Positions 1 to 64,000 of a stretch of 64,000 nt of DNA are shown here, one piece after another; position 1 is the stretch's first letter, and each line of letters begins with the position of its first letter. The translations under genes were made by a program, and so were the position numbers. The stretch lies in contig DATLVR010000066.1 in the NCBI GenBank assembly GCA_035577265.1, positions 93,819-157,818 of the forward strand, given 5' to 3'. The notes below the pieces were generated by a model. It had not been told where the DNA came from. It did no database searches and worked only from the letters and a program-made list of their open reading frames with translations. This DNA comes from Verrucomicrobiia bacterium (lineage in GTDB: Bacteria > Verrucomicrobiota > Verrucomicrobiia > Limisphaerales > UBA11358).

Positions 1-180
1 TTCCGGCGGGGTTTCGCGCGTGAAATGAAAGCCTTCGACCACCGCATCGGTTTTGAACAGGAATAATTTGTCCGCAACGCCGAGGTCCAGCACGGCGCAA
101 TCATCCCCCGCGCCGGTCACGACGGATGGGTTCGTCGGCAGCGCCTGCGTCAGCTTGGCGATCAGTTCAAATTCGTTCAT
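1..180 (-). CDS. thiL: thiamine-monophosphate kinase, N-terminal part; the gene runs off the window edge
   Basis: Minus-strand ATG at 178-180. Translation MNEFELIAKLTQ..VVTGAGDDCAVLD..FKTDAVVEGFHF fits the ThiL/AIR-synthase-like N-terminus. ATGA overlap with the CPBP gene stop. Absent from the ORF track because it is truncated. Confidence 0.65.
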   Translation of the reverse strand, partial: MNEFELIAKLTQALPTNPSVVTGAGDDCAVLDLGVADKLFLFKTDAVVEGFHFTRETPPE

Positions 181-905
181 GCGTGGGAAGAATGGTTTTG
201 CCAGAGCAGCATCGCAAAGTTGGTCGCGTTGAACAACGCATGCGCGGTGATGGGCGCCAGCAGGTTGTCCGTTCTTTGATAGAGCCATGTCAGGGCTAGG
301 GCGAAGGCAAACAGCGCCACGAACGCGGGCGCATTCATGTGGATCAAGGCGAACAGCGCGCTGACGCCGAACCAGGCGAGCTTGGGAAGGCCCAGCTGCC
401 GGACGAACGGAAACAGCACCCCGCGAAAAATAAATTCCTCCGCCACCGGTGCGATCACGATCGCGAACACGCCGAAATACGCGGTGGCCCAGCAGCTCTT
501 GGCCTGCAGTAACATCTCCACGGCGGCTTGATCCTCATGCGGCCAGCCAAGCTTCTCCGCAACGTAAATGGACCCGCCTTGCAGCAGCAGGACAACCGGC
601 AGCACGACCAGGATGAATGCAACGGCGGTGAGCAAAGCCGATTTTAACTTCGGCCCGCGCCAGCCGAAAGCCGCCAACCAGCCGGTCTGGTGCAGCCGTA
701 AAAACCCCCAGATTAGCAACCACCCCGCGCCTTGAAAGCTCAGGGTGGCGAACAGCAAATTTCCAAAATCCTCCTGTTGTTGAAAGCCGTTCACCCCCGC
801 CTTGTGCAGCAGCGCGGCAATGGTCAGGCCGAGGCAAAGACAGACGAATTGAGCCGCGACAAACAGCATCACGACCTCGGCCCGCCACGGTTTTTCCGAC
901 AACAT
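177..905 (-). CDS. CPBP family (CAAX/Abi-type) intramembrane metalloprotease
   Basis: Polytopic 242 aa ORF with EEFIFRGVLF and HALFN motifs typical of CPBP proteases. Confidence 0.8.
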   Translation of the reverse strand: MLSEKPWRAEVVMLFVAAQFVCLCLGLTIAALLHKAGVNGFQQQEDFGNLLFATLSFQGAGWLLIWGFLRLHQTGWLAAFGWRGPKLKSALLTAVAFILVVLPVVLLLQGGSIYVAEKLGWPHEDQAAVEMLLQAKSCWATAYFGVFAIVIAPVAEEFIFRGVLFPFVRQLGLPKLAWFGVSALFALIHMNAPAFVALFAFALALTWLYQRTDNLLAPITAHALFNATNFAMLLWQNHSSHA

Positions 906-1046
906 GATTTCAGTTTATCGCGGCGGCACGGCCGAGACGATGTAAAACGAACATCCAACATCGAACCACCAACGCGCAGCATCCCATGCCGTCACCCGCC
1001 ACCTTTCATTGGATGTTCGCTGTTGAAGGTTGGATGTTTCCCCTGC

Positions 1047-2438
1047 TCAAATCTCCACCACCTGTTTGTATTCCGGCACGATGACTTCCGCATTGGGTTT
1101 CATGGCGCGCAGGGTTTCCGCGTGAGCGAGGCACTGGGTTTCTTCGCCGTGGATGCAGACGATCTTCTTGATGTCGCCGGAAAGCTTCTCGACGTAGCGC
1201 TTCAATTCGTTTTTGTCCGCGTGGCCGGAATAGGTGTCGAGGGAAACGACTTTGGCACGGACCTCGTAAGGTTCGCCGAAAATGTTGACGGGCGTTTTGC
1301 CTGCGACAATCTGATTGCCCAGCGTGCCTTCCGCGCAGTAGCCGATGAACAGGGCCAGATTCTTCGCGTCACCGAGATTGTTCTTCAGATGATGCCGGAT
1401 GCGTCCACCTTCGCACATGCCCGATGCGCTGATGATGATCATCGCCTCCTTGCGGTCGTTCAGCTGCTTGGATTCCTCGGCGCTGCCGATGTAGGTAAGG
1501 TTGCCCATGCCGAAGGGATTTTCGTTATTGCACATCGTATCATTGATGGTGGGCCGCAACGACTCGGGATGCTTTTTGTAAATGTCGGTCGCCCGCGCGC
1601 TCAACGGACTGTCCACGAAGATCGGAACGCGCGGCAGTTTTCCCGCACAGGCCAGTTCATGCAGCACATATACGATCTGCTGCGTGCGCCCGACGGAAAA
1701 TGCGGGGATGATGATCTTGCCGTTTTGTTTGATGGTTTCACCGACGAGCTTGCCGACCAGTTCATCCGCATCGGGGCGTTGCTCGTGAACGCGCGCGGCG
1801 TAGGTGGATTCGATCTGGAGATAATCCACGTTCTCGACGGGAACCGGGTCGCGCAGCAGATCATCCCCGCCGCGGCCGATGTCGCCGGTGAACAGGTAAC
1901 GGAATTTCCGGCCGCCTTCCTGCACGTCCAGAATCACCTGCGCCGAACCGAGGATGTGGCCGGCATCGCGGAACGTGACGGTCATGCCGGGCACGGGTTG
2001 GAACGGGGTTTCATAGTCGTGGGCGACGAGCTGCCGCACGCATTTCTCGGCGTCGGGCGTGGTGTAAAGCGGCTCGACCGGCGGCTGATGTTTTTTGGCG
2101 CGCACTTTGGAAACGAAGATGGCGTCCTGTTCCTGGATGTGCGCCGAGTCCAGCAGCATGATCCCGCACAAATCACTGGTCGCCGACGTGCAATGGATCG
2201 GGCCGTCATAGGTTTTGCACAGGCTTGGCAGCTTGCCCGCGTGATCCAGATGCGAATGGCTCAGTATCACCGCGTCCACCTGCCTGGTATCGAACGGCAA
2301 AACTTTATTGAGCTGTTCCGATTCTTGGCGGTGGCCCTGGAACAGCCCGCATTCGAGCAAAAGTTTTTTACCGTTGACCTCGATGAGATACATCGAGCCC
2401 GTGGTGGTGCGGGCCGCGCCGAAGAAGTGGATTTTCAT
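1047..2438 (-). CDS. MBL-fold beta-CASP ribonuclease (RNase J/CPSF-like)
   Basis: HSHLDHAG metallo-beta-lactamase motif and beta-CASP-type C-terminal part. Start moved to MKIHFFGAARTTTGS (ATG 2436-2438). Confidence 0.8.
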   Translation of the reverse strand: MKIHFFGAARTTTGSMYLIEVNGKKLLLECGLFQGHRQESEQLNKVLPFDTRQVDAVILSHSHLDHAGKLPSLCKTYDGPIHCTSATSDLCGIMLLDSAHIQEQDAIFVSKVRAKKHQPPVEPLYTTPDAEKCVRQLVAHDYETPFQPVPGMTVTFRDAGHILGSAQVILDVQEGGRKFRYLFTGDIGRGGDDLLRDPVPVENVDYLQIESTYAARVHEQRPDADELVGKLVGETIKQNGKIIIPAFSVGRTQQIVYVLHELACAGKLPRVPIFVDSPLSARATDIYKKHPESLRPTINDTMCNNENPFGMGNLTYIGSAEESKQLNDRKEAMIIISASGMCEGGRIRHHLKNNLGDAKNLALFIGYCAEGTLGNQIVAGKTPVNIFGEPYEVRAKVVSLDTYSGHADKNELKRYVEKLSGDIKKIVCIHGEETQCLAHAETLRAMKPNAEVIVPEYKQVVEI

Positions 2439-2600
2439 GGCCGGAAAGAAAACGTGGCAGACACGGAAAGTCGAGCGCAATTCCCAATCTTCGGTTGTGT
2501 CGCAGAACAGCCGCAGCTGCGTGAAAATGCTGTGGCTGACGCTCCGCGCACAGCTGCGTTCCGTTCAAACCTCATCACCCGGACGGCCTGGTGCTGTCCG

Positions 2601-3641
2601 TCAGTGCCCCGCTTTATGATAAAACGCCACCAGTGCCGCCCCGATGGCCTGGGAGAGTTCGCCCAACTCCGCCGGCACGATCTTGATGGTGTCGCGTTGC
2701 GGCGCCCAGAGATACGGCACAGCCGTCTCCCGGATCACGCGCATGTAGCGTTCACGGAATTCCGGCGTGGTCGCTTCGTGATCCATCAATCCGCCGCCAA
2801 TGACAACAATGCCCGGATCAAAAGCCATCACCAGATTGGCGACGTGCAATCCCATGACGCGCGCCTGAAAATCAAAAATCTCCAGCGCCAGCGCATCGCC
2901 TTTCTGCGCCCGGGTGCGAAGCGACAGGACTTTTTCCTTGATGGGCGCGGCGGACTTGGCCAGTTCGTGCTCGGGATGACGCTTGATGAATTCCGCGAGC
3001 AATTGCGGCAGGCCGGAAATGGTCGTGTAAGCCTCCACGCAACCCCAGTCGCGTCCGCAGCCGCAACTGAACGGCTTGCCGGTGAGACCGAGGAGATGCA
3101 CCGCGGCCGCCATGTGACCAGCCTCCATTCCCGCGAGTGTGTCGCCATCGAGGCAGAGGCCGTCCGCGCCGACGAAAGCCGCGCCCAGTCCGGAACCGGG
3201 CATGAGCATCATGACGGTGGCCCGGGTGTTGCCGCGGGCGAGCCGTGCCTCGGCCACGCCACCATAGTTTCCGTCATTGCCGACCACGAGCGGCAGCACG
3301 CGACCGGCCTGTTTGGCGAGCGCGACGCTGTAATCGGTATAAACATCCCAGCCCGCGAAGCTGGCGGGCAGGTTTGGCGTCCGGCTGAAAACGCCATAGC
3401 GTTCATACGGTCCGGGAATCGCGAGGCCGACGCCGGCGACCTGGGACCATTCGAGATTATTTTGCGCGAGAAAGTCGCTGACGCCCGCGATCCAGGAAGC
3501 GATGACGGCGCCGCGCCCGTTTTCGGAATTGGTGGAACGCTGCAAAACCTTGTTCGAGACCGGCTCGCCGTTATCCCAGACCGCGCACAGTTTGGTGGTG
3601 GTCGCGCCGCTATCCGTGCCAATGAAGACTTTTTTACTCAT
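2601..3641 (-). CDS. ROK family sugar kinase/regulator-like protein
   Basis: N-terminal FIGTDSGATTTK ATPase motif and ROK zinc motif CGCGRDWGCVEAY. Start set at MSKKVFIG (ATG 3639-3641). Confidence 0.75.
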   Translation of the reverse strand: MSKKVFIGTDSGATTTKLCAVWDNGEPVSNKVLQRSTNSENGRGAVIASWIAGVSDFLAQNNLEWSQVAGVGLAIPGPYERYGVFSRTPNLPASFAGWDVYTDYSVALAKQAGRVLPLVVGNDGNYGGVAEARLARGNTRATVMMLMPGSGLGAAFVGADGLCLDGDTLAGMEAGHMAAAVHLLGLTGKPFSCGCGRDWGCVEAYTTISGLPQLLAEFIKRHPEHELAKSAAPIKEKVLSLRTRAQKGDALALEIFDFQARVMGLHVANLVMAFDPGIVVIGGGLMDHEATTPEFRERYMRVIRETAVPYLWAPQRDTIKIVPAELGELSQAIGAALVAFYHKAGH

Positions 3642-3727
3642 GATTAAGCCCGTTAAAATGCGGGCAGCGCAATCAAAGGCAAGAATTATTCGCGTTTCCC
3701 GGTTCAACCCGTTTAACTTTACGGCGG

Positions 3728-4765
3728 GTGACACAACACGAAACATTCTCAAATCTGCTCCGCGGTGACGCGCCTGTATTGTCGCTCGCGCCGATGCAGG
3801 ACGTGACCACCATCGATTTCATGCGCGTCGTCGCGCGTTACGGCGGGCCGGATGTTTACTGGACGGAATTCTTCCGCGTCCACGGCGATTCGCGGCCGGA
3901 AAAGTGGATTCTCGATTCCATCACCAAAAATCCCACCGGCCGGCCCGTCATCGCCCAGATGATCGGCAATGACATCCCCGCGCTCGTGCGCAACGCGAAA
4001 CTGCTCCAGCAATATCCCGTTGCCGCGATCGACCTGAACCTCGGCTGTCCCGCGCCGATCGTGTATCGCAAATGCGCGGGCGGCGGCCTGCTGCGCGAGC
4101 CGCAACGCATTGACGCCATCCTTGGTGCGCTGCGCGACGCAGTGAAAATTCCTTTCACGGTGAAAACGCGGCTTGGCTTTGAGTCACCCGCCGAGTTCGA
4201 CACGCTGCTGCCGGTTTTCGCGAAGCATTCGCTTGATTTGCTCACGGTCCACGCGCGCACCGTCGTGCAAATGTATCGGCCCGGCGTGCGCTACGACCTC
4301 ATTGCGCAGGCGGCGCGCGAGCTGCACTGCCCGGTGTTTGCCAACGGCAATGTCCACAGCGCGGCGCAGGCGCAGGCGTTGCTGGCCGAAACCGGCGTGC
4401 GTGGATTGATGATCGGGCGCGGCGCCATCCGCAATCCGTGGCTGTTCGACCAGGTCCGCGCGCAACTGCGAGGTGAAGAAATAAAACTGCCGACCGGGCG
4501 CGATGTGCTGGCCTACGTCCGCGAACTGTGGGAGAACGAAATCACGCCCGGCGTGAAGGAGTCGTCGCAGGTGATGCGCATGAAGAAATTCATGAACTTC
4601 ATCGGCGACGGCGTGGGTGAGAAATTCCTGCACGACATCCGCCGCGTGGCGACGACGGCGGATTTCTTTCGCGTGTGTGAAGCCTCTCTGAACCACGACG
4701 ACCCCATGCCGCTGGAGCCACAGGCGGTTTCGGAAACGCCTCTGGATTTGCCGGCGGCGTTTTAA
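3728..4765 (+). CDS. tRNA-dihydrouridine synthase (Dus family)
   Basis: LAPMQDVTTIDFMR N-terminus, DLNLGCP and TIM-barrel Dus-like sequence. GTG start. Confidence 0.8.
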   Translation: MTQHETFSNLLRGDAPVLSLAPMQDVTTIDFMRVVARYGGPDVYWTEFFRVHGDSRPEKWILDSITKNPTGRPVIAQMIGNDIPALVRNAKLLQQYPVAAIDLNLGCPAPIVYRKCAGGGLLREPQRIDAILGALRDAVKIPFTVKTRLGFESPAEFDTLLPVFAKHSLDLLTVHARTVVQMYRPGVRYDLIAQAARELHCPVFANGNVHSAAQAQALLAETGVRGLMIGRGAIRNPWLFDQVRAQLRGEEIKLPTGRDVLAYVRELWENEITPGVKESSQVMRMKKFMNFIGDGVGEKFLHDIRRVATTADFFRVCEASLNHDDPMPLEPQAVSETPLDLPAAF

Positions 4766-4769
4766 ATCG

Positions 4770-4817
4770 GTTCCACCTCCCTGCTGTTCCACCTCCCTGC
4801 TGTTCCACCTGCCTGCT
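4770..4817. repeat. three tandem copies of a 16-nt unit (gttccacctccctgct)
   Basis: Read directly: 4770-4785, 4786-4801 and 4802-4817 (third copy has one change). Lies between the dus stop and the PAP2 gene start. Confidence 0.9.
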
Positions 4818-4861
4818 TGTGAGCGAAACGGCTTGCCGCTAGGATTTGCCCCTTTGACCAA

Positions 4862-5758
4862 ATGACCGATTCCATGGCCGATAAAATTAAATGGCAGTCC
4901 CGGCTGCGCGCGGTGCTGCCGCATGAATGGCTTTTTGGCGCCTACCTGCTGCTGACCGGGCTGCGGCTGTTCGTCCGCGACGGCGCGGCGCGGCCCTGGT
5001 CGTTTTTGTTTTTCGGCTGTTTTGCCGCCAGCATCGGGATTTTTTTCTGGGCGGAACGGAACTTGACCCCGTGGCGCTGGCGGGTGCGCCTGTTGTTTTA
5101 TCCGTGTGCCATGGGCATCTCGTTTTACGCGATGGGCGTGGCGGTGCCGCTCCTGGGAAACGGGAAGGTGGACACCATGCTCCTCGGTTGGGACCGGGCG
5201 TTGCTTGGCGAAACGCCGGCGGTGGCCTGGGAACCGTGGTTGCGTCCATGGGTGGAGGACGTGGCGATGACGGGCTACCTCTTTTTCTTTTATTACCTGG
5301 TCGCGGGACCGGCCGTTTATTGCATCCAAAATCTGCGGCTGTTCCGCACGTGCATCGTGGGTTTGCTCACGATGTATGCCCTGGCGTTCACGAGCTACAC
5401 GGTGTTCCCGGCGGGCGGGCCGTGGCGCTGGATGACGTTTGTGACGCCGCTGCACGGGCCGTGGGTGCTGGACTGGGCGCTCGGTCCGGTGAACGCCGGA
5501 AGCAATGCCGTGGACGTTTTTCCGAGCGTGCATCTGGCCGCATCGCTGTATCTGCTGATGTTCGACTGGCAGCACGGACGACGCAGGTTCTGGGTGCATC
5601 TGCTGCCGTGCGCGGTTCTGTGGTGGTCCACCATGTATTTGCGCTTCCACTACTTTGTGGACCTGCTCGCCGGCGTGGTGATGGCGCTGGCGGGTTGGGG
5701 AATGGCGCAGGCCTATGCGCGGTCGGCGCAGGCACGGCGCGTGGATGGCGCGGATTGA
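4862..5758 (+). CDS. PAP2-superfamily-like integral membrane protein
   Basis: Multi-TM ORF with PSVHLAA and RFHYFVDLLAG, resembling the C-terminal PAP2 phosphatase motifs. Confidence 0.55.
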   Translation: MTDSMADKIKWQSRLRAVLPHEWLFGAYLLLTGLRLFVRDGAARPWSFLFFGCFAASIGIFFWAERNLTPWRWRVRLLFYPCAMGISFYAMGVAVPLLGNGKVDTMLLGWDRALLGETPAVAWEPWLRPWVEDVAMTGYLFFFYYLVAGPAVYCIQNLRLFRTCIVGLLTMYALAFTSYTVFPAGGPWRWMTFVTPLHGPWVLDWALGPVNAGSNAVDVFPSVHLAASLYLLMFDWQHGRRRFWVHLLPCAVLWWSTMYLRFHYFVDLLAGVVMALAGWGMAQAYARSAQARRVDGAD

Positions 5759-5841
5759 AGCCGGCGCCTTTCCCTGCTTTGCAAGCCACGCCGGGCGTGC
5801 TACAAAATCCGTGGCATTAAAACGCACATCCAAATCCAACT

Positions 5842-6141
5842 ATGAACCTGGCCAGAAAACCGTTTTTATTTTCATGCCTCGCCCTGGGTCTCGCCACCGG
5901 GTTGACGGCAGGCTGCACGGACACCACCAAACAGACGGTCGGGCAAAAGACCGATGCGGCCATCACGGACGCCGAAGATGCGATGAAAAAGGTCGCCAGC
6001 GAGATGAAGGATGTCTCAACGAACGTGGCGACCCACGTCGTGGACTTCTCCACCAACGCCTGGGCCAAAACCAAGCAGGGCGCGCATAAAGCTGCTGACG
6101 TGACGACCAATGTGGTCCACGACGTCAAAGAAGGCTTCTAG
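5842..6141 (+). CDS. small lipoprotein, function unknown
   Basis: Signal peptide with lipobox (LTAGC), then a hydrophilic Lys/Asp/Thr-rich 75 aa. Confidence 0.55.
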   Translation: MNLARKPFLFSCLALGLATGLTAGCTDTTKQTVGQKTDAAITDAEDAMKKVASEMKDVSTNVATHVVDFSTNAWAKTKQGAHKAADVTTNVVHDVKEGF

Positions 6142-6181
6142 TGATTTGCCGTGCGGCAAGCCGGGTGGCGCCGCCTGCGCT

Positions 6182-6985
6182 TCATTTCAGCTTCACCCGG
6201 AAGGCACTGGCATCAGCGATCTTTCCGAGATCATGACCGGAGAATTCCTTCCGGTAGGCTTCGGTTTCCAGCAGGTGATGGCCGGATTTTTCCGCGTCGT
6301 GCCGCAAGAGATGCTTTAATTCCAGGAGATTCGCCGACCAGCGGAAGCCGTTGAAAAATTCCACGCCGGCAAACTGCGTCTTGTAGAGCGCCCGCCCGGA
6401 ATAGCAGGTGCCGAGGTAGAGGTGCGCGAATTTTTGCTCCGCAAAATGGACCGCCGCCGCCGTCATCATGAACAGACCCAGGCTCCGGTTGAAATGGTTC
6501 AGGTCATAGAAAGAGTAGCGGTAGAAGGCGAGACGCGGCGCTTCCAAATAGAGCACCACCACGCCGAGTTCGGCGCCGGATTGTGCCTCCGTGAACACCA
6601 GCAGATGCGTGGCCACGGGCGAATTGAAGACCAGCTCGAGCCGTTCGTGCGGCATGACATCCTTGCCATAGCGCGCGTCGGCGTAGTTCTTGTAGAATTC
6701 GCGCCGGGCGGGCGTCAGGTCGAATTCTGCTCGCGGCACCAGTTTCATTTCGACGAGTTCACCCTTGCGCAGGATCCGGCGGTTTTCCGACGACGGCTTG
6801 AACTTCGCCAGGTCCACCCGCACGTTGCGGCACAGATAAAACTGGCCAAGCCCGCGCGCCGACGGCAGAAATCCGGCGTTGAAAAGATCCGCCGGCGCCT
6901 CGCCGGGTTCCGGCACCGCCCAGATCACGTAGGGATACAGGTAGCGTCCGTAATCGGACTCGGATTCGGAGAAAAGAAGTTTCAT
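6182..6985 (-). CDS. arginyl/leucyl-tRNA-protein transferase-like protein (ATE_C/Bpt-like)
   Basis: C-terminal HLYLGTCYSGRALYKTQFAGVEFFNGFRW resembles the YLGY..KM.YK..F.P.E signature of Bpt/Ate transferases. The Cys-rich ATE N-domain is not seen. Confidence 0.5.
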   Translation of the reverse strand: MKLLFSESESDYGRYLYPYVIWAVPEPGEAPADLFNAGFLPSARGLGQFYLCRNVRVDLAKFKPSSENRRILRKGELVEMKLVPRAEFDLTPARREFYKNYADARYGKDVMPHERLELVFNSPVATHLLVFTEAQSGAELGVVVLYLEAPRLAFYRYSFYDLNHFNRSLGLFMMTAAAVHFAEQKFAHLYLGTCYSGRALYKTQFAGVEFFNGFRWSANLLELKHLLRHDAEKSGHHLLETEAYRKEFSGHDLGKIADASAFRVKLK

Positions 6986-7021
6986 TCTGATTCACCACGC
7001 AGGAACATCAATCGAAACGAA

Positions 7022-8212
7022 TCATGCCGGCGCAGTTTCCCTCCGTATGGATGCGTGCTGATTCGTGGTTGAACTGTTCACGTGTTTACGCCGCAGCCGC
7101 AGCCGCCAGCTCGTCAGCACTTCGTAGCTCACGGAATTTTTCAACTTCGCGAAGTCATGGACGCTGATCTCCTGGTCCCCCTGCCGGCCCATGATGACGG
7201 CTTCGTCCCACATTTGCGCCCCGGGGATGTCCGTGATGTCCACTATCAGTGCGTCCATCGCAATGCCGCCGATCAGCGGGGCGCGCCGGCCGTGGAGGAG
7301 CACCCCACCCTCGTTGCGCACGCGCGGAAAGCCGTCGCCGTAGCCGATGGGCAGCACGGCAATGCGGCGTTCCGTCTTCGCCGTGTAACGCATCCCGTAG
7401 CCAACGACTTCGCCGGGCTTCAGTTTCTGGATCGCCGCGATGCGCGCCTTGACCGACATGACCGGCTCGATGCCGGGAATCCGCCGGCAAACCGTCGAGG
7501 GAAATACGCCGTGCATCAAAATCCCGAGGCGCACCATGTCCAGATGGGCGTGCGGCATGTCAAGGAAGCCGCCGCTGTTGCACGTGTGACGCAATGACAC
7601 GTGGATGCCGCGCGCAGTGAGGGCCTGCAGCACTTCTTGGAACCGCGCGAATTGCAGGTTGGCAAACGTCTTGTCCGTCTCATCCGATTGTGAGAAGTGG
7701 CTCATGACGCCTTCGAGCCGCAACGATTTCTCCGCAAGGATCTGTTCGATGAGCGGCAATGCCTCGTCCCAGCGAACACCATAACGGCTCATGCCTGTGT
7801 TGATCTTGACGTGAACCGGCACCTGCTTGTCAAAGGCTGCCGCGACGCGCGCCAGCTTGCGGACGGTATGCGATTCGTTGACGCAAATGGTCAGGTCATG
7901 CGCCACGCACCATTCGAGTTCGGCTTCCTGCCGTTCGCCGAGCAGCAATAACGGCGCGGTGATGCCGCCGTCGCGGAGGATCATCGCCTCTTCGAGCGTG
8001 CTCAGGCCAAAGCCCCACACGCCTTCCTCGAGGGCGATGCGCGCGATGTCCAGCGCGCCGTGACCGTAGGCTTCGTCCTTCACGACGGCGAGGAATTTCA
8101 CGGCGCGCGGCAGGTCGCTGCGGATGAGTTGCAGATTGCGGCGCATCCGCCCGAGATCAATCTCGATCCACGCGGGACGTTGCGGAAAATTTTCGGAATT
8201 GATGTTCATCAA
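7022..8212 (-). CDS. alr: alanine racemase
   Basis: AWIEIDL..AVVKDEAYGHG PLP-lysine region and full-length Alr-like sequence. Confidence 0.9.
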   Translation of the reverse strand: MMNINSENFPQRPAWIEIDLGRMRRNLQLIRSDLPRAVKFLAVVKDEAYGHGALDIARIALEEGVWGFGLSTLEEAMILRDGGITAPLLLLGERQEAELEWCVAHDLTICVNESHTVRKLARVAAAFDKQVPVHVKINTGMSRYGVRWDEALPLIEQILAEKSLRLEGVMSHFSQSDETDKTFANLQFARFQEVLQALTARGIHVSLRHTCNSGGFLDMPHAHLDMVRLGILMHGVFPSTVCRRIPGIEPVMSVKARIAAIQKLKPGEVVGYGMRYTAKTERRIAVLPIGYGDGFPRVRNEGGVLLHGRRAPLIGGIAMDALIVDITDIPGAQMWDEAVIMGRQGDQEISVHDFAKLKNSVSYEVLTSWRLRLRRKHVNSSTTNQHASIRRETAPA

Positions 8213-8226
8213 AGCACAAAACAGTT

Positions 8227-8304
8227 AAACCACGAAACACACAAAATACACGAAAAAGTTTTTCAGATTTCTGGTTTTTGTGTGGTTTGTGTATTTCGTG
8301 GTTT
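8227..8304. repeat. long imperfect inverted repeat (hairpin) built from cacgaa-type motifs
   Basis: Left arm aaaccacgaaacacacaaaatacacgaaaaag. Right arm ctggtttttgtgtggtttgtgtatttcgtggttt is its near reverse complement. Lies between the ATP-grasp gene stop and the alr start. Confidence 0.7.
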
Positions 8305-8309
8305 CCAAA

Positions 8310-9590
8310 TCAAACCGTTCCCGGCGGCCACAGGCTTTGGCCGACATCCGTGCGGTAATAACTGCCAATGACGCGGATTTTTTTGATGTTCGCGTATGCT
8401 TTCGCAATCGCCGTGTCTAGTTTCGGCGCCAGGGCGATCACGTCCGCGACGCGGTGACCGGTCGCGACCAGGCTTCCGTCCGGATCCCGCGCGACTTCGT
8501 TCCACCAGACGTCGCAGTCGAATTTGCCAACGGTTTCCAGCGGCAGATGTGGTCCGACGATTTTGGTGAACGGATAACCGTAGCCCGCCAGGGTGAGCGA
8601 ACAGCCGAAGTTCACCTTTTTGTTGAACTCGAGTTTCAATCTTTCGTTCCGTGCCGTTTGCAAAATGGCGTTCACCGGATCTTTCAGCATCCGCAAGATC
8701 ATCGGGCCGGACGTGACGCCGATGCGGATGTTGTATTCAATGACGTGCCACCGCCCGTCGCGCTTGATGGCGGTGACCTGCAATGGGCCGTGATAATTCA
8801 CCTTCTGGAACCAGGGCAGCAACGGGTGGATCAATTCCCGCGCCAGGCCGTATTTATCGTGCTCATCGCGCTCCACCAGTCCGCCAAGCGGCGCGCCGGC
8901 GATGATGCCGAGATTGCCGTTGAAGGCATATTTGTATTCCTGGTTGGTGACCAGCGAATGAATCTGCCCGCCACTGATCAGCGCAATGTGCCCGGCTTCG
9001 GCCCGGCCGAGATATTCCTGGAGAAAAACACCCTCGGCGTAGTTGACGTGCCGCAGCCAGGCGCGCGTGTCGGCGACCGTCTCGCATAGAATGGTGTGAA
9101 CCGGGCTCGTCGGCGAGCAAAGCGGGTTCTTGATGACGAACGGATGCGGATGGGCTTGGAGAATTTGCTCCGCCGCCAGCCGGTTCGCGGCGACAAACGA
9201 TTTGGGGAACGGAATCTTGTAATCGACGCACAGCTTCCGCGCGAAATCCCGTTCGCGCTCGATGCGCATCCCCTCGCCGGTTGGGGAAAAAATGCCGACG
9301 CCGGATTTCACCACCTCATTGGCCCACGGCTGCATGGCCCAGTCAATGGACTGCGGGATGACGACCGCGGTCTGGTTTTCCCGCAGCAGCGGCGCCGGGT
9401 TCGGATGGGCGTCATGCAAATAGGTGCGTCCGATCAGCGAGGGCGGGAAATGCCCGTAATTGCGCGTCAGATATGTGGCGACGTGCGCGCCCCCGTCGGC
9501 GAGCGCTCCGCCGATGCTCTGCGCGAACGACCCGACGCCGAGGATCATCACGTTGGTGGCGGACTTTCGAGCTGGCTTGGTTGACGGCAT
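8310..9590 (-). CDS. ATP-grasp enzyme, PurD (GAR synthetase)-like paralogue
   Basis: Rossmann-like N-terminus VMILGVGSFAQS and a central ATP-grasp-like region (PFVIKNPLCS.., EYNIRIG). Start chosen at MPSTKPARK (9588-9590); 9689 is also possible. Confidence 0.55.
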   Translation of the reverse strand: MPSTKPARKSATNVMILGVGSFAQSIGGALADGGAHVATYLTRNYGHFPPSLIGRTYLHDAHPNPAPLLRENQTAVVIPQSIDWAMQPWANEVVKSGVGIFSPTGEGMRIERERDFARKLCVDYKIPFPKSFVAANRLAAEQILQAHPHPFVIKNPLCSPTSPVHTILCETVADTRAWLRHVNYAEGVFLQEYLGRAEAGHIALISGGQIHSLVTNQEYKYAFNGNLGIIAGAPLGGLVERDEHDKYGLARELIHPLLPWFQKVNYHGPLQVTAIKRDGRWHVIEYNIRIGVTSGPMILRMLKDPVNAILQTARNERLKLEFNKKVNFGCSLTLAGYGYPFTKIVGPHLPLETVGKFDCDVWWNEVARDPDGSLVATGHRVADVIALAPKLDTAIAKAYANIKKIRVIGSYYRTDVGQSLWPPGTV

Positions 9591-9687
9591 ATAAAGCGCG
9601 GGCAGTCTTCCGCAAATTTGCCGGCAGTGCAACGCCAAGAAATTCGATTCCTCGACATCCCGCCGGCCCGCGGGCAAAATCAATCCC

Positions 9688-9900
9688 ATGGCAGATCAAA
9701 CGTCCGAGCGGATCGAGACACTCGAGTCGCACGTCGCGCATCTCGAACATCAGCTTGAGCAGCTGAACGAAGTGGTGACCGAACAAAGCCAGCTGGTCGA
9801 GCATTTGAAAAAGCAGGTGCAGCGCCAGTCTGGTGTGCTGGAAACCATCGAGATGGAACGCATCAAGGCCAACAATCCCAAGCCGCCGCATCATCAATAG
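9688..9900 (+). CDS. slyX: SlyX family coiled-coil protein
   Basis: 70 aa with RIETLESHVAHLEHQLEQLNEVV.. heptad pattern typical of SlyX. Confidence 0.65.
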   Translation: MADQTSERIETLESHVAHLEHQLEQLNEVVTEQSQLVEHLKKQVQRQSGVLETIEMERIKANNPKPPHHQ

Positions 9901-10110
9901 CTTTGGCGGCACCCGCGTCTCGCGGGTCAAATTCGGCGTCTCGCCAAATTTCGTGACAGGGGCGGCTGGCCGGCCTTTATTCGACCGTCGGGAGGTGGCA
10001 CGCGGCACAGCGGTTTTCGGTGCGACGCCGAAAACAACCGGCTGGAGGCCTGTGCTACCCGGCCATTTCACCCGCCTCGACTTCGCTTGGATTTTTGTTA
10101 AACTCTTTCT

Positions 10111-11313
10111 GTGAGTTTTGTCGCTGAATTTAATTCGTTGCCGCTGGACGCGCTGGTCAATAAATCCACCGCCACCAGTTCCGCCACCGCGCGGGACACG
10201 CTCGGCAAATCCAACCTGTCGCTCGCGGATTTTGCCGCGCTGATTTCGCCCGCCGCCGGCGATTTGCTCGAAGCGATGGGCTGCCGGGCGCACGCGATGA
10301 CGCAGCAGCGTTTCGGCAAAACCATCCGCCTTTTCGCGCCGCTGTATCTTTCCAACGAATGCATCAACAATTGCTCCTATTGCGGTTTCTCGCGCGACAA
10401 TCCGATTCTCCGCGTCACGCTCTCGCTGGATGAGGTGCAGCGCGAGGCGGACGAATTGAAATCGCAGGGTTTCCGCAACCTGCTGCTCGTCGCGGGCGAG
10501 CATCCGAAATTTGTCTCGAACAATTACATGCGCGACTGCGTGGCCCGGCTGCATGCCGAATGGCCGAGCATCTCGCTAGAGGTCGGACCGATGGAAGTGG
10601 AAGACTACAAACCCATCGTCGCGACGGGCGCGGACGGGCTCGTCGTGTATCAGGAAACCTACGACCGCACGGTCTATGACCAGATGCACACCGCCGGGCC
10701 GAAGAAAAATTTCGACTGGCGGCTGGAAACACCCGAGCGCGCCTACGCCGCCGGTTTCCGCCGGCTGGGTCTGGGCGCGCTTTACGGACTGGCCGACTGG
10801 CGCTTCGAGGCGTTGAGTCTGGCGGCCCACGCGGATTATCTGCTGCGTCATTGCTGGAAGGCGCAGATCACGATTTCGCTGCCGCGCCTGCGCCCGTGCG
10901 CGGGCGAATTCGAGCCGCTCACGCACATCAGCGACCGCGAGCTGGCCCAGCTCATCTGCGCGTTCCGCCTGATGTTTCCCGATGTCGGCATCGTGCTCTC
11001 CACGCGCGAGACGCCGAAGCTGCGCGACGGATTGATTCCGCTCGGCGTGACGATGATGAGCGCCGGCGCCCGCACCGAACCGGGCGGCTACACCGGGGCC
11101 GGCCGGGAGAAAATCCATCACACCGAACGGGGCATCATCAAGGAGATCGCGTCCGGCTCCAGCGAATGGGTGCCGCAACTCAAGCGCCCGACGAACGCGA
11201 CCGGCCAGTTCGACATCGGCGACGAGCGCACGCCGCAGGAAGTCGCGGCGCTGATCCGCAAGCTCGGCTACGAGCCGGTGTGGAAGGATTGGGACGCGGC
11301 GCTGACGATGTGA
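10111..11313 (+). CDS. thiH: 2-iminoacetate synthase ThiH (radical SAM tyrosine lyase)
   Basis: CINNCSYCGF radical-SAM CX3CX2C motif, ThiH/HydG-like length, thiS nearby. GTG start. Confidence 0.8.
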   Translation: MSFVAEFNSLPLDALVNKSTATSSATARDTLGKSNLSLADFAALISPAAGDLLEAMGCRAHAMTQQRFGKTIRLFAPLYLSNECINNCSYCGFSRDNPILRVTLSLDEVQREADELKSQGFRNLLLVAGEHPKFVSNNYMRDCVARLHAEWPSISLEVGPMEVEDYKPIVATGADGLVVYQETYDRTVYDQMHTAGPKKNFDWRLETPERAYAAGFRRLGLGALYGLADWRFEALSLAAHADYLLRHCWKAQITISLPRLRPCAGEFEPLTHISDRELAQLICAFRLMFPDVGIVLSTRETPKLRDGLIPLGVTMMSAGARTEPGGYTGAGREKIHHTERGIIKEIASGSSEWVPQLKRPTNATGQFDIGDERTPQEVAALIRKLGYEPVWKDWDAALTM

Positions 11314-11316
11314 AGC

Positions 11317-11745
11317 ATGAAATCTCTGCAACGAATCTTGCTGGCGGCCGGTATCATTTCTGTAATGGCGTTTATTCTGCTGGCGATACTCGGCAATCCA
11401 AACCACAAGCCAGCCCTAAATGCAATATGTCGACTGGAATTGGGGGATATAAAAAATGCATTAGACGGCTATCAATCTAAATACGCAAACTATCCGGCTG
11501 GAAATCAATCTGAAATAATCAGATGTCTATGCGGAAACAATCCGGAACGATATCAATTCTTAAATATCAAGGCGAGCCAGCTGAATTTAGATAAAGGGTA
11601 TCTTGATCCTTGGGGAAGTCCTTTTACAATCAACTTTTCTTCAACGAATAGTTTTGTCATTTCATCAGCTGGCAAAGACAAACTTTTTGACACTAAGGAC
11701 GACATCATCTTCAACAGCCTCTCAAACGATTTCGTGAAACCATGA
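11317..11745 (+). CDS. GspG-like (type II secretion pseudopilin C-domain) membrane-anchored protein
   Basis: N-terminal TM but no G/FTLIE prepilin motif. DPWGSPFTINF..VISSAGKDKLFDTKDDIIF matches the GspG C-terminal signature. Visibly more A/T-rich than its flanks. Confidence 0.55.
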   Translation: MKSLQRILLAAGIISVMAFILLAILGNPNHKPALNAICRLELGDIKNALDGYQSKYANYPAGNQSEIIRCLCGNNPERYQFLNIKASQLNLDKGYLDPWGSPFTINFSSTNSFVISSAGKDKLFDTKDDIIFNSLSNDFVKP

Positions 11746-12824
11746 TTCTGCGCCAGTTCGCCTTCTTTTTATTTTTGTTCGCCTCGGTCTTTGTTTCAGC
11801 TGCCGCGGAGACGAATTATTTCTGCATCGTCTGCGGCAAGGGGCCGCTGTATGGCCAGATCTGGCTGCATCCGCGCGGCCCGATCTGCGATGTCTGTCAT
11901 AAGCTGGAAAACCGCTGCTCGCTCTGCGGCCTGCCCGTCCGCAACGGCGACGGCTCGGCGAAGACGGGCGACGGACGGTTCATCTGCAAATTCGACAGGC
12001 CCAACGCGGTGCTGGACGTGGAGGCGGCCCGGGAAATCTTCGAGAACACGCGCCGGGACGTGACGGATCTCTATGGCCAGGGTTTCCTGCTCAAATCTCC
12101 GGACGTGACCGTGAACATGTTCGACGTGGATTATTGGTCGGAGAAGGGCCGCGACAATGGCCTGGACAAATATGGTTTCGCCAGCACGCGCCGGACCCCA
12201 AGCGGCCAGTGCACGCACGAAGTCGTGGTGCTGAGCGGCCAGTTGCGCGACGAGATGATCGCCACCGCCGCGCACGAATACACGCATTTATGGATCAACG
12301 AAAACCGTCCGACCAACCGCGTGATCGCCGGCGACACGATCGAGGCGATCTGTGAACTGACGGCCTACAAGCTCATGCAGAAAAGGAATCTGCCGGAAAT
12401 GCAGAAACGAATCCTGGAGAATACCTACACCCACGGGGAAATCAAAACCCTGGTGGCGATCGAAAAGCGATACGATACGGATTCCGTGCTGGACTGGGTG
12501 AAGCATGGCAAGACCGAGACCCTGGAGGAAGACACGGGCTTGTCCGCCCCGGCTGTGTCGCCGCCGCCCGTGCAGTTCTCGTATGTCCCGCCGGTGCTGC
12601 CCCAGACGCTCAAGTTCAGCGGGCTGCTCACCATCGGGCAGGGCCGGCAGGCGGTCATCAACGGCCTCGCGTTTGCGGCGGGCGACCAGAAGTCCATCAA
12701 GTTGCGGGACAAAACGGTGCTGGTCCGCTGCCAGGAAATCCAGGATGCCGCCGTGGTGATAAAACTCAATGGATCGTCCGACCGCTTGACCTTGAAGAAG
12801 GGACAGGAAACATCGCTGCCATGA
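11742..12824 (+). CDS. secreted or anchored protein with a LIM-like double zinc finger and an HExxH metallopeptidase motif (DA1-like architecture)
   Basis: CX2CX17CX2C-X6-CX2CX19CX2D Cys pattern, then AAHEYTHLWINE. ATGA overlaps with both neighbours. Confidence 0.5.
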   Translation: MILRQFAFFLFLFASVFVSAAAETNYFCIVCGKGPLYGQIWLHPRGPICDVCHKLENRCSLCGLPVRNGDGSAKTGDGRFICKFDRPNAVLDVEAAREIFENTRRDVTDLYGQGFLLKSPDVTVNMFDVDYWSEKGRDNGLDKYGFASTRRTPSGQCTHEVVVLSGQLRDEMIATAAHEYTHLWINENRPTNRVIAGDTIEAICELTAYKLMQKRNLPEMQKRILENTYTHGEIKTLVAIEKRYDTDSVLDWVKHGKTETLEEDTGLSAPAVSPPPVQFSYVPPVLPQTLKFSGLLTIGQGRQAVINGLAFAAGDQKSIKLRDKTVLVRCQEIQDAAVVIKLNGSSDRLTLKKGQETSLP

Positions 12825-13024
12825 ACGAAATCATCGCCAACGGAAAAGCCATTGAAGCCAAGCTGCCCTGCTCGCTCGAGGAATTCCTGGTCGCGCAACA
12901 ACTTTTGCCGCGCAGCGTCGTGGTGGAGCACAACGGCGAAGCGGTCGCGCCGTCGGAATTTTCCGGGCGCCTGCTCAAGGCGGGAGACAAACTGGAGATC
13001 GTCAAGATTGTCGCGGGCGGCTGA
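12821..13024 (+). CDS. thiS: sulfur-carrier protein ThiS (ubiquitin-like beta-grasp, C-terminal GG)
   Basis: 67 aa: I.ANGK..., VVEHNGEAV, GDKLEIVKIVAGG-stop. Confidence 0.8.
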   Translation: MNEIIANGKAIEAKLPCSLEEFLVAQQLLPRSVVVEHNGEAVAPSEFSGRLLKAGDKLEIVKIVAGG

Positions 13025-13124
13025 GGCGGCGGGCGTGAAATTAGTGGCACGGGCGGGACGCCCGTGCCACTACCGGTCCGGATTCAGACTTGTTCCGGCC
13101 GCTTCGGTTCGTTAATAAAGAGAC

Positions 13125-14435
13125 ATGTTGAAGAATTTTCCAAAAATGTTCCGTTCCTTGATGATCTTGCTGCTGCTGGTTTTGGCCTGGTCGGTCTGGC
13201 AGTCGGTGGCGGAGACGAATCTGGCCACGGAAGCGGCGGGATTCAGCGCGGTTTCAAACCGGACGCCCGGCACAAACACCGTGGCCGCACCGGACAAATC
13301 CAATCTGGTCAAAGAATTTGCGTCGCCGGAGTGGATCAAAAGCCTGGCGCAGGACTGGCCGTTTCTGCGTTATCATTATTTGGGAAACGAGCTGTGGAAA
13401 TATATTTTCTCGCTGATCTACATCTTCCTCGCCTTTTACGTCTCAAAGTTCCTCGACTATTTGACGCGGGTCTGGCTCAAAAAGTGGGCAAGCCGGACGA
13501 CCTCCAAGCTGGACGACCTGCTGCTGGAATTGCTTAACGGACCGGTGAAAATCGTGTCATTCGTGATTTTCCTGCGCATCGGGCTGGATGTATTTGACTG
13601 GCCGGCGCAGGTTCAGAGCATCCTCAGCAAGGGCTTCACCGTCATCGTCGCGGTCACCGTCACCTACGCGGTGATGAAACTGGTGGATCTGCTGATGGGT
13701 TACTGGCACCTGCGGGCGGCGGCGGATGCGGACCCGCAATTCCGCGAACAGATATTCCCCATCATCCGCAAGACATTCAAGGCGTTCGTGGTGGTGGTGG
13801 CGACGCTGGTGACGTTGTCCAACATCGGGGTGAACATCACGGCGGCCATCGCCTCGCTGTCCATCGGCGGCCTGGCGGTCGGCCTGGCGGCGCAGGACAC
13901 GCTGGCGAATCTGTTCGGCGCGGTGGCCATCCTCCTGGACAAGCCATTCCGCATCGGCGACCAGATCATGCTCGACAACGTCACCGGCGCGGTGGAGACC
14001 ATCGGCTTGCGCAGCACCAAAATCCGCAATCTGGACGGGCATCTGGTGACCATCCCCAACAAGACGATGGGCAACGCCACGCTCACCAACATCACCAGCC
14101 GGCCCAACATCAAAACGGTGATGAACATCGGCATCACTTACGACACCCCGACGGAAAAAGTGAAACGCGCGCTGGCCATTCTGGAAGAGATCTACCAAGG
14201 CAATCCGAACACGAAAGATTTGCTGGTGAGCTTCAACAAGTTCACCGATTCGACCCTGAACTTGCAAGTTGTCCACTGGTGGAACTCGACTGACATGAAG
14301 GCATATCTGGCAGGGATGCAGGAAATCAATCTGGCCATCAAGGAACGGTTTGATGCGGAAGGCATCGGCTTCGCCTTCCCGTCGCAGACGCTTTACTTGA
14401 AGCAGGATTCCAACTGGAGCATCGCGCAAAAATGA
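13125..14435 (+). CDS. mechanosensitive ion channel (MscS family)
   Basis: TM region followed by LANLFGAVAILLDKPFRIGDQI and MscS beta-domain-like sequence. Confidence 0.85.
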   Translation: MLKNFPKMFRSLMILLLLVLAWSVWQSVAETNLATEAAGFSAVSNRTPGTNTVAAPDKSNLVKEFASPEWIKSLAQDWPFLRYHYLGNELWKYIFSLIYIFLAFYVSKFLDYLTRVWLKKWASRTTSKLDDLLLELLNGPVKIVSFVIFLRIGLDVFDWPAQVQSILSKGFTVIVAVTVTYAVMKLVDLLMGYWHLRAAADADPQFREQIFPIIRKTFKAFVVVVATLVTLSNIGVNITAAIASLSIGGLAVGLAAQDTLANLFGAVAILLDKPFRIGDQIMLDNVTGAVETIGLRSTKIRNLDGHLVTIPNKTMGNATLTNITSRPNIKTVMNIGITYDTPTEKVKRALAILEEIYQGNPNTKDLLVSFNKFTDSTLNLQVVHWWNSTDMKAYLAGMQEINLAIKERFDAEGIGFAFPSQTLYLKQDSNWSIAQK

Positions 14436-14521
14436 CAGCGCGCTTGAACGGGAACGCCGCAGTTGCGCGGCAGCAAATCCAAACGAATAGTTCCGCCGCC
14501 TGAAGGAAGGCGGCGTTCCCG

Positions 14522-14563
14522 AAAAACAAACGCCGCCGGCAGATTTTCATCTGGACGGCGGCG
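14522..14563 (-). terminator. putative intrinsic terminator of the small-protein operon
   Basis: On the minus strand cgccgccg..17 nt..cggcggcg is followed by tttgttttt. Lies between convergent genes. Confidence 0.45.
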
Positions 14564-14580
14564 GGAATAATCAGGGACGC

Positions 14581-14904
14581 CTATTTTTTAGGCGCGGCAA
14601 CGTTGGTCGGCGCGATACCGTATTTCTTCAGAATCGGCTGGAAATCGGGGTGTGTCGTCCCAAAAGCCTGGAGTTGTTTGACGAAATTCATGATGTTCGG
14701 GCCGTTTTGTGAATAGGCCTGGATGAGCTGCGTGGCCTGGGGCTTGATGGACGCGATGTCGCGGCGCGTCAAACTGGCCTGGCGATACAGGAAGACCGTG
14801 AGCGTTCCGCTGACGATGATGAGCGCGAGGAGCAAGGTGAAAGTCTGCTTGCGCAGCGCGGCGATTTGATCCGACAGCTCGGTTTGCGTGGGGGATTCGT
14901 TCAT
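14581..14904 (-). CDS. small single-TM protein, unknown function
   Basis: 107 aa, one TM (FTLLLALIIVSGTLTVFLY), C-terminal ..AAPKK. Paralogue of the upstream gene. Confidence 0.5.
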   Translation of the reverse strand: MNESPTQTELSDQIAALRKQTFTLLLALIIVSGTLTVFLYRQASLTRRDIASIKPQATQLIQAYSQNGPNIMNFVKQLQAFGTTHPDFQPILKKYGIAPTNVAAPKK

Positions 14905-14916
14905 GGTGATTAAAAA

Positions 14917-15186
14917 CTATTTCTTGGCGGGAGCGGCCGCCGGCGGGGTCTGCGCGGCGTTCAGGAGCTTGGTGAGTTCCGCGCTGGGGCTCTTCTGGTT
15001 GTAGGCGGCCACGTCATTCGCGAGCGCCTGCACCTGCATCAGGCTGGTGTTGGCGACGGTCGCCTGCACGGTCAGCGACCGGAATTCGCGCGTGAGGAAA
15101 ATGGTTTGCAGCGCGAATATCACGCCGGCAATCGCCAGCATGCCGAGCACAAAAGTCAACACCGTGTTTGTGGTTTCACATTTCAT
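14917..15186 (-). CDS. small single-TM protein, unknown function
   Basis: 89 aa, one TM, C-terminal ..AAPAKK. Same layout as 14581-14904. Confidence 0.5.
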   Translation of the reverse strand: MKCETTNTVLTFVLGMLAIAGVIFALQTIFLTREFRSLTVQATVANTSLMQVQALANDVAAYNQKSPSAELTKLLNAAQTPPAAAPAKK

Positions 15187-15280
15187 ACGAGTCCGGAAAA
15201 TCTAGCGAAACGGCGGCGGATGTCCACTTCGTTTTTGTTCAGTTGAAGTCGGGTGGCGCATCGGCTACTTTCTTCAGACT

Positions 15281-16654
15281 ATGACGTTGACTGAAAAGAT
15301 CCTCGCGCGCGCCGCCGGCAAAACCTCCGTGCAGGCCGGCGACAACATCTGGGTGAATGCCGACGTGCTCATGACGCACGATGTTTGCGGGCCGGGCACC
15401 ATCGGCGTGTTCAAACGCGAGTTTGGCAAGGAGGCGAAGGTCTGGGACAAGAACAAGATCGTCATCATTCCCGACCACTACATCTTCACCGCCGACTCCA
15501 AGTCCAACCGCAACGTGGACATCCTCCGCGATTTCTCGCGCGAGCAGGGCATCGAGTATTTCTACGACGTGATTGACGACTCAAACGGCCACTGGGTCTT
15601 CGACGCGTCCAAGGGCAACATGAAGAAGCAATACGGTTCGCGCTACGCGGGCGTCTGCCACACGGCGCTGCCCGCGAAAGGCCACACGCGCCCCGGCGAA
15701 ATTCTGTTCGGCACGGACTCGCACACCTGCATGGCGGGCGCGTTCAACCAGTTCGCCACCGGCATCGGCAACACCGACGCGGGTTTCGTGATGGGCACGG
15801 GCAAGCTGCTCATCAAGGTTCCCGAGACCATGCATTTCCGGCTCGAAGGCAAATTGCAGCCCGGCGTCATGGCCAAGGACATCATCCTCCATTGCATCGG
15901 CGAAATCGGTTTTGACGGCGCGACCTATCGCGCGATGCAGTTCGACGGCGAAGGCGCCTTGAACCTCTCGATTGACGACCGCATGACCATCGCCAACATG
16001 GCCATCGAGGCCGGCGGCAAGAACGCCATGTTTGAATTCGATTCGCGCACGGCGGAATACGTGGACGCGCGCGTGAAATTGAACGGCACCAAATCCACTT
16101 ACGAACCCGTCGCCCGTGACAAGAACGAGAAGTTCGTTTACGAACTCGTGGTGGACCTGAGCAAGCTCGAACCGACCGTCGCGTGCCACCCCGATCCGGG
16201 CCAGCGCAAGAAGGCGAAGGACATGGACGTGAAGCTGGACCGCGCCTACGTCGGTTCCTGCACCGGCGGCAAGACGAGCGACTTTGTGGAATTCGCCCAC
16301 ATCCTGCGCGGCAAAAAAGTGGTGATTGATACGTTCGGCGTGCCCGCGACCCCGGACATCGTGCGCGATTTGCAGTCCACCTACTGGGGCAACACCACCA
16401 TTTGGGACGTGCTGGTGAATGCGGGTGTGCAAATGACCGAGAACGCCGGCTGCGCCGCTTGCCTCGGCGGTCCGGTGGACACCTTCGGCCGCATCAACAA
16501 ATCCGGCATCAAATGCATCAGCGCGACGAACCGCAATTTCCCCGGCCGCATGGGCGACAAGGAATCGCAGGTGTTTCTCGCCTCGCCGATGACGGTGGCG
16601 GCCAGCGCCCTGACCGGCAAGGTCACCGACCCGCGCGAGTATTTGGGGAATTAA
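15281..16654 (+). CDS. leuC: 3-isopropylmalate (or homoaconitate) dehydratase large subunit, aconitase family
   Basis: MTLTEKILARAAGK N-terminus, Fe-S ligand Cys regions (DSHTC, GSCTGG, CAACLG). Confidence 0.85.
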   Translation: MTLTEKILARAAGKTSVQAGDNIWVNADVLMTHDVCGPGTIGVFKREFGKEAKVWDKNKIVIIPDHYIFTADSKSNRNVDILRDFSREQGIEYFYDVIDDSNGHWVFDASKGNMKKQYGSRYAGVCHTALPAKGHTRPGEILFGTDSHTCMAGAFNQFATGIGNTDAGFVMGTGKLLIKVPETMHFRLEGKLQPGVMAKDIILHCIGEIGFDGATYRAMQFDGEGALNLSIDDRMTIANMAIEAGGKNAMFEFDSRTAEYVDARVKLNGTKSTYEPVARDKNEKFVYELVVDLSKLEPTVACHPDPGQRKKAKDMDVKLDRAYVGSCTGGKTSDFVEFAHILRGKKVVIDTFGVPATPDIVRDLQSTYWGNTTIWDVLVNAGVQMTENAGCAACLGGPVDTFGRINKSGIKCISATNRNFPGRMGDKESQVFLASPMTVAASALTGKVTDPREYLGN

Positions 16655-16660
16655 GCCAAG

Positions 16661-16921
16661 ATGAAAGCCCGGAAGGTTCTTGAAAAAATTCTTTCCGGTT
16701 CGCGCAACATCCGGTTTGAGGATGCCTGCCGTCTGGCGAAGGCTTTGGGGTTTGAATTGGACAGAACGCGTGGCAGCCACCACATTTTCGTGCATGGCGA
16801 AGTGCCGGGGTTGCGGTTGAATTTGCAGCCCGACCGCAACGGCCAGATGAAAATGTATCAAGTCCGGCAGTTGCTGGACGCGATGGAAATGAACGGCTTG
16901 AGACTGGATGACGAAACATGA
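16661..16921 (+). CDS. hicA: HicA-family mRNA interferase toxin
   Basis: 86 aa with LGFELDRTRGSHHIF, the HicA core motif. Starts 6 nt after the leuC stop. Confidence 0.7.
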   Translation: MKARKVLEKILSGSRNIRFEDACRLAKALGFELDRTRGSHHIFVHGEVPGLRLNLQPDRNGQMKMYQVRQLLDAMEMNGLRLDDET

Positions 16922-17139
16922 AAACGCGCTATCACATCAACGTCTTTTACAGCGAGGAAGACAAGTGCTACATCGCCGACATTCCTGATTTGAAATACTG
17001 CTCGGCGCACGGAGCAACCCCGGAAGCAGCGATGCACGAAGTTTTGATTGCACAGGAACTGTGGTTGGAATCCATGCGGGCCACGCGCAAGCGCGCACCC
17101 GAAGCAAAATATCGCCCCGCAGTTTATGCGCTGGCTTGA
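16918..17139 (+). CDS. hicB: HicB-family antitoxin
   Basis: 73 aa, YHINVFYSEEDKCYIADIPDLKYCSAHGATPEAAMHEV fits the HicB N-domain. ATGA overlap with hicA. Confidence 0.7.
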   Translation: MKTRYHINVFYSEEDKCYIADIPDLKYCSAHGATPEAAMHEVLIAQELWLESMRATRKRAPEAKYRPAVYALA

Positions 17140-17161
17140 AACAAAACTGGCGACGGCTTCC

Positions 17162-17215
17162 GCCAGCGCCTTGACCGGCAAGGTCACCGACCCGCGCGAG
17201 TATTTGGGGAATTGA
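17162..17215 (+). repeat. displaced copy of the last 17 codons plus stop of leuC
   Basis: 52/54 nt identical to 16601-16654. The differences are ctg>ttg (synonymous) and taa>tga. Confidence 0.95.
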
Positions 17216-17249
17216 ATTCATCCGGCTTGCAGTTAAGGTGAATTGTCTT

Positions 17250-17630
17250 ATGAGCCAATTCCGAGTCAACGTGACCGTTGTGAATCCGAAACAGGAAGAG
17301 CTGGTGACCGCACCGGTTTCCGCGCTCGTTGACACCGGCTCCGAGCTCACCTGGCTGCCGGCGCAACTGCTCGCCGACATCGGCGTGACGCCGCGCCGCG
17401 AACGGCTGTTTGAGATGGCGAACAAGCAAGTCATCAAACGCCCCGTCGGTTACGGCATCATTCGCGCCGAGGGCTACGAGACCAACGACGAGATTGTCTT
17501 TGCCGAGCCGGGCGACATGACGCTGCTCGGGGTGCGCACGCTGGAAGGTTTCGGCGTGGTGGTGGACAACATTGGCAAAAGATTCACGGCCGCGCCGACT
17601 TTGGTGGTTTCGGTCCGGCTGGCAAAATAA
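17250..17630 (+). CDS. retropepsin-like (clan AA) aspartic protease
   Basis: ALVDTGSELTWLP catalytic DTGS motif. About 126 aa. Confidence 0.6.
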   Translation: MSQFRVNVTVVNPKQEELVTAPVSALVDTGSELTWLPAQLLADIGVTPRRERLFEMANKQVIKRPVGYGIIRAEGYETNDEIVFAEPGDMTLLGVRTLEGFGVVVDNIGKRFTAAPTLVVSVRLAK

Positions 17631-17672
17631 TCTGTGTCCGTCCTCACTTGCCATGAAGTTTCGTAGGAACGC

Positions 17673-18068
17673 ATGAGCAACGCCCTGGAAAATGTCCGTC
17701 GGCGGTTGGTCGGTGCGGCACAAGCTTTGGAAGGCGCCCATGTTCCTTACGCCGTTGCGGATGACAACGCCGTGGCTGCCTGGGTTTCGCGCGCAGATGA
17801 GGCGGCCGTGCGCAACCCGCAGGATGTGGACATTGTTTTGCGGCGAACGGATCTGTCTGCCGCCCGCAAAGCCTTGGAGGAAGCCGGGTTCGTTTATCGC
17901 CACGTGGCGAGCATTGACATGTTTCTCGACGGACCCGACGCGAAGGCGCGCGACGCGGTTCGCATTGTTTTCGCCGCCGAAAAAGTCCGCGCGGATTACG
18001 CCACGCTTGCAGGAATTGCTGGACAACCCGGAAGGTTGACCCGCCATGAACGTGCCCGCCACCCTTGA
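17673..18068 (+). CDS. nucleotidyltransferase-like protein, probably truncated
   Basis: ..PYAVADDNAVAAWV..QDVDIVL.. resembles the minimal NTase fold (AbiEii-like), but it is short with a degenerate G-G/S motif. Confidence 0.3.
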   Translation: MSNALENVRRRLVGAAQALEGAHVPYAVADDNAVAAWVSRADEAAVRNPQDVDIVLRRTDLSAARKALEEAGFVYRHVASIDMFLDGPDAKARDAVRIVFAAEKVRADYATLAGIAGQPGRLTRHERARHP

Positions 18069-18200
18069 ATCCCGCACCCTGGCCGTGTCCATCGCCCGCG
18101 AGGCGGAGGCGGTTTACCGGTTCGTTTCCAATCCCGCCAACCTGCCGCAATGGGCGACGGCGTTTTGCCAATCCATCCGCCAAGCTCGCTGTTACGAGAA
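18046..18200 (+). pseudogene. SRPBCC-like gene fragment
   Basis: First ~45 codons (SIAREAEAVYRFVSNPANLPQWATAF) look SRPBCC-like. The frame then degenerates and runs into the convergent lipoprotein gene. Confidence 0.3.
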
Positions 18201-18241
18201 CGTTGGCGCAAACTTGGGGAATAATTTTGATTCGTTCTCCC

Positions 18242-18619
18242 TCAATGATCCCGGTCATTGTCACGCCGGACGGGCGTCGGGTGCGCCGGATGGGGCTGGC
18301 GAGCGACTTCCACCGGGTGTTGAACGGTGGGCGCGGCGCCGGCGCGCGACTCGGGATGAGTCTTGACCCAGACATTGACGCGCTGTGACCGGACCGGGTC
18401 GCAAACCACCCAAACCTGACGGGGTCCCCAGTAATAATATTCGCCGCCATACCAGCCCGCATATTCGTAACCATCCCAGAAGCAATAATCGGGAGCGAAG
18501 CCGACCACTGCCACGCCGGGTGGAGGGGGTGGCGGTCCTTTATCCGCACAGCCGGCTGTCAGGACCAAGGCTGCAAGGCCGGAAGCCGCCAGCGCCCGGA
18601 TGATCTTACACGTTTTCAT
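18242..18619 (-). CDS. small lipoprotein rich in Pro/Tyr/Trp
   Basis: Lipobox LTAGC, then PPPPPPG..GWYGGEYYYWGPRQVWVV. Confidence 0.55.
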   Translation of the reverse strand: MKTCKIIRALAASGLAALVLTAGCADKGPPPPPPGVAVVGFAPDYCFWDGYEYAGWYGGEYYYWGPRQVWVVCDPVRSQRVNVWVKTHPESRAGAAPTVQHPVEVARQPHPAHPTPVRRDNDRDH

Positions 18620-19033
18620 ACATCTGGGATTTTAGCTTGAGGTGTGCCGCCGGCGGCACACCCCGATTTTCGTCAGGAAAGGCCAAAAAACATTCAGTTT
18701 TCACCGGACCGGTCGGGGAGCTGACAACCATTTAGACAGGCGTGGCAATCAAACAGGCATCGGGCCTTTCCGGATGACATTCGAATCCATGACCATACTC
18801 GCTCTGCCCAAGACGTGAAAAAGCTTCAGAAACTTCACTGATGCCCTGAACTTCCCGGGCGAAGCCTCCTGAATCCAACCAAGCCCGGCTGGCTTGGTGA
18901 AATCTCCGGCCCCGTTCCGCCAGAATTTCAGACAAAGGAGTTGCCTCTAAAATAGTTCGCCGGAACAATTAAACGAAACGATGCTTGCGCGCCTGTGTTC
19001 AATGAACTAGAAATCGGCGGACGATAGCGACCT

Positions 19034-19915
19034 ATGGCGACTTACACCATCATCGGTGGCGACCAGAAAGAATACGGCCCGATCCCGGAGACGCAATTGC
19101 GCCAGTGGATCGCGGACGGTCGTGCCAACGCACAGAGCAAGGTGCGGGTGGAAGGCGCGACGGAATGGAAATTGTTGTCCGACCTGCCCGAATTTCAAGA
19201 TGTGCTGCAAAGTTCCGTCCTGCCGCCCATTTCCGCTGCGGTCCCCGCCGCGCCGCCCGCCACCTCCGAAAAAACCAGCGGCCTGGCGGTGACGTCGCTG
19301 GTGCTCGGCATTTTGGGAATGTTCACCTGCGGCCTCACGGCGCTGTTCGGATTGATCCTGGGGATCATCGCGATGGTCCGGGTGAAGAACAGCGGCGGGA
19401 AATTGAGCGGCAACGGCCTGGCGCTGGCAGGAATAATCGTCTCCGCGATCTTTCTGTTCATGATCCCAATCTTTGCCGCCATGCTGCTCCCGGCGCTGGC
19501 TGCCGCGAAACAGAAAGCGCAGACGATCAATTGCGTGAACAACGAAAAGCAGCTGGCGCTGGCGGTGCGGATTTATTCCGGCGATAATGGCAACCACTTT
19601 CCACCGGCAGCGACGTGGTGTGATGCGATCAACTCCGCCGTCGGTTCGAGCAAGGTTTTTCAGTGTCCCGCCGCCACCTCCGGCGCCCGGTGCGATTACG
19701 CCTACAATGTGAAGCTCGACGGCCTGGAAGAAAGCAAGGTGGACCCGAACACGGTCATGATTTTTGAAGCGGATGCCGGCTGGAATGCGAATGGTGGTTC
19801 GGAATTGATGCCCGGCCGGGCACGCCACAGCCGGACGTTCGTGGTTGCGTTTGCGGACGGCAGTGTCCGGCAGTTGCGGGAGAACCAGCTCAGCACGCTG
19901 CGTTGGGATCCTTGA
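19034..19915 (+). CDS. chimeric protein: GYF_2 (DUF4339)-like N-domain, DUF4190-like TM region, H-X9-DG pilin-like C-domain
   Basis: YTIIGGDQKEYGPI..QLRQWI (GYF_2-like). LLPALAAAKQKAQTINCVNNEKQLALAV is pilin-helix-like. HSRTFVVAFADGSV is an exact H-X9-DG. Confidence 0.65.
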   Translation: MATYTIIGGDQKEYGPIPETQLRQWIADGRANAQSKVRVEGATEWKLLSDLPEFQDVLQSSVLPPISAAVPAAPPATSEKTSGLAVTSLVLGILGMFTCGLTALFGLILGIIAMVRVKNSGGKLSGNGLALAGIIVSAIFLFMIPIFAAMLLPALAAAKQKAQTINCVNNEKQLALAVRIYSGDNGNHFPPAATWCDAINSAVGSSKVFQCPAATSGARCDYAYNVKLDGLEESKVDPNTVMIFEADAGWNANGGSELMPGRARHSRTFVVAFADGSVRQLRENQLSTLRWDP

Positions 19916-19953
19916 TTCAAAAAAATGAAGTCAGTGAACTAGAAAGAGCGAAT

Positions 19954-20934
19954 ATGTATACCATCATCGGCGGCGACCAGAAAGAATACGGCCCCATCAG
20001 CGCGGAGGACGTGCGGCAATGGATCGCCGAAGGACGGCTCAATGAAAAATCCCAGGTCAAGGGCGAGGGCGACGCGGAATTCCGGCCGCTCGAAACCTTT
20101 TCGGAATTCGCCATCTGTTTCACCCCCAGCAGTTCCATGCCGAAACTGCCGCCGTCGGCCTTTGCCGTCGGCATTGAACCGGAGAAGCCGTTGGATTACG
20201 AACTGGACATCGCCGGATGCATGAGCCGCGGCTTCGAGCTGGTGAAAAGCAACATGGGCCTGTTGTTCGTCGGTGCGTTGATCTACATGCTGATCGAAGG
20301 GGCCATCGGCGGGCTGGCGCAGATCCCGTTCGTCGGCGCGCTGTTTTCCATCGCGAACTTCATCATCTCCGGGCCGCTGATAGGCGGCGTGTTCTATCTG
20401 TTCATTTGCTCTGTCCGCGGTGAACCGGCGGAGATCGGGGATATTTTTGCCGGTTTCCGGCGCGCGTTCGGGCAACTGTTTCTCGGCACGCTGGTGCAGG
20501 GGCTGTTCATCGGCCTCTGCTTGTTGCCGTTCATCATCGTGTTTGCAATCAAAATCCTGCCGCTGGTGGGCCATCTGCAATCCGGCTCGACGCCGGACCG
20601 GGAAACGGTGGAGGCGATCAAGTCGGTGCTGCTCGTCAGTCTGCCGGTGCTGCTGGTGTGCGCGATCCCCGCGATCTATCTGAGCGTTTGCTGGAAGTTC
20701 ACCCTGCCGCTCATCGTGGACAAGCAGCTGGATTTCTGGACGGCGATGGGGGCGAGCCGGAAGATGGTCAATAAGCACTGGTTCCATGTTTTTGGCCTGA
20801 TCGTCCTGATTTCGCTGCTGAACCTTGCAGGGCTGTGTGCGTGCTGCATCGGCGTGCTGTTCACTTTTCCAGTCGGCATCGCGGCGCTAATGTATGCCTA
20901 TGAAACTATTTTCTCCGAAGGGCCGGCCGCTTAG
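19954..20934 (+). CDS. GYF_2-like N-domain fused to a polytopic membrane domain
   Basis: Start at MYTIIGGDQKEYGPISAEDVRQWI, a paralogue of the upstream N-domain, followed by about 6 TM segments. Confidence 0.6.
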   Translation: MYTIIGGDQKEYGPISAEDVRQWIAEGRLNEKSQVKGEGDAEFRPLETFSEFAICFTPSSSMPKLPPSAFAVGIEPEKPLDYELDIAGCMSRGFELVKSNMGLLFVGALIYMLIEGAIGGLAQIPFVGALFSIANFIISGPLIGGVFYLFICSVRGEPAEIGDIFAGFRRAFGQLFLGTLVQGLFIGLCLLPFIIVFAIKILPLVGHLQSGSTPDRETVEAIKSVLLVSLPVLLVCAIPAIYLSVCWKFTLPLIVDKQLDFWTAMGASRKMVNKHWFHVFGLIVLISLLNLAGLCACCIGVLFTFPVGIAALMYAYETIFSEGPAA

Positions 20935-21544
20935 CCGCGCGCGGGCGAGGAATGCAGCGCTCCTCAACCTGCTGGCCACGCCCGGTCTCGGCTCGCTGAT
21001 CGCGCGGCGCTGGATCGCGGGCACCGGACAGCTCCTGCTGGCCGTCACGGGATTCCTGCTGTTTCTGGTCTGGTTCCTCAAGGAGATGACGCAGTTTTAC
21101 GGCCAGATCAGCGGGGATGTCGAAGTGCGCCCGGTCTGGAATTTGCTGTTCGCCGGCCTGATCCTGTTTGCCGTCGCGTGGCTGTGGTCAGCGGTGACGA
21201 GCATCAGCCTGATGCGCGAGACGGCATCGGGCAAGGAACAGGCATTGAAAAATTTCGGCGCGCCGCCGGTGCAAAAGCTCGACGAGGCCAAGATCCCGCC
21301 CGCGCTCGCCACCGTTCCCGATTGGAAATTGTCGGGTGCGACGATCGTGCGGACGTATCAGTTCAAGGATTTTCCGGCCGCGATCAAATTTGTGGAAGGG
21401 GTCGCCGCACTGGCGGAGCAGGAGTGGCATCATCCCGACATCGACATCCGCTGGAACAAGGTGACGCTCGTCCTCTCCACGCACGACGCGGGCGGGCTGA
21501 CGGAAAAGGATTTCGCGCTGGCGCGGAAGTTTGACCGGTTGTGA
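20894..21544 (+). CDS. membrane-anchored pterin-4a-carbinolamine dehydratase (PCD/DCoH)-like protein
   Basis: C-terminal FKDFPAAIKFV..EQEWHHPDIDIRWNKVTLVLSTHD is the PCD signature. The N-terminal ~110 aa carries 2 TM. The start is uncertain; as drawn it overlaps the upstream gene by 41 nt. Confidence 0.6.
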   Translation: MPMKLFSPKGRPLSRARARNAALLNLLATPGLGSLIARRWIAGTGQLLLAVTGFLLFLVWFLKEMTQFYGQISGDVEVRPVWNLLFAGLILFAVAWLWSAVTSISLMRETASGKEQALKNFGAPPVQKLDEAKIPPALATVPDWKLSGATIVRTYQFKDFPAAIKFVEGVAALAEQEWHHPDIDIRWNKVTLVLSTHDAGGLTEKDFALARKFDRL

Positions 21545-21554
21545 CCCGCGGGCT

Positions 21555-22481
21555 TCAGAACACCACGGGCACGCCTTCGTCAAGGATATGTAATTTGTGG
21601 GTGAGCTTTTCCTGCACGGCGATTTCCCGCAGCCAGCGCGGCGGCTCCGCCAGATCCTCGAATGACAGCTTGAACGTGCCGTAGTGCATCGGCACAAAAC
21701 ATTTCGCGCCGAGTTCCTTGAACGCCTGCATCGCCTCGTCCGGCCCCATGTGCACGTGCCGGAACGAATCCGGGTGATACGCGCCGATGGGCAGCAGCGC
21801 GATTTCCGGCGCAAGTTTGGTTCCAATCTCGGTGAACCCGTCGAAATACGCGCTGTCACCGGCGTGATAAATCTTCCGTCCTTGATGCTCCAAAACAAAG
21901 CCGCCGTAGCCACGGTGTCCGTCGTGCAGCGTACGTGCGCCCCAGTGCTTGCTCGGTGTGAACGTCACCTTCCATTCCTTCTGGGCAAAACTTTCCCAGT
22001 GGTCCAGCTCAATGACGCGCGCAAAACCGAGGTCGTGCGCCAGATCGCCCACGCCGCGCGGCATCACGCCGATTTTCGGATGCGGCAGCTTGCGCAGGGT
22101 CGGCTTGTGGAAATGGTCGAAGTGCGCGTGGGTCAGCAGCACCAAATCGATCGGCGGCAGGTCCTTGATTTTCAGCCCGGCGCGTTTGATGCGCTTCAGC
22201 AGGAACAGCCAGTTGGCAAAATTCGGATCGATCAATACGTTCAAATCCGTGAACTGGATCAGGAAGGAGGCATGACCGATCCAGGTGATGGCGACCTCGC
22301 CGGTCTTCAACCTGGGAAAAACCGGACGATGGTGTTCGCCGTGGCGCGGCGTAAGCAGGGCCTTCCAGACCAGCTCGCGGAAAAACGTGGCGGGATTAAA
22401 ATGCTTCGCCGGGGTCAGATCCTTGAACGAACGCGGCAGTTTCCGGCGGGGAGCGCTTTTGGTTGAAGCCAGCTTGTTCAT
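21555..22481 (-). CDS. MBL-fold metallo-hydrolase
   Basis: ITWIGHASFLIQ and LLTHAHFDH motifs. Start set at MNKLAST (22479-22481). Confidence 0.75.
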   Translation of the reverse strand: MNKLASTKSAPRRKLPRSFKDLTPAKHFNPATFFRELVWKALLTPRHGEHHRPVFPRLKTGEVAITWIGHASFLIQFTDLNVLIDPNFANWLFLLKRIKRAGLKIKDLPPIDLVLLTHAHFDHFHKPTLRKLPHPKIGVMPRGVGDLAHDLGFARVIELDHWESFAQKEWKVTFTPSKHWGARTLHDGHRGYGGFVLEHQGRKIYHAGDSAYFDGFTEIGTKLAPEIALLPIGAYHPDSFRHVHMGPDEAMQAFKELGAKCFVPMHYGTFKLSFEDLAEPPRWLREIAVQEKLTHKLHILDEGVPVVF

Positions 22482-22584
22482 AAAACGATTGAAAAGACTA
22501 TCCGTTTCCGGGTTTGAATAAAAACAAAATCCACACGTCAGATTGGGTGAACGCAATCAAACGTTCAAACGAAAGACTTGAATT

Positions 22585-22962
22585 ATGAAAACAATGATAC
22601 TGACTGGAAGCATGGCGCTCGCGCTCGCCGGAGCGGGCCTGCAATCGGCCCGGGCCGGTGATCGGGAATGGGCCACGGTCGGCAAGGTGCTCACTGGCGT
22701 GGCGGTCGCGGGCATCATCGTGGCGGCAACCGACGGGCACGCGCAGTGCAGCGTGACTTACAGCACGCCGGCGTATTGCCCGCCCTGTCCGCCACCGCCA
22801 CAAGTGGTCTATTGTCCGCCGCCGGCGCCCGTGGTTTATTGCCCGCCCCCGGTGGTTTATTATCAGCCGCCGGTCGTGGTCTATCCGTCGCGGGTGGCGT
22901 ATTATCATCCGAATCGCTGGGAGCATCATGAAGACTGGCGCGCGCAACATGGCCGCTGGTGA
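22585..22962 (+). CDS. small secreted Pro/Cys/Tyr-rich repeat protein
   Basis: Signal peptide, then YCPPCPPPPQVVYCPPPAPVVYCPPPVVYYQPPVVVY. Confidence 0.55.
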   Translation: MKTMILTGSMALALAGAGLQSARAGDREWATVGKVLTGVAVAGIIVAATDGHAQCSVTYSTPAYCPPCPPPPQVVYCPPPAPVVYCPPPVVYYQPPVVVYPSRVAYYHPNRWEHHEDWRAQHGRW

Positions 22963-22986
22963 ATTTTGGGGAACCGGAGGAAGCGA

Positions 22987-23018
22987 GCCCGTCGGATGGA
23001 AACATCCGGCGGGCTTTT
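22987..23018 (+). terminator. intrinsic terminator
   Basis: 12-bp stem gcccgtcggatg/catccggcgggc (one G-U), gaaa loop, then tttt. It starts 25 nt after the stop at 22962. Confidence 0.7.
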
Positions 23019-23300
23019 CATATCGTAGCGGCGTGTCGGCAGACCGCCGTGGTTGTATTCAGGAAACCGAATAATCCGGCTGTCTCCCGAAAGCCGCCAC
23101 GTTAGGCATTGATTTTTTGCCGACAGACAAAAATATTTTCAATTCACGCCGAAGCCGGCCGCTGAACTATTCTGGCCGCGTGAACAATCAATCCGCCGAC
23201 CCGTCCGTTGTCCGCCGATTCCTGTTTGCTTTGGCGTCGTTTCGTGTTTCACTCCCCACGCAACCCGGTCGTGCCGTTCGCTCAACAGACAGGTGATGCT

Positions 23301-26243
23301 ATGGAAATTTTCTTCGGTCTGATCGCCATCGTGCTGGCCGCCATCGCCCTCTGGCGCGCCAAAACCGTCAGCGAAAATAACGAGCAACTCACCGACCGTC
23401 TCACCCAGCTGGAGCTGGAAGTGTATCGGCTGCGGCAAAAACAGACTTCTGCGGCCCCCGTCACGCCCGCCGCCACGACGGAAACTGCCGGCGAGGTTGC
23501 GCGGCGCGATGCCGTCCGTGAACCGGAAATTCCCGTCACGCCACCGCCGCCCCCGGCCATTCCACCGCTGCTGCCAACGCACACGGGGACACCGCCGCCA
23601 ATTATCAGGCCGCAGCGATCCGAACCCAGGTCCGCGCCGGCCATCACGCCACTGCCTGCTTTCGCAGCGCAAACCAAAGCCGCGCCGGAAGCAGACGTTC
23701 CTCCCGTTGCCGAACCGGCACCGGTCGCGGGTAAGAATTCGTTCGAGATGCGGCTGGGAACCTACTGGCTCGTGCGTGCCGGCATCGTGATGCTGCTGAC
23801 CGGCCTCGCGTTCTTCGCCAACTACGCCTATCACCACGTCGTTCCCAAACTCGGCCCCGGCGGAAAAATTTCACTGCTCTATCTGGCCAGCGGACTGCTG
23901 CTCGGCGCGGGCGCGTGGTGGCAGCGGCGCTCCGCGAGCGAGTCGCTGAAAAATTATGCGCAGGTGTTGTTTGCCGGCGGACTCGCGGCGGTCTATTTCA
24001 CGACCTACGCGGCGCATCACATCCCGCCGCTGCGCATCATCGCCAGCGCGCTGCTCGATGGCACGTTGCTGCTCGCCTGGGCGGGCGTGATCATGTGGAT
24101 CGCCGACCGCCGCAAATCCGAGGTCATGGCGCTCTTCGCCGTCGGCCTCGCGTTTTACAGCTCGGTCATCACGCGCGTCGGTGAATTCACCCTTTACTCG
24201 AATCTGATTCTCACGGTCGCCGCGGTTGTGTTTCTGGTCCGCAACCGCTGGGCCGGACTCTCCTTTGCGAGCCTGGCCACGAGCTACGCGGGCTACACCT
24301 TCTGGCGGTTTCTGCACGAAGACGGCTGGCGCTGGGCTTCGCCCGACGAAAATCTCTGGCTCGGCGCGGGCTTTCTTGCGAGCTACTGGCTGGTGTTCAC
24401 GGCGGCAACCTTCCTGTCCAAAAGCGAAAGGCTATCCGGCCCGAACCGCGCCGCGTTCCTCACGTTGAACAATGGCGCGTTCTTCGCGTTGTTTCTGCTG
24501 ACGATGCTGCAGGTGCATAGCGGCGGCTTCTGGAAATTCTCGCTGGGCTACGGCACGGTGCTGCTCGCGCTGGCCATCTTCGCGAAGAAAATGCTGCCGG
24601 ACGAACCGTTCGCAAAAAATTCCTACCTCACGCAGGGACTCCTGCTCGTCACGCTCGGTTTTATTTCCAAATTCGCCGGCCTGCAGCTTGCGCTCGTCCT
24701 CGGCGTGGAAAGTGTCGTGTTGTTCGTCCTCGGCTCGCAACGCCAGAGCCTCGTCCTGAAATGCTTCTCGTTCGCCGCCGCCGTGCTGGCGACCGGCTGG
24801 TGCGTGGCGAACCTGAAACAGTTTGATTTTGAAATTGTTGACGATCACGGCATGTGGATCGGCGGGGGACTTGGCGCGCTGCTGGCGTTCAACGCATTTT
24901 GGGCGCACCGGCTGGATGCCGGGAAAAGTTCATCGCCGCTCCGCGCGGAACCGGCTTTTTTCACGCTGCTGGCGTTTGCCAGCTGGCTGGCCGCGACTTG
25001 GTGCCACACCACCGAAGCAAACTTTCCCCTCGCGCTCGCCGCCGAAACCATTGTGCTCACGTTTTCCATTTACCTGTTGCGCGTCCGCGAAATCACGCTG
25101 CTCGGCCAATTCTTCCTGGTGTTCGCGCAGTTCGCGTGGCTGGTCCATTTCATGAATCACACGCCGCCGTGGTGGAATCCGCTGGCCCTGATAGTCGTCA
25201 CCCTCGGCTTGAGCCACTGGTGGCAGCACCAGAAAATTCTGACCGTCAGCCGGAACATCTTCGTCTGCTATTCGACCGTCTTTGCGCTGGCCGCCGTCGG
25301 CATCACGCTGGTGTGGCTGCATCCGCTCGTCGAAGCGCCAGCGTGGCTCGCGCTCACCAGCCTGCTCGCGGTGGCCGCGACCATTTACGGCGTCACCAGC
25401 CGCGCGTGGCCGCTAGCGATTTGCGGGCAGATTTTTCTGGCTGTCAGCGCCTGGGAATTTTTTGCGCAAGTCTGGACGCACAAGCCCGCATGGTTTTTTC
25501 CGCTCGCGCCCGTCGCCGTGTTCGGAATGTTGTCGCTTGCCACCATCGGCTGGTTCGCGCGCAAGCCGGACAGCCAATCTGAAGTGCGCGATCCGCTGCT
25601 GCAAATGGCGATGGCTTATCGCTGGATCGCGCTCGCGATGTCGCTGTGCTGGCTCTGGCAATACGTCCCGGACCGCCAGCACGTCGGCGCGTTCATGGCC
25701 GCGGCCATTGGCGTTTTTGCGCTAGCCGTCTGGCGGCGCAACCGCGAGGCGCTCCTCGCGTCGGCGGTGTATGCGGCCACGGCATTGTTCACGCTTTGGG
25801 TGGTCGAAGATTTGCAGATGGATGTCTATTGGATGAACCTGCTGGCATTGCTTGCGTTGCTGGCCATGCAACAGATTCTCCGCCGACTGCCGCAACGCTT
25901 TTCACTCGATGAAAAAATCCACGGCGCGATTATTTTCATCACCGGCATCAGCCTGTGGCGGTTCGTTTCGTGCTGGGTGACCACCAGCGGCATTTTCCTG
26001 ACGATGACCTGGGCCGGTTTCGCCGTGCTGGTGTTTGCAGCGGGAATGATGTTGCGCGAACGGTTTCATCGCTGGCTCGGCCTGGGCGTGCTGGCGGCGG
26101 CGGTCGGGCGCGTCGTGTTGGTGGATGTGTGGAAACAGGAAACGATCTACCGAGTGCTGACCTTCATGGCGCTCGGCGTAGCGCTGCTGGTTGTCGGATT
26201 CATCTACAACAAATTCCAGGACGCGATCCGGAAATGGCTGTAG
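23301..26243 (+). CDS. very large polytopic membrane protein (DUF2339-like)
   Basis: N-terminal TM, coiled-coil and Pro-rich linker, then more than 25 hydrophobic segments. Start at MEIFFGLIAIV. Confidence 0.5.
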   Translation: MEIFFGLIAIVLAAIALWRAKTVSENNEQLTDRLTQLELEVYRLRQKQTSAAPVTPAATTETAGEVARRDAVREPEIPVTPPPPPAIPPLLPTHTGTPPPIIRPQRSEPRSAPAITPLPAFAAQTKAAPEADVPPVAEPAPVAGKNSFEMRLGTYWLVRAGIVMLLTGLAFFANYAYHHVVPKLGPGGKISLLYLASGLLLGAGAWWQRRSASESLKNYAQVLFAGGLAAVYFTTYAAHHIPPLRIIASALLDGTLLLAWAGVIMWIADRRKSEVMALFAVGLAFYSSVITRVGEFTLYSNLILTVAAVVFLVRNRWAGLSFASLATSYAGYTFWRFLHEDGWRWASPDENLWLGAGFLASYWLVFTAATFLSKSERLSGPNRAAFLTLNNGAFFALFLLTMLQVHSGGFWKFSLGYGTVLLALAIFAKKMLPDEPFAKNSYLTQGLLLVTLGFISKFAGLQLALVLGVESVVLFVLGSQRQSLVLKCFSFAAAVLATGWCVANLKQFDFEIVDDHGMWIGGGLGALLAFNAFWAHRLDAGKSSSPLRAEPAFFTLLAFASWLAATWCHTTEANFPLALAAETIVLTFSIYLLRVREITLLGQFFLVFAQFAWLVHFMNHTPPWWNPLALIVVTLGLSHWWQHQKILTVSRNIFVCYSTVFALAAVGITLVWLHPLVEAPAWLALTSLLAVAATIYGVTSRAWPLAICGQIFLAVSAWEFFAQVWTHKPAWFFPLAPVAVFGMLSLATIGWFARKPDSQSEVRDPLLQMAMAYRWIALAMSLCWLWQYVPDRQHVGAFMAAAIGVFALAVWRRNREALLASAVYAATALFTLWVVEDLQMDVYWMNLLALLALLAMQQILRRLPQRFSLDEKIHGAIIFITGISLWRFVSCWVTTSGIFLTMTWAGFAVLVFAAGMMLRERFHRWLGLGVLAAAVGRVVLVDVWKQETIYRVLTFMALGVALLVVGFIYNKFQDAIRKWL

Positions 26244-26294
26244 GTAGTAGTGGCACGGACTTTACAACCGGCCAGAATTCGCCACTCTGCGCTT

Positions 26295-27476
26295 ATGAAA
26301 AAGAGCCTGATCGCCCTTCTCATTGCCTGCCTTGGATTTTCACTGATGACCGCGCACGCGGCGGCGACCACCGCCACAGCCGCCACCGAAAAAAACACGC
26401 CCGGCAAGGAAATGGCCCAGACGCTGTCCATGATCACCGGCGTGGCGATTTCCCCGCTCATGGGCGTGGGCGCGGTTGGGGCGTGGGAATGGTGGCACGC
26501 CAATACGCCGGAAAAAAAGGCCAAGCTCCATTGGTTCGCCAATCCGTTGTTCTGGGTGCCGGCGCTGTTGCTGGTCGCCGCGTGTTTTGTGAAGGATTCC
26601 GCCGGCATCGCCCTGCCGCCCGTGCTGAAGAAACCGTTCGACGTGGCTGAAACCGTGGAGCATAAAATCAGCGGTCTCGTGGCCACGGGCGCGTTCGTGC
26701 CGATCGCCGCCTCGATCTTTCACGCCAGCAACTCAGGCGATGGCACGTCGTGGAGCGCCGCCGGATTTGCCGCGATCGATCTTTCGTGGCTCTACAACGC
26801 GCTGATGGTGCCCATCGCGATGGTGGCATTCTTCATCGTGTTTCTCGCGTCCAACGCCGTCAACATTCTCATCCTGCTGAGTCCGTTCGGCGCGGTGGAT
26901 GCGGCGCTCAAGGCGTTCCGCACGTCCATCATCGCCAGCATCGCCGTCACCTCGTTCGCGAATCCATGGATGGGCGCGGCATGGGCGCTCACCATCATCC
27001 TGATTTCCTGGCTTATCGCCGGCTGGTCGTTCCGGCTCTCGCACTTCGGACTCTCCTTCATCTGGGATTTTGTCACGCTCCGCAGCAGCCGCTTCAAGCC
27101 GGACCCGACCGCGAACAAGGTTTTTCTGGGCCGCAAGATTGATTACGTGCCCGCCCGCACCTACGGCAAATTAAGCCGGGACGAAAAGAGCGGCCTCATC
27201 CTGAAATATCGTCCGTGGCTGGTGCTGCCCGAACGCACACTCACGTTGCCAGCGATGAAATACGCCGCCGGCAAGGGATTGTTTTTCTCGGAAATTTTGC
27301 AGGTGGACGGCGACAACGCCAAGATCGCCCTGCTGTTGCCGCCGCGTTATCGCGGACACGAATATGAACTGGTCGCCATCTACGGCCTGACCGACGTGCG
27401 CGACACCGGCCTGCTCGCTGCGTGGGCGTGGTTCAAATCCATGCTTGGATTCAAAACCAAAATCCCCGCCACCTAA
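26295..27476 (+). CDS. membrane protein with signal peptide, unknown function
   Basis: MKKSLIALLIACLGFSLMTAHA signal, several TM segments. Same strand, 52 nt after the DUF2339-like gene. Confidence 0.5.
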   Translation: MKKSLIALLIACLGFSLMTAHAAATTATAATEKNTPGKEMAQTLSMITGVAISPLMGVGAVGAWEWWHANTPEKKAKLHWFANPLFWVPALLLVAACFVKDSAGIALPPVLKKPFDVAETVEHKISGLVATGAFVPIAASIFHASNSGDGTSWSAAGFAAIDLSWLYNALMVPIAMVAFFIVFLASNAVNILILLSPFGAVDAALKAFRTSIIASIAVTSFANPWMGAAWALTIILISWLIAGWSFRLSHFGLSFIWDFVTLRSSRFKPDPTANKVFLGRKIDYVPARTYGKLSRDEKSGLILKYRPWLVLPERTLTLPAMKYAAGKGLFFSEILQVDGDNAKIALLLPPRYRGHEYELVAIYGLTDVRDTGLLAAWAWFKSMLGFKTKIPAT

Positions 27477-27507
27477 GCCGGAACAATTCAGTCCGAGTGA
27501 AACTGGT

Positions 27508-27638
27508 CTCACGCCAAGACCGCCAAGGACGCAAAGAAAACTGATCGCTTGAGTTCAAAAGCGACGCACTGAATAGGGATTCAGAATTCTTGTGAGAAAA
27601 TCACTGCCTGCCGCTTCCCTTGGCGGCCTTGGCGTGAG
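27508..27638. repeat. inverted repeat (25-nt arms, ~81-nt spacer)
   Basis: ctcacgccaagaccgccaaggacgc (27508-27532) versus cttcccttggcggccttggcgtgag (27614-27638), nearly reverse-complementary. Lies between convergent genes. Confidence 0.7.
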
Positions 27639-27733
27639 GTGCTTCTGCAGCGTTCCAGCTAAGGGATTCGGCACTTGCCGCGCTGCGGGTGAAGAAGATT
27701 TGCAGCCTGTCTAGCTGCTAGGCCCAATCTTTC

Positions 27734-28165
27734 TCATAACGGTGTCATCCCATTGGGGTTTTTGGGATGCGGCTTACCACCACGCTCTGCATGATTCCAG
27801 AGGCCGATGCAACCGTCAGTCTGCCAAGAATCAATCAGTAACCAGTCAAGCACCTTTGCCAATGGAATCTTCGGCTCGACTCGCGCCTGAGCTTTCACCA
27901 GAGTCACCTGCGCCGCCCACTCGACACGCCGTCGGTATATCCAAGACTCAAGCGGAGTCATGGAATCAAATCCCTCGCCATTTAAAAGCGAGCGAATCTT
28001 CGCGGAAAGCGTATCGCGTGTGGACATCTCAATTTGTGCAACCTGAAACCAAAAATCTGGTGATGACTCCGGCGGCAACTCCGGCGGCAAAATCGCCGGC
28101 AACCGTGCGTCTGTGTCCTTCATCCAATCAAGGACATCTATCCAAATTGATTTTGAGGCACTCAC
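27734..28165 (-). CDS. hypothetical protein
   Basis: 143 aa ORF in a lower-GC stretch. No recognisable motif. Confidence 0.4.
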   Translation of the reverse strand: MSASKSIWIDVLDWMKDTDARLPAILPPELPPESSPDFWFQVAQIEMSTRDTLSAKIRSLLNGEGFDSMTPLESWIYRRRVEWAAQVTLVKAQARVEPKIPLAKVLDWLLIDSWQTDGCIGLWNHAERGGKPHPKNPNGMTPL

Positions 28166-28234
28166 AGATTGGGCCTAACAGAAAATCGGCGGCATGTTTT
28201 GCAGCCTGTCCAAGTGTTAAGCCAAGGCGCAATA

Positions 28235-28564
28235 TCAATAAATCGGCTGCTGCGGAATGGTCTGATAATAGCCTTTCGGTGTCGGCATGTCCTGCTGCTC
28301 TTGAATTTTAGCACGACACTGATAAACCAACGCCAAATAATACTGTGCTTTCTTGTTCTCCGGCTCAATCTTCAAGGCCGCCTGCAACTTGCGCAGTGCG
28401 TCATCTAGCTTGCCCATCTCATACAACAACCGTGCATCCTCAACGGTTGCCGCCGCAGTGGAATCAGGTCGATGGCTACTGGCCACTTTCGGGCCAGACG
28501 TGGAACATCCGACAATGCCGACGGAAAGTGTGATGCCGAGAATAAATGCCCCAATGGTTTTCAT
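28235..28564 (-). CDS. TPR-like lipoprotein
   Basis: Lipobox (IVGCS) and DARLLYEMGKLDDALRKLQAALKIEPENKKAQYYLALVY, a TPR-type repeat. Confidence 0.55.
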   Translation of the reverse strand: MKTIGAFILGITLSVGIVGCSTSGPKVASSHRPDSTAAATVEDARLLYEMGKLDDALRKLQAALKIEPENKKAQYYLALVYQCRAKIQEQQDMPTPKGYYQTIPQQPIY

Positions 28565-28653
28565 GGTGTCGAGTAGTCAACGACCCAGCCGGACCAGTGA
28601 CGTAGCCCGCGAATGCGGAACTGCCAGCGCCATCCGGCGTTGGCTGCAGCGCC

Positions 28654-28899
28654 TTAGTCGTCAATCGCTCCCCACAAGTCAGCATAAAGGTAAATGCACC
28701 CGCCAATAACCGGCATACGCTGAAGCCAAAGCACTGGCGCATATAGGACCTCAAAACTACGCGCTGCAACCTCACTGGCGCTTCGTCGATACATCATGCG
28801 AGCAGCCGGACCAAAGCTGAGCAAGTAGATAATGAGGGCGACAACGAATACAACTATCCAGCGCTTCGCATTCTGGCCATCTGTTGATCTGGACTCCAT
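28654..28899 (-). CDS. small membrane protein
   Basis: 81 aa, two hydrophobic segments. Confidence 0.35.
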   Translation of the reverse strand: MESRSTDGQNAKRWIVVFVVALIIYLLSFGPAARMMYRRSASEVAARSFEVLYAPVLWLQRMPVIGGCIYLYADLWGAIDD

Positions 28900-29239
28900 A
28901 CGTCAGCTCGTGACGACTAACAGGGCAGTGGGTTGAAATGTTGCGACCAATCCAAGTTCATAAATTCGAGGCTGCGCTGGAGCCAAAAGGTTGTCCAGCA
29001 CATTTATCAGAAGGAAACGACGGTTGATTTCGTTCCGGCAAAGACCTCAGAGCAAACAACGGATCGTGTCCTTTCCGTCTTCGTTTCCTGACGACGCGCC
29101 ATTTCCGGTGGGGCGAGCGTCCTCGCGAGCCGCCGTCCACAAATGTTTTCCCTGTCGGCCCGGCTCGTCAGGAGCCTCGCCCCACCAAGAAAATCTTCTT
29201 TCAATTTGTGCCGCCGCCGGTTCGTGTTAAATTTTTCGC

Positions 29240-29782
29240 GTGAACAAACTGGCAAAACAGCTGGATAAATTCCTCCGCAAAACGCCGAAGCTCGGCAAGG
29301 GCGTTTATATCGCCAAGACCGCCACGGTCATCGGCGACGTGACGCTCGGCGCGCATTCGAGCGTGTGGTATGGCGCGGTGTTGCGCGGCGACATCAACCG
29401 CATCGTGGTCGGCCACCACTCGAACATCCAGGACAATTCCGTGCTGCATCTGGCGGACGATTTTCCGTGCATCCTTGGCAACTGGGTCACCGTCGGCCAC
29501 AGCGCGATCGTCCACGCCTGCACCGTCGGCGACGAAACCTTGGTCGGCATGGGCGCGTGCATTCTCGATGGCGCGGTCATCGGCAAACAATCGCTCATCG
29601 GCGCGCGGGCGCTGGTGACGCAGGGCACGAAGATTCCGCCCGGCTCGCTCGTCCTCGGCGCGCCGGCGAAGGTGGTCCGTAAGTTGTCCAAGGAAGAGCG
29701 TGCCGGATTAAAATGGTGGGCGGAAAAATACGTGGACAACACGGCGTATTGCTTGAAACACGGGATTAATAATCAGTCGTAG
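29240..29782 (+). CDS. gamma-class carbonic anhydrase family (hexapeptide LbH) protein
   Basis: VIGDVTLGAHSSVWYGAVLRGDINRIVVGHHSNIQDNSVLH. GTG start. Confidence 0.85.
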   Translation: MNKLAKQLDKFLRKTPKLGKGVYIAKTATVIGDVTLGAHSSVWYGAVLRGDINRIVVGHHSNIQDNSVLHLADDFPCILGNWVTVGHSAIVHACTVGDETLVGMGACILDGAVIGKQSLIGARALVTQGTKIPPGSLVLGAPAKVVRKLSKEERAGLKWWAEKYVDNTAYCLKHGINNQS

Positions 29783-30112
29783 CCGCCGACGTCAGTCGGC
29801 GCAAACTATTTTGGGAGCCTCGGGTTTGCTCGACGCTCGGAATTTCGTGAGGCTGTGGGTTCTCCGTTCAGATGGCGCGGACTGACGTCCGCGACTACCT
29901 GATTTTGTAGTCGCCGATGTGAATCGGCGCAAACTGTTTTGTGCTGAGGTTTAACCCGGATGCTCGTCCTGTCAAAAGTCAGCGCGGACTGACGCCCACG
30001 GCTACCAAGATTCGTAGCCGCCGATGTTAATCGGCGCAAACCGTTTTGTGATGAGGTTTAACCCGGATGCTCGTTCTGTCAAAAGTCAGCGCGGACTGAC
30101 GTCCGCGGCTAC
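29779..30112. repeat. REP/BIME-like array, family 1: three A-units and three B-units, including a ~107-nt tandem duplication
   Basis: A = gtagccgccgaygt.a.tcggcgcaaac at 29779, 29907 and 30014. B = gcgcggactgacgyccrcggctac at 29875, 29982 and 30089. B is about the reverse complement of A. Confidence 0.85.
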
Positions 30113-30117
30113 GAGTG

Positions 30118-30741
30118 TCATTCCATTTCGCGTGGCGGGAGGATGCGCTTTTCGATCCCCGGTTCACGCACGGCAGCATAGTGCTTCCAAAACCACGGCC
30201 AATAATCGTCGTCGAACACTTGCAAGCGCGGATAGCCTTGAATCACCGCGCCGAGATACGCCCAGTCGCCAGGGTTCTTCACGAGTCCGGCTTTGAGGGG
30301 ATTGAGCAAGACGTAATCGGCACAAGCCAGGCTGAATGCCTGGCGCTGGCGCTCTGCCGTGGTCAACACATGATCGTGTGGCTGATGCTGAAATTTCGCG
30401 GGCTTGAGGAACGGGCCGAGTTGGGCGCGCAGGAATTTGATGCCGTTACGCTGGTCGGCGTCGCAACGCACGCCCATCCAGACAAAATGCAGATGGTCGG
30501 GCATCAAACAATATGCCGGGCAAAGCAACCCCTCGCGTGCGGCGGCGTGCAATTGCATCTCACGAAACGCGGCGTGGAAAGGCGCGTTGAGCCAGCCGCG
30601 CTGACGCAGGTGGATGGGCATCGTCCAGAAAACCACGGCATCGGCTTGATAAAACTCGCGCTTGAGGCGCGGCAGGTAATGTGAGAATTCCGAACGCGGC
30701 TTACGCTCGTCCGGATCGGGCGGCGGCGGGTTGGTGGGCAT
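30118..30741 (-). mobile_element. REP-associated tyrosine transposase (RAYT; IS200/IS605 Y1 HUH family)
   Basis: YCLMPDHLHFVW (HUH motif) and ADYVLLNPLKAGLV (catalytic Tyr region). Flanked on both sides by family-1 REPs. Confidence 0.75.
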
Positions 30742-30753
30742 GGCAAAAATTTA

Positions 30754-30945
30754 GCGCGGACTGACGTCCGCGGCTACCAAGATTCGTAGCCGCCGACGTC
30801 AGTCGGCGCAAATGTCTTCCGAGAGGTTTGGCTTTTTGCCTGGTGCCCGGCATTTCGTGCGGTTGTCGGTGATTTATTTCAGATGGCGCGGACTAACGCC
30901 CACGGCTACTTGGCTTTGTGGCCGCCGATGTGAATCGGCGCAAAC
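30754..30945. repeat. REP/BIME-like array, family 1: two B-A pairs
   Basis: B at 30754 and 30886, A at 30786 and 30918. Same units as 29779-30112. Confidence 0.85.
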
Positions 30946-31019
30946 GGCTTTGCGATGAAGCGACAAGTTTTTATTTTCATTCGCGCCAACTTGCCGCATC
31001 TTCACCGTCACGAATTTTT

Positions 31020-32867
31020 ATGGCTGACAAAACGAAGCACAATTACGACGAGAGCAAGATCAAGACGCTGTCCTCACTGGAGCACATCCGGCTGCGCACC
31101 GGCATGTATATCGGGCGCATCGGCAACGGCAACAATCCCGACGACGGCTGTTACGTCCTGCTCAAGGAGGTCGTGGACAATGCGATTGACGAATACATCA
31201 TGGGCCACGGCAAGGAGGTCGAGATCAAGATCGCCGACGGCCGCGTCAGCGTGCGCGATTTCGGGCGCGGCATCCCGCTCGGCAAGGTCGTGGACTGCGT
31301 CTCCAAGATCAACACCGGCGCGAAATACAACGACGACGTGTTCCAGTTCAGCGTCGGCTTGAACGGCGTCGGCACCAAGGCCGTCAATGCGCTGTCAAAA
31401 TTCTTTCTCGTCCGCAGCCATCGCGATGGCGAATTTGCCGAGGCCGCGTTCAAGCAGGGCAAACTCAAGAAGGAAGATGCCGGCAAGACCAAGGAGCCCA
31501 ACGGCACGCTCATTGAGTTCGAGGCCGATCCGGAGATTTTCAAGGACAGCCAATTCCGCGACGAGCACATCGAGCGCCGGCTGCGGCATTACAGTTATCT
31601 GAATACCGGCCTGAAACTGATTTTAAAAACGCCGGATTCGCCCGAGCCAAAAATTTTCCAATCGCGCCACGGCCTGATGGACCTGGTGATGGAAGACATG
31701 GCGACCGACGGCAGCGAGCCGATCTATGCGCCGTTGCATTACGCGGGCAAGACGCTGGAGTTTTGTTTCACCCACAGCAACTCGCGCTACGGCGAGACGT
31801 TTTATTCCTTCGTCAACGGCCAATACACCAGCGACGGCGGCACGCATCTGAGCGCGTTCCGCGAGGGCCTGCTCAAGGCGGTGAACGAACATTGCAACGG
31901 CAAATACGAAGGCGACGACGTGCGCGAATGCATGGTCGGCGCGGTGGCGATTCGCCTGAAAGACCCGCTGTTCGAGTCGCAGACCAAAAACAAACTGGGC
32001 AACACGGAAATCCGCACCGAGCTGGTCAACAACGTGCGCGAGGAACTGCTGCATTTTTTCCAGCGCAACAAGGCGATCGCCGACAAGATCATCGAAAAGG
32101 TGGCGGACACGCAGCAGTTGCGGAAGGAATTGCAGGCGGTCAAGAAGCTCGCGCGCGAACGCGCCAAGTCCATCACGCTGCGCATCCCGCAGTTGAAGGA
32201 CTGCAAAAATCATTTCGACAAGAAGAAGGAAAAGGGCAAGGGCACGATGGTGTTCATCTGCGAAGGCCAGTCCGCCGCCGGCTCAATCACGAGCTGCCGC
32301 GACGTGAACAATCAGGCCGTGTTCGTGCTGAAAGGCAAGCCGCTCAACGTCTGGGATCTCAAGCGCGACGTGATGTATAAGAACGACGAGATGTATAACC
32401 TCATGCAGTCGCTCAACGTCGAGGACAACACCGAGGGCTTGCGCTACGACAAGGTCATCCTGGCCACCGACGCGGACGTGGATGGCATGCACATCCGCAA
32501 TCTGATGATCACGTATTTCTTCCGCTTCTTCGAGCAGCTCGTCCACGACGGCCACGTCCATGTGCTGGAGACGCCGCTGTTCCGCGTGCGCAACAAGGAG
32601 AACACGATTTACTGCTACAGCGAAACCGAGCGGGACAACGCGGTGAAGGAACTCGGCGGCAAGCCGGAGATCACGCGGTTCAAAGGCTTGGGCGAAATCA
32701 GCCCGAAAGAATTCCAGCAGTTCATCGGCAAGGAAATGCGGACGAGCAAGGTGGAATACGCCCCGCGTGCCGAGTCCGGCCCGATCTTCAACTTCTACAT
32801 GGGCAAGAACACGCCCGAGCGGAAGGATTACATCATGGACCGGCTGGTTGTGCCGGTGGAGGAGTAA
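31020..32867 (+). CDS. parE: type IIA DNA topoisomerase subunit B (topoisomerase IV ParE / GyrB-like)
   Basis: LEHIRLRTGMYIG, VVDNAIDE, GGTH, PLKGK-type TOPRIM region (VLKGKPLNV, ATDADVDGMHI). Start at MADKTKHNYDES (31020). Confidence 0.85.
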   Translation: MADKTKHNYDESKIKTLSSLEHIRLRTGMYIGRIGNGNNPDDGCYVLLKEVVDNAIDEYIMGHGKEVEIKIADGRVSVRDFGRGIPLGKVVDCVSKINTGAKYNDDVFQFSVGLNGVGTKAVNALSKFFLVRSHRDGEFAEAAFKQGKLKKEDAGKTKEPNGTLIEFEADPEIFKDSQFRDEHIERRLRHYSYLNTGLKLILKTPDSPEPKIFQSRHGLMDLVMEDMATDGSEPIYAPLHYAGKTLEFCFTHSNSRYGETFYSFVNGQYTSDGGTHLSAFREGLLKAVNEHCNGKYEGDDVRECMVGAVAIRLKDPLFESQTKNKLGNTEIRTELVNNVREELLHFFQRNKAIADKIIEKVADTQQLRKELQAVKKLARERAKSITLRIPQLKDCKNHFDKKKEKGKGTMVFICEGQSAAGSITSCRDVNNQAVFVLKGKPLNVWDLKRDVMYKNDEMYNLMQSLNVEDNTEGLRYDKVILATDADVDGMHIRNLMITYFFRFFEQLVHDGHVHVLETPLFRVRNKENTIYCYSETERDNAVKELGGKPEITRFKGLGEISPKEFQQFIGKEMRTSKVEYAPRAESGPIFNFYMGKNTPERKDYIMDRLVVPVEE

Positions 32868-32871
32868 CTTC

Positions 32872-33019
32872 TCCCTCTCCGCCTCGACCGGGGAGATTCC
32901 CTTCTCCGCTCTGGGGAGAAGGTGGCCGCAGGCCGGATGAGGTGCCGCGCCCTGACTCCACTTCGCGCGGGGGGTGAGGTGTCGAACTCTAAAATCTTTG
33001 ACACGAATTACACGAATTG
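32872..33019 (+). repeat. left copy of the composite direct repeat bracketing the inter-topoisomerase island
   Basis: 32872-32919 is 48/48 identical to 38667-38714. 32923-32986 is 61/64 identical to 38799-38862. Ends in a cacgaattacacgaattga tail. Confidence 0.9.
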
Positions 33020-33071
33020 AAAAGGTCGGCCGTGCGTAGGCGCAGCCGGCCAAAATCTTTGCCAAACATTT

Positions 33072-33977
33072 ATGTCTGACTCTGAAGCGACCGCCGAAAA
33101 AGCCTATGCGCCGCCAGCGAGCCAACTGCTTCAGCTCGGGGAACCGCGCGGCAACGAACGGCAGGCTTGGCGTGATTACGCCGCGATGGGCATTTCGACA
33201 GCGGCGGTGCCGGAGTTGATCCGAATGGCCACCGATGACGTGCTGCACGACAGCCCGCGAGACAGCCAGCTCGTCTGGGCGCCGGTTCACGCGTGGCGCG
33301 CACTTGGGCAATTGCGCGTGCCGGAAGCCATCGCGCCGCTGCTCATGCTGTTTCAACGCGCTGATGATGCCGATGAATGGGTCATGTCGGATTTGCCCAA
33401 AGCTCTGGCGCAAATCGGCGCAGCGGCCATTGAGCCGGTTGCAAATTACCTGGCCGACACGACGCGCGGCGAATGGGAGCGCGTGACGGCAGCGGATGCT
33501 CTCGGCCACATCGGCCAGGCGCATCCGGAATTGCGCGCCGAGTGCGTGACACGGGTGGCGGCACAGTTGGAAAACTTCGCCGAACAATCAGACACGCTGA
33601 ACGCATTTTTGGTTGCGCCGCTCTGGAATTTGCGGGCCGTTGAAGCGATGTCCGTCCTCGAGCGTGCATTTGCGTCCGGCCACGTGGACGAATCGGTCAA
33701 TGGCGATTTGGAGGACCTCCAAATTCATTTCGGATTGAAAGTGGCGCGCGAGCATCCGCCCAAACCGAATTCGCTCACGGAAATGAACCGGGAAATCGCC
33801 GGCTTGCATGAAGAAATCCAGGCTTACGAACGGGAAAACGCCGAATTGCGTTCGACGCTGGACGAACTGACGTTTGAACCGCCACCCATGCCGTATCTGG
33901 CTCCGCCGAAAATTGGCCGCAATGACCCGTGCCCCTGCGGCAGTGGGAAAAAGTATAAGAAGTGTTGCGGGGCCTGA
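33072..33977 (+). CDS. SEC-C motif protein (HEAT/DUF1186-like body)
   Basis: C-terminal [22 protein letters not shown] metal-binding motif. Confidence 0.7.
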
Positions 33978-33993
33978 AACGACGGGTGCTTTC

Positions 33994-34173
33994 GGCGAAA
34001 TCAGCCCGAAAGAATTCGCGCAATGCATCGGCAAGGTGCTGGCGCACGGCCACCGCGTGGAATACGCGCGACGCGCCGGGTCCGGGCCGATCTTCAACTT
34101 CTACATGGGCAAGAACACACCTGGGCGGAAGGATTCCATCATGGACCGGCTGGTCGTGCCGGTGGAGGAATGA
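33994..34173 (+). pseudogene. displaced, diverged copy of the last ~59 codons plus stop of the topo subunit B gene
   Basis: [45 protein letters not shown]-stop aligns with 32691-32867. Confidence 0.9.
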
Positions 34174-34223
34174 TTTGTGAAACGGATTGTTTCCAATTTC
34201 GAAAAACAGTATTCAATTTGGGC

Positions 34224-35006
34224 ATGCTCCCGCGACTGAAAGTCGTATCCATTATCAAACTGCTTTCGAGTGGCCGCACCAAGCCTTGCCTTGTTCTTGC
34301 TCAGGATGAAGACGGTGTGGAATGTGAAGTTGTTGTCAAATGGCGTTCCGGCCCGGAAACAAAAGACACTGGTGGCATCTGCGAGCTCATTAGTTCACTG
34401 CTCGCTGATGATTTTGACCTGCCGGCTCCGAAAGCAATGTTGGTTGACGTTGAACCCGATTTTCATCGTGCGGTTCCATGGCCAGAGATTGCAAAGTTGG
34501 TGAAGGCCAGCGCAGGCCCGAATTTTGCCACCAAATTCTTGCCAAGCATGACCACCTGGCCCACCGGACGACCGGTCGCATCATCATTGCGCACTCGCGC
34601 CTCGGAGATTTTTGCGTTTGATGCCTTGATTGAAAATCCGGACCGACGAATCAACAAGCCGAACATACTTTGGAGCGGTGAAGATTTGTGCTTGTGTGAC
34701 CATGAGCAGGCTTTTTCTTTTCTGCACGGCGTTATTGGTTGGCGGCCGGCATGGTCGGGACAAGGTCTTGAATTTCTCCGCAACCATGTGTTTTATGTCC
34801 AATTGAAAGGGCAAATCTGTGATTGGAGCAGGTTGAGTGGAGCGCTGGAAGCCATGAATGACAAGCGCCTGATTGATTATGCGACGGCGGTGCCAGATGA
34901 ATGGAAGACGGGAAATGATGCAACCGACCGCATTTTAGGTTATCTTAAAGGCGCGCGACAAAACAAGGCTGCGCTGTTTGCAGCCATTGACCAAATACTA
35001 AAATGA
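34224..35006 (+). CDS. HipA-like / PI3-4-kinase-fold Ser/Thr kinase domain protein (C-domain only)
   Basis: FAFDALIENPDRRINKPNILW (catalytic-loop-like D..N) and LCLCDHEQAF (DxG-like). About 260 aa. Start ATG 34224. Confidence 0.6.
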   Translation: MLPRLKVVSIIKLLSSGRTKPCLVLAQDEDGVECEVVVKWRSGPETKDTGGICELISSLLADDFDLPAPKAMLVDVEPDFHRAVPWPEIAKLVKASAGPNFATKFLPSMTTWPTGRPVASSLRTRASEIFAFDALIENPDRRINKPNILWSGEDLCLCDHEQAFSFLHGVIGWRPAWSGQGLEFLRNHVFYVQLKGQICDWSRLSGALEAMNDKRLIDYATAVPDEWKTGNDATDRILGYLKGARQNKAALFAAIDQILK

Positions 35007-35872
35007 AAACGACATACACATTCACGATCTTGCGATACGTGCATGACATCGCTACCGGCGAATTTGTCAATGTGGGCGTGGCTCTTTACGCTCCCGAGGC
35101 AAAATATGTCAGTGCCATCTGCTGCCCGCGCTACGGACGCTTGAGTAAAATGTTTCTCGATGTGAACGGCGACCAACTCCGCCCGCTGATGCGTTTTATA
35201 CAAGCACGCTTCGAGGAATACACCCTGAAATTGAACGATGAGTTGGCTTTGCATGGCCAGCCAAAGAGCGTCATGGAAATCGCCGCAAACATTCTTCCTC
35301 CAGATGACAGCTCTCTGCAATGGTCGGAACCGGGTGGTGGCTTCACCGAAAATCCCGGCGTGACCTTGGAACAGCTTTACAGCCGGCTTGTCGAGAAATA
35401 CGAACAACGCGCACAGGTGCCAAGCCGCACCGATGATGAGGTGTGGCGCGGCTTTAAAAAGGAGCTTGAAGTCAAACAAGTCCTGGCAAAGTTGCAGCCG
35501 AAACGGATTATCGCCAAAGATTACGACCATGAATTTGACCATGCTTGGAAGAATGGCGCTTGGAATCTTTACCAGCCCATCTCATTTGATTTAATTGATG
35601 CGGAAAGCCTCTTAGACAAGGCCAATCGCTGGCTTGGTCGTGCCACAATTCTTCAAGAGTCGCAGGAAAAATTTAAGCTGCACATGCTCTTGGGTGAACC
35701 TCGTTTGGAAAAACTAAAGTCCGCATACGGAAAAGCATTGAATATCCTCAACCGGATGCCGGTCAAAAAGGAATTTGTTCGCGAGGACGAAGCATCCAAT
35801 TTTTCCAAAGCCTTGGCAGAGGAAATCGAAAAGCATAAGTCGGCAATTTTTTATCATGCGGACATTGGTTGA
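35003..35872 (+). CDS. DUF3037-like protein, unknown function
   Basis: N-terminus YTFTILRYVHDIATGEFVNVGVALY matches my recollection of the DUF3037 signature. ATGA overlap with the kinase gene. Confidence 0.5.
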   Translation: MKTTYTFTILRYVHDIATGEFVNVGVALYAPEAKYVSAICCPRYGRLSKMFLDVNGDQLRPLMRFIQARFEEYTLKLNDELALHGQPKSVMEIAANILPPDDSSLQWSEPGGGFTENPGVTLEQLYSRLVEKYEQRAQVPSRTDDEVWRGFKKELEVKQVLAKLQPKRIIAKDYDHEFDHAWKNGAWNLYQPISFDLIDAESLLDKANRWLGRATILQESQEKFKLHMLLGEPRLEKLKSAYGKALNILNRMPVKKEFVREDEASNFSKALAEEIEKHKSAIFYHADIG

Positions 35873-36080
35873 AATTCAAGATGCCGTTGCCCAGCTTCCC
35901 GGCGACGAACGAAAAGCTTTGCAGATGTGGCTCAATTCCCAAGGTGAGTCCGGGTTGACCGCGCCGGAAGAACAGCGCCTGCTGCGTTCGCTGAATGAAG
36001 CCGTCCGCGACATTGATGCCGGCAAAGGCGTGCCGATAAATGATGTCCGCAAGCGGGTGGCATCATGGGCTTCAAAATAA
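35856..36080 (+). CDS. type II antitoxin (addiction-module component-like)
   Basis: 74 aa, MRTLVEIQDAVAQLPGDERKAL... Overlaps both neighbours and sits just upstream of a RelE/ParE-type toxin gene. Confidence 0.55.
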   Translation: MRTLVEIQDAVAQLPGDERKALQMWLNSQGESGLTAPEEQRLLRSLNEAVRDIDAGKGVPINDVRKRVASWASK

Positions 36081-36352
36081 TTTTCTCGCCGCAAGCGATC
36101 GCGGACCTGAAGGAAGTCGTCCGCCACATTGCCAGGGATGATCCCGCCACCGCCGTCCGCGTCGGCTACGAACTGATTGATCGTGTAGAAATTCTCGAAA
36201 ACTTTCCATTGCTCGGTGCGCCGTATGCCAAACGCCCGGGCGTGCGCAAGCTGGTGTCGCGGCATTCCTCATTTTCTACCGTCCGAGGCTGGAGGAAAAT
36301 ACTGTGGACATCCTGCGTTACAGGCACGGCGCGCGCACCGGGCCGGAGTTAA
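36065..36352 (+). pseudogene. RelE/ParE-superfamily toxin, frameshifted
   Basis: N-part [38 protein letters not shown] is in frame 1. The conserved [24 protein letters not shown] is in another frame from 36265. Confidence 0.6.
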
Positions 36353-36492
36353 GTTCACTTGATTGGACCGACTCGTCGTGCCGACGGAGGAATGTCGCGA
36401 AAGTCTTCGCTTGGGCGAAAGTTGACGGAGGGGCTGGCAATCATTGCCACTGGCGCAACGGCGCGGGTTCGATTACACCATGGCATCAACAT

Positions 36493-37362
36493 ATGAAAAT
36501 CGAATCCAAAAAATTCCGCGTCCGCGAAGGCGAAACGGTCAAACTCAAAAAATGGCCGACCCAAGTGAAGCCGTTTTACCAGTCGAAGGAGGATTACAAA
36601 TCCAGACTCGAAGCGAGCACCACGGAATTGAGCGAACTCCAGAGCCTGCTTTATGCCGACAACCACCATTCGTTGCTGCTGATTTTTCAGGCGATGGACG
36701 CGGCGGGCAAGGACGGCGCCATCAAGCACGTCATGTCCGGCATTAACCCGCAGGGCTGCCAAGTCTACAGCTTCAAGCATCCGAGCGCGACGGATTTGGA
36801 GCACGATTTTCTCTGGCGCACCACGCGCTGCCTGCCGGAACGCGGGAACATCGGCATCTTCAACCGGTCCTATTACGAGGAGGTGCTCATCGTGCGGGTC
36901 CACCCCGAAATTTTACAAGCGCAGGATATGCCGCCGGAATCGCTCGACGACAAAAAATTCTGGGAACACCGCTTCCGTTCCATCAACGAGCTGGAAAAGC
37001 ATCTGGACCGCAATGGCACCCGCATCGTGAAATTTTTTCTGCACGTGTCCAAGGACGAACAGCGCCGCCGCTTCCTGTCGCGGATCGACGCGCCGGAGAA
37101 AAATTGGAAGTTCAGCCAGACCGACGTCGAGGAGCGCAAATTCTGGCCGGATTACATGCAGGCGTATGAAGCATGCCTGGGCGCGACAAGCACCGGCCAT
37201 GCCCCGTGGTTCGTGATTCCCGCCGACGACAAGGAAAACGCCCGGCTCATCATTTCGCAGGTCGTGCTCGACACGTTGAACGCCTTGAAGATGAAGTATC
37301 CCGAAACCTCCAAGGCGCGCCGCAAGGAATTGCTGGCCATCCGCAAGTCCCTCGAGAAATAA
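36493..37362 (+). CDS. polyphosphate kinase 2 (PPK2) family protein
   Basis: [14 protein letters not shown] Walker-A-like motif, [10 protein letters not shown], and typical PPK2 length starting at MKIESKKF. Confidence 0.8.
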
Positions 37363-37380
37363 ATTCCGTTCCGCCCGAGC

Positions 37381-38631
37381 ATGTCCGCCGACGCAACAAT
37401 GTTCATCGACAAGCCGGTGGTATTGACGATTTTTGCGCTCACTTATCTGGGCATCGCCATGGGACGCGTGCCCGGCCTGAAACTGGATCGCACCGGCATC
37501 GTCATGTTGGGAGCGATCGCCATGATGGTGTTCGGCGGGCTGCCGACGACGGACGCCATCGGCTTCATCAACTGGCCGACCATCCTGCTGTTGTTCGGTT
37601 TCTTTGTGCTCTCAGCCCAGCTGCGGTTGTCCGGATTTTTCGACGCCGTGGCGGGCGGCCTCGCGCGGAAGCTTGGCAGCCCGGCGCGATTTCTGATGTT
37701 GTTGATGCTGGCCACGGCGGGCCTTTCGGCCTTCCTGAACCATGACATCGTCTGCTTTGTTTTTACACCGATTGTCGCGATGGCGCTGTTGAAACGGCAG
37801 TTGAATCCCGTGCCGTTCCTGATCGCGCTGGCCATCGCCAGCAACATCGGCGCGGCGGCCACGCTGGTGGGCAATCCACAGGACATGATGATCGGGCAGA
37901 TGGCCGGGCTGGGGTTTGGGCATTACGCGTTATGGTGCATCGTGCCGGTGATTTTCGCATTGGGCTGCGCCCATGCCATCATCTGGCGGCTCTCGCGCCA
38001 TCGCCTGGCGGCCAAGGTGACGTCACCTTTCGATCCCGTCGTGACGCCACGTCCGTTCGACCGTCCACACACGATCAAAGGACTGGTCATCCTCGTTGTC
38101 GTCATCGGCCTGTTCTTCTCGCCGCTGCCCGCTGAATTGGTCGCCTTGACAGCGGCGGCCATCCATCTGGCCAGCCCGAAGTTCCGCACCGAAGATTTGT
38201 TGAGGCTCGTGGACTGGCCGATTCTGGTGCTGTTCATGGGACTCTTCGTGGTGACCGGCGCGTTTCAGACCACCGGCTACGGCGAACAAGCCGTGCAATG
38301 GCTGGCTCAAGGCGGGCTGCATCTGCAATCGCCACCGACGCTGGCGCTGGTCACGGCTGCCCTGTCCAACCTCATCAACAACTCCGCCGCCGTGATGCTG
38401 CTGCTGAAGGTGGCGGACATCACGCAACCACCGGCCGCCTATGTGCTGGCACTGGCGAACAGTTTCGGCGGCAGCCTGCTCATCATCGGCAGCGTCGCCA
38501 ACATCATCGTGGTGCAGCAGGCCCGTGAACTGGGCATCCACATTTCCTTCCGCGACTTCGCCCGGCTCGGCATTCCGGTGACGCTGGCGGCGCTCGCCGG
38601 TTTGCTGGTGTGGGTGAGGTTGATGGCGTGA
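37381..38631 (+). CDS. anion permease of the ArsB/NhaD (SLC13-like) superfamily
   Basis: 416 aa, about 11 TM, LTYLGIAMGRVPGLKLDRTGIVMLGA N-terminus typical of this family. Confidence 0.65.
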   Translation: MSADATMFIDKPVVLTIFALTYLGIAMGRVPGLKLDRTGIVMLGAIAMMVFGGLPTTDAIGFINWPTILLLFGFFVLSAQLRLSGFFDAVAGGLARKLGSPARFLMLLMLATAGLSAFLNHDIVCFVFTPIVAMALLKRQLNPVPFLIALAIASNIGAAATLVGNPQDMMIGQMAGLGFGHYALWCIVPVIFALGCAHAIIWRLSRHRLAAKVTSPFDPVVTPRPFDRPHTIKGLVILVVVIGLFFSPLPAELVALTAAAIHLASPKFRTEDLLRLVDWPILVLFMGLFVVTGAFQTTGYGEQAVQWLAQGGLHLQSPPTLALVTAALSNLINNSAAVMLLLKVADITQPPAAYVLALANSFGGSLLIIGSVANIIVVQQARELGIHISFRDFARLGIPVTLAALAGLLVWVRLMA

Positions 38632-38642
38632 GGCGCCCGGTT

Positions 38643-38903
38643 AACCACGAAATACACGAAAACAATTCCCTCTCCGCCTCGACCGGGGAGATTCCCTTCT
38701 CCGCTCTGGGGAGACTTGAGCCGTTTGGGAAGCTGCGAAAGGAATTCGCCGGAGGCGAAGGCCCGCAGGGCCAAGCGAGCGGGAGTGAGCGAGTCCACTG
38801 GCCGCAGGCCGGATGAGGTGCCGCGCCCTGATTCCACTTCGCGCGGAGGGCGAGGTGTCGAATATCAACTGAAGAAGTTCCTGAGACGAATTTCACGAAT
38901 TGA
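38643..38903 (+). repeat. right copy of the composite direct repeat, with an 84-nt internal insertion
   Basis: Same blocks as 32872-33019, interrupted at 38715-38798. cacgaa-type motifs at both ends. Confidence 0.9.
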
Positions 38904-39004
38904 CTCGAATGCGAATGGCACGGATGGTGCCATCTCTCAATTTTACCGCTCGCGAATCTTGCCCCGCCCGTTCACTTCTGGCTTAATACGCGCCGCTTTA
39001 TATC

Positions 39005-41131
39005 ATGTCAGCCAAGAAAAAGAAAGATTCCGGTCAGCCGGAATTGCCCATCGAAGGCACGCCACCCGCCGCGCCGTCGCAAACCGCGCCCGCGAAGAAA
39101 TCTTCCGGGCCCGATGGCAACGGCGCGGACCACGTCATCGCCGAAACGGTGGAGCCCGTCGTTCACAAGCCGTTCGATCCGAAACAATCCGGCGGCGGTT
39201 TGCACACACGCGTGGATCGCGGGTTTCTGGATTATGCCAGCTACGTCATTCGCGACCGCGCGATTCCGAATCTTGCCGACGGTTTCAAGCCGGTGCAGCG
39301 CCGCATCATGTGGGCGTTGCACGAGAAGGACGACGGCCGCTTCATCAAGGTCGCCAACGTCGTCGGCCACACGATGCAGTATCATCCGCACGGCGACGCA
39401 TCCATCGGCGACGCGCTCGTGGTGCTGGCGAACAAACGCTATCTCATCGAGGGCCAGGGAAATTTCGGCAACATTTTCACCGGCGATCCCGCGGCTGCGT
39501 CGCGTTACATCGAATGCCGGCTGACGGAACTCGCGCGCACGGAGGTTTTCAACGACTCCATCACCGAGTTCATTCCCAGCTACGACGGGCGCAACAAAGA
39601 ACCCGTGTCGCTGCCGTGCAAACTGCCGCTGACCTTGATGCTCGGCACGGAAGGCATCGCGGTCGGTTTGAGTGCGCGCATTCTGCCGCACAATTTCCCC
39701 GAGCTGCTCGAAGCGCAGATCGCGATCCTCAAGAAGCAGCCGTTCAAGTGTCTGCCGGATTTTTCGACCGGCGGCCTGATGGATGCGCGCGATTATCAGG
39801 ACGGCAAAGGTTCGGTGAAAGTCCGCGCCAAGATCAAGACCAAGGACGAGTCCACCGTCGTCATCAAGGAAATCCCGCCGACCACCACGACGGAATCGCT
39901 GATCGCGTCCATCGAGGACGCGGTGCAAAAGGGCAAACTCAAGGTAAAATCCATCAACGATTTCACGTCCGAAACCGTCGAGATCGAAATCAAATGTCCG
40001 TCCGGCGTGGATGCCGAGAAAATGGTGGACGCGCTGTATGCCTTCACCGATTGCGAAGTCTCCATCGCGAGCCGCATCGTCGTCATCAAGGACAACCGCC
40101 CGGTCGAGCTGACGGTGTCGGAAATTCTGCGCGAGAACACCGACCAGCTCGTCGCCATTCTCAAGCGTGAACTGGAGTTGCGGGAGAAGAACCTGCTCGA
40201 CGAACTGCATTACCGCACGCTGGAACGCATCTTCATCGAGGAGCGCATCTACAAATTGATCGAGAAGTGCAAGACGAACGAAGCGGTGTTCGCCGCCGTT
40301 TATGAAGGCTTCAAGCCGTTCCAGAAGCAGCTCGTGCGCGAGATCGTGGATGCCGACGTGGAGAAGCTGTTGCAGGTCCGCATCCGCCGCATTTCGCTCT
40401 TCGACATCAACAAACATCGCGAGGAGATGGAGAAGACGAAGGCCGAGCTCGCCGAGACTCTGAAGAATCTCAAGAGTCTCACGAAATATGTCATCGGCCA
40501 TCTCGAAACCTTGCTGGAAAAATACGGCCCGCAGTATCCGCGCCTGACCACCAAGTCCGCGCGCCACGAGGAAGTGGACGTGAAAGCGGTGGCGTTCAAG
40601 TCGTTCAAGGTCGCCTACGACCGCGCGACCGGCTACGTCGGCTACAAGGTGAGCGGCGACGAGTTCAAGCTCGAATGCACCAAGTTCGACAAGGTGCTGC
40701 TCGTGTTCAAGGATGGGACTTACAAAGTCAACGAACTGCCGGAGAAATTATTCGTCGGGCCGGAGCTGTTTTACTGCGGTCTGCCGGACCGCGAAAAAGT
40801 TTTCACCTGCGCCTACACGGATCGCAACGCGAGCTACCTGAAACGGTTCACGTTCGGCGGCACGATTATGAACAAGGCCTATTCGTGCATCCCGGAGAAG
40901 TCGCGCATCCTCTTCTTTGCGCCCGAGACGCCGAAAGTGCTTTATGTCCGCTACAAGCCGGCATTGCACCAGAAGGTCTCGCAACAGACCTGCGAACCGG
41001 AACATGTGGAAGTGAAATCGCCCAAGACCCGCGGCCGTCAGCTTTCCATCAAGGACATTTCATCCGTCACCGCCGAGCCGACGCGCGGCTGGGATGAAAC
41101 CGCGGCGACCACGAAGATCGTGTTTGCGTGA
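39005..41131 (+). CDS. parC: type IIA DNA topoisomerase subunit A (topoisomerase IV ParC / GyrA-like)
   Basis: FLDYASYVIRDRAIPNLADGFKPVQRRIMW, HPHGD, RYIECRLT (catalytic Tyr region). Confidence 0.85.
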   Translation: MSAKKKKDSGQPELPIEGTPPAAPSQTAPAKKSSGPDGNGADHVIAETVEPVVHKPFDPKQSGGGLHTRVDRGFLDYASYVIRDRAIPNLADGFKPVQRRIMWALHEKDDGRFIKVANVVGHTMQYHPHGDASIGDALVVLANKRYLIEGQGNFGNIFTGDPAAASRYIECRLTELARTEVFNDSITEFIPSYDGRNKEPVSLPCKLPLTLMLGTEGIAVGLSARILPHNFPELLEAQIAILKKQPFKCLPDFSTGGLMDARDYQDGKGSVKVRAKIKTKDESTVVIKEIPPTTTTESLIASIEDAVQKGKLKVKSINDFTSETVEIEIKCPSGVDAEKMVDALYAFTDCEVSIASRIVVIKDNRPVELTVSEILRENTDQLVAILKRELELREKNLLDELHYRTLERIFIEERIYKLIEKCKTNEAVFAAVYEGFKPFQKQLVREIVDADVEKLLQVRIRRISLFDINKHREEMEKTKAELAETLKNLKSLTKYVIGHLETLLEKYGPQYPRLTTKSARHEEVDVKAVAFKSFKVAYDRATGYVGYKVSGDEFKLECTKFDKVLLVFKDGTYKVNELPEKLFVGPELFYCGLPDREKVFTCAYTDRNASYLKRFTFGGTIMNKAYSCIPEKSRILFFAPETPKVLYVRYKPALHQKVSQQTCEPEHVEVKSPKTRGRQLSIKDISSVTAEPTRGWDETAATTKIVFA

Positions 41132-41181
41132 CCGGGCTTGGTTTCGCTTGCATTTGGCCAAACTGAAACTACTTTCCCAGC

Positions 41182-41394
41182 ATGGCACTGACCAATCTTG
41201 CCGTGGCTGAAGAAGCACTGTCGCTGTCGCCTGCCGAGCGGGCGGATTTGGCGAAGCTGCTGATTCAGAGCCTTGAAAACGACAGCCGCTCGGACGCGGA
41301 AATCAAAGCCGAGCTCAACCGCCGCCTCGATGATTTGCTTTCAAGCAAGGATGCCGGTCTGAGCTTTGAACAAGTCTTCGGCGTTCGGGCGTGA
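41182..41394 (+). CDS. type II antitoxin (putative addiction module component)
   Basis: 70 aa, EEALSLSPAERADLAKLLIQSLEND..AELNRRLDDL fits the unstable-antitoxin family. Confidence 0.65.
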   Translation: MALTNLAVAEEALSLSPAERADLAKLLIQSLENDSRSDAEIKAELNRRLDDLLSSKDAGLSFEQVFGVRA

Positions 41395-41690
41395 AAGCGG
41401 TTTTCAGCGCGCGGTTCAAAGCCGAACTGCTGGATGCAGAGGCAAAATACTGCGAAGTCTCCGACCGGCTTGCGGGTGAGTTGCGCGAGCGCGTTGCCGG
41501 ACAGGCGCGCGAAATCATCCGTTGAAAAGGCGGCGATCACGTCGGACCTCACGGGTTTCCGTGCCGCCGGACAAAACCGTTTCCGTTTTTCATTTACTAC
41601 GAAGCGCGGGGCGACACGATTTACTTTCTCGGCCTCGTTCACGAACGACGCCACCCCGATTTTCTGAAAGGCCGCCTCAAAACGGCATAA
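41391..41690 (+). pseudogene. RelE/ParE-superfamily toxin interrupted by an in-frame TGA
   Basis: GTG 41391 overlaps the antitoxin stop. In-frame TGA at 41523-41525. The same frame continues to FPFFIYYEARGDTIYFLGLVHERRHPDF and a stop at 41688-41690. Confidence 0.65.
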
Positions 41691-41718
41691 TCCATCAAAA
41701 CGGTTTCGCCATTACTTC

Positions 41719-41769
41719 ACGCGCGGCTGGGATGAAAAGGCAACGACGACGAAAATTATTTTAGCTTGA
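41719..41769 (+). repeat. diverged displaced copy of the last 16 codons plus stop of the topo subunit A gene
   Basis: TRGWDEKATTTKIILA-stop versus the authentic TRGWDETAATTKIVFA-stop (41081-41131). Same length and in frame. Confidence 0.8.
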
Positions 41770-42030
41770 AGCCGGGCGGAACGGCCGGAGGTGATTGACG
41801 CTCCACAAAAACCCGGCAGTTCCGGCAGCGCGGCGATTTGCTTTCCGGCGAATCAATCCGTTTGTGTTCGCCAGACGGTTGTCCGACACATACTGCATTG
41901 CTGGCTTCGGATGATCCGCGCTATTTCCAAATCAGTGTGCCGGTTCGCCAAGCCAGTGCCGACGAAATGGAAGATGGCGAACCTACGAAGCCCGTGACAA
42001 TTTCGTCGCTGGTGCTACGATAAACCTGCC

Positions 42031-42705
42031 ATGAAAAAGAGTGCGCAACCCCACGTGAAAATTGAAGTCACCAAGGACGGCCCGTATCTCGTCAGCGGCG
42101 ACCTGCCTTTGAGCGAACAATGGATCGTCACCAATGCCGGGGGCGATTCTCTCGAATACCGGGAAGGGAAAAAGTTTCCTGCCCAGCCGCAATACGCCCT
42201 CTGTCGCTGCGGCCAGTCGGCAAACAAACCTTTCTGCGACGGCACCCACGCGAAGGTTCATTTCGACGGCACGGAAACGGCCAGCCATGAACCCTACTTG
42301 CAGCAAGCCGGGACCATCGAAGGCCCGACGATGGTGCTTACCGACCAGGAGAACTTGTGCGCGTTCGCCCGCTTCTGCGATCCGAAAGGTCGGATTTGGA
42401 ATCTTGTCAAGCAGGACAGCCCCGAAGCCCAAGAAATCGTAAAACATGAGGCGGCACATTGTCCCGCCGGACGATTGGTGATCTGGGACAAGGCGACCGG
42501 GAAAGCCATTGAGCAGAACTTTGCTCCATCCCTCGCACTCATCGAGGACGCGGAGAAGAAAGTCAGCGGCCCGATCTGGGTGCGCGGAGGCATCCCAGTC
42601 CTTTCCGCCGAGGGGAAGACCTACGAGGTTCGGAACCGGCTGACCTTGTGCCGCTGCGGCAGTTCTGCCAACAAGCCATTCTGCGACGGTTCACACGCGG
42701 GCTGA
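42031..42705 (+). CDS. CDGSH iron-sulfur domain protein (two CDGSH motifs)
   Basis: CRCGQSANKPFCDGTH and CRCGSSANKPFCDGSH, plus a central Cys-rich segment. Confidence 0.85.
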   Translation: MKKSAQPHVKIEVTKDGPYLVSGDLPLSEQWIVTNAGGDSLEYREGKKFPAQPQYALCRCGQSANKPFCDGTHAKVHFDGTETASHEPYLQQAGTIEGPTMVLTDQENLCAFARFCDPKGRIWNLVKQDSPEAQEIVKHEAAHCPAGRLVIWDKATGKAIEQNFAPSLALIEDAEKKVSGPIWVRGGIPVLSAEGKTYEVRNRLTLCRCGSSANKPFCDGSHAG

Positions 42706-42772
42706 ACTTGGACCTGCCATGCTCAAGCCGCACAAAAAATAAAGGCCGCGCATTTCATCACACCCGGCGAAG

Positions 42773-42820
42773 CGCGGCTGGGATGAAACCGCGGCAACCA
42801 CCAAGATTGTGTTTGCGTGA
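42773..42820 (+). repeat. well-preserved displaced copy of the last 15 codons plus stop of the topo subunit A gene
   Basis: 45/48 nt identical to 41084-41131. All three differences are synonymous. Followed by a hairpin at 42822-42852. Confidence 0.9.
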
Positions 42821-42842
42821 GGCGGAAATTAAATGGCGAATT

Positions 42843-43289
42843 TTAATTCCGCTTGGCCGGCCTTTCATGGCGCCATGCGTCCCGAAATGCCAGCCAGCCT
42901 GCGCCGGCCAACACGAGCGCGAGCAATGCCGCGATGACATTGGTTGTTGTTCCCGGCTTGGCCAGCCAGCCAAGACAACGGCAATTCGCATGAGGGTCCA
43001 TCAGTAGCAACCGCGCCAAAAAACAAATCAATCCCCACGCTGCGGTCGAAATGCACGGAAGCCAGCGCCAAGGGCTGAAGCAAATCAGCAGAACGATCAA
43101 TAGTTCCGTGCTGGCGGCGATGCCCAACAACCTTTCATTTGAAAGGCTGGCCGGCTGAAAATTGCCCAAGATGGAAGCGTCGGCGCACCAGTTGCGAGGA
43201 TGAAAAATCGCCGGCCATTTTACCAGCGCCGTCAGCGTAAGAACGATGCCGGTCGCGAGCAGATAAAGCCGGACAAATCGCGTCTTCAT
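42843..43289 (-). CDS. small 4-TM membrane protein (MauE/DoxX-like?)
   Basis: 148 aa, four hydrophobic segments. 3 nt downstream of the receiver-Hpt gene. Confidence 0.4.
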   Translation of the reverse strand: MKTRFVRLYLLATGIVLTLTALVKWPAIFHPRNWCADASILGNFQPASLSNERLLGIAASTELLIVLLICFSPWRWLPCISTAAWGLICFLARLLLMDPHANCRCLGWLAKPGTTTNVIAALLALVLAGAGWLAFRDAWRHERPAKRN

Positions 43290-43292
43290 CGG

Positions 43293-44102
43293 TCAACTCT
43301 TTTTGATCCGTTCCAGCGTGGATTGCGCGCGGCTGAATTCCTCCCGTGCCCGCTCAATCAACGGTTGCGTGTCGGCCAAAATCCAGTTCTTGGCGGTCTG
43401 CTCGATCTCGTCGCACAACGCGGCCAGGTTGCGGGCGCCGAGATTGCCGGCGCTGCCCTTGAGCGCGGACGCGGCACTGATGGTGCGGGTCAGGGACGTC
43501 ATGTCGTTTTTGGCCACGGCGTCGCTCATTATGTCCAGCTGCGTCGGGGCCTCGCGCACGAACAGATCAATCAATTCCGCGAGCGGATCCGGTTTGCCCG
43601 GCGTCCGCAACTGGCGCAGGCCGGCGATGACGACGGGGTCGATGACCTCGTCCATTTTCTTCGCGACCATCTGGTCGGCCAGGGCGTGCATGAGGGCGGC
43701 TTCCAGTTCGGGCAGTTGCACCGGCTTGTTGATGAATCCATCCATGCCGGCGGAGGAACATTTTTCCCGGTTGTCGGCCTGGGTGTTGGCCGTCATGGCA
43801 ATGATATAAACCCGTTTGACCGCATTCGCGGCGCCGGTTTTTTCCTGCTCACGAATGCGGATCTGCCAGGTGGCTTCGTAGCCGCTGATGCCGGGCATCT
43901 GGCAATCCATCAAAATGATGTCGTAAGGCGTGCGTGCATGGGCTTCGAGGGCCAGCTCGCCGTCCGCCACGGCGTCGGCGGTGTAACCGAGTTTTTCCAG
44001 CTGCTTGAGCGCCACCTGCTGGTTGAGCGGCGAGTCCTCCACCACGAGGATGCGCACGGGCTTGGTGGTTGAAGCCTGCGGGTTGTCGCTTGTTGTGTTC
44101 AT
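43293..44102 (-). CDS. response-regulator receiver fused to a degenerate Hpt domain
   Basis: RILVVEDSPLNQ..DIILMDCQMPGISG (REC). The C-terminal ISAASALKGSAGNLGA is Hpt-like with Ser where His is expected. Start at MNTTSDN (44100-44102). Confidence 0.7.
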   Translation of the reverse strand: MNTTSDNPQASTTKPVRILVVEDSPLNQQVALKQLEKLGYTADAVADGELALEAHARTPYDIILMDCQMPGISGYEATWQIRIREQEKTGAANAVKRVYIIAMTANTQADNREKCSSAGMDGFINKPVQLPELEAALMHALADQMVAKKMDEVIDPVVIAGLRQLRTPGKPDPLAELIDLFVREAPTQLDIMSDAVAKNDMTSLTRTISAASALKGSAGNLGARNLAALCDEIEQTAKNWILADTQPLIERAREEFSRAQSTLERIKKS

Positions 44103-44160
44103 AATCTTCTCTCCAGTTTCAAACCAGGCGGGTTCATCCAAACCCCGCACCCTGCCGGCG

Positions 44161-44535
44161 TCAAGCCATCGGTTTTGACAGCCGGACTTTTTCCGCTTCC
44201 AAAATGCCGACGGCTTCCGCAAAGGCTTTCTCCAATTCAGCCAGCTGCGTCCCGGCCAGTTCGGCCTTCTGTTCCCGCGCGGACGCTTCGAGCTGTGTGG
44301 CCAGTTCCTGGACGCGGACGGCACCCACATTGCCGGCGCTGGATTTGAGCGGGTGCGCCGCATCCGCCAGGGCCGTGAGATTGTCCGCCTGTTGTGCCTG
44401 ACGCGCCGCGGCCATTTTTTTGGCCCCGTAACTGCCGAACAGCTCGATCATCTCCAGCGTGAACGTCGGCCCGCCCAATTTAATCAGCCGTTCGATGGCC
44501 GCCGGATCGTAGGGATTGGATGCATTCATAATCAA
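44161..44535 (-). CDS. histidine phosphotransfer (Hpt) protein
   Basis: 124 aa with DAAHPLKSSAGNVGA (H-x-L-K motif). Confidence 0.75.
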   Translation of the reverse strand: MIMNASNPYDPAAIERLIKLGGPTFTLEMIELFGSYGAKKMAAARQAQQADNLTALADAAHPLKSSAGNVGAVRVQELATQLEASAREQKAELAGTQLAELEKAFAEAVGILEAEKVRLSKPMA

Positions 44536-44537
44536 AT

Positions 44538-44915
44538 TCAGGCCGCGGTTCCGGCCGGTAACAGTTTCTGGATGGCGTCGAGCAACACATTTTCATCCAC
44601 GATGGGCTTGGTGACATACTCGTTGAAACCCGCTTCCAGATATTTCTCGCGGTCGCCGGCCATCGCGTGGGCGGTGAGCGCGATCACCGGCAGCGCCCGC
44701 AACTGGCCGTCCGCGCGGATCCGGCGCAGCACCTCGGTGCCGTCCATTTCAGGCAGCGAGATGTCCAGCAGGATCACGTCGGGTTTTTCTTTCGGCAAAC
44801 CCTCCAGCGCCGCGAAACCGGTCTCGTATTCTACGACCTCATAAAGCGATTCCAAAATCACCCGCACGAGCAGGCGGTTGTCCGGATTGTCTTCCACGAC
44901 GGCGATTTTTTTCAT
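44538..44915 (-). CDS. single-domain response regulator (CheY-like)
   Basis: KIAVVEDNPDN..DVILLDISLPEMDG..ALTAHAM..K. Confidence 0.8.
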   Translation of the reverse strand: MKKIAVVEDNPDNRLLVRVILESLYEVVEYETGFAALEGLPKEKPDVILLDISLPEMDGTEVLRRIRADGQLRALPVIALTAHAMAGDREKYLEAGFNEYVTKPIVDENVLLDAIQKLLPAGTAA

Positions 44916-44935
44916 GATAAGGGCTTGGTTCCTAT

Positions 44936-46146
44936 TTAACCGCTGCCGGGGGTTCTGGCAACTTCCATTCCGAGCAGGCAGACGTCGTCGCAGAAATCCT
45001 CATCGCCGGCAAAGGCGCGCACGTCGGCGATCAATCCGTCCAACAATTCTGGCAGCGGGAGATGCATGCGCTGTTTGGCGGCGGCCAGCAGCCGTTCCTG
45101 CCCGTAATCTTCGTCCTCGGCGTTGGGCACTTCAAACAAACCGTCGGTGAACAACAATATCTTGTCGCCCGCTGCGACGGGACGCCGGCTGGTGATGAAG
45201 TCGCCTTTTTCGAACAAGCCGAGCGCCGCACCCGCATGGCTGGGAAACGGCAGCGGCTCGACGATGCCCGCCTGCGGCCGCAGATGCAGCGGTGCCGGGT
45301 GTCCGGCCTTGGCATAGCAGATTTGTCCGGCAGCCACATCAGCCACGAGATAAATCGCCGTGGCATAAATCGGGTCCTCGATCTGCTTCAGGATGGCGGC
45401 GAGCTTGCGGTTCATTTCGGAGAGGAAACTTCCGGGGTCGGTCGCATGCATCTCCAGATCGCCGACCAGCGCGCGCAGCATCGCGGTCACCAGTGCCGAG
45501 CGGACGCCGTGACCCATGACGTCGCAGATGAGCACGCCGGCCTCGGTGTCGGACAGGTTTTGCACGTTGAAGAAATCGCCGCCGAGCTGCGAGGTCCAGA
45601 AATAGCGATGATGAAACCGCAGCGCCGAATCCTCCGGCCGGGCCTTCTGGGGAAAGCACGGATAACGGTGTGGCAGGAGCGATTCCTGGAGCTTGTGCGC
45701 TAGTTCCAGATCGGCCTTGATCTGCGCGTTGTAGGCGGCGACCTGTTCGGCGAGACGCTTTTGGGCCAGGGCATTCTGGAGGGCGCGCATCAACGAAGGC
45801 ACGTCCACGTCGTCCTTTTTCAGATAATCCTTGGCGCCGCGTTTCATGGCCTCGACGGCCACCGACTCATTGCCGCTGCCAGTGAGCATGACCACGGCGG
45901 GTTGTTGTCCCAATGGCAAGCTGCGGATTTTCGCCAGCAAATCCAGGCCGCTGGCCCGGGGCAGATGATAATCCACCAGGGCCAGATCGAACTGGCAAGG
46001 CCGCATCTTTTCCTCCGCCGCCTCCGCGCTGTCCACGCAGGTCACCGTGCAAGGCAGTTCCGCCGCGAGCGCCTGCACCAATTGGCAGACATACCGCGTA
46101 AACACCGGGTCGTCGTCCACCACGAGCAGAGATGTGATTCTTTTAT

Positions 46147-46150
<4 letters not shown>
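44936..46150 (-). CDS. response regulator receiver fused to a PP2C/SpoIIE-type phosphatase
   Basis: LLVVDDDP..DLALVDYHLPRASG (REC), then GGDFF..DVMGHG..FTDGL (PPM/SpoIIE motifs). Confidence 0.8.
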
Positions 46151-49782
<3,632 letters not shown>

Positions 49783-50028
49783 GCAAGGATCCTCCAGATG
49801 ACGTTGGGAAACGCCGGGCGACGTGACGCGAGTGGTGAGCGGGTCTTCACCATGAAGCCGATGCTCGACTAAAAGCCCGTGAGCGGCAACAGAATATTTT
49901 CAACCCCCTTTTTCCGGCGCCGTGGATTTTTTGCGGGAAAAACCCCCGGTTCTATGGGGAGTTGACCATCTCAAAAATTCTTCACTTGGTCGGCGTTGGG
50001 CGCTCTGATTAAATTCACCCGACGTAAA

Positions 50029-50859
50029 ATGATCGAAGAAAATCCATTTGCCGCACCGGCGGTCGGAAGCCAGCGTGGCGGGAATCCATCCCGGCCGGGC
50101 TGGATTGTCGCCGGCATTCTGGCGGTGCTGCTGGTTGTGGCGGTGCTGCTCTGGGTGACCGCGCTGGCCAAACAACGCAGTCTGGAATCACTCCGGTCCC
50201 AATTGGATGACGCCAACACCCGGCTCGACAACGCCCGCACCGAAAGCCAGAAAGATAAGGAGCAGATCACAGCCCTGCAAGCCCAGGTGGCGGATTTGGA
50301 GCAGGCCAAGGCAGCCGTCGCCCAGGCGGCGAGAAGTCTGGAGGATGAAATGCGCGCCGGCCTGGAATCCAAAGACGTCACCATCTCCAAACTGCAGGGC
50401 AAGCTGACGGTGAACATCCTTGACCGGGTCATGTTTGATTCCGGCGAAGCGATCTTGAAACCGGAAGGCGAATCCGTGATGCGCAAGATCGCGGCCATCC
50501 TCGCCGAACATCCCGACCTCAAGATTCATGTCATCGGCCACACCGACAATGTGCCCATGCGGAACCGGTTCGCCAGCAATTGGGAACTCTCCGCCGCCCG
50601 CGCCCTGGCCGCCGTGCATTTCCTCACCGAAAAAGCCGGGGTGGATCCGCGCCGGGTCGGGGCGGTTGCCTACGGGGAATACCGGCCCATCGCCGACAAC
50701 GCCACCGCCGAGGGCCGGGCCAAAAACCGCCGGATCGCCGTCACCATTCTCTCCGATGAACTCGCCGGCGTTGACGCCGCACCGCCCGCGAAGCCGGGTG
50801 CCGCCGCCGATTCGCCGCCGGTCCTGCCGGACGCCATGCCACCCGCCGCAAATTATTGA
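50029..50859 (+). CDS. OmpA/MotB-family protein with TM anchor and coiled coil
   Basis: HVIGHTDNVP..SNWELSAARALAV..NRRIAV OmpA_C motifs. Start at MIEENPF. Confidence 0.75.
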   Translation: MIEENPFAAPAVGSQRGGNPSRPGWIVAGILAVLLVVAVLLWVTALAKQRSLESLRSQLDDANTRLDNARTESQKDKEQITALQAQVADLEQAKAAVAQAARSLEDEMRAGLESKDVTISKLQGKLTVNILDRVMFDSGEAILKPEGESVMRKIAAILAEHPDLKIHVIGHTDNVPMRNRFASNWELSAARALAAVHFLTEKAGVDPRRVGAVAYGEYRPIADNATAEGRAKNRRIAVTILSDELAGVDAAPPAKPGAAADSPPVLPDAMPPAANY

Positions 50860-50893
50860 AACCTGGACATACGGGCGATGACGCCCGCTGGAC

Positions 50894-52141
50894 TCAGGCT
50901 GGGAGGGAATTGTCCCGGCAGATTTTGGAATAAATTTCCCCCAGCGGCTTCATTTTGCGCGGCAGTTTTTCATCCGCAAAGTCCACAGACAGGAGTCCGA
51001 ATTTTTTGGTGTAGCCGAACTGCCATTCAAAATTGTCCAGCAGCGACCAGTAAAAAAAGCCACGCACCTCCACGCCCGCCGCCATCGCGCCATGCAGCGC
51101 GGTCAGATTTTCGCGCAGATCGCGCTCGCGGAATTTTTCATCGTCGGAAGCCGCGCCATGCTCGGTGATGTAGATGGGGAGGCGGAATTTCCGGTTGAGA
51201 TAGGAAAGGATTTTCACCATGCCTTCGGGATAACGTTCCACCATGTCGTCGCAGACAAAGCCGAAATCGTCGAGGGTTTCGACCGGCGTGCCGCTGGCGG
51301 GAATCATTGCCCGGAAATGATGGAAGCGCACGCGGCCGTAATAATTGAGCCCGACGAATGTGGACGCGTGCCGGCGTCCGCCGCCGAGAAACGCATCCAG
51401 CACGAATTTGTTGAACGTGTAATGACAGGCAAACGCGGTGGTGCGGTCCCACGGCGAAAATCGCTTGTAGGCGTGGAAAAAGGTCCAGTTCTTCGCGATG
51501 CCGACTTCCGGTTTGCGGCCGGCGTTGCCATCACGCTGGATGACGCGGCTGACCTGCACGTGTGCACGCGACATGTGGGCGATCACTTTGCGAAACTGGC
51601 CGAGCTGCCACTTGCGCTGGGGCGGAAAGCCGCCGAGCAGATACGCCACGCACGCGTAGGTGTCGGGCTCGTTGAACGTGTTCCAAAGGTAAACGCGCTC
51701 CTTCAGCGCGGCGACGAGCTTGGTGGCATAATCCACGAACGCCGGAATCGTCGCCGCGTTCGTCCAGCCGCCCAGCGCGTTGATCCAGGGCGGATTGGAA
51801 AAATGATGCAACACGACCATGGGCGTGATGCCTTTCGCCTTGAGGCAATCCAGAAGATGAACATAGCGGTTGAGTTCGTTTTGGTTCAGGGGCGTGAACG
51901 GCGCGGATTGCAGGCGCGACCATTCGATGCCGAAGCGGTGGGCGTTCGTGCCGAGCCGGGACATCCACTCGATGTCCTCGGGGTAACGATGATAGTTGTC
52001 GCAGGCGATGCGGCAGTTGCTGCCATCCTGCGCGGTGAAGCTGGTCCACTCATTTTCAACGTGGCCTTCCACCTGCGTCGGCGCCGTGGCGGTGCCCCAC
52101 AAAAAGCCGGGCGGAAAATTGAGAGTAGCGCCGTTGCTCAT
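50894..52141 (-). CDS. glycoside hydrolase family 1 (beta-glucosidase-like)
   Basis: TFNEP (acid/base) and YITEHG (nucleophile region) motifs. Confidence 0.8.
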   Translation of the reverse strand: MSNGATLNFPPGFLWGTATAPTQVEGHVENEWTSFTAQDGSNCRIACDNYHRYPEDIEWMSRLGTNAHRFGIEWSRLQSAPFTPLNQNELNRYVHLLDCLKAKGITPMVVLHHFSNPPWINALGGWTNAATIPAFVDYATKLVAALKERVYLWNTFNEPDTYACVAYLLGGFPPQRKWQLGQFRKVIAHMSRAHVQVSRVIQRDGNAGRKPEVGIAKNWTFFHAYKRFSPWDRTTAFACHYTFNKFVLDAFLGGGRRHASTFVGLNYYGRVRFHHFRAMIPASGTPVETLDDFGFVCDDMVERYPEGMVKILSYLNRKFRLPIYITEHGAASDDEKFRERDLRENLTALHGAMAAGVEVRGFFYWSLLDNFEWQFGYTKKFGLLSVDFADEKLPRKMKPLGEIYSKICRDNSLPA

Positions 52142-53283
52142 CGCCCGGATTTTTTTGGGGACTCGGCTGGGCGCGCAGCGTCAGCCGCGCTCCGCGCAAA
52201 GAAGTTTTCCCCGACCGCGAGTTCGATGGCGGCAAACAGTTTCTCCGGCGCGCAGTTCACCCAGTTGCGGAATTTTTCCACGGGCAGATGATCCGGCAGT
52301 TCGGCCAGACGGTCGAGATTGAAACTCTTCTCCGCCAGGCCGAGGCCGGCCTGCTCGGCGTCGAGGGCGTTGACCTGCTGCTCCACGTGGTTTTCCACCG
52401 GCACCAGAAAGAGCGGCTTGCCCAACCAGGCGGCCTCGCTCACGGATTCAAAGCCGGCAGTGCAGACGACGTGACGGCATTCCGCCATCATCTGTAAAAA
52501 CTTCTCGCCATCGAGCCGGTGAAATGTGAGCGACGGCGAATGCTCGAATTCAGCCGGCGCGCCGGGCTTGTCGTAAAAACAATGCAGCTTCGTCCGCGGG
52601 TTCTGCGCGCTCCACGCGATGATCTGTTCGGCGTAACCATGGTTCAACAAATACACGAGCGCGAAATCGCCGGCCGGCTTTGATTCAAGCTGGAAAAGCT
52701 GGCGGCGCAAAATCGGCGGGCCGACGACGATCCGCTTTGCCGGCAGGTCCGGCGCGGCGTAAAGCGAGAGGGCCAGCTTGGTCACGCGCGCGCCGAGGAG
52801 GCAGGTATAAAGCTTCATGCTCAACTGCTGTTTCCACAGCTGTGGCGTGCGGACGTAGCCGGGATGCTGGAACATGAATTGATGGCCGATGGCAACAACG
52901 GGCGGCCGCGTTCGCCGCGTGATGGCGTAGAGCGCGGCCATCGGTTCGAAGAAATTGAGGATCACGTCTGGCTGCGTTGCGCGGACGAGGTCGTCGAGCT
53001 GGCGGAGAATGCGGAAATATTTCGGGAGATTGCCAAAGACGCCGAGCAGGGTCGCCAGATTGCTGACGGAGCGGTTGTTCTTATACTTGAATTCCAGCGT
53101 GGGCAGTTGCCGGACGGGCAGCTTCATCGCCGATGCGAAGTATGCCGGCATGGGCCGTTGCGTGCTCACGCCGAGCGTGACGGCGACGATTTGATGTCCC
53201 GCCGCTTCCGCCATTTCCTTGACGGCCATCGCCTGGGTCATGTGACCCCGGCCCTCGCCCAGCACGCAGAACATCATTTTCAT
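52138..53283 (-). CDS. GT-B fold glycosyltransferase (GT1/GT28-like, MJ1255-type)
   Basis: N-terminal FCVLGEGRGHMTQAMAV Gly-rich motif. ATGA overlap with the GH1 gene. Start at MKMMFCV (53281-53283). Confidence 0.65.
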   Translation of the reverse strand: MKMMFCVLGEGRGHMTQAMAVKEMAEAAGHQIVAVTLGVSTQRPMPAYFASAMKLPVRQLPTLEFKYKNNRSVSNLATLLGVFGNLPKYFRILRQLDDLVRATQPDVILNFFEPMAALYAITRRTRPPVVAIGHQFMFQHPGYVRTPQLWKQQLSMKLYTCLLGARVTKLALSLYAAPDLPAKRIVVGPPILRRQLFQLESKPAGDFALVYLLNHGYAEQIIAWSAQNPRTKLHCFYDKPGAPAEFEHSPSLTFHRLDGEKFLQMMAECRHVVCTAGFESVSEAAWLGKPLFLVPVENHVEQQVNALDAEQAGLGLAEKSFNLDRLAELPDHLPVEKFRNWVNCAPEKLFAAIELAVGENFFARSAADAARPAESPKKSGR

Positions 53284-54049
53284 GGAAGTGGATGAGTTTG
53301 ATCCGGCCGTCGAAATCTTCAATCAAAGCCGTGCAACTTTCAACCCAATCCCCGCAGTTCAAATACTCCACGCCATCGATCGTCTTGATCTCGGCGCGGT
53401 GGATGTGCCCGCAGATCACGCCGTCCGCCTTTTGATTGCGCGCCATCGCGGCCAGCGTGGACTCGTATTCGGTGACGAATTTGACGGCGGACTTGGCCTT
53501 GAATTTCAGATACGCCGCCAGCGACCAGTAACCGAAACCCAGCGCGCGCCGCAGCCGGTTGAAGTGCAGATTGAAGTCGAGGATCCAGTTGTAGAGATGC
53601 GAGCCGAGCTTCTCCAGCAAATGATTGAAATGCGTCAGGCCGTCCGCCTGGTGGCCGTGGATGACGAGATATTTTTTCCCGTCGGCGGCGGTGTGGATCA
53701 CCTGATGCGCCATCACCACGTTGCCAAACCGCATCCCGGCAAACTGGTCGATGAATTCGTCGTGGTTGCCGGTGATGTAAATGACCTTCGTCTGCTTGCG
53801 GCTTTTGCGGAGCAGTTTTTGGATGAGCACGTTGTAATCGTCGCGCCAAAACCAGCGGAATCGCAGTTCCCAGCCGTCAATCAGGTCGCCGACGATGTAG
53901 AGATATTTGCAGTCCACCACGCGGAGAAAATCCAGCAGTTCCCCGACGCGGGCATGCCGCGTGCCGAGATGAATGTCCGAAATCCAGACCGACCGGCAGG
54001 TCAGGGTCTCGTCGGACTTCAAATCCAGATGGGCTTGGTCAGCTTTCAT
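53081..54049 (-). CDS. LpxH-like calcineurin-type metallophosphoesterase (UDP-2,3-diacylglucosamine diphosphatase family)
   Basis: SDIHLG, GDLIDGW, GNHDEF, HGH and GHIH motifs. The last ~65 codons are low-complexity and overlap the GT gene by 203 nt, so the 3' end is doubtful. Confidence 0.65.
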   Translation of the reverse strand: MKADQAHLDLKSDETLTCRSVWISDIHLGTRHARVGELLDFLRVVDCKYLYIVGDLIDGWELRFRWFWRDDYNVLIQKLLRKSRKQTKVIYITGNHDEFIDQFAGMRFGNVVMAHQVIHTAADGKKYLVIHGHQADGLTHFNHLLEKLGSHLYNWILDFNLHFNRLRRALGFGYWSLAAYLKFKAKSAVKFVTEYESTLAAMARNQKADGVICGHIHRAEIKTIDGVEYLNCGDWVESCTALIEDFDGRIKLIHFHENDVLRAGRGPGSHDPGDGRQGNGGSGGTSNRRRHARREHATAHAGILRIGDEAARPATAHAGIQV

Positions 54050-54316
54050 AGCTCTAGCACAACTGGACTCTGCTACAGTGTGAATAACTTTGGCAATAAC
54101 TTATTGTCATTGTCACCGGATCTTCACTTGACCGTAACCGGATTGAAATAATTCCGCCATGCGACCCTGGCTCCCGTTTGATTTGGCTGCCGCACCCGGG
54201 TCAGCCAGCCGGAGCCATCGGGCGGTTCGGGCGCGCCAGTTGCCCGCGGATTGCTTTTATCAGTGCAAAAGATTTGTGGACAAACCGCGGGCATTGCCCG
54301 ATAAAGTTCAGGATTA

Positions 54317-54571
54317 ATGATGGCGTCGTTGCAAAGTGAATTTCCGTTGCGGGTGGCGGTTTGTGCCTGGTGCAAACCCAAAAACCGCAGTGCGGATTTG
54401 GGTAACAGTCCCGGCGCGATTTCGCACGGCATTTGCCCGCGCCATTTGAAGAAGCTCCGGCTGGAATTGCAGATGCAGAAGGCTGGCAGTCATCCGGCAC
54501 CAGCGACGGCGGCGCAGTCGCGGCGGCGCCGGGCACCGTTCAATCATCCGCAACTGAACTATCAGGCTTGA
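54317..54571 (+). CDS. small Cys/His protein (possible zinc ribbon)
   Basis: CAWCK..(17)..HGICPRH pattern. 84 aa. Weak support. Confidence 0.3.
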   Translation: MMASLQSEFPLRVAVCAWCKPKNRSADLGNSPGAISHGICPRHLKKLRLELQMQKAGSHPAPATAAQSRRRRAPFNHPQLNYQA

Positions 54572-54692
54572 CCGCATCAAAAACCTTGCGCGGCTCCGCG
54601 TGCTGTCGGATGGACGCGTGGTCTGGCAGGCGGATATCGGCGCGGAACTGGCGGACCTGCCGGCAAACTTGATTCGTGAACAGAAACCGTGA
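54433..54692 (+). pseudogene. decayed paralogue of the C-terminal part of the 54983-55605 gene
   Basis: SSATELSGLTASKTLRGS, then after a 19-nt deletion and frame change, RVLSDGRVVWQADIGAELADLPANLIREQKP-stop. Aligns with ..SATADLQPGDRVNTLRGSMSGTILRVLPDGRVLWRADSGAELTGLPESLIREPKP. Confidence 0.55.
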
Positions 54693-54835
54693 CGCTCAAC
54701 CATCAGCCGTCCTACGGCATTGACGTGACGAAGAAAATTCCCGGCGAAGGTTTGAAACGCGCCTGGCTCCCGCTAATGCGCATGGACGAAAACGTGCAGA
54801 AGAAAGTGGATGCTCTGTTCGGAGGAAAACCGTGA
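54689..54835 (+). CDS. small ORF, FKRAW...VKAKVEKLF family (copy 1)
   Basis: GTG overlapping the preceding stop (GTGA). VTLNHQPSYGIDVTKKIPGEGLKRAWLPLMRMDENVQKKVDALFGGKP. Confidence 0.4.
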   Translation: MTLNHQPSYGIDVTKKIPGEGLKRAWLPLMRMDENVQKKVDALFGGKP

Positions 54836-54972
54836 AAACGAAATCACTTGTCACGCCGGAGCCCTGGCGGAGGCGGAAGATGGATGCGGCGGTGAAGGCG
54901 AAAATTGATTCGTGGTTCAAGCCAGGACCGGCTGAAGAACGCCACTTGCGCGAAAACAGGAACCAGGTTTAG
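54832..54972 (+). CDS. small ORF distantly related to the same family (copy 2)
   Basis: GTGA-coupled. VKTKSLVTPEPWRRRKMDAAVKAKIDSWFKPGPAEERHLRENRNQV. Confidence 0.3.
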   Translation: MKTKSLVTPEPWRRRKMDAAVKAKIDSWFKPGPAEERHLRENRNQV

Positions 54973-54982
54973 ATTATGAGCG

Positions 54983-55605
54983 ATGAAACTGAGATTGGAT
55001 CTGCTGGAGCAAATGACCGACCAGGACATTCTGGAGGAAGTGCTGGCGAACAATCACCGTTACAAGCCCGAGCCGCTTTTCTCAAAAACCGGAGTTGGGA
55101 GCTTGTCGTCGGCCTCAACCGAGGAGCGTGCGCAAGAGGAGGCGCGCAGCACGGCCAGAATTCAGAGAGCTATCGAACGCTTGAAGCAGAATGGCGCAGC
55201 CGCCAGGGAGAAGTCTCCACCCTCAACGCAGCCATAGAATTTTTGCGGCAATGTCACCGCCGCGCACCGTTCCTCTTTTTCAACGGCAACACCTTCGCTG
55301 ATGTGGGACGAACCGTGGTTGACTTCGTGTTTGCTGAACTTCCCACCACCCGCCGTCGTGAAGTGGTGTCAGCGGTGGCTCATTACATCGCCGGTGTTCT
55401 GGATCATGACTCTCTGGTGCGCATCGTGAACGAAGTTTCCGCCACCGCTGATCTTCAACCCGGCGACCGCGTTAATACTCTGCGCGGCTCAATGTCCGGG
55501 ACGATTCTGCGCGTATTGCCGGATGGCCGCGTGCTCTGGCGCGCTGATTCCGGCGCGGAACTGACGGGCCTGCCGGAAAGCTTGATTCGCGAACCGAAAC
55601 CGTGA
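54983..55605 (+). CDS. hypothetical protein, apparently split over two frames
   Basis: Frame A (54983-55237) gives MKLRLDLLEQMTDQDILEEV... The overlapping frame from ~55210 gives ..AIEFLRQCHRRAPFLFFNGNTFADVG..LPDGRVLWRADSG..REPKP. The N-part of the track ORF at 54976 looks non-coding. Confidence 0.4.
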
Positions 55606-55644
55606 CACTCGGTTCACCATGAAGGTGGAAAAACTCTTCGGCCC

Positions 55645-56433
55645 ATGAAACAACTGCTGGCTTCCATTCTGATCGTCGGGTTGGTTTGCGGGTGTCACAC
55701 GACCCGAACAGCCACCGTGCCGACTGCGCCGCACATTCGCGTGCTCACCTACAATGTGAATTGGGGCGGAGCGCGACCGGATCTTGCCGCGGAAATCATC
55801 CAACGTTCCGGTGCCGAGATTGTCTGTCTCCAGGAAACCACGCCGCAATGGGCGGAATATCTCCGGCAAGCTTTGGGGCGCGACTATCAGTTCACCCAGT
55901 TCCGCGATTCCCAAAACCGCATGGGCGGCGGACTTGGGTTCCTCGCCAAGGTTCCGGCGCACGAAGTGGCGTATGTTCCCTCGGAGACGGGCTGGTTCGA
56001 CGGTTGGATCATGAGATTCGAGACCGTCATCGGGCCCGTGCAGGTCATCAACGTTCACTTGCGACCGCCCATCAGCGATGGCGGCAGCTGGGTCAGCGGT
56101 TATCTGACAACCGGTGACGATCGCCGTTTGGAAATGGAGAAATTCTACCAGGCCCGCGCGCCGCAAACCCCGACCCTGGTCCTTGGGGATTTCAACGATG
56201 GGGAAAGCAGCGCCGTGGCCCGCTGGTTGCAAGGCCAGGGTCTGAGTGATGCCCTCCCGCAATTCGACCGCTACAGTCCGACCTGGCAATGGCAGACCAG
56301 TGTGGTTACCCTCAAGCGTCGCATGGACCACATCTTCTACACGCCGGAACTGGACTGTGCCGCCGCCCGGGTCATTACCGCCGGCGCTTCGGATCACTTT
56401 CCCGTCGAAGCCATCTTCACCAAAGCCAGATGA
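55645..56433 (+). CDS. endonuclease/exonuclease/phosphatase (EEP) family lipoprotein
   Basis: Lipobox LVCGC, RVLTYNVNWGG, IVCLQE, LGDFND, SDHFPV. Confidence 0.8.
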   Translation: MKQLLASILIVGLVCGCHTTRTATVPTAPHIRVLTYNVNWGGARPDLAAEIIQRSGAEIVCLQETTPQWAEYLRQALGRDYQFTQFRDSQNRMGGGLGFLAKVPAHEVAYVPSETGWFDGWIMRFETVIGPVQVINVHLRPPISDGGSWVSGYLTTGDDRRLEMEKFYQARAPQTPTLVLGDFNDGESSAVARWLQGQGLSDALPQFDRYSPTWQWQTSVVTLKRRMDHIFYTPELDCAAARVITAGASDHFPVEAIFTKAR

Positions 56434-56591
56434 GTGACGCCACGAAGAAAATTACCGGCGAAGGTTTCAAACGCGCGTGGCCGCCTTGTGCAATCGAAGC
56501 TCTGCAAGAGCGAAGACTCACGCTCGTCAAGATGGATGAAAACGTGAAGGCGAAGGTGGAAAAACTTTTTGGATCGCAGCAGCCGATGTGA
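56430..56591 (+). CDS. small ORF, FKRAW...VKAKVEKLF family (copy 3)
   Basis: ATGA overlap with the EEP stop. MSDATKKITGEGFKRAWPPCAIEALQERRLTLVKMDENVKAKVEKLFGSQQPM. Confidence 0.4.
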   Translation: MSDATKKITGEGFKRAWPPCAIEALQERRLTLVKMDENVKAKVEKLFGSQQPM

Positions 56592-56610
56592 GGAGGCTCA
56601 ACTTGCCGCG

Positions 56611-56705
56611 AATCCCAAGGGGATTCTGTCCCAAAGCCCAAGGTTGCGAGGAACGAGCTACCTTGGGAAAACTGAACAAGACAATTACAACCCCAACGGG
56701 GTTGT
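56611..56705. repeat. REP family 2 unit, inverted orientation
   Basis: Hairpins aatccc-aag-gggatt, cccaaggt..accttggg and acaacccc-aac-ggggttgt. The reverse complement closely matches 58234-58290. Confidence 0.8.
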
Positions 56706-56731
56706 GGCGAAGTTTGGTGTTCGTTGCGTGT

Positions 56732-57523
56732 TCAAGGTTTGGAAGACGACGGCACTTCACCAGCGCATCCAGCCCAAGTCCTCAGCACGATGGAATGAAT
56801 AAAGTGATTCACGTCATTGAACTCAAAATGCTCAGGCACTCGCGTGTCAGCGCGAGGAAACAGACGAAAAGGATTCAAGCCACCGAAAGCAACATAGCCG
56901 ACTTCCGCACCCGGTGTTACACCAACGCGAAGCAGCAGTTGGTTGACTTGGATACAGAACTGAAAACATGCGCCTTTGTTGTGGGTCTGCACGCCGACAA
57001 ATTTATTCCCGTTGATGATGGGGAATGTCTTCGTCAACGCCGCAGCAATTCCTGTGACTCTTGCCCTCGCAACATCCATCCACACTCCACCGGGAGACTG
57101 GCCTAGAGCGATTTCTTCAATCAAACTTTGTGGTAGATGCAGTTTCCCCGGCAGCGCGTATGAAGTGGTAAGGGCGGTCTTCGTCATCCAGCGCGCGAGA
57201 ATGCTCGCATGTTGGCGCAGTTCTTCCAGATGCGTGTGCGCCAAGATGGGAAACTGCCTTTCGGTCAACGGTCTCAGGATTTGATCAACTTCGGATTCCA
57301 TCTTCGACATCCAACCCGTGTTGCAGGCCACACAGACAATTCTCGCCTCGAAGCGAAGCGAGACGTGCTTGCGTTCGTCGAGATAACCTTAACCATCCAC
57401 ATATCGCCCAACGTGAACTAGAAATTTTCCGTCAGTTTCGGGCGCGATACGCCGGTGCAGCCATTGAGGAATGGCGTGCTCAAGACTGTCGGCGCGGTTG
57501 CCACAAAAAAGACATTTGCTCAT
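56732..57523 (-). pseudogene. HNH-endonuclease-like gene with an in-frame TAA
   Basis: ATG 57521-57523: MSKCLFCGNRADSLEHAIPQWLHRR..., TAA at 57389-57391. The same frame continues ..RIVCVACNTGWMSKME.. to 56732. Confidence 0.55.
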
Positions 57524-57619
57524 TGGCTCAGACTTTATCGCTTTTCACGCCGTTGACCAAACAGATTGCCGGCACGTTTGCCACAACCTCGTTGAGGTTG
57601 TTTCCATTTCGACACGTGA

Positions 57620-57680
57620 ACCCAAGGTAGGCGCTGGCGCGCCAACCTTGGGCTGGAGGCCGCAATCCCTTTGGGATTGG
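57620..57680. repeat. REP family 2 unit upstream of the second RAYT-like gene
   Basis: cccaaggtaggcgctggcgcgccaaccttggg followed by caatccc-ttt-gggattg. Confidence 0.8.
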
Positions 57681-57715
57681 CAAACCACGACACGTCGGGC
57701 ATAACAATTGCACCT

Positions 57716-58171
57716 ATGCCTCAATCCCTTTCCGCCGTTTACATTCATCTGGTCTTTTCCACCAAAGACCGTCGTCCTTTCCTGCGCGACAAAGCCCCGC
57801 GCGACGCGCTTCATTCGTATCTCGGCGGTGTCTCCAAACAACTCGATTGCCCGCCCATCCTCGTCGGCGGCGTGGATGACCATGTCCATCTGCTCGCGCG
57901 ATTCGGACGCACTCTCACGCAAGCCGAATGGGTAAAGGAATTAAAACGCGTCTCGAATCTCTGGCTAAAGGAACGCGGTCGTGAGTATGCCGACTTCGAA
58001 TGGCAAGGCGGTTACGCGGATTTCTCCGTGAGCCAATCCAATCTCGAACCGGTGAAGCAATACATCGCCGGACAGGAGGAGCATCATCGCAAGATTGGAT
58101 TTCAAGATGAATTGAGGGCGTTGTTGCGACGGCATGAAATGGAATGGGATGAGAAATACGTTTGGGATTGA
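57716..58171 (+). mobile_element. IS200/IS605-family Y1 (HUH) transposase-like protein, RAYT-type
   Basis: YIHLVFSTKDRRPFL, DDHVHLLARF (HUH), QGGYADFSVS, IAGQEEHHRK. Start at MPQSLSAVYIH. Confidence 0.75.
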
Positions 58172-58192
58172 ATCGTCGCCATCGCGAGACTT

Positions 58193-58290
58193 GCCGCAAC
58201 CGCGTTGCGGTTGAATTTATTCCCGAAACAGAACCCAAGGTAGCTCGTGCCTCGCAACCTTGGGCTGGAGGTCACAATCCCGGTGGGATT
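58193..58290. repeat. REP family 2 unit downstream of the RAYT-like gene
   Basis: ccgcaac-cgc-gttgcgg, cccaaggtagctcgtgcctcgcaaccttggg, aatccc-ggt-gggatt. Confidence 0.8.
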
Positions 58291-58332
58291 ACCGCAACTC
58301 GGTTGCTGTCAGAGTCGCGCTCACGCGCCGGG

Positions 58333-58431
58333 CGGCAGCAGGAATTCCAGCCTGATTTTTCAAACGACCTCCATCACGCGCAGGCTGCCCTGCGGTTGCT
58401 GCGGGTCTTGGCAGACGGCCACCAGCGCGCC
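58333..58431. repeat. R2 repeat, copy 1
   Basis: ..caggaattccag..ccatcacgcgc..cctgcggttgctgcgggtcttggcagacggccacc. Related to 59704-59775 and 63318-63432. Confidence 0.75.
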
Positions 58432-58436
58432 CAGCT

Positions 58437-58570
58437 CCGTCAGGAGCGAAATCTTTGTAGAACTCCCGCGCCAAAAAAATCTCAAGCCCCGGCGGGGCGA
58501 AATATGCCGCTCCTGACAGAGCTTGAATCCGTTTTCACTTCACTGCTACAAAGATGTCGCCCCGCCGGGG
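58437..58570. repeat. three short copies, in mixed orientation, of a motif translating as YKD(F/V)AP.GA
   Basis: gagcgaaatctttgta (minus sense), gcgaaatatgccgctcctgac and ctacaaagatgtcgccccgccgggg. Confidence 0.5.
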
Positions 58571-58627
58571 CTTCATCGGCGTGTTTTCTGGTTCACGGAT
58601 TTGCTTTCCCGGCTTAACATCAGTTGC

Positions 58628-59683
58628 ATGAAATCGTTCCAAGCTGTTTTGCGGTGGCGTGCTTCGTTCACCAAAGCGGCGCTGCTTTTGTTTTTTCTCG
58701 TCTCCGGCACGCTGGGCTTCGCGCAGATGCCGGATCCGCCCGGACAAGTGAAGCCCGGCGAGTCGCCCAAGAACGAAGCCTACCTGTTCGCCCACATGAT
58801 GGATGGCGATTACTGGCGGCTCTATTACAGCGTCAGTCTGGACGGGCTGCATTGGACGTTGCTCAACGGCGGCAAGCGGGTCTTCGAGGATTATCGCGGT
58901 CACGCGGACATCTGCCGCGGGCCGGATGGACGCTATTATCTCGTGGGCAATCGTGGTGACGACCAGCCGGACATCAACTTCTGGGTGTCGGACGATCTGA
59001 TCACGTGGAAAAAATTCGGCGACTACGTGCCCGATCTGAAGAGCATCCCGAATTATACAAACGTGATGATGCGCATCGGCGCGCCGAAGTTGTTCTTCGA
59101 CGAGGCGAGTGCGCAATTCGTGCTGACGTGGCACACGACGCATGACTTGGGGAAGACGGATTTGCCCGAACCTTACTGGGCCGGCCAGCGGACAATTTAC
59201 GTCACCTCGAAAGATTTGAAGACCTTTTCCGAACCGCCGCGCCGGCTTTTTGATTGGGACATGGCCACCATCGACACGCTCATTCGTCGCGACGGCGACC
59301 GTTATTACGCCATTCTCAAGGACGAGCGCTATCCGACGCTGGAATGGACCACGGGAAAGACGATCCGCATCTGCAGTTCAACCAACCTGCTTGGACCTTA
59401 CACCGAACCCGGGCCGTCGGTCAGTCCGGGGTTTCGGGAAGCGCCGACGTTGATTCCCTCGCCCGATGGCAAGGCGTGGTATCTCTACTACGAACAATAT
59501 CCGGGCGTCTCCTACGGCCTTTCGGTGGCGTCGCATTTGAGCGGTCCGTGGTTTCAAGCATCGGGAGCAACGTTGAAGGGAGGTTGGGACAAATACGTGG
59601 TGACGCCCAACGCGCGTCACGGTTCGATGCGGCCGATTTCGCGGAAAGAATATGACGCGCTCGTCGAACACTTCGGCAAATAG
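58628..59683 (+). CDS. secreted beta-propeller glycoside hydrolase-like protein (GH43/GH32-superfamily-like)
   Basis: Signal peptide. LYYSVSLDGLHW, YYLVGNRG, WVSDDLITW, YYAILKDE and WYLYYEQ blade-like repeats. Family assignment is tentative. Confidence 0.5.
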   Translation: MKSFQAVLRWRASFTKAALLLFFLVSGTLGFAQMPDPPGQVKPGESPKNEAYLFAHMMDGDYWRLYYSVSLDGLHWTLLNGGKRVFEDYRGHADICRGPDGRYYLVGNRGDDQPDINFWVSDDLITWKKFGDYVPDLKSIPNYTNVMMRIGAPKLFFDEASAQFVLTWHTTHDLGKTDLPEPYWAGQRTIYVTSKDLKTFSEPPRRLFDWDMATIDTLIRRDGDRYYAILKDERYPTLEWTTGKTIRICSSTNLLGPYTEPGPSVSPGFREAPTLIPSPDGKAWYLYYEQYPGVSYGLSVASHLSGPWFQASGATLKGGWDKYVVTPNARHGSMRPISRKEYDALVEHFGK

Positions 59684-59703
59684 CCGCGACCGTCAGCCTT
59701 AAG

Positions 59704-59775
59704 CAGGTGGCAGGAATTCCAATCCGAATTTCTTCGCGATCTCCGTCACGCGCGGGATGTCCTGCGGTTGTCACG
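59704..59775. repeat. R2 repeat, copy 2 (truncated)
   Basis: caggtggcaggaattccaatccgaatttcttcgcgatctccgtcacgcgcgggatgtcctgcggttg. Starts 21 nt after the GH gene stop. Confidence 0.75.
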
Positions 59776-59776
59776 G

Positions 59777-59863
59777 GGTGAAAGTTTCAAACGAGCCTGG
59801 CTGCTGCCGATCAAGTTGCACGACGCCGTGCGGAAGAAAATTGATGGGCTGTTCGAAAAATAG
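59777..59863 (+). pseudogene. orphan 3' fragment of the FKRAW...LF small-ORF family (copy 4)
   Basis: GESFKRAWLLPIKLHDAVRKKIDGLFEK-stop. No convincing start codon. Confidence 0.45.
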
Positions 59864-59884
59864 TAGTTTCACGAACGACAAAGA

Positions 59885-60787
59885 ATGCCGGTTCCCGAAA
59901 CAACGTCTGTCGAAGCCTTCGAACGCTACGTGGGCGGGCAATGCTTGCGCGCCAGCCAGGGCGAAGCCTGGCGGGAAATCAAGGCGTGCATCATCGCCCT
60001 GCCGCCGGTCGTGGATGCGCTGCCGCTGCCGTCCGTGAGCGAACCCCGCCTCGCATGGATAATTTCCGGCGAGGTCGATTTCCAGGAGCGGGAAGGCAAC
60101 GGGCCGTGGATTACCCACCGACTCAGGAAAGGGTCTTTCTTTCTCACCACGGGAGGCGCTCCCTTCGACTGCCGCTGGAAAACGGTCAGTCCCGAGCCGT
60201 ATCAGGCGATGGCGGTATTTATCGAACTTCCGCTCCTCGATCGCGCCTTGGAGGAGGTCTTTGGGGCCGATGCCCCTTTCGCGTATTTGCGGGACCTTTC
60301 GGCATTCACCGATGGGGTTTTGGATTCGCTCATGGAGCGGCTGCGCGAGGAGTTGATGCGGCGGCAGGCGAGCCCGCTGCTCGTGCAGGGAATCGCGCAG
60401 GCGATCGCCATCCATCTTGCACGGAACTACGCCGGGACCGCGAAGGAGCGCAGCGGCAGTCCAGCGCTGCCCGGCTACAAGCTGCGACAAATAACGGACT
60501 GGATGGCGGGAAATGTCGCCGAAGAATTCAACCTTGACCGATTGGCGGCACAAGTGGGGTTGAGTAAATTTTACTTTAACCGCCTTTTCAAAAAAGCGAT
60601 GGGTGTATCGCCTTCGCACTACCATATCAACTTGCGGATGGATGAAGCGAAACGCCTGCTCCGCGAAACGAAGAAGAGCGTTGTGGATGTTGCTCTCGAC
60701 GTGGGCTACGCCAATCCCAGCCATTTCGCGCAGCTCTTCCGAAGAGAAACAGGCCTTTCACCGAGCGATTACCGTCAGTTGCGGTGA
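59885..60787 (+). CDS. AraC-family transcriptional regulator
   Basis: C-terminal HTH: VALDVGYANPSHFAQLFRRETGLSPSDYR. Confidence 0.85.
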   Translation: MPVPETTSVEAFERYVGGQCLRASQGEAWREIKACIIALPPVVDALPLPSVSEPRLAWIISGEVDFQEREGNGPWITHRLRKGSFFLTTGGAPFDCRWKTVSPEPYQAMAVFIELPLLDRALEEVFGADAPFAYLRDLSAFTDGVLDSLMERLREELMRRQASPLLVQGIAQAIAIHLARNYAGTAKERSGSPALPGYKLRQITDWMAGNVAEEFNLDRLAAQVGLSKFYFNRLFKKAMGVSPSHYHINLRMDEAKRLLRETKKSVVDVALDVGYANPSHFAQLFRRETGLSPSDYRQLR

Positions 60788-60851
60788 ATTAACAGGAGAA
60801 AACGGAGAGAATAGAGGTTTCCCGCCGTTTCCTCGGTTTCCTCCGGTTTAA

Positions 60852-61955
<1,104 letters not shown>

Positions 61956-62042
61956 AGGCAAATGTTCGCTCGTTTATATTCGGGCACTGTAATGAACGTT
62001 TTACGCGAGACCTGATTTAGGGCGAATAAAAGGAAAATAATC

Positions 62043-62915
62043 ATGAGCAAAGTTTGGTTTATCACAGGTGCCGGCAGCGGACTCGGAACAGGAATTGCCA
62101 AGGCTGCGTTGCGCGTGGGCGACCGCGTCGTCGCGACCGGCAGAAATCTCGAGAAAGTGCGCAAGGCTTTTCCCGACGTGGCGCAGGAGAACATCGGATT
62201 TGTGCAATTGGACGTCGCCAACGAGACACAGGCCAAAGCGGCTGTCGATGAGGCGACGAAGCGTTTCGGCCGCATCGACGTGCTGGTCAACAATGCCGGC
62301 TACAGCCTGCTCGGTAATTTCGAGCAGATGACTGCCGCCGAGATCCAACAGCAGTTCGCCTCGAACTTTTACGGCATCGTGCATGTGATGCAGGCCGCGT
62401 TGCCCGTCATGCGACGGCAGCGTTCGGGTCACATCATCAACCTCAGTTCCGTCGCGGGCGTGGTCGGGCTGAAGCACTGTGCGGCCTATGCCGCGACGAA
62501 ATTTGCCGTCGAAGGTCTTTCGCTGTCGGTCGCGACCGAAGTGGAGAAGTTCGGCATCAAGATCACCGTGGTCGAACCCGGCTTCTTCCGGACGGACCTG
62601 CTCGACGCGCAAAATGTCCGCTGGGTCAGCAAGGTCATCGAAGACTACGCGCCGGAGGGCACCGCCGAGGACATGTGGTCGAAATATAATGGCACGCAGC
62701 CCAACGATCCAGCGAAGCTCGGTGACGCTCTCGTCAAAATCGCTGCGATGCAAAATCCGCCAAAGGTGTTCGCTGCCGGAAGCGATGCCTTGAGCACAAT
62801 CACGCCCGCGATCGAGGAGCGGCTGCGCGATCTGCGCGCCCACGAAATGCTGTCCAAGGGAATGGAAGGTTCATTCCAGCGAGGAAGCAAAAAAGCTGAC
62901 GCAGAAAGGAATTAA
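62043..62915 (+). CDS. SDR-family oxidoreductase
   Basis: TGAGSGLG cofactor motif, NNAG, and [10 protein letters not shown] (YxxxK). Confidence 0.85.
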
Positions 62916-62919
62916 TAAT

Positions 62920-63315
62920 ATGGAAATCAAACGAAGCGGCTCACAACCGTCCAGTAAAGGACCGGCTGATTGGTTCACCGGCACGGTGCGCATTGATTCG
63001 CCGTTCAAGGGAACTGATCCCGCCCGCGTTGCCGGTGCCATCGTAACGTTTGAACCAGGCTCTCGAACCGCGTGGCACACTCATCCGCTGGGGCAAACTT
63101 TGATCGTAACCGCAGGCTGCGGGCGCGCGCAAAGCGAGGGCGGTCCGATTGATGAAATTCGTCCGGGAGACGTGATCTGGTTTCCGCCGGGCGAGAAACA
63201 TTGGCATGGTGCTGCGCCAGCGACAGCCATGACGCACATCGCCATTCAGGAACAACTCGACGGCAAAGCGGTTGACTGGATGGAAAAGGTCAGTGACGAA
63301 CAATATCAGGGCTGA
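62920..63315 (+). CDS. cupin-domain protein
   Basis: [20 protein letters not shown] .. PGEKHWHGA two-motif cupin pattern. Confidence 0.75.
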
Positions 63316-63317
63316 AC

Positions 63318-63432
63318 AAGGCAAAAATTCCAATCCGTATTTTTTCCCAATCTCCATCCCGCACCAAATGTCCTGCGGTTGCTGCGGGTCTTGGCTGACG
63401 GCCAGTCTTTGCTGACGGCCACCGGCGCGCCG
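63318..63432. repeat. R2 repeat, copy 3
   Basis: Starts 3 nt after the cupin stop: aaggcaaaaattccaatccgtatttttt..tcctgcggttgctgcgggtcttggctgacggcc.. with an internal gctgacggcc duplication. Confidence 0.75.
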
Positions 63433-63507
63433 ATTCCGCGGAAGGAATCCAAGCTGCTTCAAAATATTGTTGTTTGTTCCGCCGGACCGGATGGCTACAT
63501 TTTTCGC

Positions 63508-64000
63508 ATGAACCCGAATTGCAAACGCTTCCTGTTGAGCCTGCAACTTTTTGTGATGGCCGCTTCGTTACGGGCCGCTGAACCGCTGGCGGGTGAAAAT
63601 CCGGCGGATCATCTGCCGTCGCACATCCGGCAATTGACCGCGTTCGGCGAGCGCGCGGACTGGTCGCCCGACGGAAAGAGGATTTTATTTCTCACCAAAA
63701 CCTTCGGCGACGCGATGGAAATGGACGTGGCGACCAAAGTCATTCGCAATCTGACCGCCCACTATCCGCATCACGGTTACACCCGCGCGCTTTACCTGAC
63801 GAACGGCGACATCCTGCTGTCGGGGCCGGAGGTGTTCGACCCAAAGCATATCGGCACGGCGCGGGAGCAATGTTTTCTTTACGTGCTGGACAGGAGTTTG
63901 ACCAGGCCGGCGCAACCACTCGGCACCAAATGCAGCGAAGGCCCGGCGGTCTCGCGGCATCGGCTGCACATCGCATGGACGCACGTGGCGGCCGAGTATC
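63508..64000 (+). CDS. secreted TolB-like/WD40-like beta-propeller protein, N-terminal part; runs off the window
   Basis: ATG 63508. Signal peptide MNPNCKRFLLSLQLFVMAASLRA, then ERADWSPDGKRILFL. Absent from the ORF track because it has no stop in the window. Confidence 0.5.
   Translation, partial: MNPNCKRFLLSLQLFVMAASLRAAEPLAGENPADHLPSHIRQLTAFGERADWSPDGKRILFLTKTFGDAMEMDVATKVIRNLTAHYPHHGYTRALYLTNGDILLSGPEVFDPKHIGTAREQCFLYVLDRSLTRPAQPLGTKCSEGPAVSRHRLHIAWTHVAAEY

Follow-up and report, generated by a model that had tools for sequence, protein, structure and literature searches.

How did an A/T-rich, pseudopilin-like gene and a gene for a zinc metallopeptidase come to stand between thiH and thiS, and does that peptidase have any dealings with the ubiquitin-fold protein encoded next to it? 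The locus lies in a 64,000-nt stretch of a Verrucomicrobiia genome, referred to here as the window, and an earlier note on this DNA had offered two answers: a foreign two-gene insertion into a thiamine operon or, more speculatively, a functional link between a DA1-like protease and ThiS. We arrive at a different reading, to which we assign a probability of roughly 0.55, namely that an exported peptidase and an anchored GspG-like protein are long-standing residents of the slot between thiH and thiS, and that ThiS is not a substrate of the peptidase.

Gene order and coupling between thiH and thiS

The unit opens with thiH (10111..11313; all features given here lie on the forward strand), a single-copy gene whose product, a radical SAM 2-iminoacetate synthase, scores 445.6 bits on the equivalog model TIGR02351 (cut-off 380), also matches PF04055 and PF06968, and carries radical SAM and BATS domains. 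Just 3 nt (agc) separate the thiH TGA from the ATG of a GspG-like ORF of 142 aa (11317..11745), the stop of which shares an ATGA with the start of a 360-aa ORF (11742..12824); this ORF in turn shares an ATGA with the start of thiS (12821..13024), the gene for the sulfur-carrier protein. Gene order, gap and both overlaps are present in the sequence exactly as the earlier note had described them, and so is the lack of thiG or thiF behind thiS: a gene for an MscS-type channel with Pfam MS_channel domains (13125..14435) comes next, and thiG (contig C35) and the single ThiF-family gene (contig C141) both lie away from this locus. The channel gene, often found downstream of thiS, and a slyX-like gene upstream of thiH (9688..9900; PF04102, 53.3 bits) are syntenic in many relatives.

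Overlap of the peptidase stop with the thiS start through ATGA recurs at 32 of 37 loci, and the gene ahead of thiS is tightly coupled to it whichever gene occupies that place. The genes between thiH and thiS seem to have neither a terminator nor a convincing promoter to themselves, and within the unit intrinsic terminator-like sites did not exceed shuffle expectation. We infer that the inserted genes are cotranscribed with thiH, the last of them being translationally coupled to thiS via the ATGA.

Two predicted envelope proteins

The 360-aa ORF begins with a signal-peptide-like N-terminus, discussed below, followed by a LIM-like double zinc finger (11823..11996) of the pattern C28-x2-C31-x17-C49-x2-C52-x6-C59-x2-C62-x19-C82-x2-D85 and a gluzincin-type peptidase domain (12018..12506) with the metal motif H178-E-Y-T-H182-L-W (HEYTH at 12273-12287) and, downstream, E201, C204 and E205. 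The double-finger pattern and the HEYTHLW motif claimed from the first inspection match residue by residue. Both the finger ligands, D85 included, and the residues of the HEYTHLW motif are invariant across 33 orthologues; the seven finger cysteines are likewise invariant in 115 representatives of the protein's HMMER family. In these two sets H178, E179, H182, E201 and E205 show at least 90% conservation where they are not invariant, and C204 is invariant or nearly so. HExxH with E201/E205 19-23 residues downstream constitutes the site of a clan MA gluzincin. The LIM consensus is CX2CX16-23(H/C)X2C-X2-CX2CX16-21CX2(C/H/D), with two contiguous fingers; the finger lengths (x17, x19) and terminal D seen here fit it, but the fingers are separated by 6 residues in place of 2, and "LIM-like" is the safe term for this module.

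Homologues of the protein are numerous (more than 514 close ones, and 1018 clusters at 50% identity). PF12315, the DA1-like model, is matched by 89 of the 115 representatives at E <= 0.01 (best E 5.7e-12), two relatives exceeding its 25-bit cut-off (P0190, 32.5 bits; P0269, 36.5 bits), and 13 of the 115 give a weak match to the LIM profile PF00412 (best E 6.3e-5). The window protein itself has no Pfam DA1-like or LIM match at E <= 0.1. The DA1/LIM resemblance proposed earlier thus holds for the family but not for this member under Pfam filters, and its DA1-like membership appears to be transitive, through the relatives that match PF12315. A search of the 360-aa sequence against solved structures returned chance-level zinc-finger matches and nothing else, and whole-chain Foldseek of its AlphaFold2 model (mean pLDDT 78.8) gave no significant protease match and no DA1 structure.

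Plant DA1 has the motif HEMMH-x15-EE and an activity that depends on ubiquitin (Dong et al. 2017, PMC5322733). The same paper describes bacterial proteins in which four LIM-type CxxC/H pairs are joined to a DA1-type peptidase, and points to prokaryotic LIM-like plus peptidase proteins in Roseiflexus (Burroughs, Iyer and Aravind 2011, cited in Dong et al. 2017, PMC5322733). Going by that passage on bacterial LIM-peptidases, the combination is already known in bacteria; the passage mentions no export signal, PilP-like domain or thiamine-gene context (PMC5322733). Like plant DA1/DAR proteins (PF12315), the window protein places a LIM-type finger module before a clan MA HExxH...E domain, here HEYTH-x18-E-x3-E. 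It differs from them in its six-residue finger spacer where they have two, in having no evident UIM-like segment, in a signal-peptide-like N-terminus that makes it probably extracytoplasmic, and in an additional PilP-like C-terminal domain.

That N-terminus (aa 1-22; 11742..11807), assessed by hydropathy, charge and the -3/-1 rule, reads MILRQ, FAFFLFLFASVFV, SAAA, then ET. Its hydrophobic stretch is conserved in the orthologue alignment, a corresponding stretch precedes the first CxxC in at least 102 of the 115 family representatives, and an N-in charge bias is seen family-wide. At the other end, a C-terminal beta-domain (12606..12800; pLDDT 91.4 when modeled separately) finds PilP among its Foldseek matches of highest probability: 2ivw with probability 0.97 (TM 0.57/0.41, E 0.14) and 2y4y_D with probability 0.93 (TM 0.57/0.55, rmsd 3.7, a weak E of 0.77). 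One family member matches PF16537 (T2SSB). The domain resembles those of PilP, GspC-HR and the GspB C-terminus in being a small beta-sandwich, with PilP on top by Foldseek probability, but the E-values are weak, and here a peptidase takes the place of the lipoprotein or the inner-membrane platform protein as fusion partner. The neighborhood contains no secretin gene. Zinc fingers of the Cys4 type seldom occur outside the cytoplasm, a point against export; given the family-wide signal-peptide-like N-terminus and the PilP-like domain, however, the 360-aa peptidase is most likely exported from the cytoplasm. We picture it as a Sec-exported zinc metallopeptidase of a bacterial LIM-like/DA1-like family. 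The PilP-like domain may serve to dock it onto a pilus- or secretion-type component, the pseudopilin-like protein being one candidate.

The gene at 11317..11745 had been singled out as A/T-rich, and when computed its composition is indeed strongly deviant: GC is 0.406 and GC3 is 0.413, against 0.70-0.86 in the surrounding genes, and its 429 nt lie 4.9 SD under the mean of all 429-nt windows (z = -4.9), 0.09% of which are as low in GC. GC3 is similarly low (0.37-0.56) in all relatives checked within the peptidase-carrying clade. The protein reaches 25.4 bits on the Pfam model T2SSG (PF08334; cut-off 21) and 22.4 bits on the GspG equivalog TIGR01710 (cut-off 88.85), so it appears to have a T2SSG domain without being a GspG orthologue; the canonical GspG of this genome is encoded elsewhere (contig C142, 101.5 bits). 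As in GspG, the major pseudopilin of type II secretion, a PF08334 globular domain, here with DPWG...SAGKD..DD motifs, follows a single N-terminal hydrophobic helix. Unlike GspG, the protein scores far under the TIGR01710 cut-off and is encoded outside any gsp operon, by an AT-rich gene of the thiH|thiS interval only; its N-terminus (MKSLQRILLAAGIISVMAFILLAILGNPN) lacks the prepilin leader and cleavage-methylation motif G/F(M)TLIE with Glu+5, and no G/FTLIE motif was found in the N-terminal stretch MKSLQRILLAAGIISVMAFILLAIL. The predicted product is a membrane-anchored protein whose periplasmic part would have the GspG pseudopilin fold, with no prepilin leader. Against its homologues the gene has a dN/dS of 0.20-0.31, consistent with purifying selection.

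Wherever the surroundings of a homologue of this gene were examined, the homologue lay between thiH and thiS. All four that were looked up independently stand directly after thiH, two of them with the peptidase missing, and distant families of the order have the gene too, in some cases with no peptidase. The GspG-like family thus appears, so far, to be confined to this interval and to be an old occupant specific to it. That the GspG-like gene and the peptidase strictly depend on each other in function is rejected, since either can occupy the interval in the other's absence.

An old slot in a biosynthetic operon

Some 35 loci that were fetched, with identities reaching down to 42%, show the arrangement thiH-(0-2 genes)-peptidase-thiS, as do 12 of the 121 genomes sampled from the order (Limisphaerales / subdivision 3, Verrucomicrobia). 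In about 35 other sampled genomes of the same order thiH and thiS are directly adjacent, which bears out the polarity assumed earlier, with insertion between these two genes, and makes their adjacency apparently ancestral in the order. The peptidase is missing in about 60% of the order's sampled genomes, and one genome of the same genus is cleanly devoid of both inserted genes, with no remnants of either and an alignment limited to the end of thiH and the start of thiS.

In the ThiH tree, 27 of the 28 rows of one clade (support 99/93) have the peptidase. The backbone of this tree is poorly resolved, so that a single entry of the peptidase into the interval may be compatible with it but is not proven. 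In the peptidase tree, the thi-linked members form a derived clade (100/100) and forms linked to transketolase (tkt) are basal; in these basal lineages the gene still occupies what would be its older position, between transketolase and yqgE/algH. In the genome studied here tkt and algH are adjacent, and the peptidase gene is missing between them. The gene probably moved into the interval from the transketolase-algH position, and since then it appears to have passed by vertical descent through a large clade, where it was occasionally lost. On the reading we favor, an ancestral thiH-thiS pair would have been entered once by the peptidase gene; the inserted genes would encode products that are exported and work in the envelope, and ThiS would be an ordinary cytoplasmic sulfur carrier, uncleaved by the peptidase.

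Elsewhere the interval is occupied, singly or in combination, by the GspG-like gene, another anchored family (~170 aa), a recurrent YaeI-like phosphodiesterase with a Tat signal and host-like GC3, and toxin-antitoxin cassettes, each of which is followed by a repeat of the final ~90 nt of thiH; further cargo includes a Band_7 gene and a ClpP-like gene. For a long time the thiH|thiS interval has served as a slot for toxin-antitoxin cassettes and for genes of exported proteins. Slots for variable genes between conserved housekeeping genes are known, as are cassettes that integrate at the 3' ends of genes, and the interval shares with these its conserved flanks (thiH, thiS), its alternative and often AT-rich cargo and the thiH-end repeats trailing the toxin-antitoxin cassettes. 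It differs from them in that its cargo lies within an operon, with translational coupling to the next gene, and in that the peptidase and GspG-like genes are old and under purifying selection, not transient. An anti-phage defense role for the slot was rejected: no PADLOC model matched ThiS, the peptidase, the GspG-like protein or any of five further occupants of the slot.

If the favored reading is true, the locus offers a clean, datable case of unrelated exported genes lodging in a biosynthetic operon and persisting through the history of a clade by borrowed transcription and by coupling to the translation of the next gene. At this locus at least, the bacterial relatives of DA1, a regulator of plant growth, would then be secreted envelope enzymes with a docking domain like that of a pilus machine, which bears on the origin of the LIM-peptidase architecture.

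Alternative readings of the linkage

The alternative that survives best makes the linkage to thiH and thiS functional and not accidental. The exported proteins of the slot (DA1-like peptidase, YaeI-like Tat phosphodiesterase and pseudopilin-like proteins) would form a thiamine-economy module that is coexpressed with thiH-thiS when thiamine is short and helps to scavenge extracellular thiamine or precursors of it, for instance by freeing and dephosphorylating protein-bound TPP or TMP. The peptidase gene adjoins thiH or thiS in about 18 of 47 sampled carriers and lies between the TPP-dependent transketolase gene (NF004559, 871 bits) and algH in at least 11; independent rearrangements have placed peptidase-thiS beside tkt or algH again in four cases, one of them with the order tkt-algH-peptidase-thiS, and thiS and algH are adjacent in two genomes. 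The recurrence of the phosphodiesterase with its host-like GC3, and the tight coupling to thiS of whichever gene precedes it, point the same way. A pure passenger model accounts for these recurring thiamine neighbors only if ancestral physical proximity is assumed.

Against such a module, eight other sampled carriers have the peptidase in unrelated contexts, the slot also holds plainly unrelated cargo (toxin-antitoxin cassettes, Band_7 and ClpP-like genes), and both genes are missing from the same-genus genome, as is the peptidase from some 60% of the order. A TPP riboswitch as common regulator was rejected: neither the 64-kb window nor the loci of five relatives (L001, L003, L004, L007, L008) gave an Rfam match reaching the gathering score, and the sole candidate in the genome lies elsewhere and below threshold. 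No biochemical role is known that a protease would play in salvaging thiamine. Since thiH, thiS and TPP-dependent transketolase recur as neighbors, the locus may have some looser connection with thiamine economy, and we consider the module itself rather unlikely. Functional linkage in general, whether through an envelope scavenging module coexpressed with thiazole synthesis or, less likely, through action of the peptidase on ThiS, would explain why the family recurs beside these three genes, but we doubt it. Were it true, it would reveal an undescribed extracytoplasmic branch of thiamine acquisition or a new relation between a protease and ThiS.

That both genes came as a recent foreign insertion into the thiamine operon of this genome now seems highly improbable. 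No stretch of the window is richer in AT than the GspG-like gene, and the closest allele of that gene (76%) occurs in a genome whose peptidase is just 62% identical, genomes with closer ThiH having alleles at 29-37%, a distribution which suggests that GspG-like alleles have been exchanged between lineages. Moreover, the locus closest by peptidase (L001, 82%) has a Band_7 gene replacing the GspG-like gene. However, the AT-richness is common to all GspG-like alleles checked and is therefore not a sign of recent arrival, the family is found in the interval across the whole order, and the dS of this gene against one relative (L062), 0.54, is about that of thiH (0.54) and thiS (0.58). The foreign origin suggested for it accordingly has its odd composition in its favor and its age as an interval-specific occupant against it. 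For the peptidase, recent foreign insertion is largely refuted by composition, synteny and trees: its GC3 of 0.81 is like that of its neighbors, and it is syntenic and monophyletic with its flanks, its thi-linked clade tracking the ThiH clade described above.

The last alternative, that the peptidase processes, deconjugates or regulates ThiS directly as a prokaryotic counterpart of ubiquitin-controlled DA1, we regard as very unlikely. It draws on the ubiquitin dependence of plant DA1 (PMC5322733), on the frequent ATGA overlap, on six loci at which the peptidase-thiS pair is kept with thiH gone from nearby, and on the zinc fingers, which hint at a reducing compartment. It is opposed above all by topology, predicted export of the peptidase being set against a cytoplasmic ThiS; the signal-like N-terminus with its N-in bias and the PilP-like domain, together with the free GG of ThiS and the lineages that have no adjacent thiS, disfavor the DA1-protease/ThiS link raised at the outset. 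No UIM is evident in the protein, and E1, E2 and JAB genes are absent nearby. thiH-peptidase without adjacent thiS is about as common as the retained pair (seven loci), basal members of the peptidase family adjoin tkt/algH where ThiS is absent, and GspG-like or YaeI-like genes hold the same coupled place ahead of thiS.

Pairs of a JAMM/MPN protease and a ThiS/MoaD-type carrier are known, as in Mec+/CysO and QbsD/QbsE, and the locus resembles them in that a metalloprotease gene adjoins that of a small beta-grasp protein ending in GG. Here, though, the protease is an HExxH gluzincin without the JAB fold and is predicted to be exported, ThiS has no C-terminal extension to remove, and no E1-like gene lies in the cluster, the sole ThiF-family gene being on another contig. 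If the reading of long-standing slot residents is true, it cautions against taking a DA1-like gene beside that of a ubiquitin-fold protein for a ubiquitin-type system. ThiS itself scores 56.7 bits on TIGR01683 (cut-off 37.45) and ends in ...KIVAGG, so that trimming would be unnecessary; its gene is the only one of the thiamine (TIGR01683) type in the genome, two further PF02597 ORFs being MoaD-like.

The thiH–thiS interval and the age of its insertion

The observation made in the earlier note is confirmed and its interpretation partly supported, the main points of interest being a long-lived slot inside an operon and an unexplained thiamine-themed neighbourhood. The ORF map and junction sequence bear out the proposed layout on the forward strand: the thiH stop (11311–11313; TIGR02351, 445.6 bits by profile search) lies 3 nt before a 142-aa GspG-like ORF (11317–11745; T2SSG domain by profile search), which joins a 360-aa peptidase ORF (11742–12824) by a TGA-on-ATG overlap; the latter joins thiS in the same way (12821–13024; TIGR01683, 56.7 bits by profile search; C-terminal GG). 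Profile search identifies the downstream neighbour of thiS as an MscS channel gene. The genome has one thiG (contig C35) and one ThiF-family gene (contig C141), and because its two other ThiS/MoaD-family ORFs are MoaD-like, the window's thiS encodes its sole thiamine-type ThiS. Upstream, a 459-aa ATP-grasp protein (8310–9689, reverse strand), scoring 105 bits against a purD equivalog cut-off of 288, is PurD-like, though probably not a true PurD; its gene stays beside alr, slyX and thiH in relatives.

The peptidase–thiS pair recurs with the identical 4-nt overlap at three looked-up loci with differing upstream genes, and the ATGA overlap is found at 32 of 37 loci. Most of 52 reference-genome loci, down to 42% identity, read thiH–(zero to two genes)–peptidase–thiS–(mscS); some lineages have thiH–peptidase without thiS, and others peptidase–thiS without thiH. 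Among 121 sampled genomes of the order, a peptidase homologue is present in 47, thiH in 113 and thiS in 112, with most high-scoring peptidase orthologues in the order thiH–peptidase–thiS. Where the homologue is missing or elsewhere, thiH directly neighbours thiS, ~20–100 nt apart in ~35 genomes; thiH–thiS is thus the ancestral arrangement, and in this respect the peptidase counts as inserted. The proposed insertion into a thiamine operon therefore stands in its polarity but not as a recent foreign arrival: the peptidase gene has a host-like GC3 (0.81), a ThiH clade of 28 rows (support 99/93) comprises 27 carriers and one same-genus non-carrier, and every thi-linked gene falls inside one clade of the peptidase tree (100/100). 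Judged from sequence, the insertion between thiH and thiS is an old one. The non-carrier genome holds no remnant of the peptidase or GspG-like gene, and 150 sampled genomes of the phylum outside the order gave only weak and partial peptidase matches. Among relatives' loci L009, L011, L015, L017, L027, L028, L044, L046, L047 and L052, several titles name Bifidobacteriaceae, Methylomirabilota, Acidobacteriota or Vulcanimicrobiota; their ThiH and peptidase nest within verrucomicrobial clades, and such labels look unreliable.

No TPP riboswitch was found in the window or in the relatives' loci L001, L003, L004, L007 and L008, and no terminator-like sites within the unit rose above chance. We infer that the inserted genes would be co-transcribed from the thiH side and translationally coupled to thiS.

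The GspG-like gene and other occupants

The T2SSG domain of the 142-aa protein scores just over the Pfam cut-off and far under the GspG equivalog score; the protein has a single hydrophobic helix, at its N-terminus, lacks a prepilin cleavage motif, and is separate from the canonical GspG encoded elsewhere in the genome. A dN/dS of 0.20–0.31 against homologues indicates a real gene. Its claimed A/T-richness is upheld by calculation (GC 0.406; GC3 0.413 vs 0.70–0.86 in neighbouring genes), this being the window's lowest-GC stretch at that length (z = −4.9). The sole other stretch with 429-nt GC below 0.45 (35431–35929) lies inside a 289-aa ORF (35003–35872) whose surroundings look like an accessory patch.

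This composition should not, however, be read as a mark of recent arrival, since each allele checked in the peptidase-carrying clade is AT-rich (GC3 0.37–0.56 vs 0.73–0.83 in flanks) and dS between the window allele and a 76% identical one equals that of thiH and thiS. Of 59 detectable homologues, all four looked up for context directly follow thiH, one with toxin–antitoxin (TA) cassettes and peptidase, one with peptidase alone and two straight before thiS without peptidase; distant families of the order also carry the gene in this interval, with GC3 of 0.50–0.64. Slot context, AT-rich alleles and dS matching the flanks together mark the gene as old and slot-specific. Identity to the window allele is out of step with flank identity, the 76% allele occurring with a 62% identical peptidase and alleles of 29–37% in genomes with 88% identical ThiH, and AT-richness would be maintained or renewed by allele exchange.

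Scored from thiH to the next conserved gene, the slot in relatives holds, singly or combined, the GspG-like gene, a ~170-aa family, a YaeI-like phosphodiesterase, Band_7, ClpP-like and TA cassettes, and PADLOC models matched none of the occupants examined. The Tat-signal phosphodiesterase (NF008460, 297 bits) is a repeated occupant (L072 1555–2409, L075, L078, L085, L087, L088, L089, L035, L021), with host-like GC3 and tight coupling to thiS. The second slot-specific family (L016, L018, L037, L038, L039, L051, L077, L010; about 170–215 aa, N-terminal anchor) is AT-rich, with GC3 of 0.33–0.49 but 0.69 in L016; it has no Pfam match, and its conserved motif, ...PAHAVGYSDG(T/S)xGLISP..., is reminiscent of H-X9-DG pilin-like proteins. 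Behind each TA cassette (MNT/HEPN, VapBC) inserted after thiH lies a directly repeated copy of the final ~87–93 nt of thiH, 86–95% identical (L047 3697–3789 vs 4491–4583; L032 1230–1316 vs 2157–2243; L036 170–256 vs 609–695; L062 2325–2411 vs 3121–3207 and 3903–3965, the last locus having two serial cassettes and two extra copies), a pattern suggestive of insertion directed at the 3′ ends of genes.

A probable origin beside transketolase and algH

Basal peptidase members (29–32% identity) lie between transketolase (tkt; NF004559, 871 bits) and yqgE/algH, a placement found in at least 11 sampled genomes; in the window's own genome, tkt and algH are adjacent with nothing in between. A single move from tkt|algH to thiH|thiS is the most economical history. 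Neither neighbourhood is wholly independent of the other: the order in L042 is tkt–algH–peptidase–thiS, L044 has tkt divergent from peptidase–thiS, tkt lies 3.2 kb beyond thiS in L011 and algH 2.3 kb beyond it in genome G269, and thiS and algH are directly adjacent (3–6 nt) in two genomes (G151 C39:5787–6532; G237 C249:1801–2546). Such mixed arrangements may reflect either ancestral physical proximity of both loci or a functional theme around thiamine pyrophosphate, the latter being the main rival explanation. Within the order yqgE/algH itself belongs to the core genes, being present in 120 of 121 genomes, and it adjoins transketolase (own genome C108:49506–52024; L091–L097), and the uncharacterised AlgH/YqgE family may be linked to thiamine or transketolase genes.

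A LIM/DA1-like peptidase and its relation to ThiS

Pfam and NCBIfam profiles give the 360-aa protein no direct assignment save a weak M78 hint, and its more than 514 close homologues of equal length are all annotated hypothetical; profile search found 1018 clusters (50% identity) with the same architecture. The resemblance to DA1 and LIM proteins noted earlier, while lacking a direct Pfam match in the window protein, is real at the family level because PF12315 (DA1-like) matches 89 of 115 diverse representatives and LIM 13 (T2SSB, one), and the seven Cys, D85, HExxH, E201, C204 and E205 show little or no variation in family alignments. Two relatives pass the DA1-like gathering score. Passages of Dong et al. 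(2017; PMC5322733) give the DA1 site as HEMMH-x15-EE and, citing Burroughs et al. (2011), describe an ancient LIM-like domain common to DA1 and bacteria; as these passages already report the bacterial domain, this kind of protein is known. Beyond that kind, the window family has a signal-peptide-like N-terminus (positive n-region, 13–17 hydrophobic residues, small residues, then the first CxxC; 102 of 115 representatives) and a C-terminal beta-domain, placed by structure prediction behind a disordered linker. Modelled alone, this domain reaches pLDDT 91.4, with PilP domains as highest-probability structural neighbours at weak E-values. The protein is predicted to be an exported enzyme and represents, within the known kind of bacterial LIM/DA1-like peptidases, a new variant in architecture and genomic context.

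The suggested functional link between a DA1-like protease and a ubiquitin-like ThiS is unlikely, because the peptidase is predicted to be exported and has no ubiquitin-interaction motif, GG is already the C-terminus of ThiS as encoded, the peptidase keeps to thiH about as often as to thiS, and other genes fill the same coupled place before thiS.

What the first reader, a model, noticed from the sequence alone, without database searches (positions are those of the whole stretch)
16601..17215. hicAB inserted precisely behind leuC, flanked by a duplicated leuC terminus
Seen: the last 17 codons plus stop of leuC (16601-16654) recur at 17162-17215 with 52/54 identity. The differences are ctg>ttg (synonymous) and taa>tga. 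The 507 nt between them hold only hicA, which starts 6 nt after the leuC stop, and hicB.

Inference: a TA cassette integrated at the very end of leuC by a mechanism that duplicates, or imports a second copy of, the target's 3' end. No leuD follows. Instead there is a run of small accessory or decayed genes: a retropepsin-like gene, an NTase fragment and an SRPBCC fragment.
Basis: partly seen in the sequence, partly recalled or inferred. Interest (0 to 1): 0.6.

Follow-up and report, generated by a model that had tools for sequence, protein, structure and literature searches.

The report
hicAB cassette displacing leuC's end
A small toxin-antitoxin gene pair was inserted right behind the leucine-synthesis gene leuC, brought its own copy of that gene's last 54 bases and left the original gene end behind; across this soil Verrucomicrobiota genus the same spot has collected many unrelated small inserts in the same way with no recombinase gene found nearby, a known but poorly understood route of gene movement.

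Summary
The last 54 nt of leuC (16601-16654) recur at 17162-17215 with 52/54 identity, and only hicA and hicB lie between.

A strain about 98% identical (metagenome contig L265) has the empty site. There leuC runs straight into the retropepsin-like gene, and its gene end equals copy 2 at 54/54. So copy 2 is the displaced native end, and copy 1 came in with a 561-nt insert. Two further assemblies carry the filled site.

The layout is not specific to hicAB. In 155 loci of the genus, two hicAB types, a nucleotidyltransferase gene, a lipoprotein gene and a 3.6-kb carbamoyltransferase cluster each follow leuC and are followed by a leuC-end remnant. A thioredoxin-like gene shows a weaker one. Some are stacked.

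The same hicB-to-remnant junction sits in front of three different downstream contexts. No integrase or resolvase gene is on the contig. Other junctions in the locus show microhomology.

Best reading (0.6): a recombinase-free "insertion with long target duplication", created by one illegitimate join and then spread by host homologous recombination, with the remnant as the right homology arm. A trans-acting site-specific recombinase is not excluded (0.22).

The scan has found this layout many times before on other DNA.

The parts
15281..16654 (+). leuC, the aconitase-family large subunit (457 aa). It is intact, and its last 54 nt are copy 1.
   Evidence: ORF. Pfam Aconitase E=6e-77. Orthologues at 74-98% identity were found in 40 of 41 relatives searched.
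16601..16654 (+). Copy 1 of the leuC terminus (CTG ... TAA). This is the end now used by leuC and is inferred to have come in with the insert.
   Evidence: It differs at 2 of 54 positions from the native end of the empty-site strain L265, while copy 2 is 54/54 identical to it.
16655..16660 (+). 6-nt spacer GCCAAG between the leuC stop and the hicA ATG.
   Evidence: Read directly from the sequence. The spacer varies from 6 to 10 nt in other carriers of hicAB type 1.
16661..16921 (+). hicA, a HicA-family toxin of 86 aa with a GSHH motif.
   Evidence: Pfam PF07927 at 39.1 bits, cut-off 27. It is 91-97% identical to the HicA found behind leuC in G023, G156 and L032. dN/dS is about 0.1.
16918..17139 (+). 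hicB, a short HicB-like antitoxin of 73 aa with the N-terminal domain only. It overlaps hicA by 4 nt (ATGA).
   Evidence: Pfam HicB_lk_antitox (17.7 bits) and UPF0150 (20.1 bits) are both below their cut-offs. Weak PDB profile hits go to TTHA1756 and HicB 6g1c/6g1n. There are 2571 homologues, and several sources name them HicB family antitoxin.
17140..17161 (+). Right end of the insert: AACAAAACTGGCGACGGCTTCC. It is a diverged remnant of leuC positions about -70 to -55. With the next bases it forms a hairpin (17146-17167) that looks like a terminator on the minus strand.
   Evidence: It aligns with the hicB-to-remnant junctions of L280 and G023. The hairpin comes from the terminator scan.
17162..17215 (+). 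Copy 2 of the leuC terminus (TTG ... TGA). This is the displaced native gene end and is now non-coding.
   Evidence: It is 54/54 identical to the leuC end of the empty-site contig L265 and contiguous with the same downstream flank.
17250..17630 (+). Retropepsin-like aspartyl protease gene (126 aa). It is the native neighbour of leuC in this species.
   Evidence: Pfam gag-asp_proteas at 29.7 bits, cut-off 28.2. It directly follows leuC in L265 and in L277/L278.
17634..18039 (+). Nucleotidyltransferase pseudogene. It has an in-frame TAG at 17664-17666 and an internal deletion, so only residues 1-126 of 196 align.
   Evidence: tblastn against the intact 196-aa gene of relatives. Full-length relatives score 30.4 bits on Pfam NTP_transf_5, just under the 31.2 cut-off. 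The 5' region was compared with G003 and L277.
18040..18045 (+). Trace (CCCGCC) of an older leuC-end remnant after the NTase stop. This is an inference.
   Evidence: In G158, G151 and G095 the same NTase end reads GGTTGA-CCCGCGCGAGTAT...GGGGAATT(A/G)A. In the window only about 6 nt survive.
18046..18185 (+). 5' fragment of an SRPBCC / Polyketide_cyc2-like gene.
   Evidence: It is homologous to the 135-aa gene of L265 up to 18185 and then diverges.

Best explanation
**What it is.** The locus is a filled allele of a hypervariable slot directly behind leuC. A 561-nt segment was inserted. It consists of a replacement copy of the last ~54 nt of leuC, hicA, hicB and ~22 nt of junction. leuC now ends in imported sequence, and its original end (copy 2) sits downstream as a fossil, still joined to the native neighbour, the retropepsin-like gene.

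**How it most likely works.** No dedicated recombinase is involved.

1. *Origin (inferred).* The unit leuC-end / hicAB / leuC remnant arose once. Incoming DNA was anchored by homology in the conserved leuC gene, and its other end was joined illegitimately inside the last ~70 nt of leuC. This could have been homology-facilitated illegitimate recombination, or single-crossover integration of a re-circularised fragment. Either route gives a long target duplication.
2. *Spread (partly shown).* The unit carries leuC homology on both sides: the leuC body on the left and the 55-70-nt remnant on the right. Host homologous recombination can therefore place it behind leuC in any related genome, whatever lies downstream.
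3. *Loss (inferred).* Recombination between the two copies would delete the unit cleanly and leave no scar.

Other cargoes have used the same route, which gives nested arrays with the newest insert next to leuC. HicAB itself is an ordinary type II toxin-antitoxin pair under purifying selection. Its addiction property may favour retention, but that was not tested.
For: **Empty and filled alleles within one species**
- L265 has an identical LeuC protein and ~98% nucleotide identity. It lacks the insert and is collinear with the window after removal of 16601-17161, with 11 mismatches in 500 and no gap.
- L266 and L267, from other samples, carry the filled site.

**Copy 2 looks native and copy 1 imported**
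- Copy 2 equals the native allele at 54/54, and copy 1 differs at 2 sites.
- In G023, copy 1 carries a rare AGG codon, while copy 2 has the CGC found in its closest relatives.

**One junction, three downstream contexts**
- The hicB-to-remnant junction (TGA-ACAA..-CGATGACCGTGGCC) is shared by G000, G023 and L280-L283.
- The DNA after the remnant differs: a retropepsin-like gene, a thioredoxin-like gene on the opposite strand, and a lipoprotein gene.
- In each case that DNA is what follows native leuC in genomes without hicAB.

**Several unrelated cargoes share the layout**
- They are hicAB types 1 and 2, an NTase gene, a lipoprotein gene carrying a 45-nt fragment of a neighbouring kinase gene, and a 3.6-kb carbamoyltransferase cluster. 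A thioredoxin-like gene has a weaker remnant (nhmmer E=0.06).
- Remnant left edges range from about -23 to -72.
- G158 and G115 show arrays.

**Microhomology-type junctions in the same locus**
- GTTGA lies at the short NTase remnants.
- GCTGGC(C) repeats lie at the hicB deletion in G000.
- TTGCA.AGGAA.TG lies at the hicB/NTase deletion in L265.
- ATGGCC/GTGGCC lie at the hicAB junctions.

**No recombinase found, and frequent recombination**
- No Phage_integrase or Resolvase match lies on contig C66, and no integrase-like cluster lies within 2.5 kb in 155 loci.
- Outside the leuC locus, the leuC-tail 22-mer occurs in only one place in 163 genomes.
- leuC is mosaic between conspecific strains, which shows frequent homologous recombination.
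- ComEC and DprA are present.

**Precedent in the literature**
- RM units have been found inserted with repeats longer than 30 bp that often span a start or stop codon, with no mobility gene, mostly in competent species (PMC2853133).
- HFIR junctions show 3-10 bp microhomology. A circular molecule with truncated homology gave 109-950 bp duplications by single crossover (PMC3240628).
Against: - The long remnants of five cargo types all begin within about 10 nt of each other (-62 to -72), and all end at the stop codon. A defined att core would also explain this.
- A right arm of only 55-70 nt is short for RecA-dependent exchange.
- In G000 both informative sites place the exchange in the leftmost 9 nt of the repeat. 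That fits a fixed crossover as well as it fits an illegitimate join.
- SNPs upstream of -66 could not be polarised to show an imported tract extending into leuC.
- hicAB type 1 has diverged roughly in step with leuC (dS 0.41-0.84 against 0.72-0.91). Much of its distribution could therefore be vertical inheritance with losses.
- Natural competence of these uncultured bacteria is unknown.
Confidence: 0.6

Rival explanations
1. The last ~65 nt of leuC is the attachment site of a site-specific recombinase encoded elsewhere. The small inserts would then be non-autonomous, CIME-like cassettes. Each would carry an attP with a replacement leuC end and would integrate in tandem by accretion, with the newest next to leuC.
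For: - The long remnants of five cargo types start within -62 to -72, and all end at the stop codon.
- The upstream copy carries foreign alleles and the downstream copy native ones, as attL and attR would.
- Tandem arrays are found.
- The same junction lies in three downstream contexts.
- The cassettes are very compact, with 0-18 nt before and 0-12 nt after the cargo ORFs.
Against: - No tyrosine or serine recombinase gene lies on the contig or within 2.5 kb in 155 loci.
- The cargoes share no cassette-side sequence.
- The repeat shows no dyad symmetry or hairpin; DNA folding z-scores are -0.5 to +0.4.
- Some cassettes carry arbitrary pieces of neighbouring chromosomal genes, such as 45 nt of a kinase 3' end.
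- Outside the leuC locus, a leuC-end copy turned up at only one place in 163 genomes, and no integrase was seen beside it.
Confidence: 0.22
2. A single ancient insertion of hicAB with a leuC-end duplication has been inherited vertically. Gene conversion from the functional leuC end keeps copy 2 similar, and unrelated turnover of downstream genes creates the different contexts. No horizontal movement of the unit is involved.
For: - The divergence of hicAB type 1 tracks leuC divergence in rank order.
- The junction has a single origin.
Against: - A conspecific strain has a clean empty site.
- Only 3 of 163 species representatives carry type 1, and much closer relatives lack it, including G003 at 98% LeuC identity.
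- hicA dS between G000 and L032 is 0.16, against 0.51 for leuC.
- Copy 2 matches the native allele of the empty strain rather than copy 1 of its own genome. This is the opposite of what conversion from copy 1 would give.
Confidence: 0.1
3. A transposase-like or casposase-like enzyme made a staggered cut about 55-70 nt apart. Both copies would then be true target-site duplications, and nothing was imported.
For: The topology (repeat, insert, repeat, with the newest unit next to the gene) resembles staggered-cut integration.
Against: - The insert has no terminal inverted repeats and no transposase.
- The two copies differ at the sites where the native allele is known, and in G023 by a two-base codon change.
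- No known element makes target duplications of this length (own knowledge).
Confidence: 0.04
4. The arrangement is an assembly artefact or a chimera at a 54-nt repeat in a metagenome-assembled genome.
For: - The genome is a MAG.
- Many MAGs of the genus break contigs near the leuC end.
Against: - Independent assemblies from two other samples reproduce the arrangement across both copies.
- The same layout is present in another MAG, G023, and in four further samples, L280-L283.
Confidence: 0.01

Closest known systems
Insertion with long target duplication of restriction-modification gene units (Nobusato et al. 2000, Gene 259:99, cited from PMC2853133; Furuta et al. 2010, NAR, PMC2853133)
   Same: A small selfish gene unit with no mobility gene is flanked by direct repeats longer than 30 bp. 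Those repeats occur once in the empty site of a related genome and often span a start or stop codon. The mechanism is unknown.
   Different: The cargo here is a toxin-antitoxin pair, and in relatives an NTase gene, a lipoprotein gene and a biosynthetic cluster, not RM genes. One site has been used by several cargoes, giving nested arrays. There is also evidence that the repeat itself serves as a portable homology arm.
Homology-facilitated illegitimate recombination, and single-crossover integration of re-circularised fragments (described in PMC3240628; original HFIR work in S. pneumoniae, A. baylyi and P. stutzeri cited there)
   Same: There is one homologous anchor plus one illegitimate join at a short GC-rich microhomology. 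Circular molecules with truncated homology gave duplications of 109-950 bp of the target.
   Different: Those were laboratory events, and HFIR there usually produced deletions. Here the outcome is a 54-70-nt duplication fixed in natural populations and then propagated. The process itself was not observed.
CIMEs and ICE accretion at the 3' end of housekeeping genes, such as ICESt1/CIME at fda of Streptococcus thermophilus (own knowledge; reviewed in PMC5704250, found but not read)
   Same: Non-autonomous elements are bounded by copies of a gene's 3' end. They accumulate in tandem, and the gene end is restored by element DNA.
   Different: CIMEs are defined by att sites of a known integrase family and derive from ICEs or IMEs. 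No integrase or ICE is linked to this site, and the inserts are single genes of 0.5-0.7 kb.
Neisseria minimal mobile elements
   Same: Alternative cassettes lie between conserved flanking genes and are exchanged by transformation and homologous recombination without mobility genes.
   Different: Minimal mobile elements are not described as leaving duplicated gene ends. Here the duplication supplies the right-hand homology.
Integron cassette arrays
   Same: The cassettes are compact and apparently promoterless, they are stacked at one point with the newest nearest, and TA cassettes are common cargo.
   Different: There is no intI and no attC hairpin. The repeat is a copy of the target gene's end rather than a cassette-specific recombination site.
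HicAB type II toxin-antitoxin systems
   Same: A HicA toxin domain with the conserved GSHH motif is followed by a small HicB-like gene that overlaps it by 4 nt.
   Different: HicB here has 73 aa and lacks a DNA-binding domain. Its Pfam scores are below the cut-off.

Membership tests
Insertion with long target duplication (criteria of Furuta et al. 2010) | The insert is flanked by direct repeats longer than 30 bp. | tested here: met
   54 nt at 52/54 identity, or 62 nt at 92%.
Insertion with long target duplication (criteria of Furuta et al. 2010) | A related genome has an empty site in which the repeated sequence occurs once. | tested here: met
   L265 is conspecific and is collinear with the window after removal of 561 nt.
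Insertion with long target duplication (criteria of Furuta et al. 2010) | No mobility gene lies in or beside the insert, and the insert is shorter than 20 kb. | tested here: met
   The insert holds only hicA and hicB. No PF00589 or PF00239 match lies on contig C66.
Insertion with long target duplication (criteria of Furuta et al. 2010) | The cargo is a restriction-modification unit. | tested here: not met
   The cargo is hicAB. This criterion defined that survey rather than the mechanism.
HicA toxin family | The Pfam HicA_toxin domain scores above the gathering score, and the conserved histidine motif is present. | tested here: met
   39.1 bits against a cut-off of 27. G38-S39-H40-H41 are invariant in the alignment.
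HicB antitoxin family | A HicB N-terminal (RNase H-like) domain lies next to hicA. | tested here: inconclusive
   PF15919 scores 17.7 bits and PF21748 scores 20.1 bits, both below cut-off. PDB profile hits to HicB are weak, E 0.05-0.5. Homologues are named HicB by NCBI and JGI, and the gene overlaps hicA by 4 nt. No structure was predicted.
Site-specific integrative element or CIME | A cognate integrase is linked to the site in at least some genomes. | tested here: not met
   None was seen within 2.5 kb of leuC in 155 loci, and none lies on contig C66. A recombinase acting in trans cannot be excluded.
Site-specific integrative element or CIME | The crossover core is fixed, so repeat boundaries are identical among elements. 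| tested here: inconclusive
   Long remnants begin at -62 to -72 and short ones at about -23 to -25. The short ones are explained by secondary deletions.
Integron cassette | An attC imperfect palindrome and an adjacent intI/attI are present. | tested here: not met
   Both strands of both copies fold no better than shuffled sequence, with z from -0.5 to +0.4. No integrase is nearby.
IS or transposon | Terminal inverted repeats, a transposase and a short target duplication are present. | tested here: not met
   No inverted repeats bound the insert, and it contains no transposase ORF.

The most novel reading that the evidence does not exclude
The end of leuC could be a dedicated chromosomal cassette platform in this Verrucomicrobiota lineage. 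An as yet unrecognised trans-acting recombinase would use a core near -62 to -55 of leuC to capture and stack promoterless cassettes, each carrying a replacement gene end. This would be an integron-like system without intI or attC. Similar platforms could then exist at the many other gene ends (rel, hflX, phoU, priA, uvrB and others) where the scan has seen the same layout.
Probability: 0.15. Interest if true: 0.85.

Novelty: new member of a known kind. Interest (0 to 1): 0.5.

Why it matters
Toxin-antitoxin pairs and other small accessory or defence genes are highly mobile, yet they usually carry no mobility gene. How they move is still largely unexplained.

This locus gives a natural series for studying that question:
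- empty and filled alleles within one species;
- one cassette junction in three genomic contexts;
- several unrelated cargoes at the same gene end across 163 species.

The series supports a simple model that can be tested. A first illegitimate event gives a cassette homology to a conserved housekeeping gene on both sides. After that, ordinary recombination can carry it into any relative and can also remove it without a scar.

If the model is general, duplicated gene ends become a practical marker for finding recently moved cargo in genomes and metagenomes. They would also explain contig breaks at such sites in MAGs.

Tried and rejected
- **Metagenome scan.** A scan with a species-level leuC pattern returned only the contig already known.
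- **Imported tract upstream of -66.** I looked for one between the window and L265. The SNP cluster at -142 to -67 exists, but three of its four sites are L265-specific derived alleles, so it is not informative.
- **Early reading of the L265 hicB fragment.** I first read it as a secondary patch insertion. L277/L278 showed that it is the remnant of a resident orphan hicB.
- **Early reading of the G000 junction.** I first took the junction at -54 with a hairpin as independent of G023's. Alignment with L280 shows that it is the same junction after divergence and a 3-nt deletion.
- **attC-like or terminator role of the repeat.** Rejected by folding.
- **Retropepsin-like gene as a regular HicB partner.** Five of its family homologues elsewhere have no hicB next to them.
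- **Search for an integrase.** ORF clustering of the 2.5 kb downstream of leuC in 155 loci found none.
- **leuC-end copies elsewhere.** A search of 163 genomes found one, on G115 contig C38. It follows the same carbamoyltransferase cluster, and the contig ends 1.5 kb upstream, so its context is open.
Full report
**1. The observation**

- leuC (15281-16654) ends in ...GCCAGCGCCCTGACCGGCAAGGTCACCGACCCGCGCGAGTATTTGGGGAATTAA.
- The same 54 nt recur at 17162-17215 with two changes, CTG>TTG and TAA>TGA.
- The repeat finder extends the pair to 62 nt at 92%, with a start-to-start spacing of 561 nt.
- A 41-mer and a 22-mer of the repeat occur exactly twice in the window, and none of 100 shuffles reached two matches.
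- Between the copies lie hicA and hicB. hicA (16661-16921) scores 39.1 bits on Pfam HicA_toxin against a cut-off of 27, and its ATG is 6 nt after the leuC stop. hicB (16918-17139) overlaps hicA by 4 nt and gives only sub-threshold HicB_lk_antitox and UPF0150 matches.
- Downstream follow a retropepsin-like gene, a broken nucleotidyltransferase (NTase) gene and an SRPBCC fragment.

**2. The arrangement is real and polymorphic within the species**

A look-up of the exact LeuC protein returned a 217-kb JGI metagenome contig (L265). It is about 98% identical to the window in nucleotides.
- In L265, leuC is followed directly by the retropepsin-like gene.
- Its leuC end is TTG...TGA. This is identical to copy 2 at 54/54 and contiguous with the same flank.
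- Removing window 16601-17161 (561 nt) gives a sequence collinear with L265. There are 11 mismatches in 500 nt and no gap.

Two contigs from other samples carry the filled site.
- L267 (1242 nt) spans leuC, hicAB, copy 2 and the retropepsin start, with both copies in the same state.
- L266 is 100% identical to the window over 1927 nt.

So copy 2 is the displaced native gene end. Copy 1 differs from the native allele at both variable sites, which suggests it came with the insert. hicAB has 53.7% G+C, against 61% for leuC and the retropepsin-like gene.

**3. The wider picture in the genus**

The window lies in a Verrucomicrobiota MAG. Record titles of related loci name Verrucomicrobiota or Verrucomicrobiae, and one homologue is labelled Limisphaerales. 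Its family in the genome collection is a single genus of 163 species representatives. I fetched the leuC end plus 1.5-2.5 kb downstream for 155 loci, most from this genus and about ten from other families of the order.

*leuD.* None of these loci has leuD behind leuC. In the window's own genome a 196-aa Aconitase_C frame lies on another contig. The missing leuD is therefore normal for the lineage.

*The region behind leuC is a mosaic of a few modules.* Their nesting order is stable:
- hicAB, when present, is next to leuC;
- a 196-aa NTase gene comes next;
- then a lipoprotein gene of about 190 aa;
- then the conserved convergent genes, a thioredoxin-like gene and a histidine kinase.

*Both hicAB types sit behind leuC.* The two types share about 41-44% HicA identity.
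- Type 1 is in G000, G023 and G156.
- Type 2 is in G005, G047, G082, G095 and G128, in G167 with a frameshifted hicA, and in G028, which belongs to another family.
- Every strong match to these two types in the family lies behind leuC.

*Remnants of the leuC end are not tied to hicAB.* Local alignment and an nhmmer profile of the leuC tail found them after several cargoes:

| Cargo | Genomes |
|---|---|
| hicAB type 1 | G000, G023 |
| hicAB type 2 | G028, G050 |
| NTase gene | G064, G017, G158, G151, G095 |
| Lipoprotein gene, with a 45-nt piece of the kinase gene's 3' end | G145, G160, G157, G073 |
| Thioredoxin-like gene (weaker, E=0.06) | G106 |
| 3.6-kb carbamoyltransferase cluster | G115 |

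- G158 has leuC, NTase, remnant, lipoprotein, remnant. G115 has leuC, the cluster, a remnant, and then the lipoprotein gene.
- What follows a remnant is what follows native leuC in other genomes.
- Long remnants begin at -62 to -72 from the stop and end at the stop codon. Short ones, at about -23 to -25, can be explained by later deletions at microhomologies such as GTTGA.

**4. One junction, several contexts**

HicB homologues led to further contigs.
- L280-L283, from four samples, have leuC, hicAB type 1, a well-preserved 70-nt remnant, the lipoprotein gene and then the kinase gene.
- Their hicB-to-remnant junction (TGA-ACAACTG-CCGATGACCGTGGCC) matches G023's (TGA-ACAAATGT-CGATGACCGTGGCC).
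- With a 3-nt deletion and a few substitutions that create a hairpin at 17146-17167, it also matches G000's.

The junction therefore arose once. Yet it precedes three different downstream contexts, and in G000 the right part of the remnant is identical to the native allele of its own species. This is what is expected if the unit is joined to each host by an exchange inside the remnant.

**5. History of this particular locus**

- L277 and L278 belong to another species, with 85% leuC nucleotide identity. They read leuC, retropepsin-like gene, full-length orphan hicB, NTase, and in L277 then the lipoprotein gene.
- L265 keeps the first 148 nt of that resident hicB, fused to the NTase 3' end at the microhomology TTGCA.AGGAA.TG.
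- G000 lost the resident hicB between two GCTGGC(C) repeats at the ends of the retropepsin-like gene and hicB.
- The ancestor of G000 and L265 was therefore leuC, retropepsin-like gene, hicB, NTase.
- The G000 lineage later received a complete hicAB unit at the leuC end.
- leuC itself is mosaic between these strains. Some stretches have no difference while others differ by 5-8%.

**6. Mechanism**

No tyrosine or serine recombinase gene lies on the contig, and none was seen within 2.5 kb in 155 loci. The repeat has no unusual secondary structure. In all 163 genomes the leuC-tail 22-mer occurs only at the leuC locus, with one exception on a second contig of G115. That copy follows the same carbamoyltransferase cluster.

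The features that point to recombination by host functions are:
- microhomology junctions elsewhere in the locus;
- arbitrary pieces of neighbouring genes inside cassettes;
- remnant edges that vary between cargoes;
- evidence of frequent homologous exchange in leuC.

I propose one illegitimate join that created the unit, followed by homologous recombination that spreads and removes it. ComEC and DprA are present, but competence is unknown.

Published precedent exists.
- RM units have been found inserted with long target duplications and no mobility gene, with repeats that often span start or stop codons (PMC2853133).
- HFIR junctions show 3-10 bp microhomology, and circular molecules with truncated homology produced 109-950 bp duplications by single crossover (PMC3240628).

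*What argues for a trans-acting site-specific recombinase instead.* Long remnant edges cluster within about 10 nt. The cassettes are very compact. The exchange in G000 lies in the leftmost 9 nt of the repeat. I cannot exclude this rival and give it 0.22.

*Vertical inheritance.* Divergence of hicAB type 1 roughly tracks leuC. hicA dS against leuC dS is 0.16 against 0.51 for G000-L032, 0.41 against 0.72 for G000-G023, and 0.84 against 0.91 for G000-G156. Part of the distribution is therefore vertical with losses. dN/dS of 0.1-0.2 indicates functional genes.

**7. Comparison with what is known, and novelty**

The finding meets the structural criteria of "insertion with long target duplication" except for the cargo type. 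It does not meet the tested criteria of an integron or a transposon. For a site-specific integrative element, no linked integrase was found and the fixed-core test was inconclusive.

Earlier notes of this scan describe the same layout at many other gene ends and in other phyla, including rel, hflX, coaBC, phoU, aspS, ftsZ, priA, uvrB, and leuC in Poribacteria. Those notes led me to the RM literature, which I then read myself. A search of the paper library found no description of this insertion mode for toxin-antitoxin modules.

This case adds three things:
- a conspecific empty site that identifies which copy is native;
- a genus-wide series with several cargoes and arrays;
- a shared junction in three contexts.

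I rate it a new member of a known kind, with moderate interest.

**8. Limits**

- All genomes are MAGs or metagenome contigs.
- No reads could be inspected.
- No species tree was built.
- The direction of some events rests on parsimony.
- Two informative sites in 54 nt cannot prove import over duplication in G000.

Noticed in passing
L277:2114-3320 and L278 (other species); L265:5409-5960: In related genomes the retropepsin-like gene sits exactly where hicA would be, directly in front of a full-length orphan hicB and the NTase gene. The toxin gene has been replaced while the antitoxin was kept. L265 keeps a 54-aa chimeric ORF made of the first 49 HicB residues fused to the NTase C-terminus.
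   Followed up: partly
L218 (G050), 5-872 nt after the leuC stop: A PIN-domain gene and a 70-aa partner occupy the place of hicA type 2. They are followed by an intact hicB type 2 and a 23-nt leuC remnant. This looks like one TA module partly overwritten by another.
   Followed up: no
L263 (G115:C4) 400-4114 and L262 (G115:C38): A 3.6-kb cluster lies between leuC and a 64-nt leuC remnant. It holds a carbamoyltransferase gene, small membrane-protein genes and a gene for a small protein that I took, unchecked, to be DUF5989-like. A 74%-identical second copy of the cluster lies on another contig. It has a better preserved remnant and the same junction, and it is not preceded by leuC within the 1.5 kb available.
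   Followed up: partly
window 15281-16654 compared with L265 and L267: leuC is a recombination mosaic between conspecific strains. L265 shows no difference from the window in the first 630 nt, but 15 differences between -613 and -418. All 22 differences between L267 and the window lie between -505 and -304.
   Followed up: partly
G042:C54, G075:C24, G122:C42, G168:C347: Several MAGs of the genus have contigs that start about 125-135 nt before the leuC tail motif, while the rest of leuC ends another contig. Assemblies tend to break at this locus, as expected for a strain-variable site with a short repeat.
   Followed up: no
window 17146-17167: The inverted repeat CTGGCG-ACGGCTTC-CGCCAG lies just after hicB. 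It is preceded on the plus strand by GAAACAAAA, so it reads as a terminator only on the minus strand. It was created by divergence of the left part of the leuC remnant. Any function is unknown.
   Followed up: no
window 18205-18227: The sequence GTTGGCGCAAACTTGGGGAATAA inside the SRPBCC fragment loosely resembles the leuC tail (GTTGACCCGCGCGAGTATTTGGGGAATTAA). It may be another decayed remnant or chance.
   Followed up: no
window 17216-17249; L280:2799-2830; after native leuC in L231, L233 and L179: A conserved leader (A/T)TTC..CCGGCTTG(C/T)A(A/G)(C/T)T follows both native leuC ends and remnants. It precedes either the lipoprotein gene or the retropepsin-like gene. This suggests that the retropepsin-like gene took over the lipoprotein gene's leader.
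   Followed up: no
L265:6106-7151: The empty-site strain has about 1 kb that is absent from the window. It holds the rest of the SRPBCC gene and IS630-type HTH fragments. The window has a deletion there, or L265 an insertion, at 18185.
   Followed up: no

Follow-up and report, generated by a model that had tools for sequence, protein, structure and literature searches.

The locus lies in a 64-kb window (64,000 nt, the whole stretch of DNA analyzed here) on contig C66 (161 kb) of genome G000, a soil Verrucomicrobium. Two topoisomerase genes that normally abut, encoding subunit B and subunit A (here called B and A), are 6 kb apart in this genome, and the 6.1-kb interval between them holds the features collected in Table 1. 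B matches the NCBIfam gyrB/parE models, but below their cut-off, and a second gyrB-like gene with 35% identity to B is found on contig C73. A scores 824 bits with its NCBIfam equivalog model (cut-off, 644), placing it with topoisomerase IV of the short ParC type. The conserved region directly upstream of A may be promoter-like.

Table 1. Features of the B/A interval and its flanking genes (positions in the window)
Feature	Position	Strand	Basis or remarks
Type IIA topoisomerase subunit B (ParE/GyrB-like, 649 aa)	30918..32867	+	Pfam DNA_gyraseB, Toprim, HATPase_c
R1, composite REP/BIME-like repeat	32872..32986	+	Blocks 32872-32919 (48 nt) and 32923-32986 (64 nt)
CACGAA double motif GACACGAATTACACGAATTG	33000..33019	+	Fragment of a family of dispersed repeats or MITE ends
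SEC-C module	33020..33990	+	ORF 33072-33977: HEAT-repeat protein with C-terminal SEC-C motif (Pfam)
B-end remnant 2	33991..34176	+	Dead copy of the last 62 codons of B, stop kept
HipA_2 kinase and DUF3037 protein	34170..35872 (34170-35006; 35003-35872)	+	Pfam; PADLOC
ParDE-like toxin-antitoxin module	35856..36362 (antitoxin 35856-36080; toxin 36065-36362)	+	Pfam ParE_toxin
B-end remnant 3	36364..36394	+	About the last 29 nt of B (28-31 nt); ends GGAGGAATG, like remnant 2
PPK2 (ADP-polyphosphate phosphotransferase) and CitMHS/ArsB-type permease	36493..38631 (36493-37362; 37381-38631)	+	
CACGAA motif AACCACGAAATACACGAAAAC	38640..38662	+	Same sequence as the terminal repeat of a MITE-like family (~110-150 nt)
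R2, second composite copy	38667..38862	+	38667-38714 and 38799-38862, with an 84-nt hairpin module between
Conserved region upstream of A (AATCTTGCC...CTTCTGGCTTAATACGCGCC)	38947..39004	+	Common to relatives with A apart from B
Topoisomerase IV subunit A, short type (708 aa)	39005..41131	+	NCBIfam NF007209, Pfam DNA_topoisoIV

A first-pass annotation, made from the sequence alone, had listed between the two genes a SEC-C protein, a dead copy of the B 3' end, a kinase/DUF3037 pair, a toxin-antitoxin (TA) pair with a broken toxin, PPK2, and a permease. All of these were recovered, and we added one more B-end remnant. The SEC-C module is nearest B, and its DNA (33020-33986) has 74.7% identity to a module of G063 that lies behind a 100-nt B-end remnant. 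The HipA_2 and DUF3037 genes match the PADLOC candidate system PDC-M66 at full length (PDC-M66A, 7.6e-63, positions 9-269 of 270; PDC-M66B, 1.7e-83, positions 2-279 of 281) and are adjacent with a 4-nt overlap, making the pair a defence candidate. This pair also stands out in the kind of composition scan that the first-pass annotation had suggested, with a GC content of 0.49 (genome, 0.575) and a tetranucleotide distance beyond the 95th percentile. The ParE-like toxin is frameshifted by a 1-nt deletion near 36266, and its stop TGA has become TGG, by comparison with the intact 100-aa toxins of G139, G007, G063, and G078. PPK2, whose true start is the ATG at its listed 5' end, and the permease are the only copies in the genome. 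The pair is contiguous in G146 and G154 (78-79% identity), where no homology to B or A was found in the ~3 kb fetched on each side, and close relatives carry PPK2 without the permease, on contigs other than that of B.

We compared the locus with those of relatives, all of which are MAGs. A query joining the 3' end of B to the 5' end of A aligned in one piece in 22 of 163 genus genomes; in the others, B and A are separated by 60 nt to 103 kb with different cargo or lie on separate contigs. In 27 of 80 order-wide loci, A either lies no more than about 140 nt from the B stop or has a predicted start that overlaps it, and these close-set loci include the most distant relatives. The former adjacency of B and A, which the first-pass annotation had proposed, is thus strongly supported. 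Its further suggestion, that the gap was filled by one or more insertions, can be narrowed to several, since the cargo differs among genomes, modules are reordered, and B-end remnants delimit layers.

The same modules as in the window occur in other orders among relatives, with up to three remnants. The arrangement in G003 is B-HipA_2-DUF3037-A, with the pair directly after B, and in G007 and G078 it is B-TA-A. G063 has the order B-TA-TA2-remnant-SEC-C, and in G027, too, the ParDE-like module directly follows B. Three remnants are found amid unrelated cargo in G020, and at locus L087 a Fic gene is followed by an 855-nt B remnant. Cargo in other relatives includes PaaX-like, peptidase S15, desaturase, or two-component genes.

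B serves as the anchor gene of this arrangement, and its last ~186 nt (32688-32870) is the template of the downstream remnants. Remnant 2 is 88% identical to this template, is still open for 62 codons, and carries a 21-nt REP-like replacement with a 20-nt core motif at 34035-34054. It meets HipA_2 in an ATGA overlap, and the real B of G003 is joined to HipA_2 in the same way. Remnant 3, absent from the list of the first-pass annotation, gave a local alignment score above those of 300 of 300 shuffles. A fourth remnant was looked for in front of A, and none was found. Remnants 2 and 3 mark former ends of B: the gene itself is intact, with its 3' end restored and old ends displaced downstream, so that the anchor is followed by displaced modules, each behind a fragment of the anchor 3' end.

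The window is not alone in this pattern. Beyond the two remnants of G000 and the three of G020, one or more were found in G063, G027, G051, G149, L087, L120, L131, L145, and L153. Their left ends vary, giving lengths of 29, about 60-80, 75, 100, 126, 186, 204, and 855 nt, and in G000 the length drops with distance from B, from 186 nt to 31 nt. Every remnant-cargo junction that we examined also occurs with an intact B in another genome. Remnants are mostly nearest to the B end of their own genome (92-96% in G020 and G063, the G063 remnant being 96% identical); an exception is the G027 remnant, which is nearer to foreign B ends (92% versus 80%). B of G000 is itself a mosaic of tracts that differ greatly in third-position identity to G003.

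The B/A junction is a recurrent insertion hotspot in this Limisphaerales-type Verrucomicrobium and its relatives, and its content in G000 consists of multiple layers rather than one island. Probably, at least three layers, each acquired on its own, are stacked in the interval and arrived by homology-anchored displacement. Incoming DNA would consist of the 3' part of B followed by cargo, with homologous recombination taking place inside B and illegitimate or microhomology recombination joining the far end inside the terminus of the resident B; alternatively, the whole piece may enter as a circle through a single crossover. The incoming copy would restore B, and the old terminus, cut at a different place each time, would be displaced downstream together with older cargo. 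We infer that the newest layer, next to B, comprises the present B end, R1, and the SEC-C gene. Layer 2 would be made up of remnant 2 (186 nt), HipA_2/DUF3037, and the ParDE-like pair. Farthest from B, PPK2 and the permease behind remnant 3 (29 nt) are read as the oldest layer, beyond which lie A and its promoter-like upstream region. The lack of an integrase in the scanned cargo, together with remnant lengths of 29-855 nt, fits sequential displacement of this kind rather than site-specific integration.

Several observations sit less easily with this model. The right boundary of the ParDE-like module is the toxin stop codon in three contexts (G000, G007, and G078). Junction positions otherwise vary and B is a recombination mosaic, yet this end is sharp and recurring, which is unexpected for random illegitimate joins and may mean that the cassettes have discrete ends or that the module arose only once. 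On its left, the module joins DUF3037 without a B remnant, so not every join follows the model. A Campbell crossover could not have relied on the 29-nt remnant as its sole homology. In G003, the closest relative, PPK2 and the permease are missing from the B/A interval, and the order given above therefore needs additional losses or replacements.

The repeat that brackets the interval invites a different explanation. In the repeat search of the window, the first blocks of R1 and R2 form a direct repeat identical at 48 of 48 positions, and the second blocks at 61 of 64 (95%); a 48-nt exact repeat within 64 kb cannot have arisen by chance. These values, and the 84-nt split of the second copy, agree with the composite direct repeat around the island described in the first-pass annotation. 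R1 begins 4 nt past the B stop and has four hairpin modules. The 84-nt module dividing R2 (38715-38798) is single-copy in the genome and has an 87% homologue in G011, there too directly after a ...GGGGAGA hairpin module. CACGAA-type motifs adjoin both R copies (33000-33019, 38640-38662, and 38882-38900).

The first-pass annotation proposed that insertions had used or generated this repeat. In its strongest form, one or a few islands entered or left by R1 x R2 recombination, with R as an att-like site or an insertion-made duplication. The direct repeats do lie at both ends of the interval and resemble each other far more than they do any other copy, and 112 nt of near-identity would permit RecA-mediated deletion. 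The genomic distribution of the modules speaks against R as a dedicated site. A genome-wide search for further copies, as the first-pass annotation had advised, turned up some 19 partial copies and, on contig C75, a third composite, but the full composite has only three copies in all. R1 and R2 are short, intergenic, nested, mosaic hairpin units of a many-copy family that, like its other copies, sit just 3' of stop codons; the R element, BIME-like and built as a mosaic from REP-type hairpin modules, is an ordinary intergenic repeat of a dispersed family.

The comparison with relatives points the same way, and it yielded no evidence for insertion mediated by the R repeat. If insertion had used the repeat, empty B/A sites might keep a single copy, and none is present there; G142 has no copy upstream of A. 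By blastn of the island against the other fetched intervals of relatives, no R-like copy was detected except one module in G011. In G092 and G142, a short R form directly follows the B stop, and the sequence after it is unrelated to the cargo of the window. A single R-mediated event would also leave unexplained the interior B-end remnants and the junctions identical to real B-cargo junctions of other genomes. We regard entry or exit through R1 x R2 as unlikely. R1 and R2 are probably not the insertion site, although they may have a role in excision. Their near-identity shows them to be recent siblings produced by local copying or gene conversion. Such likeness at a distance of 5.8 kb is far above what chance placement of two family members would give, which implies some connection with this locus.

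REP/BIME elements of the E. coli and Pseudomonas type are associated with RAYT transposases. R1 and R2 resemble them as short hairpin-unit mosaics that are intergenic, lie just after stop codons, and are dispersed in variable combinations. They differ in that no RAYT has so far been tied to the R modules and in the rarity of the full composite. The genome has 11 RAYT-like genes, one of them directly upstream of B (30118-30741); in this one, whose flanks we examined, the flanking REPs differ in sequence from the R modules.

A second alternative, about as improbable as the first, is that a site-specific recombinase encoded elsewhere integrates cassettes at the B 3' end and brings a replacement gene end. 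Integrative elements with a replacement end are established at gene 3' ends, as in tRNA/tmRNA islands and in phage 21 and e14 at icd. As in those elements, the target gene here is intact and its displaced 3' ends are found downstream of it, and tandem arrays could form. The genome encodes 11 tyrosine-recombinase domains, all on other contigs, and the sharp, recurring boundaries of the ParDE-like module would suit such an enzyme. Against this, a profile search for the tyrosine recombinase domain PF00589 gave no match on the 161-kb contig, and none of the cargo proteins scanned with Pfam, here or in relatives, has a recombinase or transposase domain; serine recombinases were covered by these Pfam scans alone. 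No recombinase gene was found in or next to the island, and no identical att cores occur at fixed positions, the remnants starting at different points and R being absent at empty sites. The known elements have an integrase, a constant crossover core, and att repeats, whereas the cassettes here have none of these and are 0.5-2 kb long with one or two genes. The same signature behind many unrelated genes would require a recombinase without sequence specificity. A composite transposon or IS is likewise contradicted, with no transposase domain in the interval and bracketing repeats that are direct rather than inverted.

Purely local rearrangement is a still weaker candidate. Here the B terminus would have been tandemly duplicated, with later deletions and movement of resident genes but no horizontal transfer. 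This would account for the G020 and G063 remnants being nearest their own B ends, and homologues of PPK2-permease and SEC-C are ordinary genes at other loci in the genus. The foreign composition of HipA_2/DUF3037, the different orders of the same modules in different genomes, the G027 remnant, and the mosaic structure of B make this very unlikely. That a metagenome assembler strung strain variants of the locus together is hardly credible: every genome is a MAG and the 48-nt exact repeat could mislead assembly at short k-mer sizes, but the remnants are diverged (about 85-88%) rather than identical, junctions share no k-mers, the HipA_2 start lies within the remnant 2 stop exactly as in the real B of G003, and the same architecture occurs in independent MAGs from different projects.

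Homology-anchored displacement, the reading we favor, has precedents. For T6SS effector-immunity arrays of V. cholerae and for Rhs loci, sequential displacement by homology-facilitated illegitimate recombination has been proposed (PMC5361080; Jackson et al. 2009 as cited there). In Rhs/CdiA-CT orphan modules and these T6SS arrays, as in the model favored here, a conserved upstream anchor is adjoined by new modules, older modules are displaced downstream and keep a piece of the anchor 3' end without any integrase, and whole arrays are exchanged between strains. The present locus differs in that its anchor is a housekeeping-type topoisomerase gene rather than a polymorphic toxin, and its cargo (a defence candidate, a TA pair, and metabolic/transport genes) is unrelated to that anchor. 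In addition, the anchor coding sequence is restored with no new tip, and the signature is found behind many other genes.

Defence-island hotspots between core genes in Pseudomonas offer a pan-genome example (PMC12629846). They share with our locus a fixed core-gene pair, between which the cargo varies greatly and is rich in defence-type and TA genes; our locus differs in splitting two subunits of one enzyme and in having gene-end remnants that would record arrival order. Integron arrays stack small, often promoterless cassettes newest-first at a fixed point, as our locus would under this model; the HipA_2 start overlaps the B stop here. An integron or CALIN is nevertheless contradicted by the lack of an integrase (IntI), and the repeat search found no repeated hairpin element at cassette boundaries.

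The history of this hotspot is legible in leftover gene ends, from which the order of gene gains in an uncultured soil lineage may be read. Limisphaerales-type Verrucomicrobia may, as a tentative extension, have a general, integrase-independent means of gene capture, in which the terminal tens to hundreds of bases of conserved genes act as portable homology arms. Small cassettes of gene end plus cargo (TA pairs, defence candidates, or single metabolic genes) would circulate between strains and stack newest-first behind many genes, with read-through expression, as a functional integron analogue without integrase or attC. The genome has 485 local direct repeats. In 38 of them, the upstream unit is the end of an intact long ORF and the downstream unit is its copy; the mirrored arrangement was seen in 7. 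If this excess and the order-wide recurrence hold, the sequential displacement model would extend beyond polymorphic-toxin loci, and integrase-free, homology-anchored stacking would be a general route for the spread of defence and TA modules. The gene-end copies include two of the A terminus, located downstream of A.

The interval between the stop codon of B and the start of A, the two topoisomerase IV-like subunit genes, is a core-gene hotspot that was probably built by sequential displacement. It lies at a topoisomerase gene pair, and its cargo comprises the defence candidate PDC-M66 (PADLOC), a decayed ParDE-like toxin-antitoxin (TA) pair, and metabolic genes. Annotation with Pfam, NCBIfam, and PADLOC bore out the genes listed between B and A in the first-pass annotation. 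A scores above the NCBIfam threshold for topoisomerase IV subunit A of the short type, and a gyrB-like gene, separate from B, is found on another contig of the same genome. Missing from the earlier list was a third B terminus (remnant 3), which scored above 300 of 300 shuffles and ends with GGAGGAATG, as does remnant 2. The GC content of the HipA_2/DUF3037 module is 0.49, that of the genome 0.575, and the module's tetranucleotide distance exceeds the 95th percentile for 2-kb windows; the rest of the interval's modules are typical in composition. An Rfam scan of 32700-39100 returned one match only, sub-threshold and due to chance, and a promoter and terminator scan gave no more sites than shuffles. 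About 55 nt before A (TTGCCC, 18 nt, TTAATA) are kept in relatives with A apart from B and absent where B and A abut; A apparently acquired a promoter of its own there.

Features in the window and related copies elsewhere in its genome (C-numbers are contigs)
Feature	Position	Remark
Subunit B	30918-32867	
Divergent segment of B	31368-31667	B nt 451-750
R1	32872-32919; 32923-32986	
HEAT/SEC-C protein	33072-33977	
Remnant 2	33991-34176	dead copy of B's last 62 codons, 88% identical to B end
20-nt motif	34035-34054	in remnant 2
HipA_2 kinase	34170-35006	
DUF3037 protein	35003-35872	
ParDE-like TA pair		toxin with one base lost near 36266
Remnant 3	36364-36394	about 29 nt of B terminus
PPK2		true start ATG 36493
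CitMHS/ArsB-type permease	37381-38631	
R2	38667-38714; 38799-38862	48/48 and 61/64 identical to the R1 blocks
Insert in R2	38715-38798	84 nt
Conserved stretch before A	38947-39004	
Subunit A	39005-41131	
A terminus	41079-41131	last ~50 nt
Copies of A terminus	41719-41769; 42768-42820	78%; 92%
MITE-like copies	C10:8294-8403; C106:15513-15622; C115:9794-9932; C133:7127-7247; C18:4633-4775; C44:1724-1848	
Gene terminus with downstream copy (examples)	C108:33747-38800; C129:26251-28574; C145:21791-22712; C2:8888-11780; C71:8855-11637	

The proposal that B and A were formerly adjacent is supported at two levels. A query made by fusing the final 1 kb of B with the opening 1 kb of A was run against 163 genus genomes. 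The pair is present in 97 of them, and the query aligned in a single piece in 22 of these; in others, B and A are 60-125 nt, 0.6-3.5 kb, 12 kb, 25 kb, or 103 kb apart, one genome has an inversion, and many have B and A on separate contigs. Among 80 loci from named Verrucomicrobiota MAGs (subdivision 3/Limisphaerales), A overlaps the B stop or lies no more than about 140 nt from it in 27, the most distant relatives among them. Gene content between B and A differs among the relatives compared, and the B-A junction is an insertion hotspot. The pair itself looks accessory at the genus level, because about 40% of genus genomes yielded no match to it (66/163 in a search at the DNA level, several of them at the protein level as well), and a 35%-identical gyrB-like gene was seen in every genus genome with a listed match.

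Separate modules are stacked in the interval, and its filling by multiple insertions is supported by the occurrence of these modules separately in the differing intervals of relatives. The closest relative, G003, has B-HipA_2-DUF3037-A, and the overlap of its HipA_2 start with the B stop is exactly the same as that between HipA_2 and the remnant 2 stop in the window. Two genomes (G007 and G078) have B-TA-A, G063 has B-TA-TA2 followed by a 100-nt B remnant and SEC-C, G027 has B-TA and then a B remnant, and G020 has three B remnants amid unrelated cargo (a two-component system, rubrerythrin, DUF2231, and an unknown 699-aa protein). At locus L087, a single Fic gene is followed by an 855-nt B remnant, and the cargo of further relatives includes PaaX-like, peptidase S15, and desaturase genes. 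G146 and G154 have PPK2 and the permease side by side, 78-79% identical to the window's pair, and the ~3 kb of flanking sequence retrieved on each side shows no homology to B or A; close relatives have PPK2 alone, never on the contig of B. A tblastx comparison of flanks gave mostly noise. The G027 interval (L034, G027:C204, positions 1093-1899, B on +) also contains an ORF of 268 aa in which an HUH-like motif (DHLHLMW) and a Y...NPV motif were recognised by eye; on these motifs, it is probably a RAYT (REP-associated tyrosine transposase)/IS200-like Y1 transposase, and Pfam gave no match at E <= 0.001. In G051 (L068, G051:C21, ~4640-4900, B on +), a B fragment directly follows the N-terminal portion of an aminotransferase-like frame (MAGLPKSGIRDFFDIVAKMKDAISLGVGEP), a chimeric junction ~4.4 kb downstream of B.

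All remnants extend to the B stop, with left ends that vary (29, about 60-80, 75, 100, 126, 186, 204, and 855 nt), and every remnant-cargo junction examined recurs with intact B in another genome. The remnants are mostly closest to the B end of their own genome (92-96% in G020 and G063), with the exception of the G027 remnant, which is nearer to foreign B ends. A fourth remnant was sought before A and within the SEC-C module and was not found. The 161-kb contig has no tyrosine recombinase, and no cargo protein scanned in the window and relatives has a recombinase or transposase domain. Such a pattern speaks against a site-specific integrase acting at one fixed core and is consistent with homology-anchored entry within B, in which incoming DNA would recombine by homology within the gene and the distal side would close by a variable join, or a circle would enter by single crossover; we infer this joining chemistry. 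Each entry would restore B and shift the old terminus and older cargo downstream. From newest to oldest, the order would be the SEC-C module, HipA_2/DUF3037 with the TA pair, and PPK2-permease; the stretch from the permease to A has no remnant, in agreement with a newest-first order. The sharp right end of the TA module (the toxin stop) is identical in three contexts, the TA-DUF3037 join has no remnant, and PPK2-permease is missing from G003 at the B-A locus; extra events are therefore needed in this history. A published analogue of the B-A stack is found in V. cholerae T6SS arrays and Rhs loci, for which sequential displacement via homology-facilitated illegitimate recombination has been proposed (PMC5361080).

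For remnant 2 and the HipA_2 pair, we compared vertical and imported origins by codon-position identities to G003, and B itself is a recombination mosaic. Third-codon-position identity to G003 is 50-55% in its divergent segment versus 80-94% elsewhere in B, and the segment reads as a recombination tract within the anchor gene. All compared genomes are MAGs; chimeric assembly is unlikely to have created the interval, as the remnants show divergence, the junctions are coherent in coding terms, and independent assemblies share the architecture.

The composite repeat bracketing the interval is real, as read directly from the sequences of R1 (behind B) and R2 (before A). Both consist of four hairpin modules, and ~19 genomic sites carry these modules in different combinations; C75 has a third full composite, 84% identical and placed behind a stop codon. 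In its generic form, the family element comprises a TCCCTCTCC...GGGGAGAGGG hairpin followed by GGTGAGGTGTCGAA and a tail in which a CRCGAATT box occurs three times. These boxes are 9-10 nt apart, about one helical turn (window 33000-33019 and 38882-38912; copies at C121:6225-6253 and on C143 and C68), and look like putative iteron-type binding sites of some protein. The insert splitting R2 is also a hairpin module, found nowhere else in the genome; its 87% homologue in G011 likewise stands straight after a ...GGGGAGA hairpin module. On folding, local hairpins of R1/R2 were not more stable than shuffles; the insert alone differed slightly (z = -2.05). The genome has 11 RAYT-like genes, one of them just upstream of B and flanked by REPs of different sequence.

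A short form of the element lies directly behind the B stop in G092 (with the same CTTC spacer) and G142, followed by sequence unrelated to the window cargo; A was not found in G092, whose bin is incomplete. Empty B-A sites have no R copy, and the short spacers of G001, G010, and G026 are filled by REP-/MITE-like elements of other kinds. R is thus a BIME-like dispersed element. The generic REP envisaged as a counter-explanation therefore holds as to dispersal, but the genome-wide search put copies in the tens, not hundreds. The suggestion that insertions used or generated R1/R2 gained no support, as nothing was found showing that R mediated insertion. As their near identity makes clear, the two copies are recent siblings, and they could support deletion of the interval. 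R-mediated translocation of PPK2-permease is unsupported because no second copy of the pair exists anywhere in the genome; the pair's right neighbour in G146 maps to C19.

In remnant 2, the 20-nt motif GGTSCTTGCGSACGGCCACC stands for 18 nt of B, changing 'EMRTSK' to 'VLAHGH', and the same replacement is seen in the G051 B remnant. The motif's 4-bp stem covaries (GTGC/GCAC or GTCC/GGAC), and the motif has, at <= 3 mismatches, 20 matches in the genome versus 3 for a reversed control. Copies also occur on C60 and C71 and at loci L069-L083. A 28-nt pattern containing the motif is present in 16/163 genus genomes; its contexts are unrelated, and one of them is a conserved position upstream of tRNA-Ser. 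The motif is probably a very small REP-like unit; a foreign B allele was rejected as the source of 'VLAHGH', the segment being this dispersed hairpin motif.

The CACGAA motifs of the window (33000-33019 and 38640-38662) match the termini of a MITE-like family. Its members are about 110-150 nt long, have tandem CACGAAA heptads as inverted ends, and are of at least two types by internal sequence. The genome contains 98 occurrences of CACGAA-N2-5-CACGAA. In G001, an analogous element that has CATCGAA ends sits exactly in the B-A spacer.

Other genes of the genome also have end copies. Of its 485 local direct repeats (length 30-400 nt, spacing 0.2-20 kb), 38 pair an intact long-ORF terminus upstream with its copy downstream, and 7 have the mirrored arrangement. 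The A terminus is itself copied twice downstream, the same gene-end-copy pattern as behind B.

Follow-up and report, generated by a model that had tools for sequence, protein, structure and literature searches.

A verrucomicrobial HipA_2 kinase/DUF3037 gene pair as a probable divergent member of the HipAD (DS-6/PDC-M66) anti-phage family

Introduction

Classical HipBA toxins are recognized by the phosphorylation of an aminoacyl-tRNA synthetase, either GltX or TrpS. HipAD, a system formerly called DS-6, is also said to be the subject of a paper by Brenes & Laub in Cell Host Microbe in 2025. DS-6 was validated as an anti-phage system in E. coli (DeWeirdt, Mahoney & Laub, Science 2026, PMC13092281), where its two proteins, DS-6A (WP_000389051.1) and DS-6B (WP_000210934.1), confer about 3.9 log of protection against phage Bas1, and where the D139A mutant of DS-6A loses defence (PMC13092281 supplement). 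In the same work, AlphaFold3 predicted a DS-6A-DS-6B complex as well as contacts of DS-6B with DNA, and the C-terminus of DS-6B was weakly assigned to DUF1829 by HHpred with a probability of 78% (PMC13092281).

A second HipA-like/DUF3037 pair, found in the Retron-Sda1 operon, constitutes a standalone defence (PLoS Biol 2025, PMC12548924) and protects against Bas51. Deletion of the kinase gene in that operon abolished defence, and deletion of the DUF3037 gene was toxic, whereas the HTH gene that precedes the pair and the retron ncRNA/RT that follow it were both dispensable. According to its authors, the C-terminus of the Sda1 partner resembles a retron type III-A1 DNA-binding protein (PMC12548924). 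No kinase target is reported for HipA_2/DUF3037 systems in either of the two studies, in which abortive infection by these pairs is put forward as a hypothesis (PMC12548924, PMC13092281). The PADLOC name of the Sda1 pair is PDC-M66, a phage defence candidate (PADLOC-DB v2.0.0; Payne et al. 2024 preprint) that was proposed through bioinformatic 'guilt-by-embedding' rather than as a tested system.

Here we describe a gene pair of this kind in a stretch of DNA of 64,000 nucleotides from an uncultured member of the Verrucomicrobiae, hereafter the window. The earlier note on this DNA regarded the pairing as lying outside the named and characterized systems, a view that is not supported, since it is catalogued as PDC-M66 and validated both as DS-6/HipAD (PMC13092281) and beside Retron-Sda1 (PMC12548924). 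Its central proposal, a mobile kinase module of TA-like and/or anti-phage character, is well supported by the Pfam families found, by obligate synteny and by the recurrence of defence genes as neighbours. The pair is probably a functional verrucomicrobial member of HipAD (DS-6/PDC-M66), that is, a horizontally acquired, two-gene TA-like module with an anti-phage role.

The HipA_2 kinase

The first gene (positions 34224 to 35006 of the + strand, as for all the features below; ATG at 34224, stop at 35006) encodes a HipA_2-family Ser/Thr-type kinase of 260 aa, as indicated by Pfam, PADLOC, BLASTP, an AF2 model and dN/dS. The HipA/PI3-4-kinase-type motifs noticed earlier in this ORF of ~260 aa are indeed present (FAFDALIENPDRRINKPNILW at residues 130-150, plus LCDHEQAF), and the sole Pfam match is HipA_2 (PF20613; 1e-18, 68 bits vs a gathering score of 27), which covers model positions 1-212 of 240; as had been claimed, there is no HipA N-domain. 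The PADLOC model PDC-M66A is matched with an E-value of 7.8e-63 over positions 9-269 of 270, and NCBIfam holds no model for either the kinase or its DUF3037 partner.

In an alignment of 56 kinase homologues, N138 and R141 of the catalytic loop are invariant and D140 is conserved in at least 90%; the codons of this N138-P-D140-R141 stretch, also placed by pairwise alignment with DS-6A, occupy 34635 to 34646. The columns of K39, D159 and H160 are likewise invariant. From general knowledge of the kinase fold, we take K39 (VVVK, codon at 34338 to 34340) to be the ATP-binding lysine, and D159-H160 (CDHE, 34698 to 34703), which align with the 'IDHN' of DS-6A, would be the putative Mg2+-binding, DFG-equivalent motif. 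The AF2 model shows a kinase fold (pLDDT 93) whose nearest folds are CtkA, PI3K/PI4K and RIO kinases; HipA is absent from its top 50 fold matches, and when the kinase alignment was run as a profile against the sequences of PDB chains, the only matches were spurious helical ones, again with no HipA.

By analogy, the pair may be likened to the classical HipBA and HipBST modules, in which a HipA-related, protein-kinase-like toxin arrests growth and is neutralized by a co-encoded protein. The kinase of the window, however, has neither the HipA_C nor the HipA N-terminal Pfam domains of classical HipBA, and the pair has neither the HTH protein HipB nor HipS. Its gene order also differs from that of HipBA, with the toxin first and an unrelated DUF3037 protein downstream as the partner. 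DUF3037 goes unmentioned in Gerdes' 2021 phylogeny of Hip systems, in agreement with the initial view that this is not a classical Hip family.

The DUF3037 partner

The second gene (35003 to 35872) encodes a DUF3037-family protein of 289 aa, as supported by Pfam, PADLOC, BLASTP, hhalign, AF2 and dN/dS. Its recognition as DUF3037-like proved right for residues 7-130, to which the Pfam match is limited (PF11236; 1.6e-17, 64 bits vs a gathering score of 22.6, full model 1-118), so both of the expected Pfam families, a HipA-like kinase (HipA_2, PF20613) and PF11236, were matched; for the C-terminal ~160 aa, Pfam gave nothing. The PADLOC model PDC-M66B is matched with an E-value of 1.7e-83 over positions 2-279 of 281. 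Both proteins thus match the PDC-M66 models over their full length and, therefore, PADLOC would call the locus PDC-M66.

The AF2 model of the partner (pLDDT 84) has two domains, the C-terminal one being of the alpha/beta type. None of its matches in a fold search reached significance (best E 0.025, TM <= 0.3), for which reason a nuclease fold is not claimed; weak, recurring and non-significant matches of the C-terminal domain were to Can2, Mus81-Eme1, FAAP24, EcoO109I and Card1. These nuclease-domain matches, together with the predicted contacts of DS-6B with DNA (PMC13092281), would fit a scheme in which the DUF3037 protein, with for example a restriction-endonuclease-like nuclease domain or one that binds DNA, is the sensor or effector and is regulated by the kinase. 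In the same direction, the partner, which has over 2,000 homologues at E <= 0.001, is the more conserved of the two proteins (2153 vs 108 database matches; dN/dS 0.027 vs 0.088), and its gene is retained at some loci that lack an intact kinase gene. We consider this scheme quite unlikely, however, since the fold matches are all non-significant, no canonical PD-(D/E)xK motif was identified in the partner, and the results of the Sda1 deletions, toxic for the partner and abolishing defence for the kinase (PMC12548924), fit a simple kinase-toxin model. It is similarly doubtful that DUF3037 acts as a kinase-controlled nucleic-acid-binding or restriction-endonuclease-like sensor/effector across the large environmental subfamily of which PDC-M66 is the archetype; if it did, the module would work otherwise than a HipBA-style toxin-antitoxin.

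Relationship with DS-6 and the Retron-Sda1 pair

DS-6 and the pair of the window share a HipA_2 kinase gene followed by a DUF3037 gene with a 4-nt stop/start overlap, match the same Pfam and PADLOC models, and have no HipB-like HTH partner. The kinase aligns along its length with DS-6A (25% identity, BLASTP E 2e-8), D139 of DS-6A (NADR) corresponding to D140 of the window kinase (NPDR). The partner aligns with DS-6B at 21% identity (BLASTP E 2e-8 over residues 1-256; hhalign probability 94.6% over residues 1-218), and the C-terminal domains of both are homologous at least to residue 218. At a threshold of E <= 1, hmmscan found no DUF1829 in the C-terminal domain of the window partner nor in DS-6B. 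The two pairs belong to different, distantly related subfamilies, and the scores of the shared models are very different, with 1e-63/1e-83 for PDC-M66A/B in the window vs 1e-15/1e-16 in DS-6, and 1e-77 for HipA_2 in DS-6 vs 1e-18 in the window. Moreover, the E. coli DS-6 is associated with prophages and defence, whereas the copy of the window is chromosomal, in Verrucomicrobiae, and located between topoisomerase genes. The anti-phage role of this subfamily would follow by homology to validated E. coli proteins with 21-25% identity.

The Sda1 pair shows the same two-gene architecture, and the N-termini of the kinases, which were compared by eye, are similar ('...IKLGGSTKPILV...' vs '...IKLLSSGRTKPCLV...'). 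It is this pair that provides genetic evidence for the kinase as toxin and the DUF3037 protein as antitoxin.

Genomic context

The pair sits between the genes of two topoisomerase subunits and, as previously remarked, is significantly richer in A/T than its surroundings, with a GC content of 0.498 vs a window mean of 0.589 (sd 0.024, equal-sized windows), the lowest of any such stretch in the 64 kb. Its GC3 is 0.51/0.56 vs 0.80-0.83 for the topoisomerase genes. This composition, together with the presence of homologues in at least 9 phyla and on plasmids, supports the foreign and mobile character of the pair. The claim that the pair lies between the topoisomerase genes stands, but not that it is part of a single foreign island. 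The PPK2 and permease genes of the same stretch have a host-like codon composition (GC3), and a related MAG (L002) carries the pair at the same site without the other inserted genes, so that the idea of one island was rejected; the 'island' is composite.

Upstream of the kinase gene are a pseudo 3′ end of the gyrB-like gene and a gene for a SEC-C/HEAT protein, with no HTH gene, as the earlier note had it. The gyrB-like remnant, a decayed duplicate outside the module (33991 to 34173; 88-89% identity to 32688-32870), is co-linear with the genuine gyrB-like 3′ end in L002, and it marks an ancestral junction in which the gyrB-like gene was followed by ~50 nt and the kinase gene. The pair is found directly 3′ of a gyrB-like gene in three related genomes, namely the window, L002/L009 and L038. 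From this constant position one could suspect a housekeeping regulatory kinase pair tied functionally to the topoisomerase genes, a reading that we regard as extremely unlikely given the foreign composition of the pair, its presence on plasmids and a synonymous divergence that exceeds that of the flanking genes; in other phyla, the contexts are unrelated, and topoisomerase neighbours are limited to the clade of the window.

The 50-nt leader 5′ of the kinase gene (34174 to 34223) is conserved in the same-clade loci L009/L002 and L038. It holds a hairpin or palindrome, GAAACGGATTGTTTC (34179-34193), with a stem that is preserved and a loop that differs among these loci, and the sequence TTTCGAAA. 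The leader may contain a promoter or operator, or else the terminator of the gene before it. Among 95 loci, no operator common to the family was found upstream of the kinase gene, the leaders being clade-specific only, and a scan for sigma-70 promoters and intrinsic terminators around the pair, probably uninformative for Verrucomicrobia, did no better than on shuffled sequences.

At its other end, ORF B (the partner gene) overlaps the next ORF by 17 nt (35856-35872). This overlap had been correctly noted, but the reading of four genes packed head to tail as one system was rejected, since the downstream cassette is absent from L002, its later insertion changed how ORF B ends, and the toxin gene that it carries is frameshifted. 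The cassette, which is outside the kinase module, consists of a ParD-like small ORF (35856 to 36080), called an antitoxin only from its position before a ParE_toxin-family ORF, and of this frameshifted ORF itself (36065 to 36352; Pfam ParE_toxin 5.5e-8), whose match covers the N-terminal 62 of 89 model positions and whose canonical C-terminus is encoded in the +2 frame. The cassette is a separate, apparently decayed TA, and the neighbourhood of the pair in the window contains no recognized defence system, only this ParDE remnant.

The homology of ORF B to L002 ends at '...EIEKHK', where the L002 protein finishes with '...HHKE' and a stop. The 10 extra residues of the window (SAIFYHADIG, 35840 to 35872 with the stop codon) are read from the inserted cassette, and homologues of the partner measure 279-282 aa vs 289 aa in the window. 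This foreign end in place of the native C-terminus could affect function. The altered ORF B, the frameshift of the neighbouring ParE-like gene and the decay of several homologous loci would all be compatible with an inactive relic. Such an explanation is very unlikely, as both ORFs are full length and retain all the residues that are invariant in the family, their dN/dS values are low (0.03-0.09), and the kinase sequence occurs unchanged in independent assemblies, an identical 260-aa protein being recorded in public databases as 'HipA family kinase' from a Verrucomicrobiae MAG (P0121).

Conservation, spread and decay

The co-encoding of the two families anticipated in the earlier note was found across genomes: the partner gene is directly downstream of the kinase gene in all 72 assessable metagenome loci seeded with the kinase, and 22 of the 28 genome loci seeded with the partner contain an intact pair. 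An ATGA-type overlap of 4 nt is present in 21 of these 22 and in most of the metagenome loci. No conserved operon surrounds the homologous pairs, which have neighbours of 92 families; those that recur are R-M (the pair being beside or inside R-M systems), SIR2 and ABC-3C. In 50,697 phage records, tblastn with the partner as query gave no match.

In the decayed loci (L004-L006 among them), either the partner remains alone or both genes are decayed, and an intact kinase alone was never seen. This asymmetry lends independent, if indirect, comparative support to the putative roles of toxin for the kinase and of antitoxin for the DUF3037 protein. The dN/dS values of the pair (0.07-0.09 for the kinase and 0.027 for the partner) are similar to those of the neighbouring topoisomerase genes and show strong purifying selection on the two genes.

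Some of these features would also be expected from a plain addiction (stabilization) TA module, a selfish element maintained in a chromosomal insertion hotspot, with no anti-phage role in its host: the pair is built like a TA, decayed toxin genes are found next to intact partner genes, and the pair adjoins a second TA cassette, itself decayed, at a site of repeated insertions, with no defence genes nearby in the window. This explanation seems rather unlikely to us, because protection against phages by homologous pairs was found in two independent labs, because homologues are repeatedly located next to R-M systems or within them, and because the strong purifying selection seen in the kinase points to an activity that is selected for. 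In any case, addiction and anti-phage roles are not mutually exclusive.

Proposed mechanism

The most likely pathway for a HipAD-type defence module at this locus would start with the co-transcription of the two genes and their translational coupling through the ATGA stop/start overlap, which was rightly seen in the sequence at 35003 to 35006. The DUF3037 protein would then bind the kinase and keep it inactive, as proposed because deletion of the DUF3037 gene is toxic in Sda1 and because AlphaFold3 predicts a DS-6A-DS-6B complex; the decay of kinases beside intact partners, and never the reverse, fits a partner that holds the kinase inactive. Phage infection would relieve this inhibition, and the kinase, through K39, D140, N147 and D159, would phosphorylate one or more cellular or phage targets. 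Finally, the phosphorylation of these targets would arrest growth or abort the infection, a kinase-driven outcome suggested by the loss of defence in both the DS-6A D139A mutant and the Sda1 kinase deletion.

Concluding remarks

The locus is a real but ordinary new representative of a known kinase/DUF3037 defence family. Its practical value is modest. Questions that concern the whole family, such as what the kinase phosphorylates, what the DUF3037 protein senses and what its fold does, are no more readily addressed with this locus than with the systems already available in E. coli. As a divergent and well-conserved orthologue from Verrucomicrobia, it could nevertheless serve for structural work or for the comparison of targets. 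For the family as a whole, it means that HipAD-type modules are not confined to enterobacterial prophages, but form a large and horizontally spread family in which the kinase and its partner are obligately linked.

Results

The feature described in the earlier note is real and was accurately described. A kinase gene of 260 aa starts with the ATG at 34224 and ends at 35006 on the forward strand, where an ATGA overlap (35003-35006) joins its stop to the start of a 289-aa partner ORF on the same strand (35003-35872). The kinase matches HipA_2 (PF20613, 1e-18) and, as had been claimed, lacks a HipA N-terminal domain according to Pfam, with no HTH gene upstream. A database entry identical to it, from a Verrucomicrobiae MAG, is annotated as 'HipA family kinase', which places the window in an uncultured verrucomicrobium. 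The partner matches DUF3037 (PF11236, 1.6e-17) at residues 7-130 only. Both proteins hit the same PADLOC entry over their full length, the kinase through PDC-M66A (7.8e-63) and the partner through PDC-M66B (1.7e-83); PDC entries are untested candidates, picked out because they lie within BREX, DISARM or type I R-M systems ('guilt-by-embedding'; Payne et al. 2024 preprint). The reported A/T-richness is also borne out, as the GC content of the 1.65-kb pair (0.498) is the lowest among equal-sized stretches of the window (mean 0.589, sd 0.024), and its GC3 is 0.51/0.56 versus 0.80-0.83 in the flanking topoisomerase genes. The pair is of foreign origin.

A HipA-like/DUF3037 pair called PDC-M66 by PADLOC adjoins Retron-Sda1, and protects E. 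coli from phage Bas51 with no need for the retron's RT or ncRNA. Deletion of its kinase abolishes defence and deletion of its DUF3037 gene is toxic, and the authors concluded that the kinase acts as a toxin, which the DUF3037 protein neutralises (PMC12548924). DS-6, renamed HipAD, is composed of a HipA-related kinase (DS-6A) and a DUF3037 protein (DS-6B) and also protects E. coli, its defence being lost in the kinase mutant D139A. AlphaFold3 places A and B in a complex and gives weaker predictions of contacts between B and DNA; a HipBA-like toxin-antitoxin, possibly acting through abortive infection, was proposed (PMC13092281). The DS-6 sequences, taken from the supplement of the latter paper, match the Pfam and PADLOC models that the window proteins hit, with the same gene order and 4-nt overlap. 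Identities are 25% for the kinases (E 2e-8) and 21% for the partners over residues 1-256 (E 2e-8), and the window partner profile aligns to DS-6B with 94.6% probability along residues 1-218, so that the likeness extends past the DUF3037 domain. The locus very probably belongs to the HipAD/PDC-M66 family. The novelty attributed to the pairing does not hold, since PADLOC lists it and both the DS-6/HipAD and Sda1-adjacent pairs have been validated experimentally.

In the case of the kinase, all the invariant or near-invariant residues in an alignment of 56 homologues are kept (K39, E54, D133, N138, D140, R141, N147, D159-H160), D140 (NPDR) being aligned with DS-6A D139 (NADR). Its confident AlphaFold2 model (pLDDT 93.3) adopts a protein-kinase-like fold, closest by structure comparison to H. 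pylori CtkA, PI3K/PI4K and RIO kinases. Classical HipA was not found by a sequence-profile search of PDB chains, and the kinase/DUF3037 family is missing from the 2021 Hip phylogeny; the kinase is therefore 'HipA-like' by name and fold class, and falls outside HipBA. The partner model shows two domains (pLDDT 84, pTM 0.52), and no solved structure was significantly matched in a fold search with it. Weak matches to restriction-endonuclease-like nuclease domains (Can2, Mus81-Eme1, FAAP24, EcoO109I and Card1) recur, which would hint at a sensor or effector instead of a passive antitoxin, although as non-significant hits (E at least 0.025, TM at most 0.3) they offer just a lead.

Partner homologues number 2,153 at E <= 0.001, the nearest in Verrucomicrobiota. 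A partner-seeded scan of species-representative genomes yielded 29 loci spread over nine or more phyla; 28 were assessable. Intact kinase and partner genes occur together in 22, with the 4-nt overlap in 21 of those; in two loci the kinase alone has decayed and the partner is intact, in two both genes have decayed, and in two the partner is decayed and the kinase absent. The reciprocal kinase-seeded metagenome scan gave 80 loci, and in all 72 with enough downstream sequence a DUF3037-type ORF starts at the kinase stop. These layouts (72/72 and 22/28) indicate that the two families are obligately linked, and their co-encoding across genomes is thereby confirmed. Neither scan revealed an intact kinase without a partner. 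More truncated or split kinase genes adjoin intact partners in L004-L006; overall, truncated, frameshift-split or fragmentary kinases, usually with an intact DUF3037 gene, were seen in related loci L004, L005, L006, L025, L030, L036 and L037, and the reverse pattern never among about 100 assessable loci. Such asymmetric decay is what a toxin-antitoxin pair would be expected to show.

Compared with L002, a related MAG carrying the pair alone at the same site, dN/dS values (kinase 0.088, partner 0.027) are on par with those of the flanking topoisomerase genes (0.05-0.07), so purifying selection maintains both genes. In the same comparison (window 34224-35872 versus L002 9222-10843), the kinase has a dS of 0.77 and the partner a saturated one of about 2.2, far above the flanking genes (0.37-0.48) despite the identical position, which may reflect recombinational exchange at a fixed hotspot or inflation through weak codon bias.

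Across the 29 genome loci, the genes closest to the pair belong to 92 Pfam families and form no conserved operon. Only restriction-modification components, RadC, SIR2 and ABC-3C domains recur among them, and in L007 a type I R-M system immediately precedes the pair. Plasmids of Vibrio, Hymenobacter and others carry homologous pairs annotated as DUF3037 and 'HipA family kinase', and none was present in the phage collection searched.

At the topoisomerase site, the gyrB-like and subunit A genes are 91% and 89% identical to L002 at the nucleotide level, and the block with the pseudo 3' end, kinase and partner (33991-35839) is 82.5% identical, its position unchanged. In a third genome (L038), too, the stop codon of a gyrB-like gene directly precedes the pair, and the leader is conserved. 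Two blocks are extra relative to L002: 32871-33990 (a repeat and a SEC-C/HEAT gene), followed by the old and now redundant copy of the gyrB-like 3' end (33991-34173), and 35840-39001 (a ParD-like ORF, a frameshifted ParE-like gene, PPK2, a permease and a repeat). The second was inserted two codons ahead of the partner stop, which gave the partner a foreign 10-residue tail and a 17-nt overlap with the next ORF (ATG at 35856). The 'four genes head to tail' are thus two unrelated cassettes, the overlap being real but an insertion by-product. As for the proposed island, its location and the foreign GC of the pair stand, but the GC3 of PPK2 and the permease is like that of the host and the interval holds two extra blocks.

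Several other features were observed nearby. A second copy of the final 183 nt of the gyrB-like gene (32688-32870) lies 1.3 kb downstream (33991-34173, 88-89% identity), with the SEC-C/HEAT gene between, and the terminal ~50 nt of the subunit A gene (41082-41131) recur downstream at 41719-41768 and 42772-42820. The cassettes in between carry an antitoxin-like ORF of 70 aa (41182-41394) and a protein of 224 aa with CDGSH-type motifs (42031-42705). Each small cassette is thus followed by a repeat of the 3' end, with its stop codon, of the housekeeping gene upstream; the pattern resembles successive insertions of Campbell type or at att sites, targeting the 3' ends of genes, but no integrase was seen. 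A repeat occurring just twice in the window, immediately 3' of the gyrB-like stop (32872-33020) and ~100 nt upstream of the subunit A gene (38667-38903), with a 48-nt exact core and then segments at 91-95% identity, brackets all the inserts between the topoisomerase genes. The ParE_toxin-family gene (36065-36352) is frameshifted, its canonical C-terminus (26 residues) lying in the +2 frame from about 36255, and the gene calls are identical in an independent Logan contig (L001); the toxin is probably inactivated, with its ParD-like partner (35856-36080) retained. The 301-aa protein at 33072-33977 combines HEAT/PBS-lyase-type repeats with a C-terminal SEC-C metal-binding motif, whose weak matches to PADLOC PDC-S12 and E2-like models (1.9e-9 to 5e-5) probably reflect this shared motif only. 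Adjoining the gyrB-like gene on its upstream side (29774-30955), an IS200/RAYT-like transposase ORF, assigned by eye (30118-30741, reverse strand), lies between two arrays (29774-30117 and 30745-30955) of REP-like repeats of ~107 nt, both direct and inverted.

Discussion

By analogy with its homologues, the kinase would be toxic, the DUF3037 partner would neutralise it, and the two together would confer phage defence. The locus is likely to be a kinase-toxin/DUF3037-antitoxin module defending against phage, and the pair is an addition to a known and experimentally validated kind of system.
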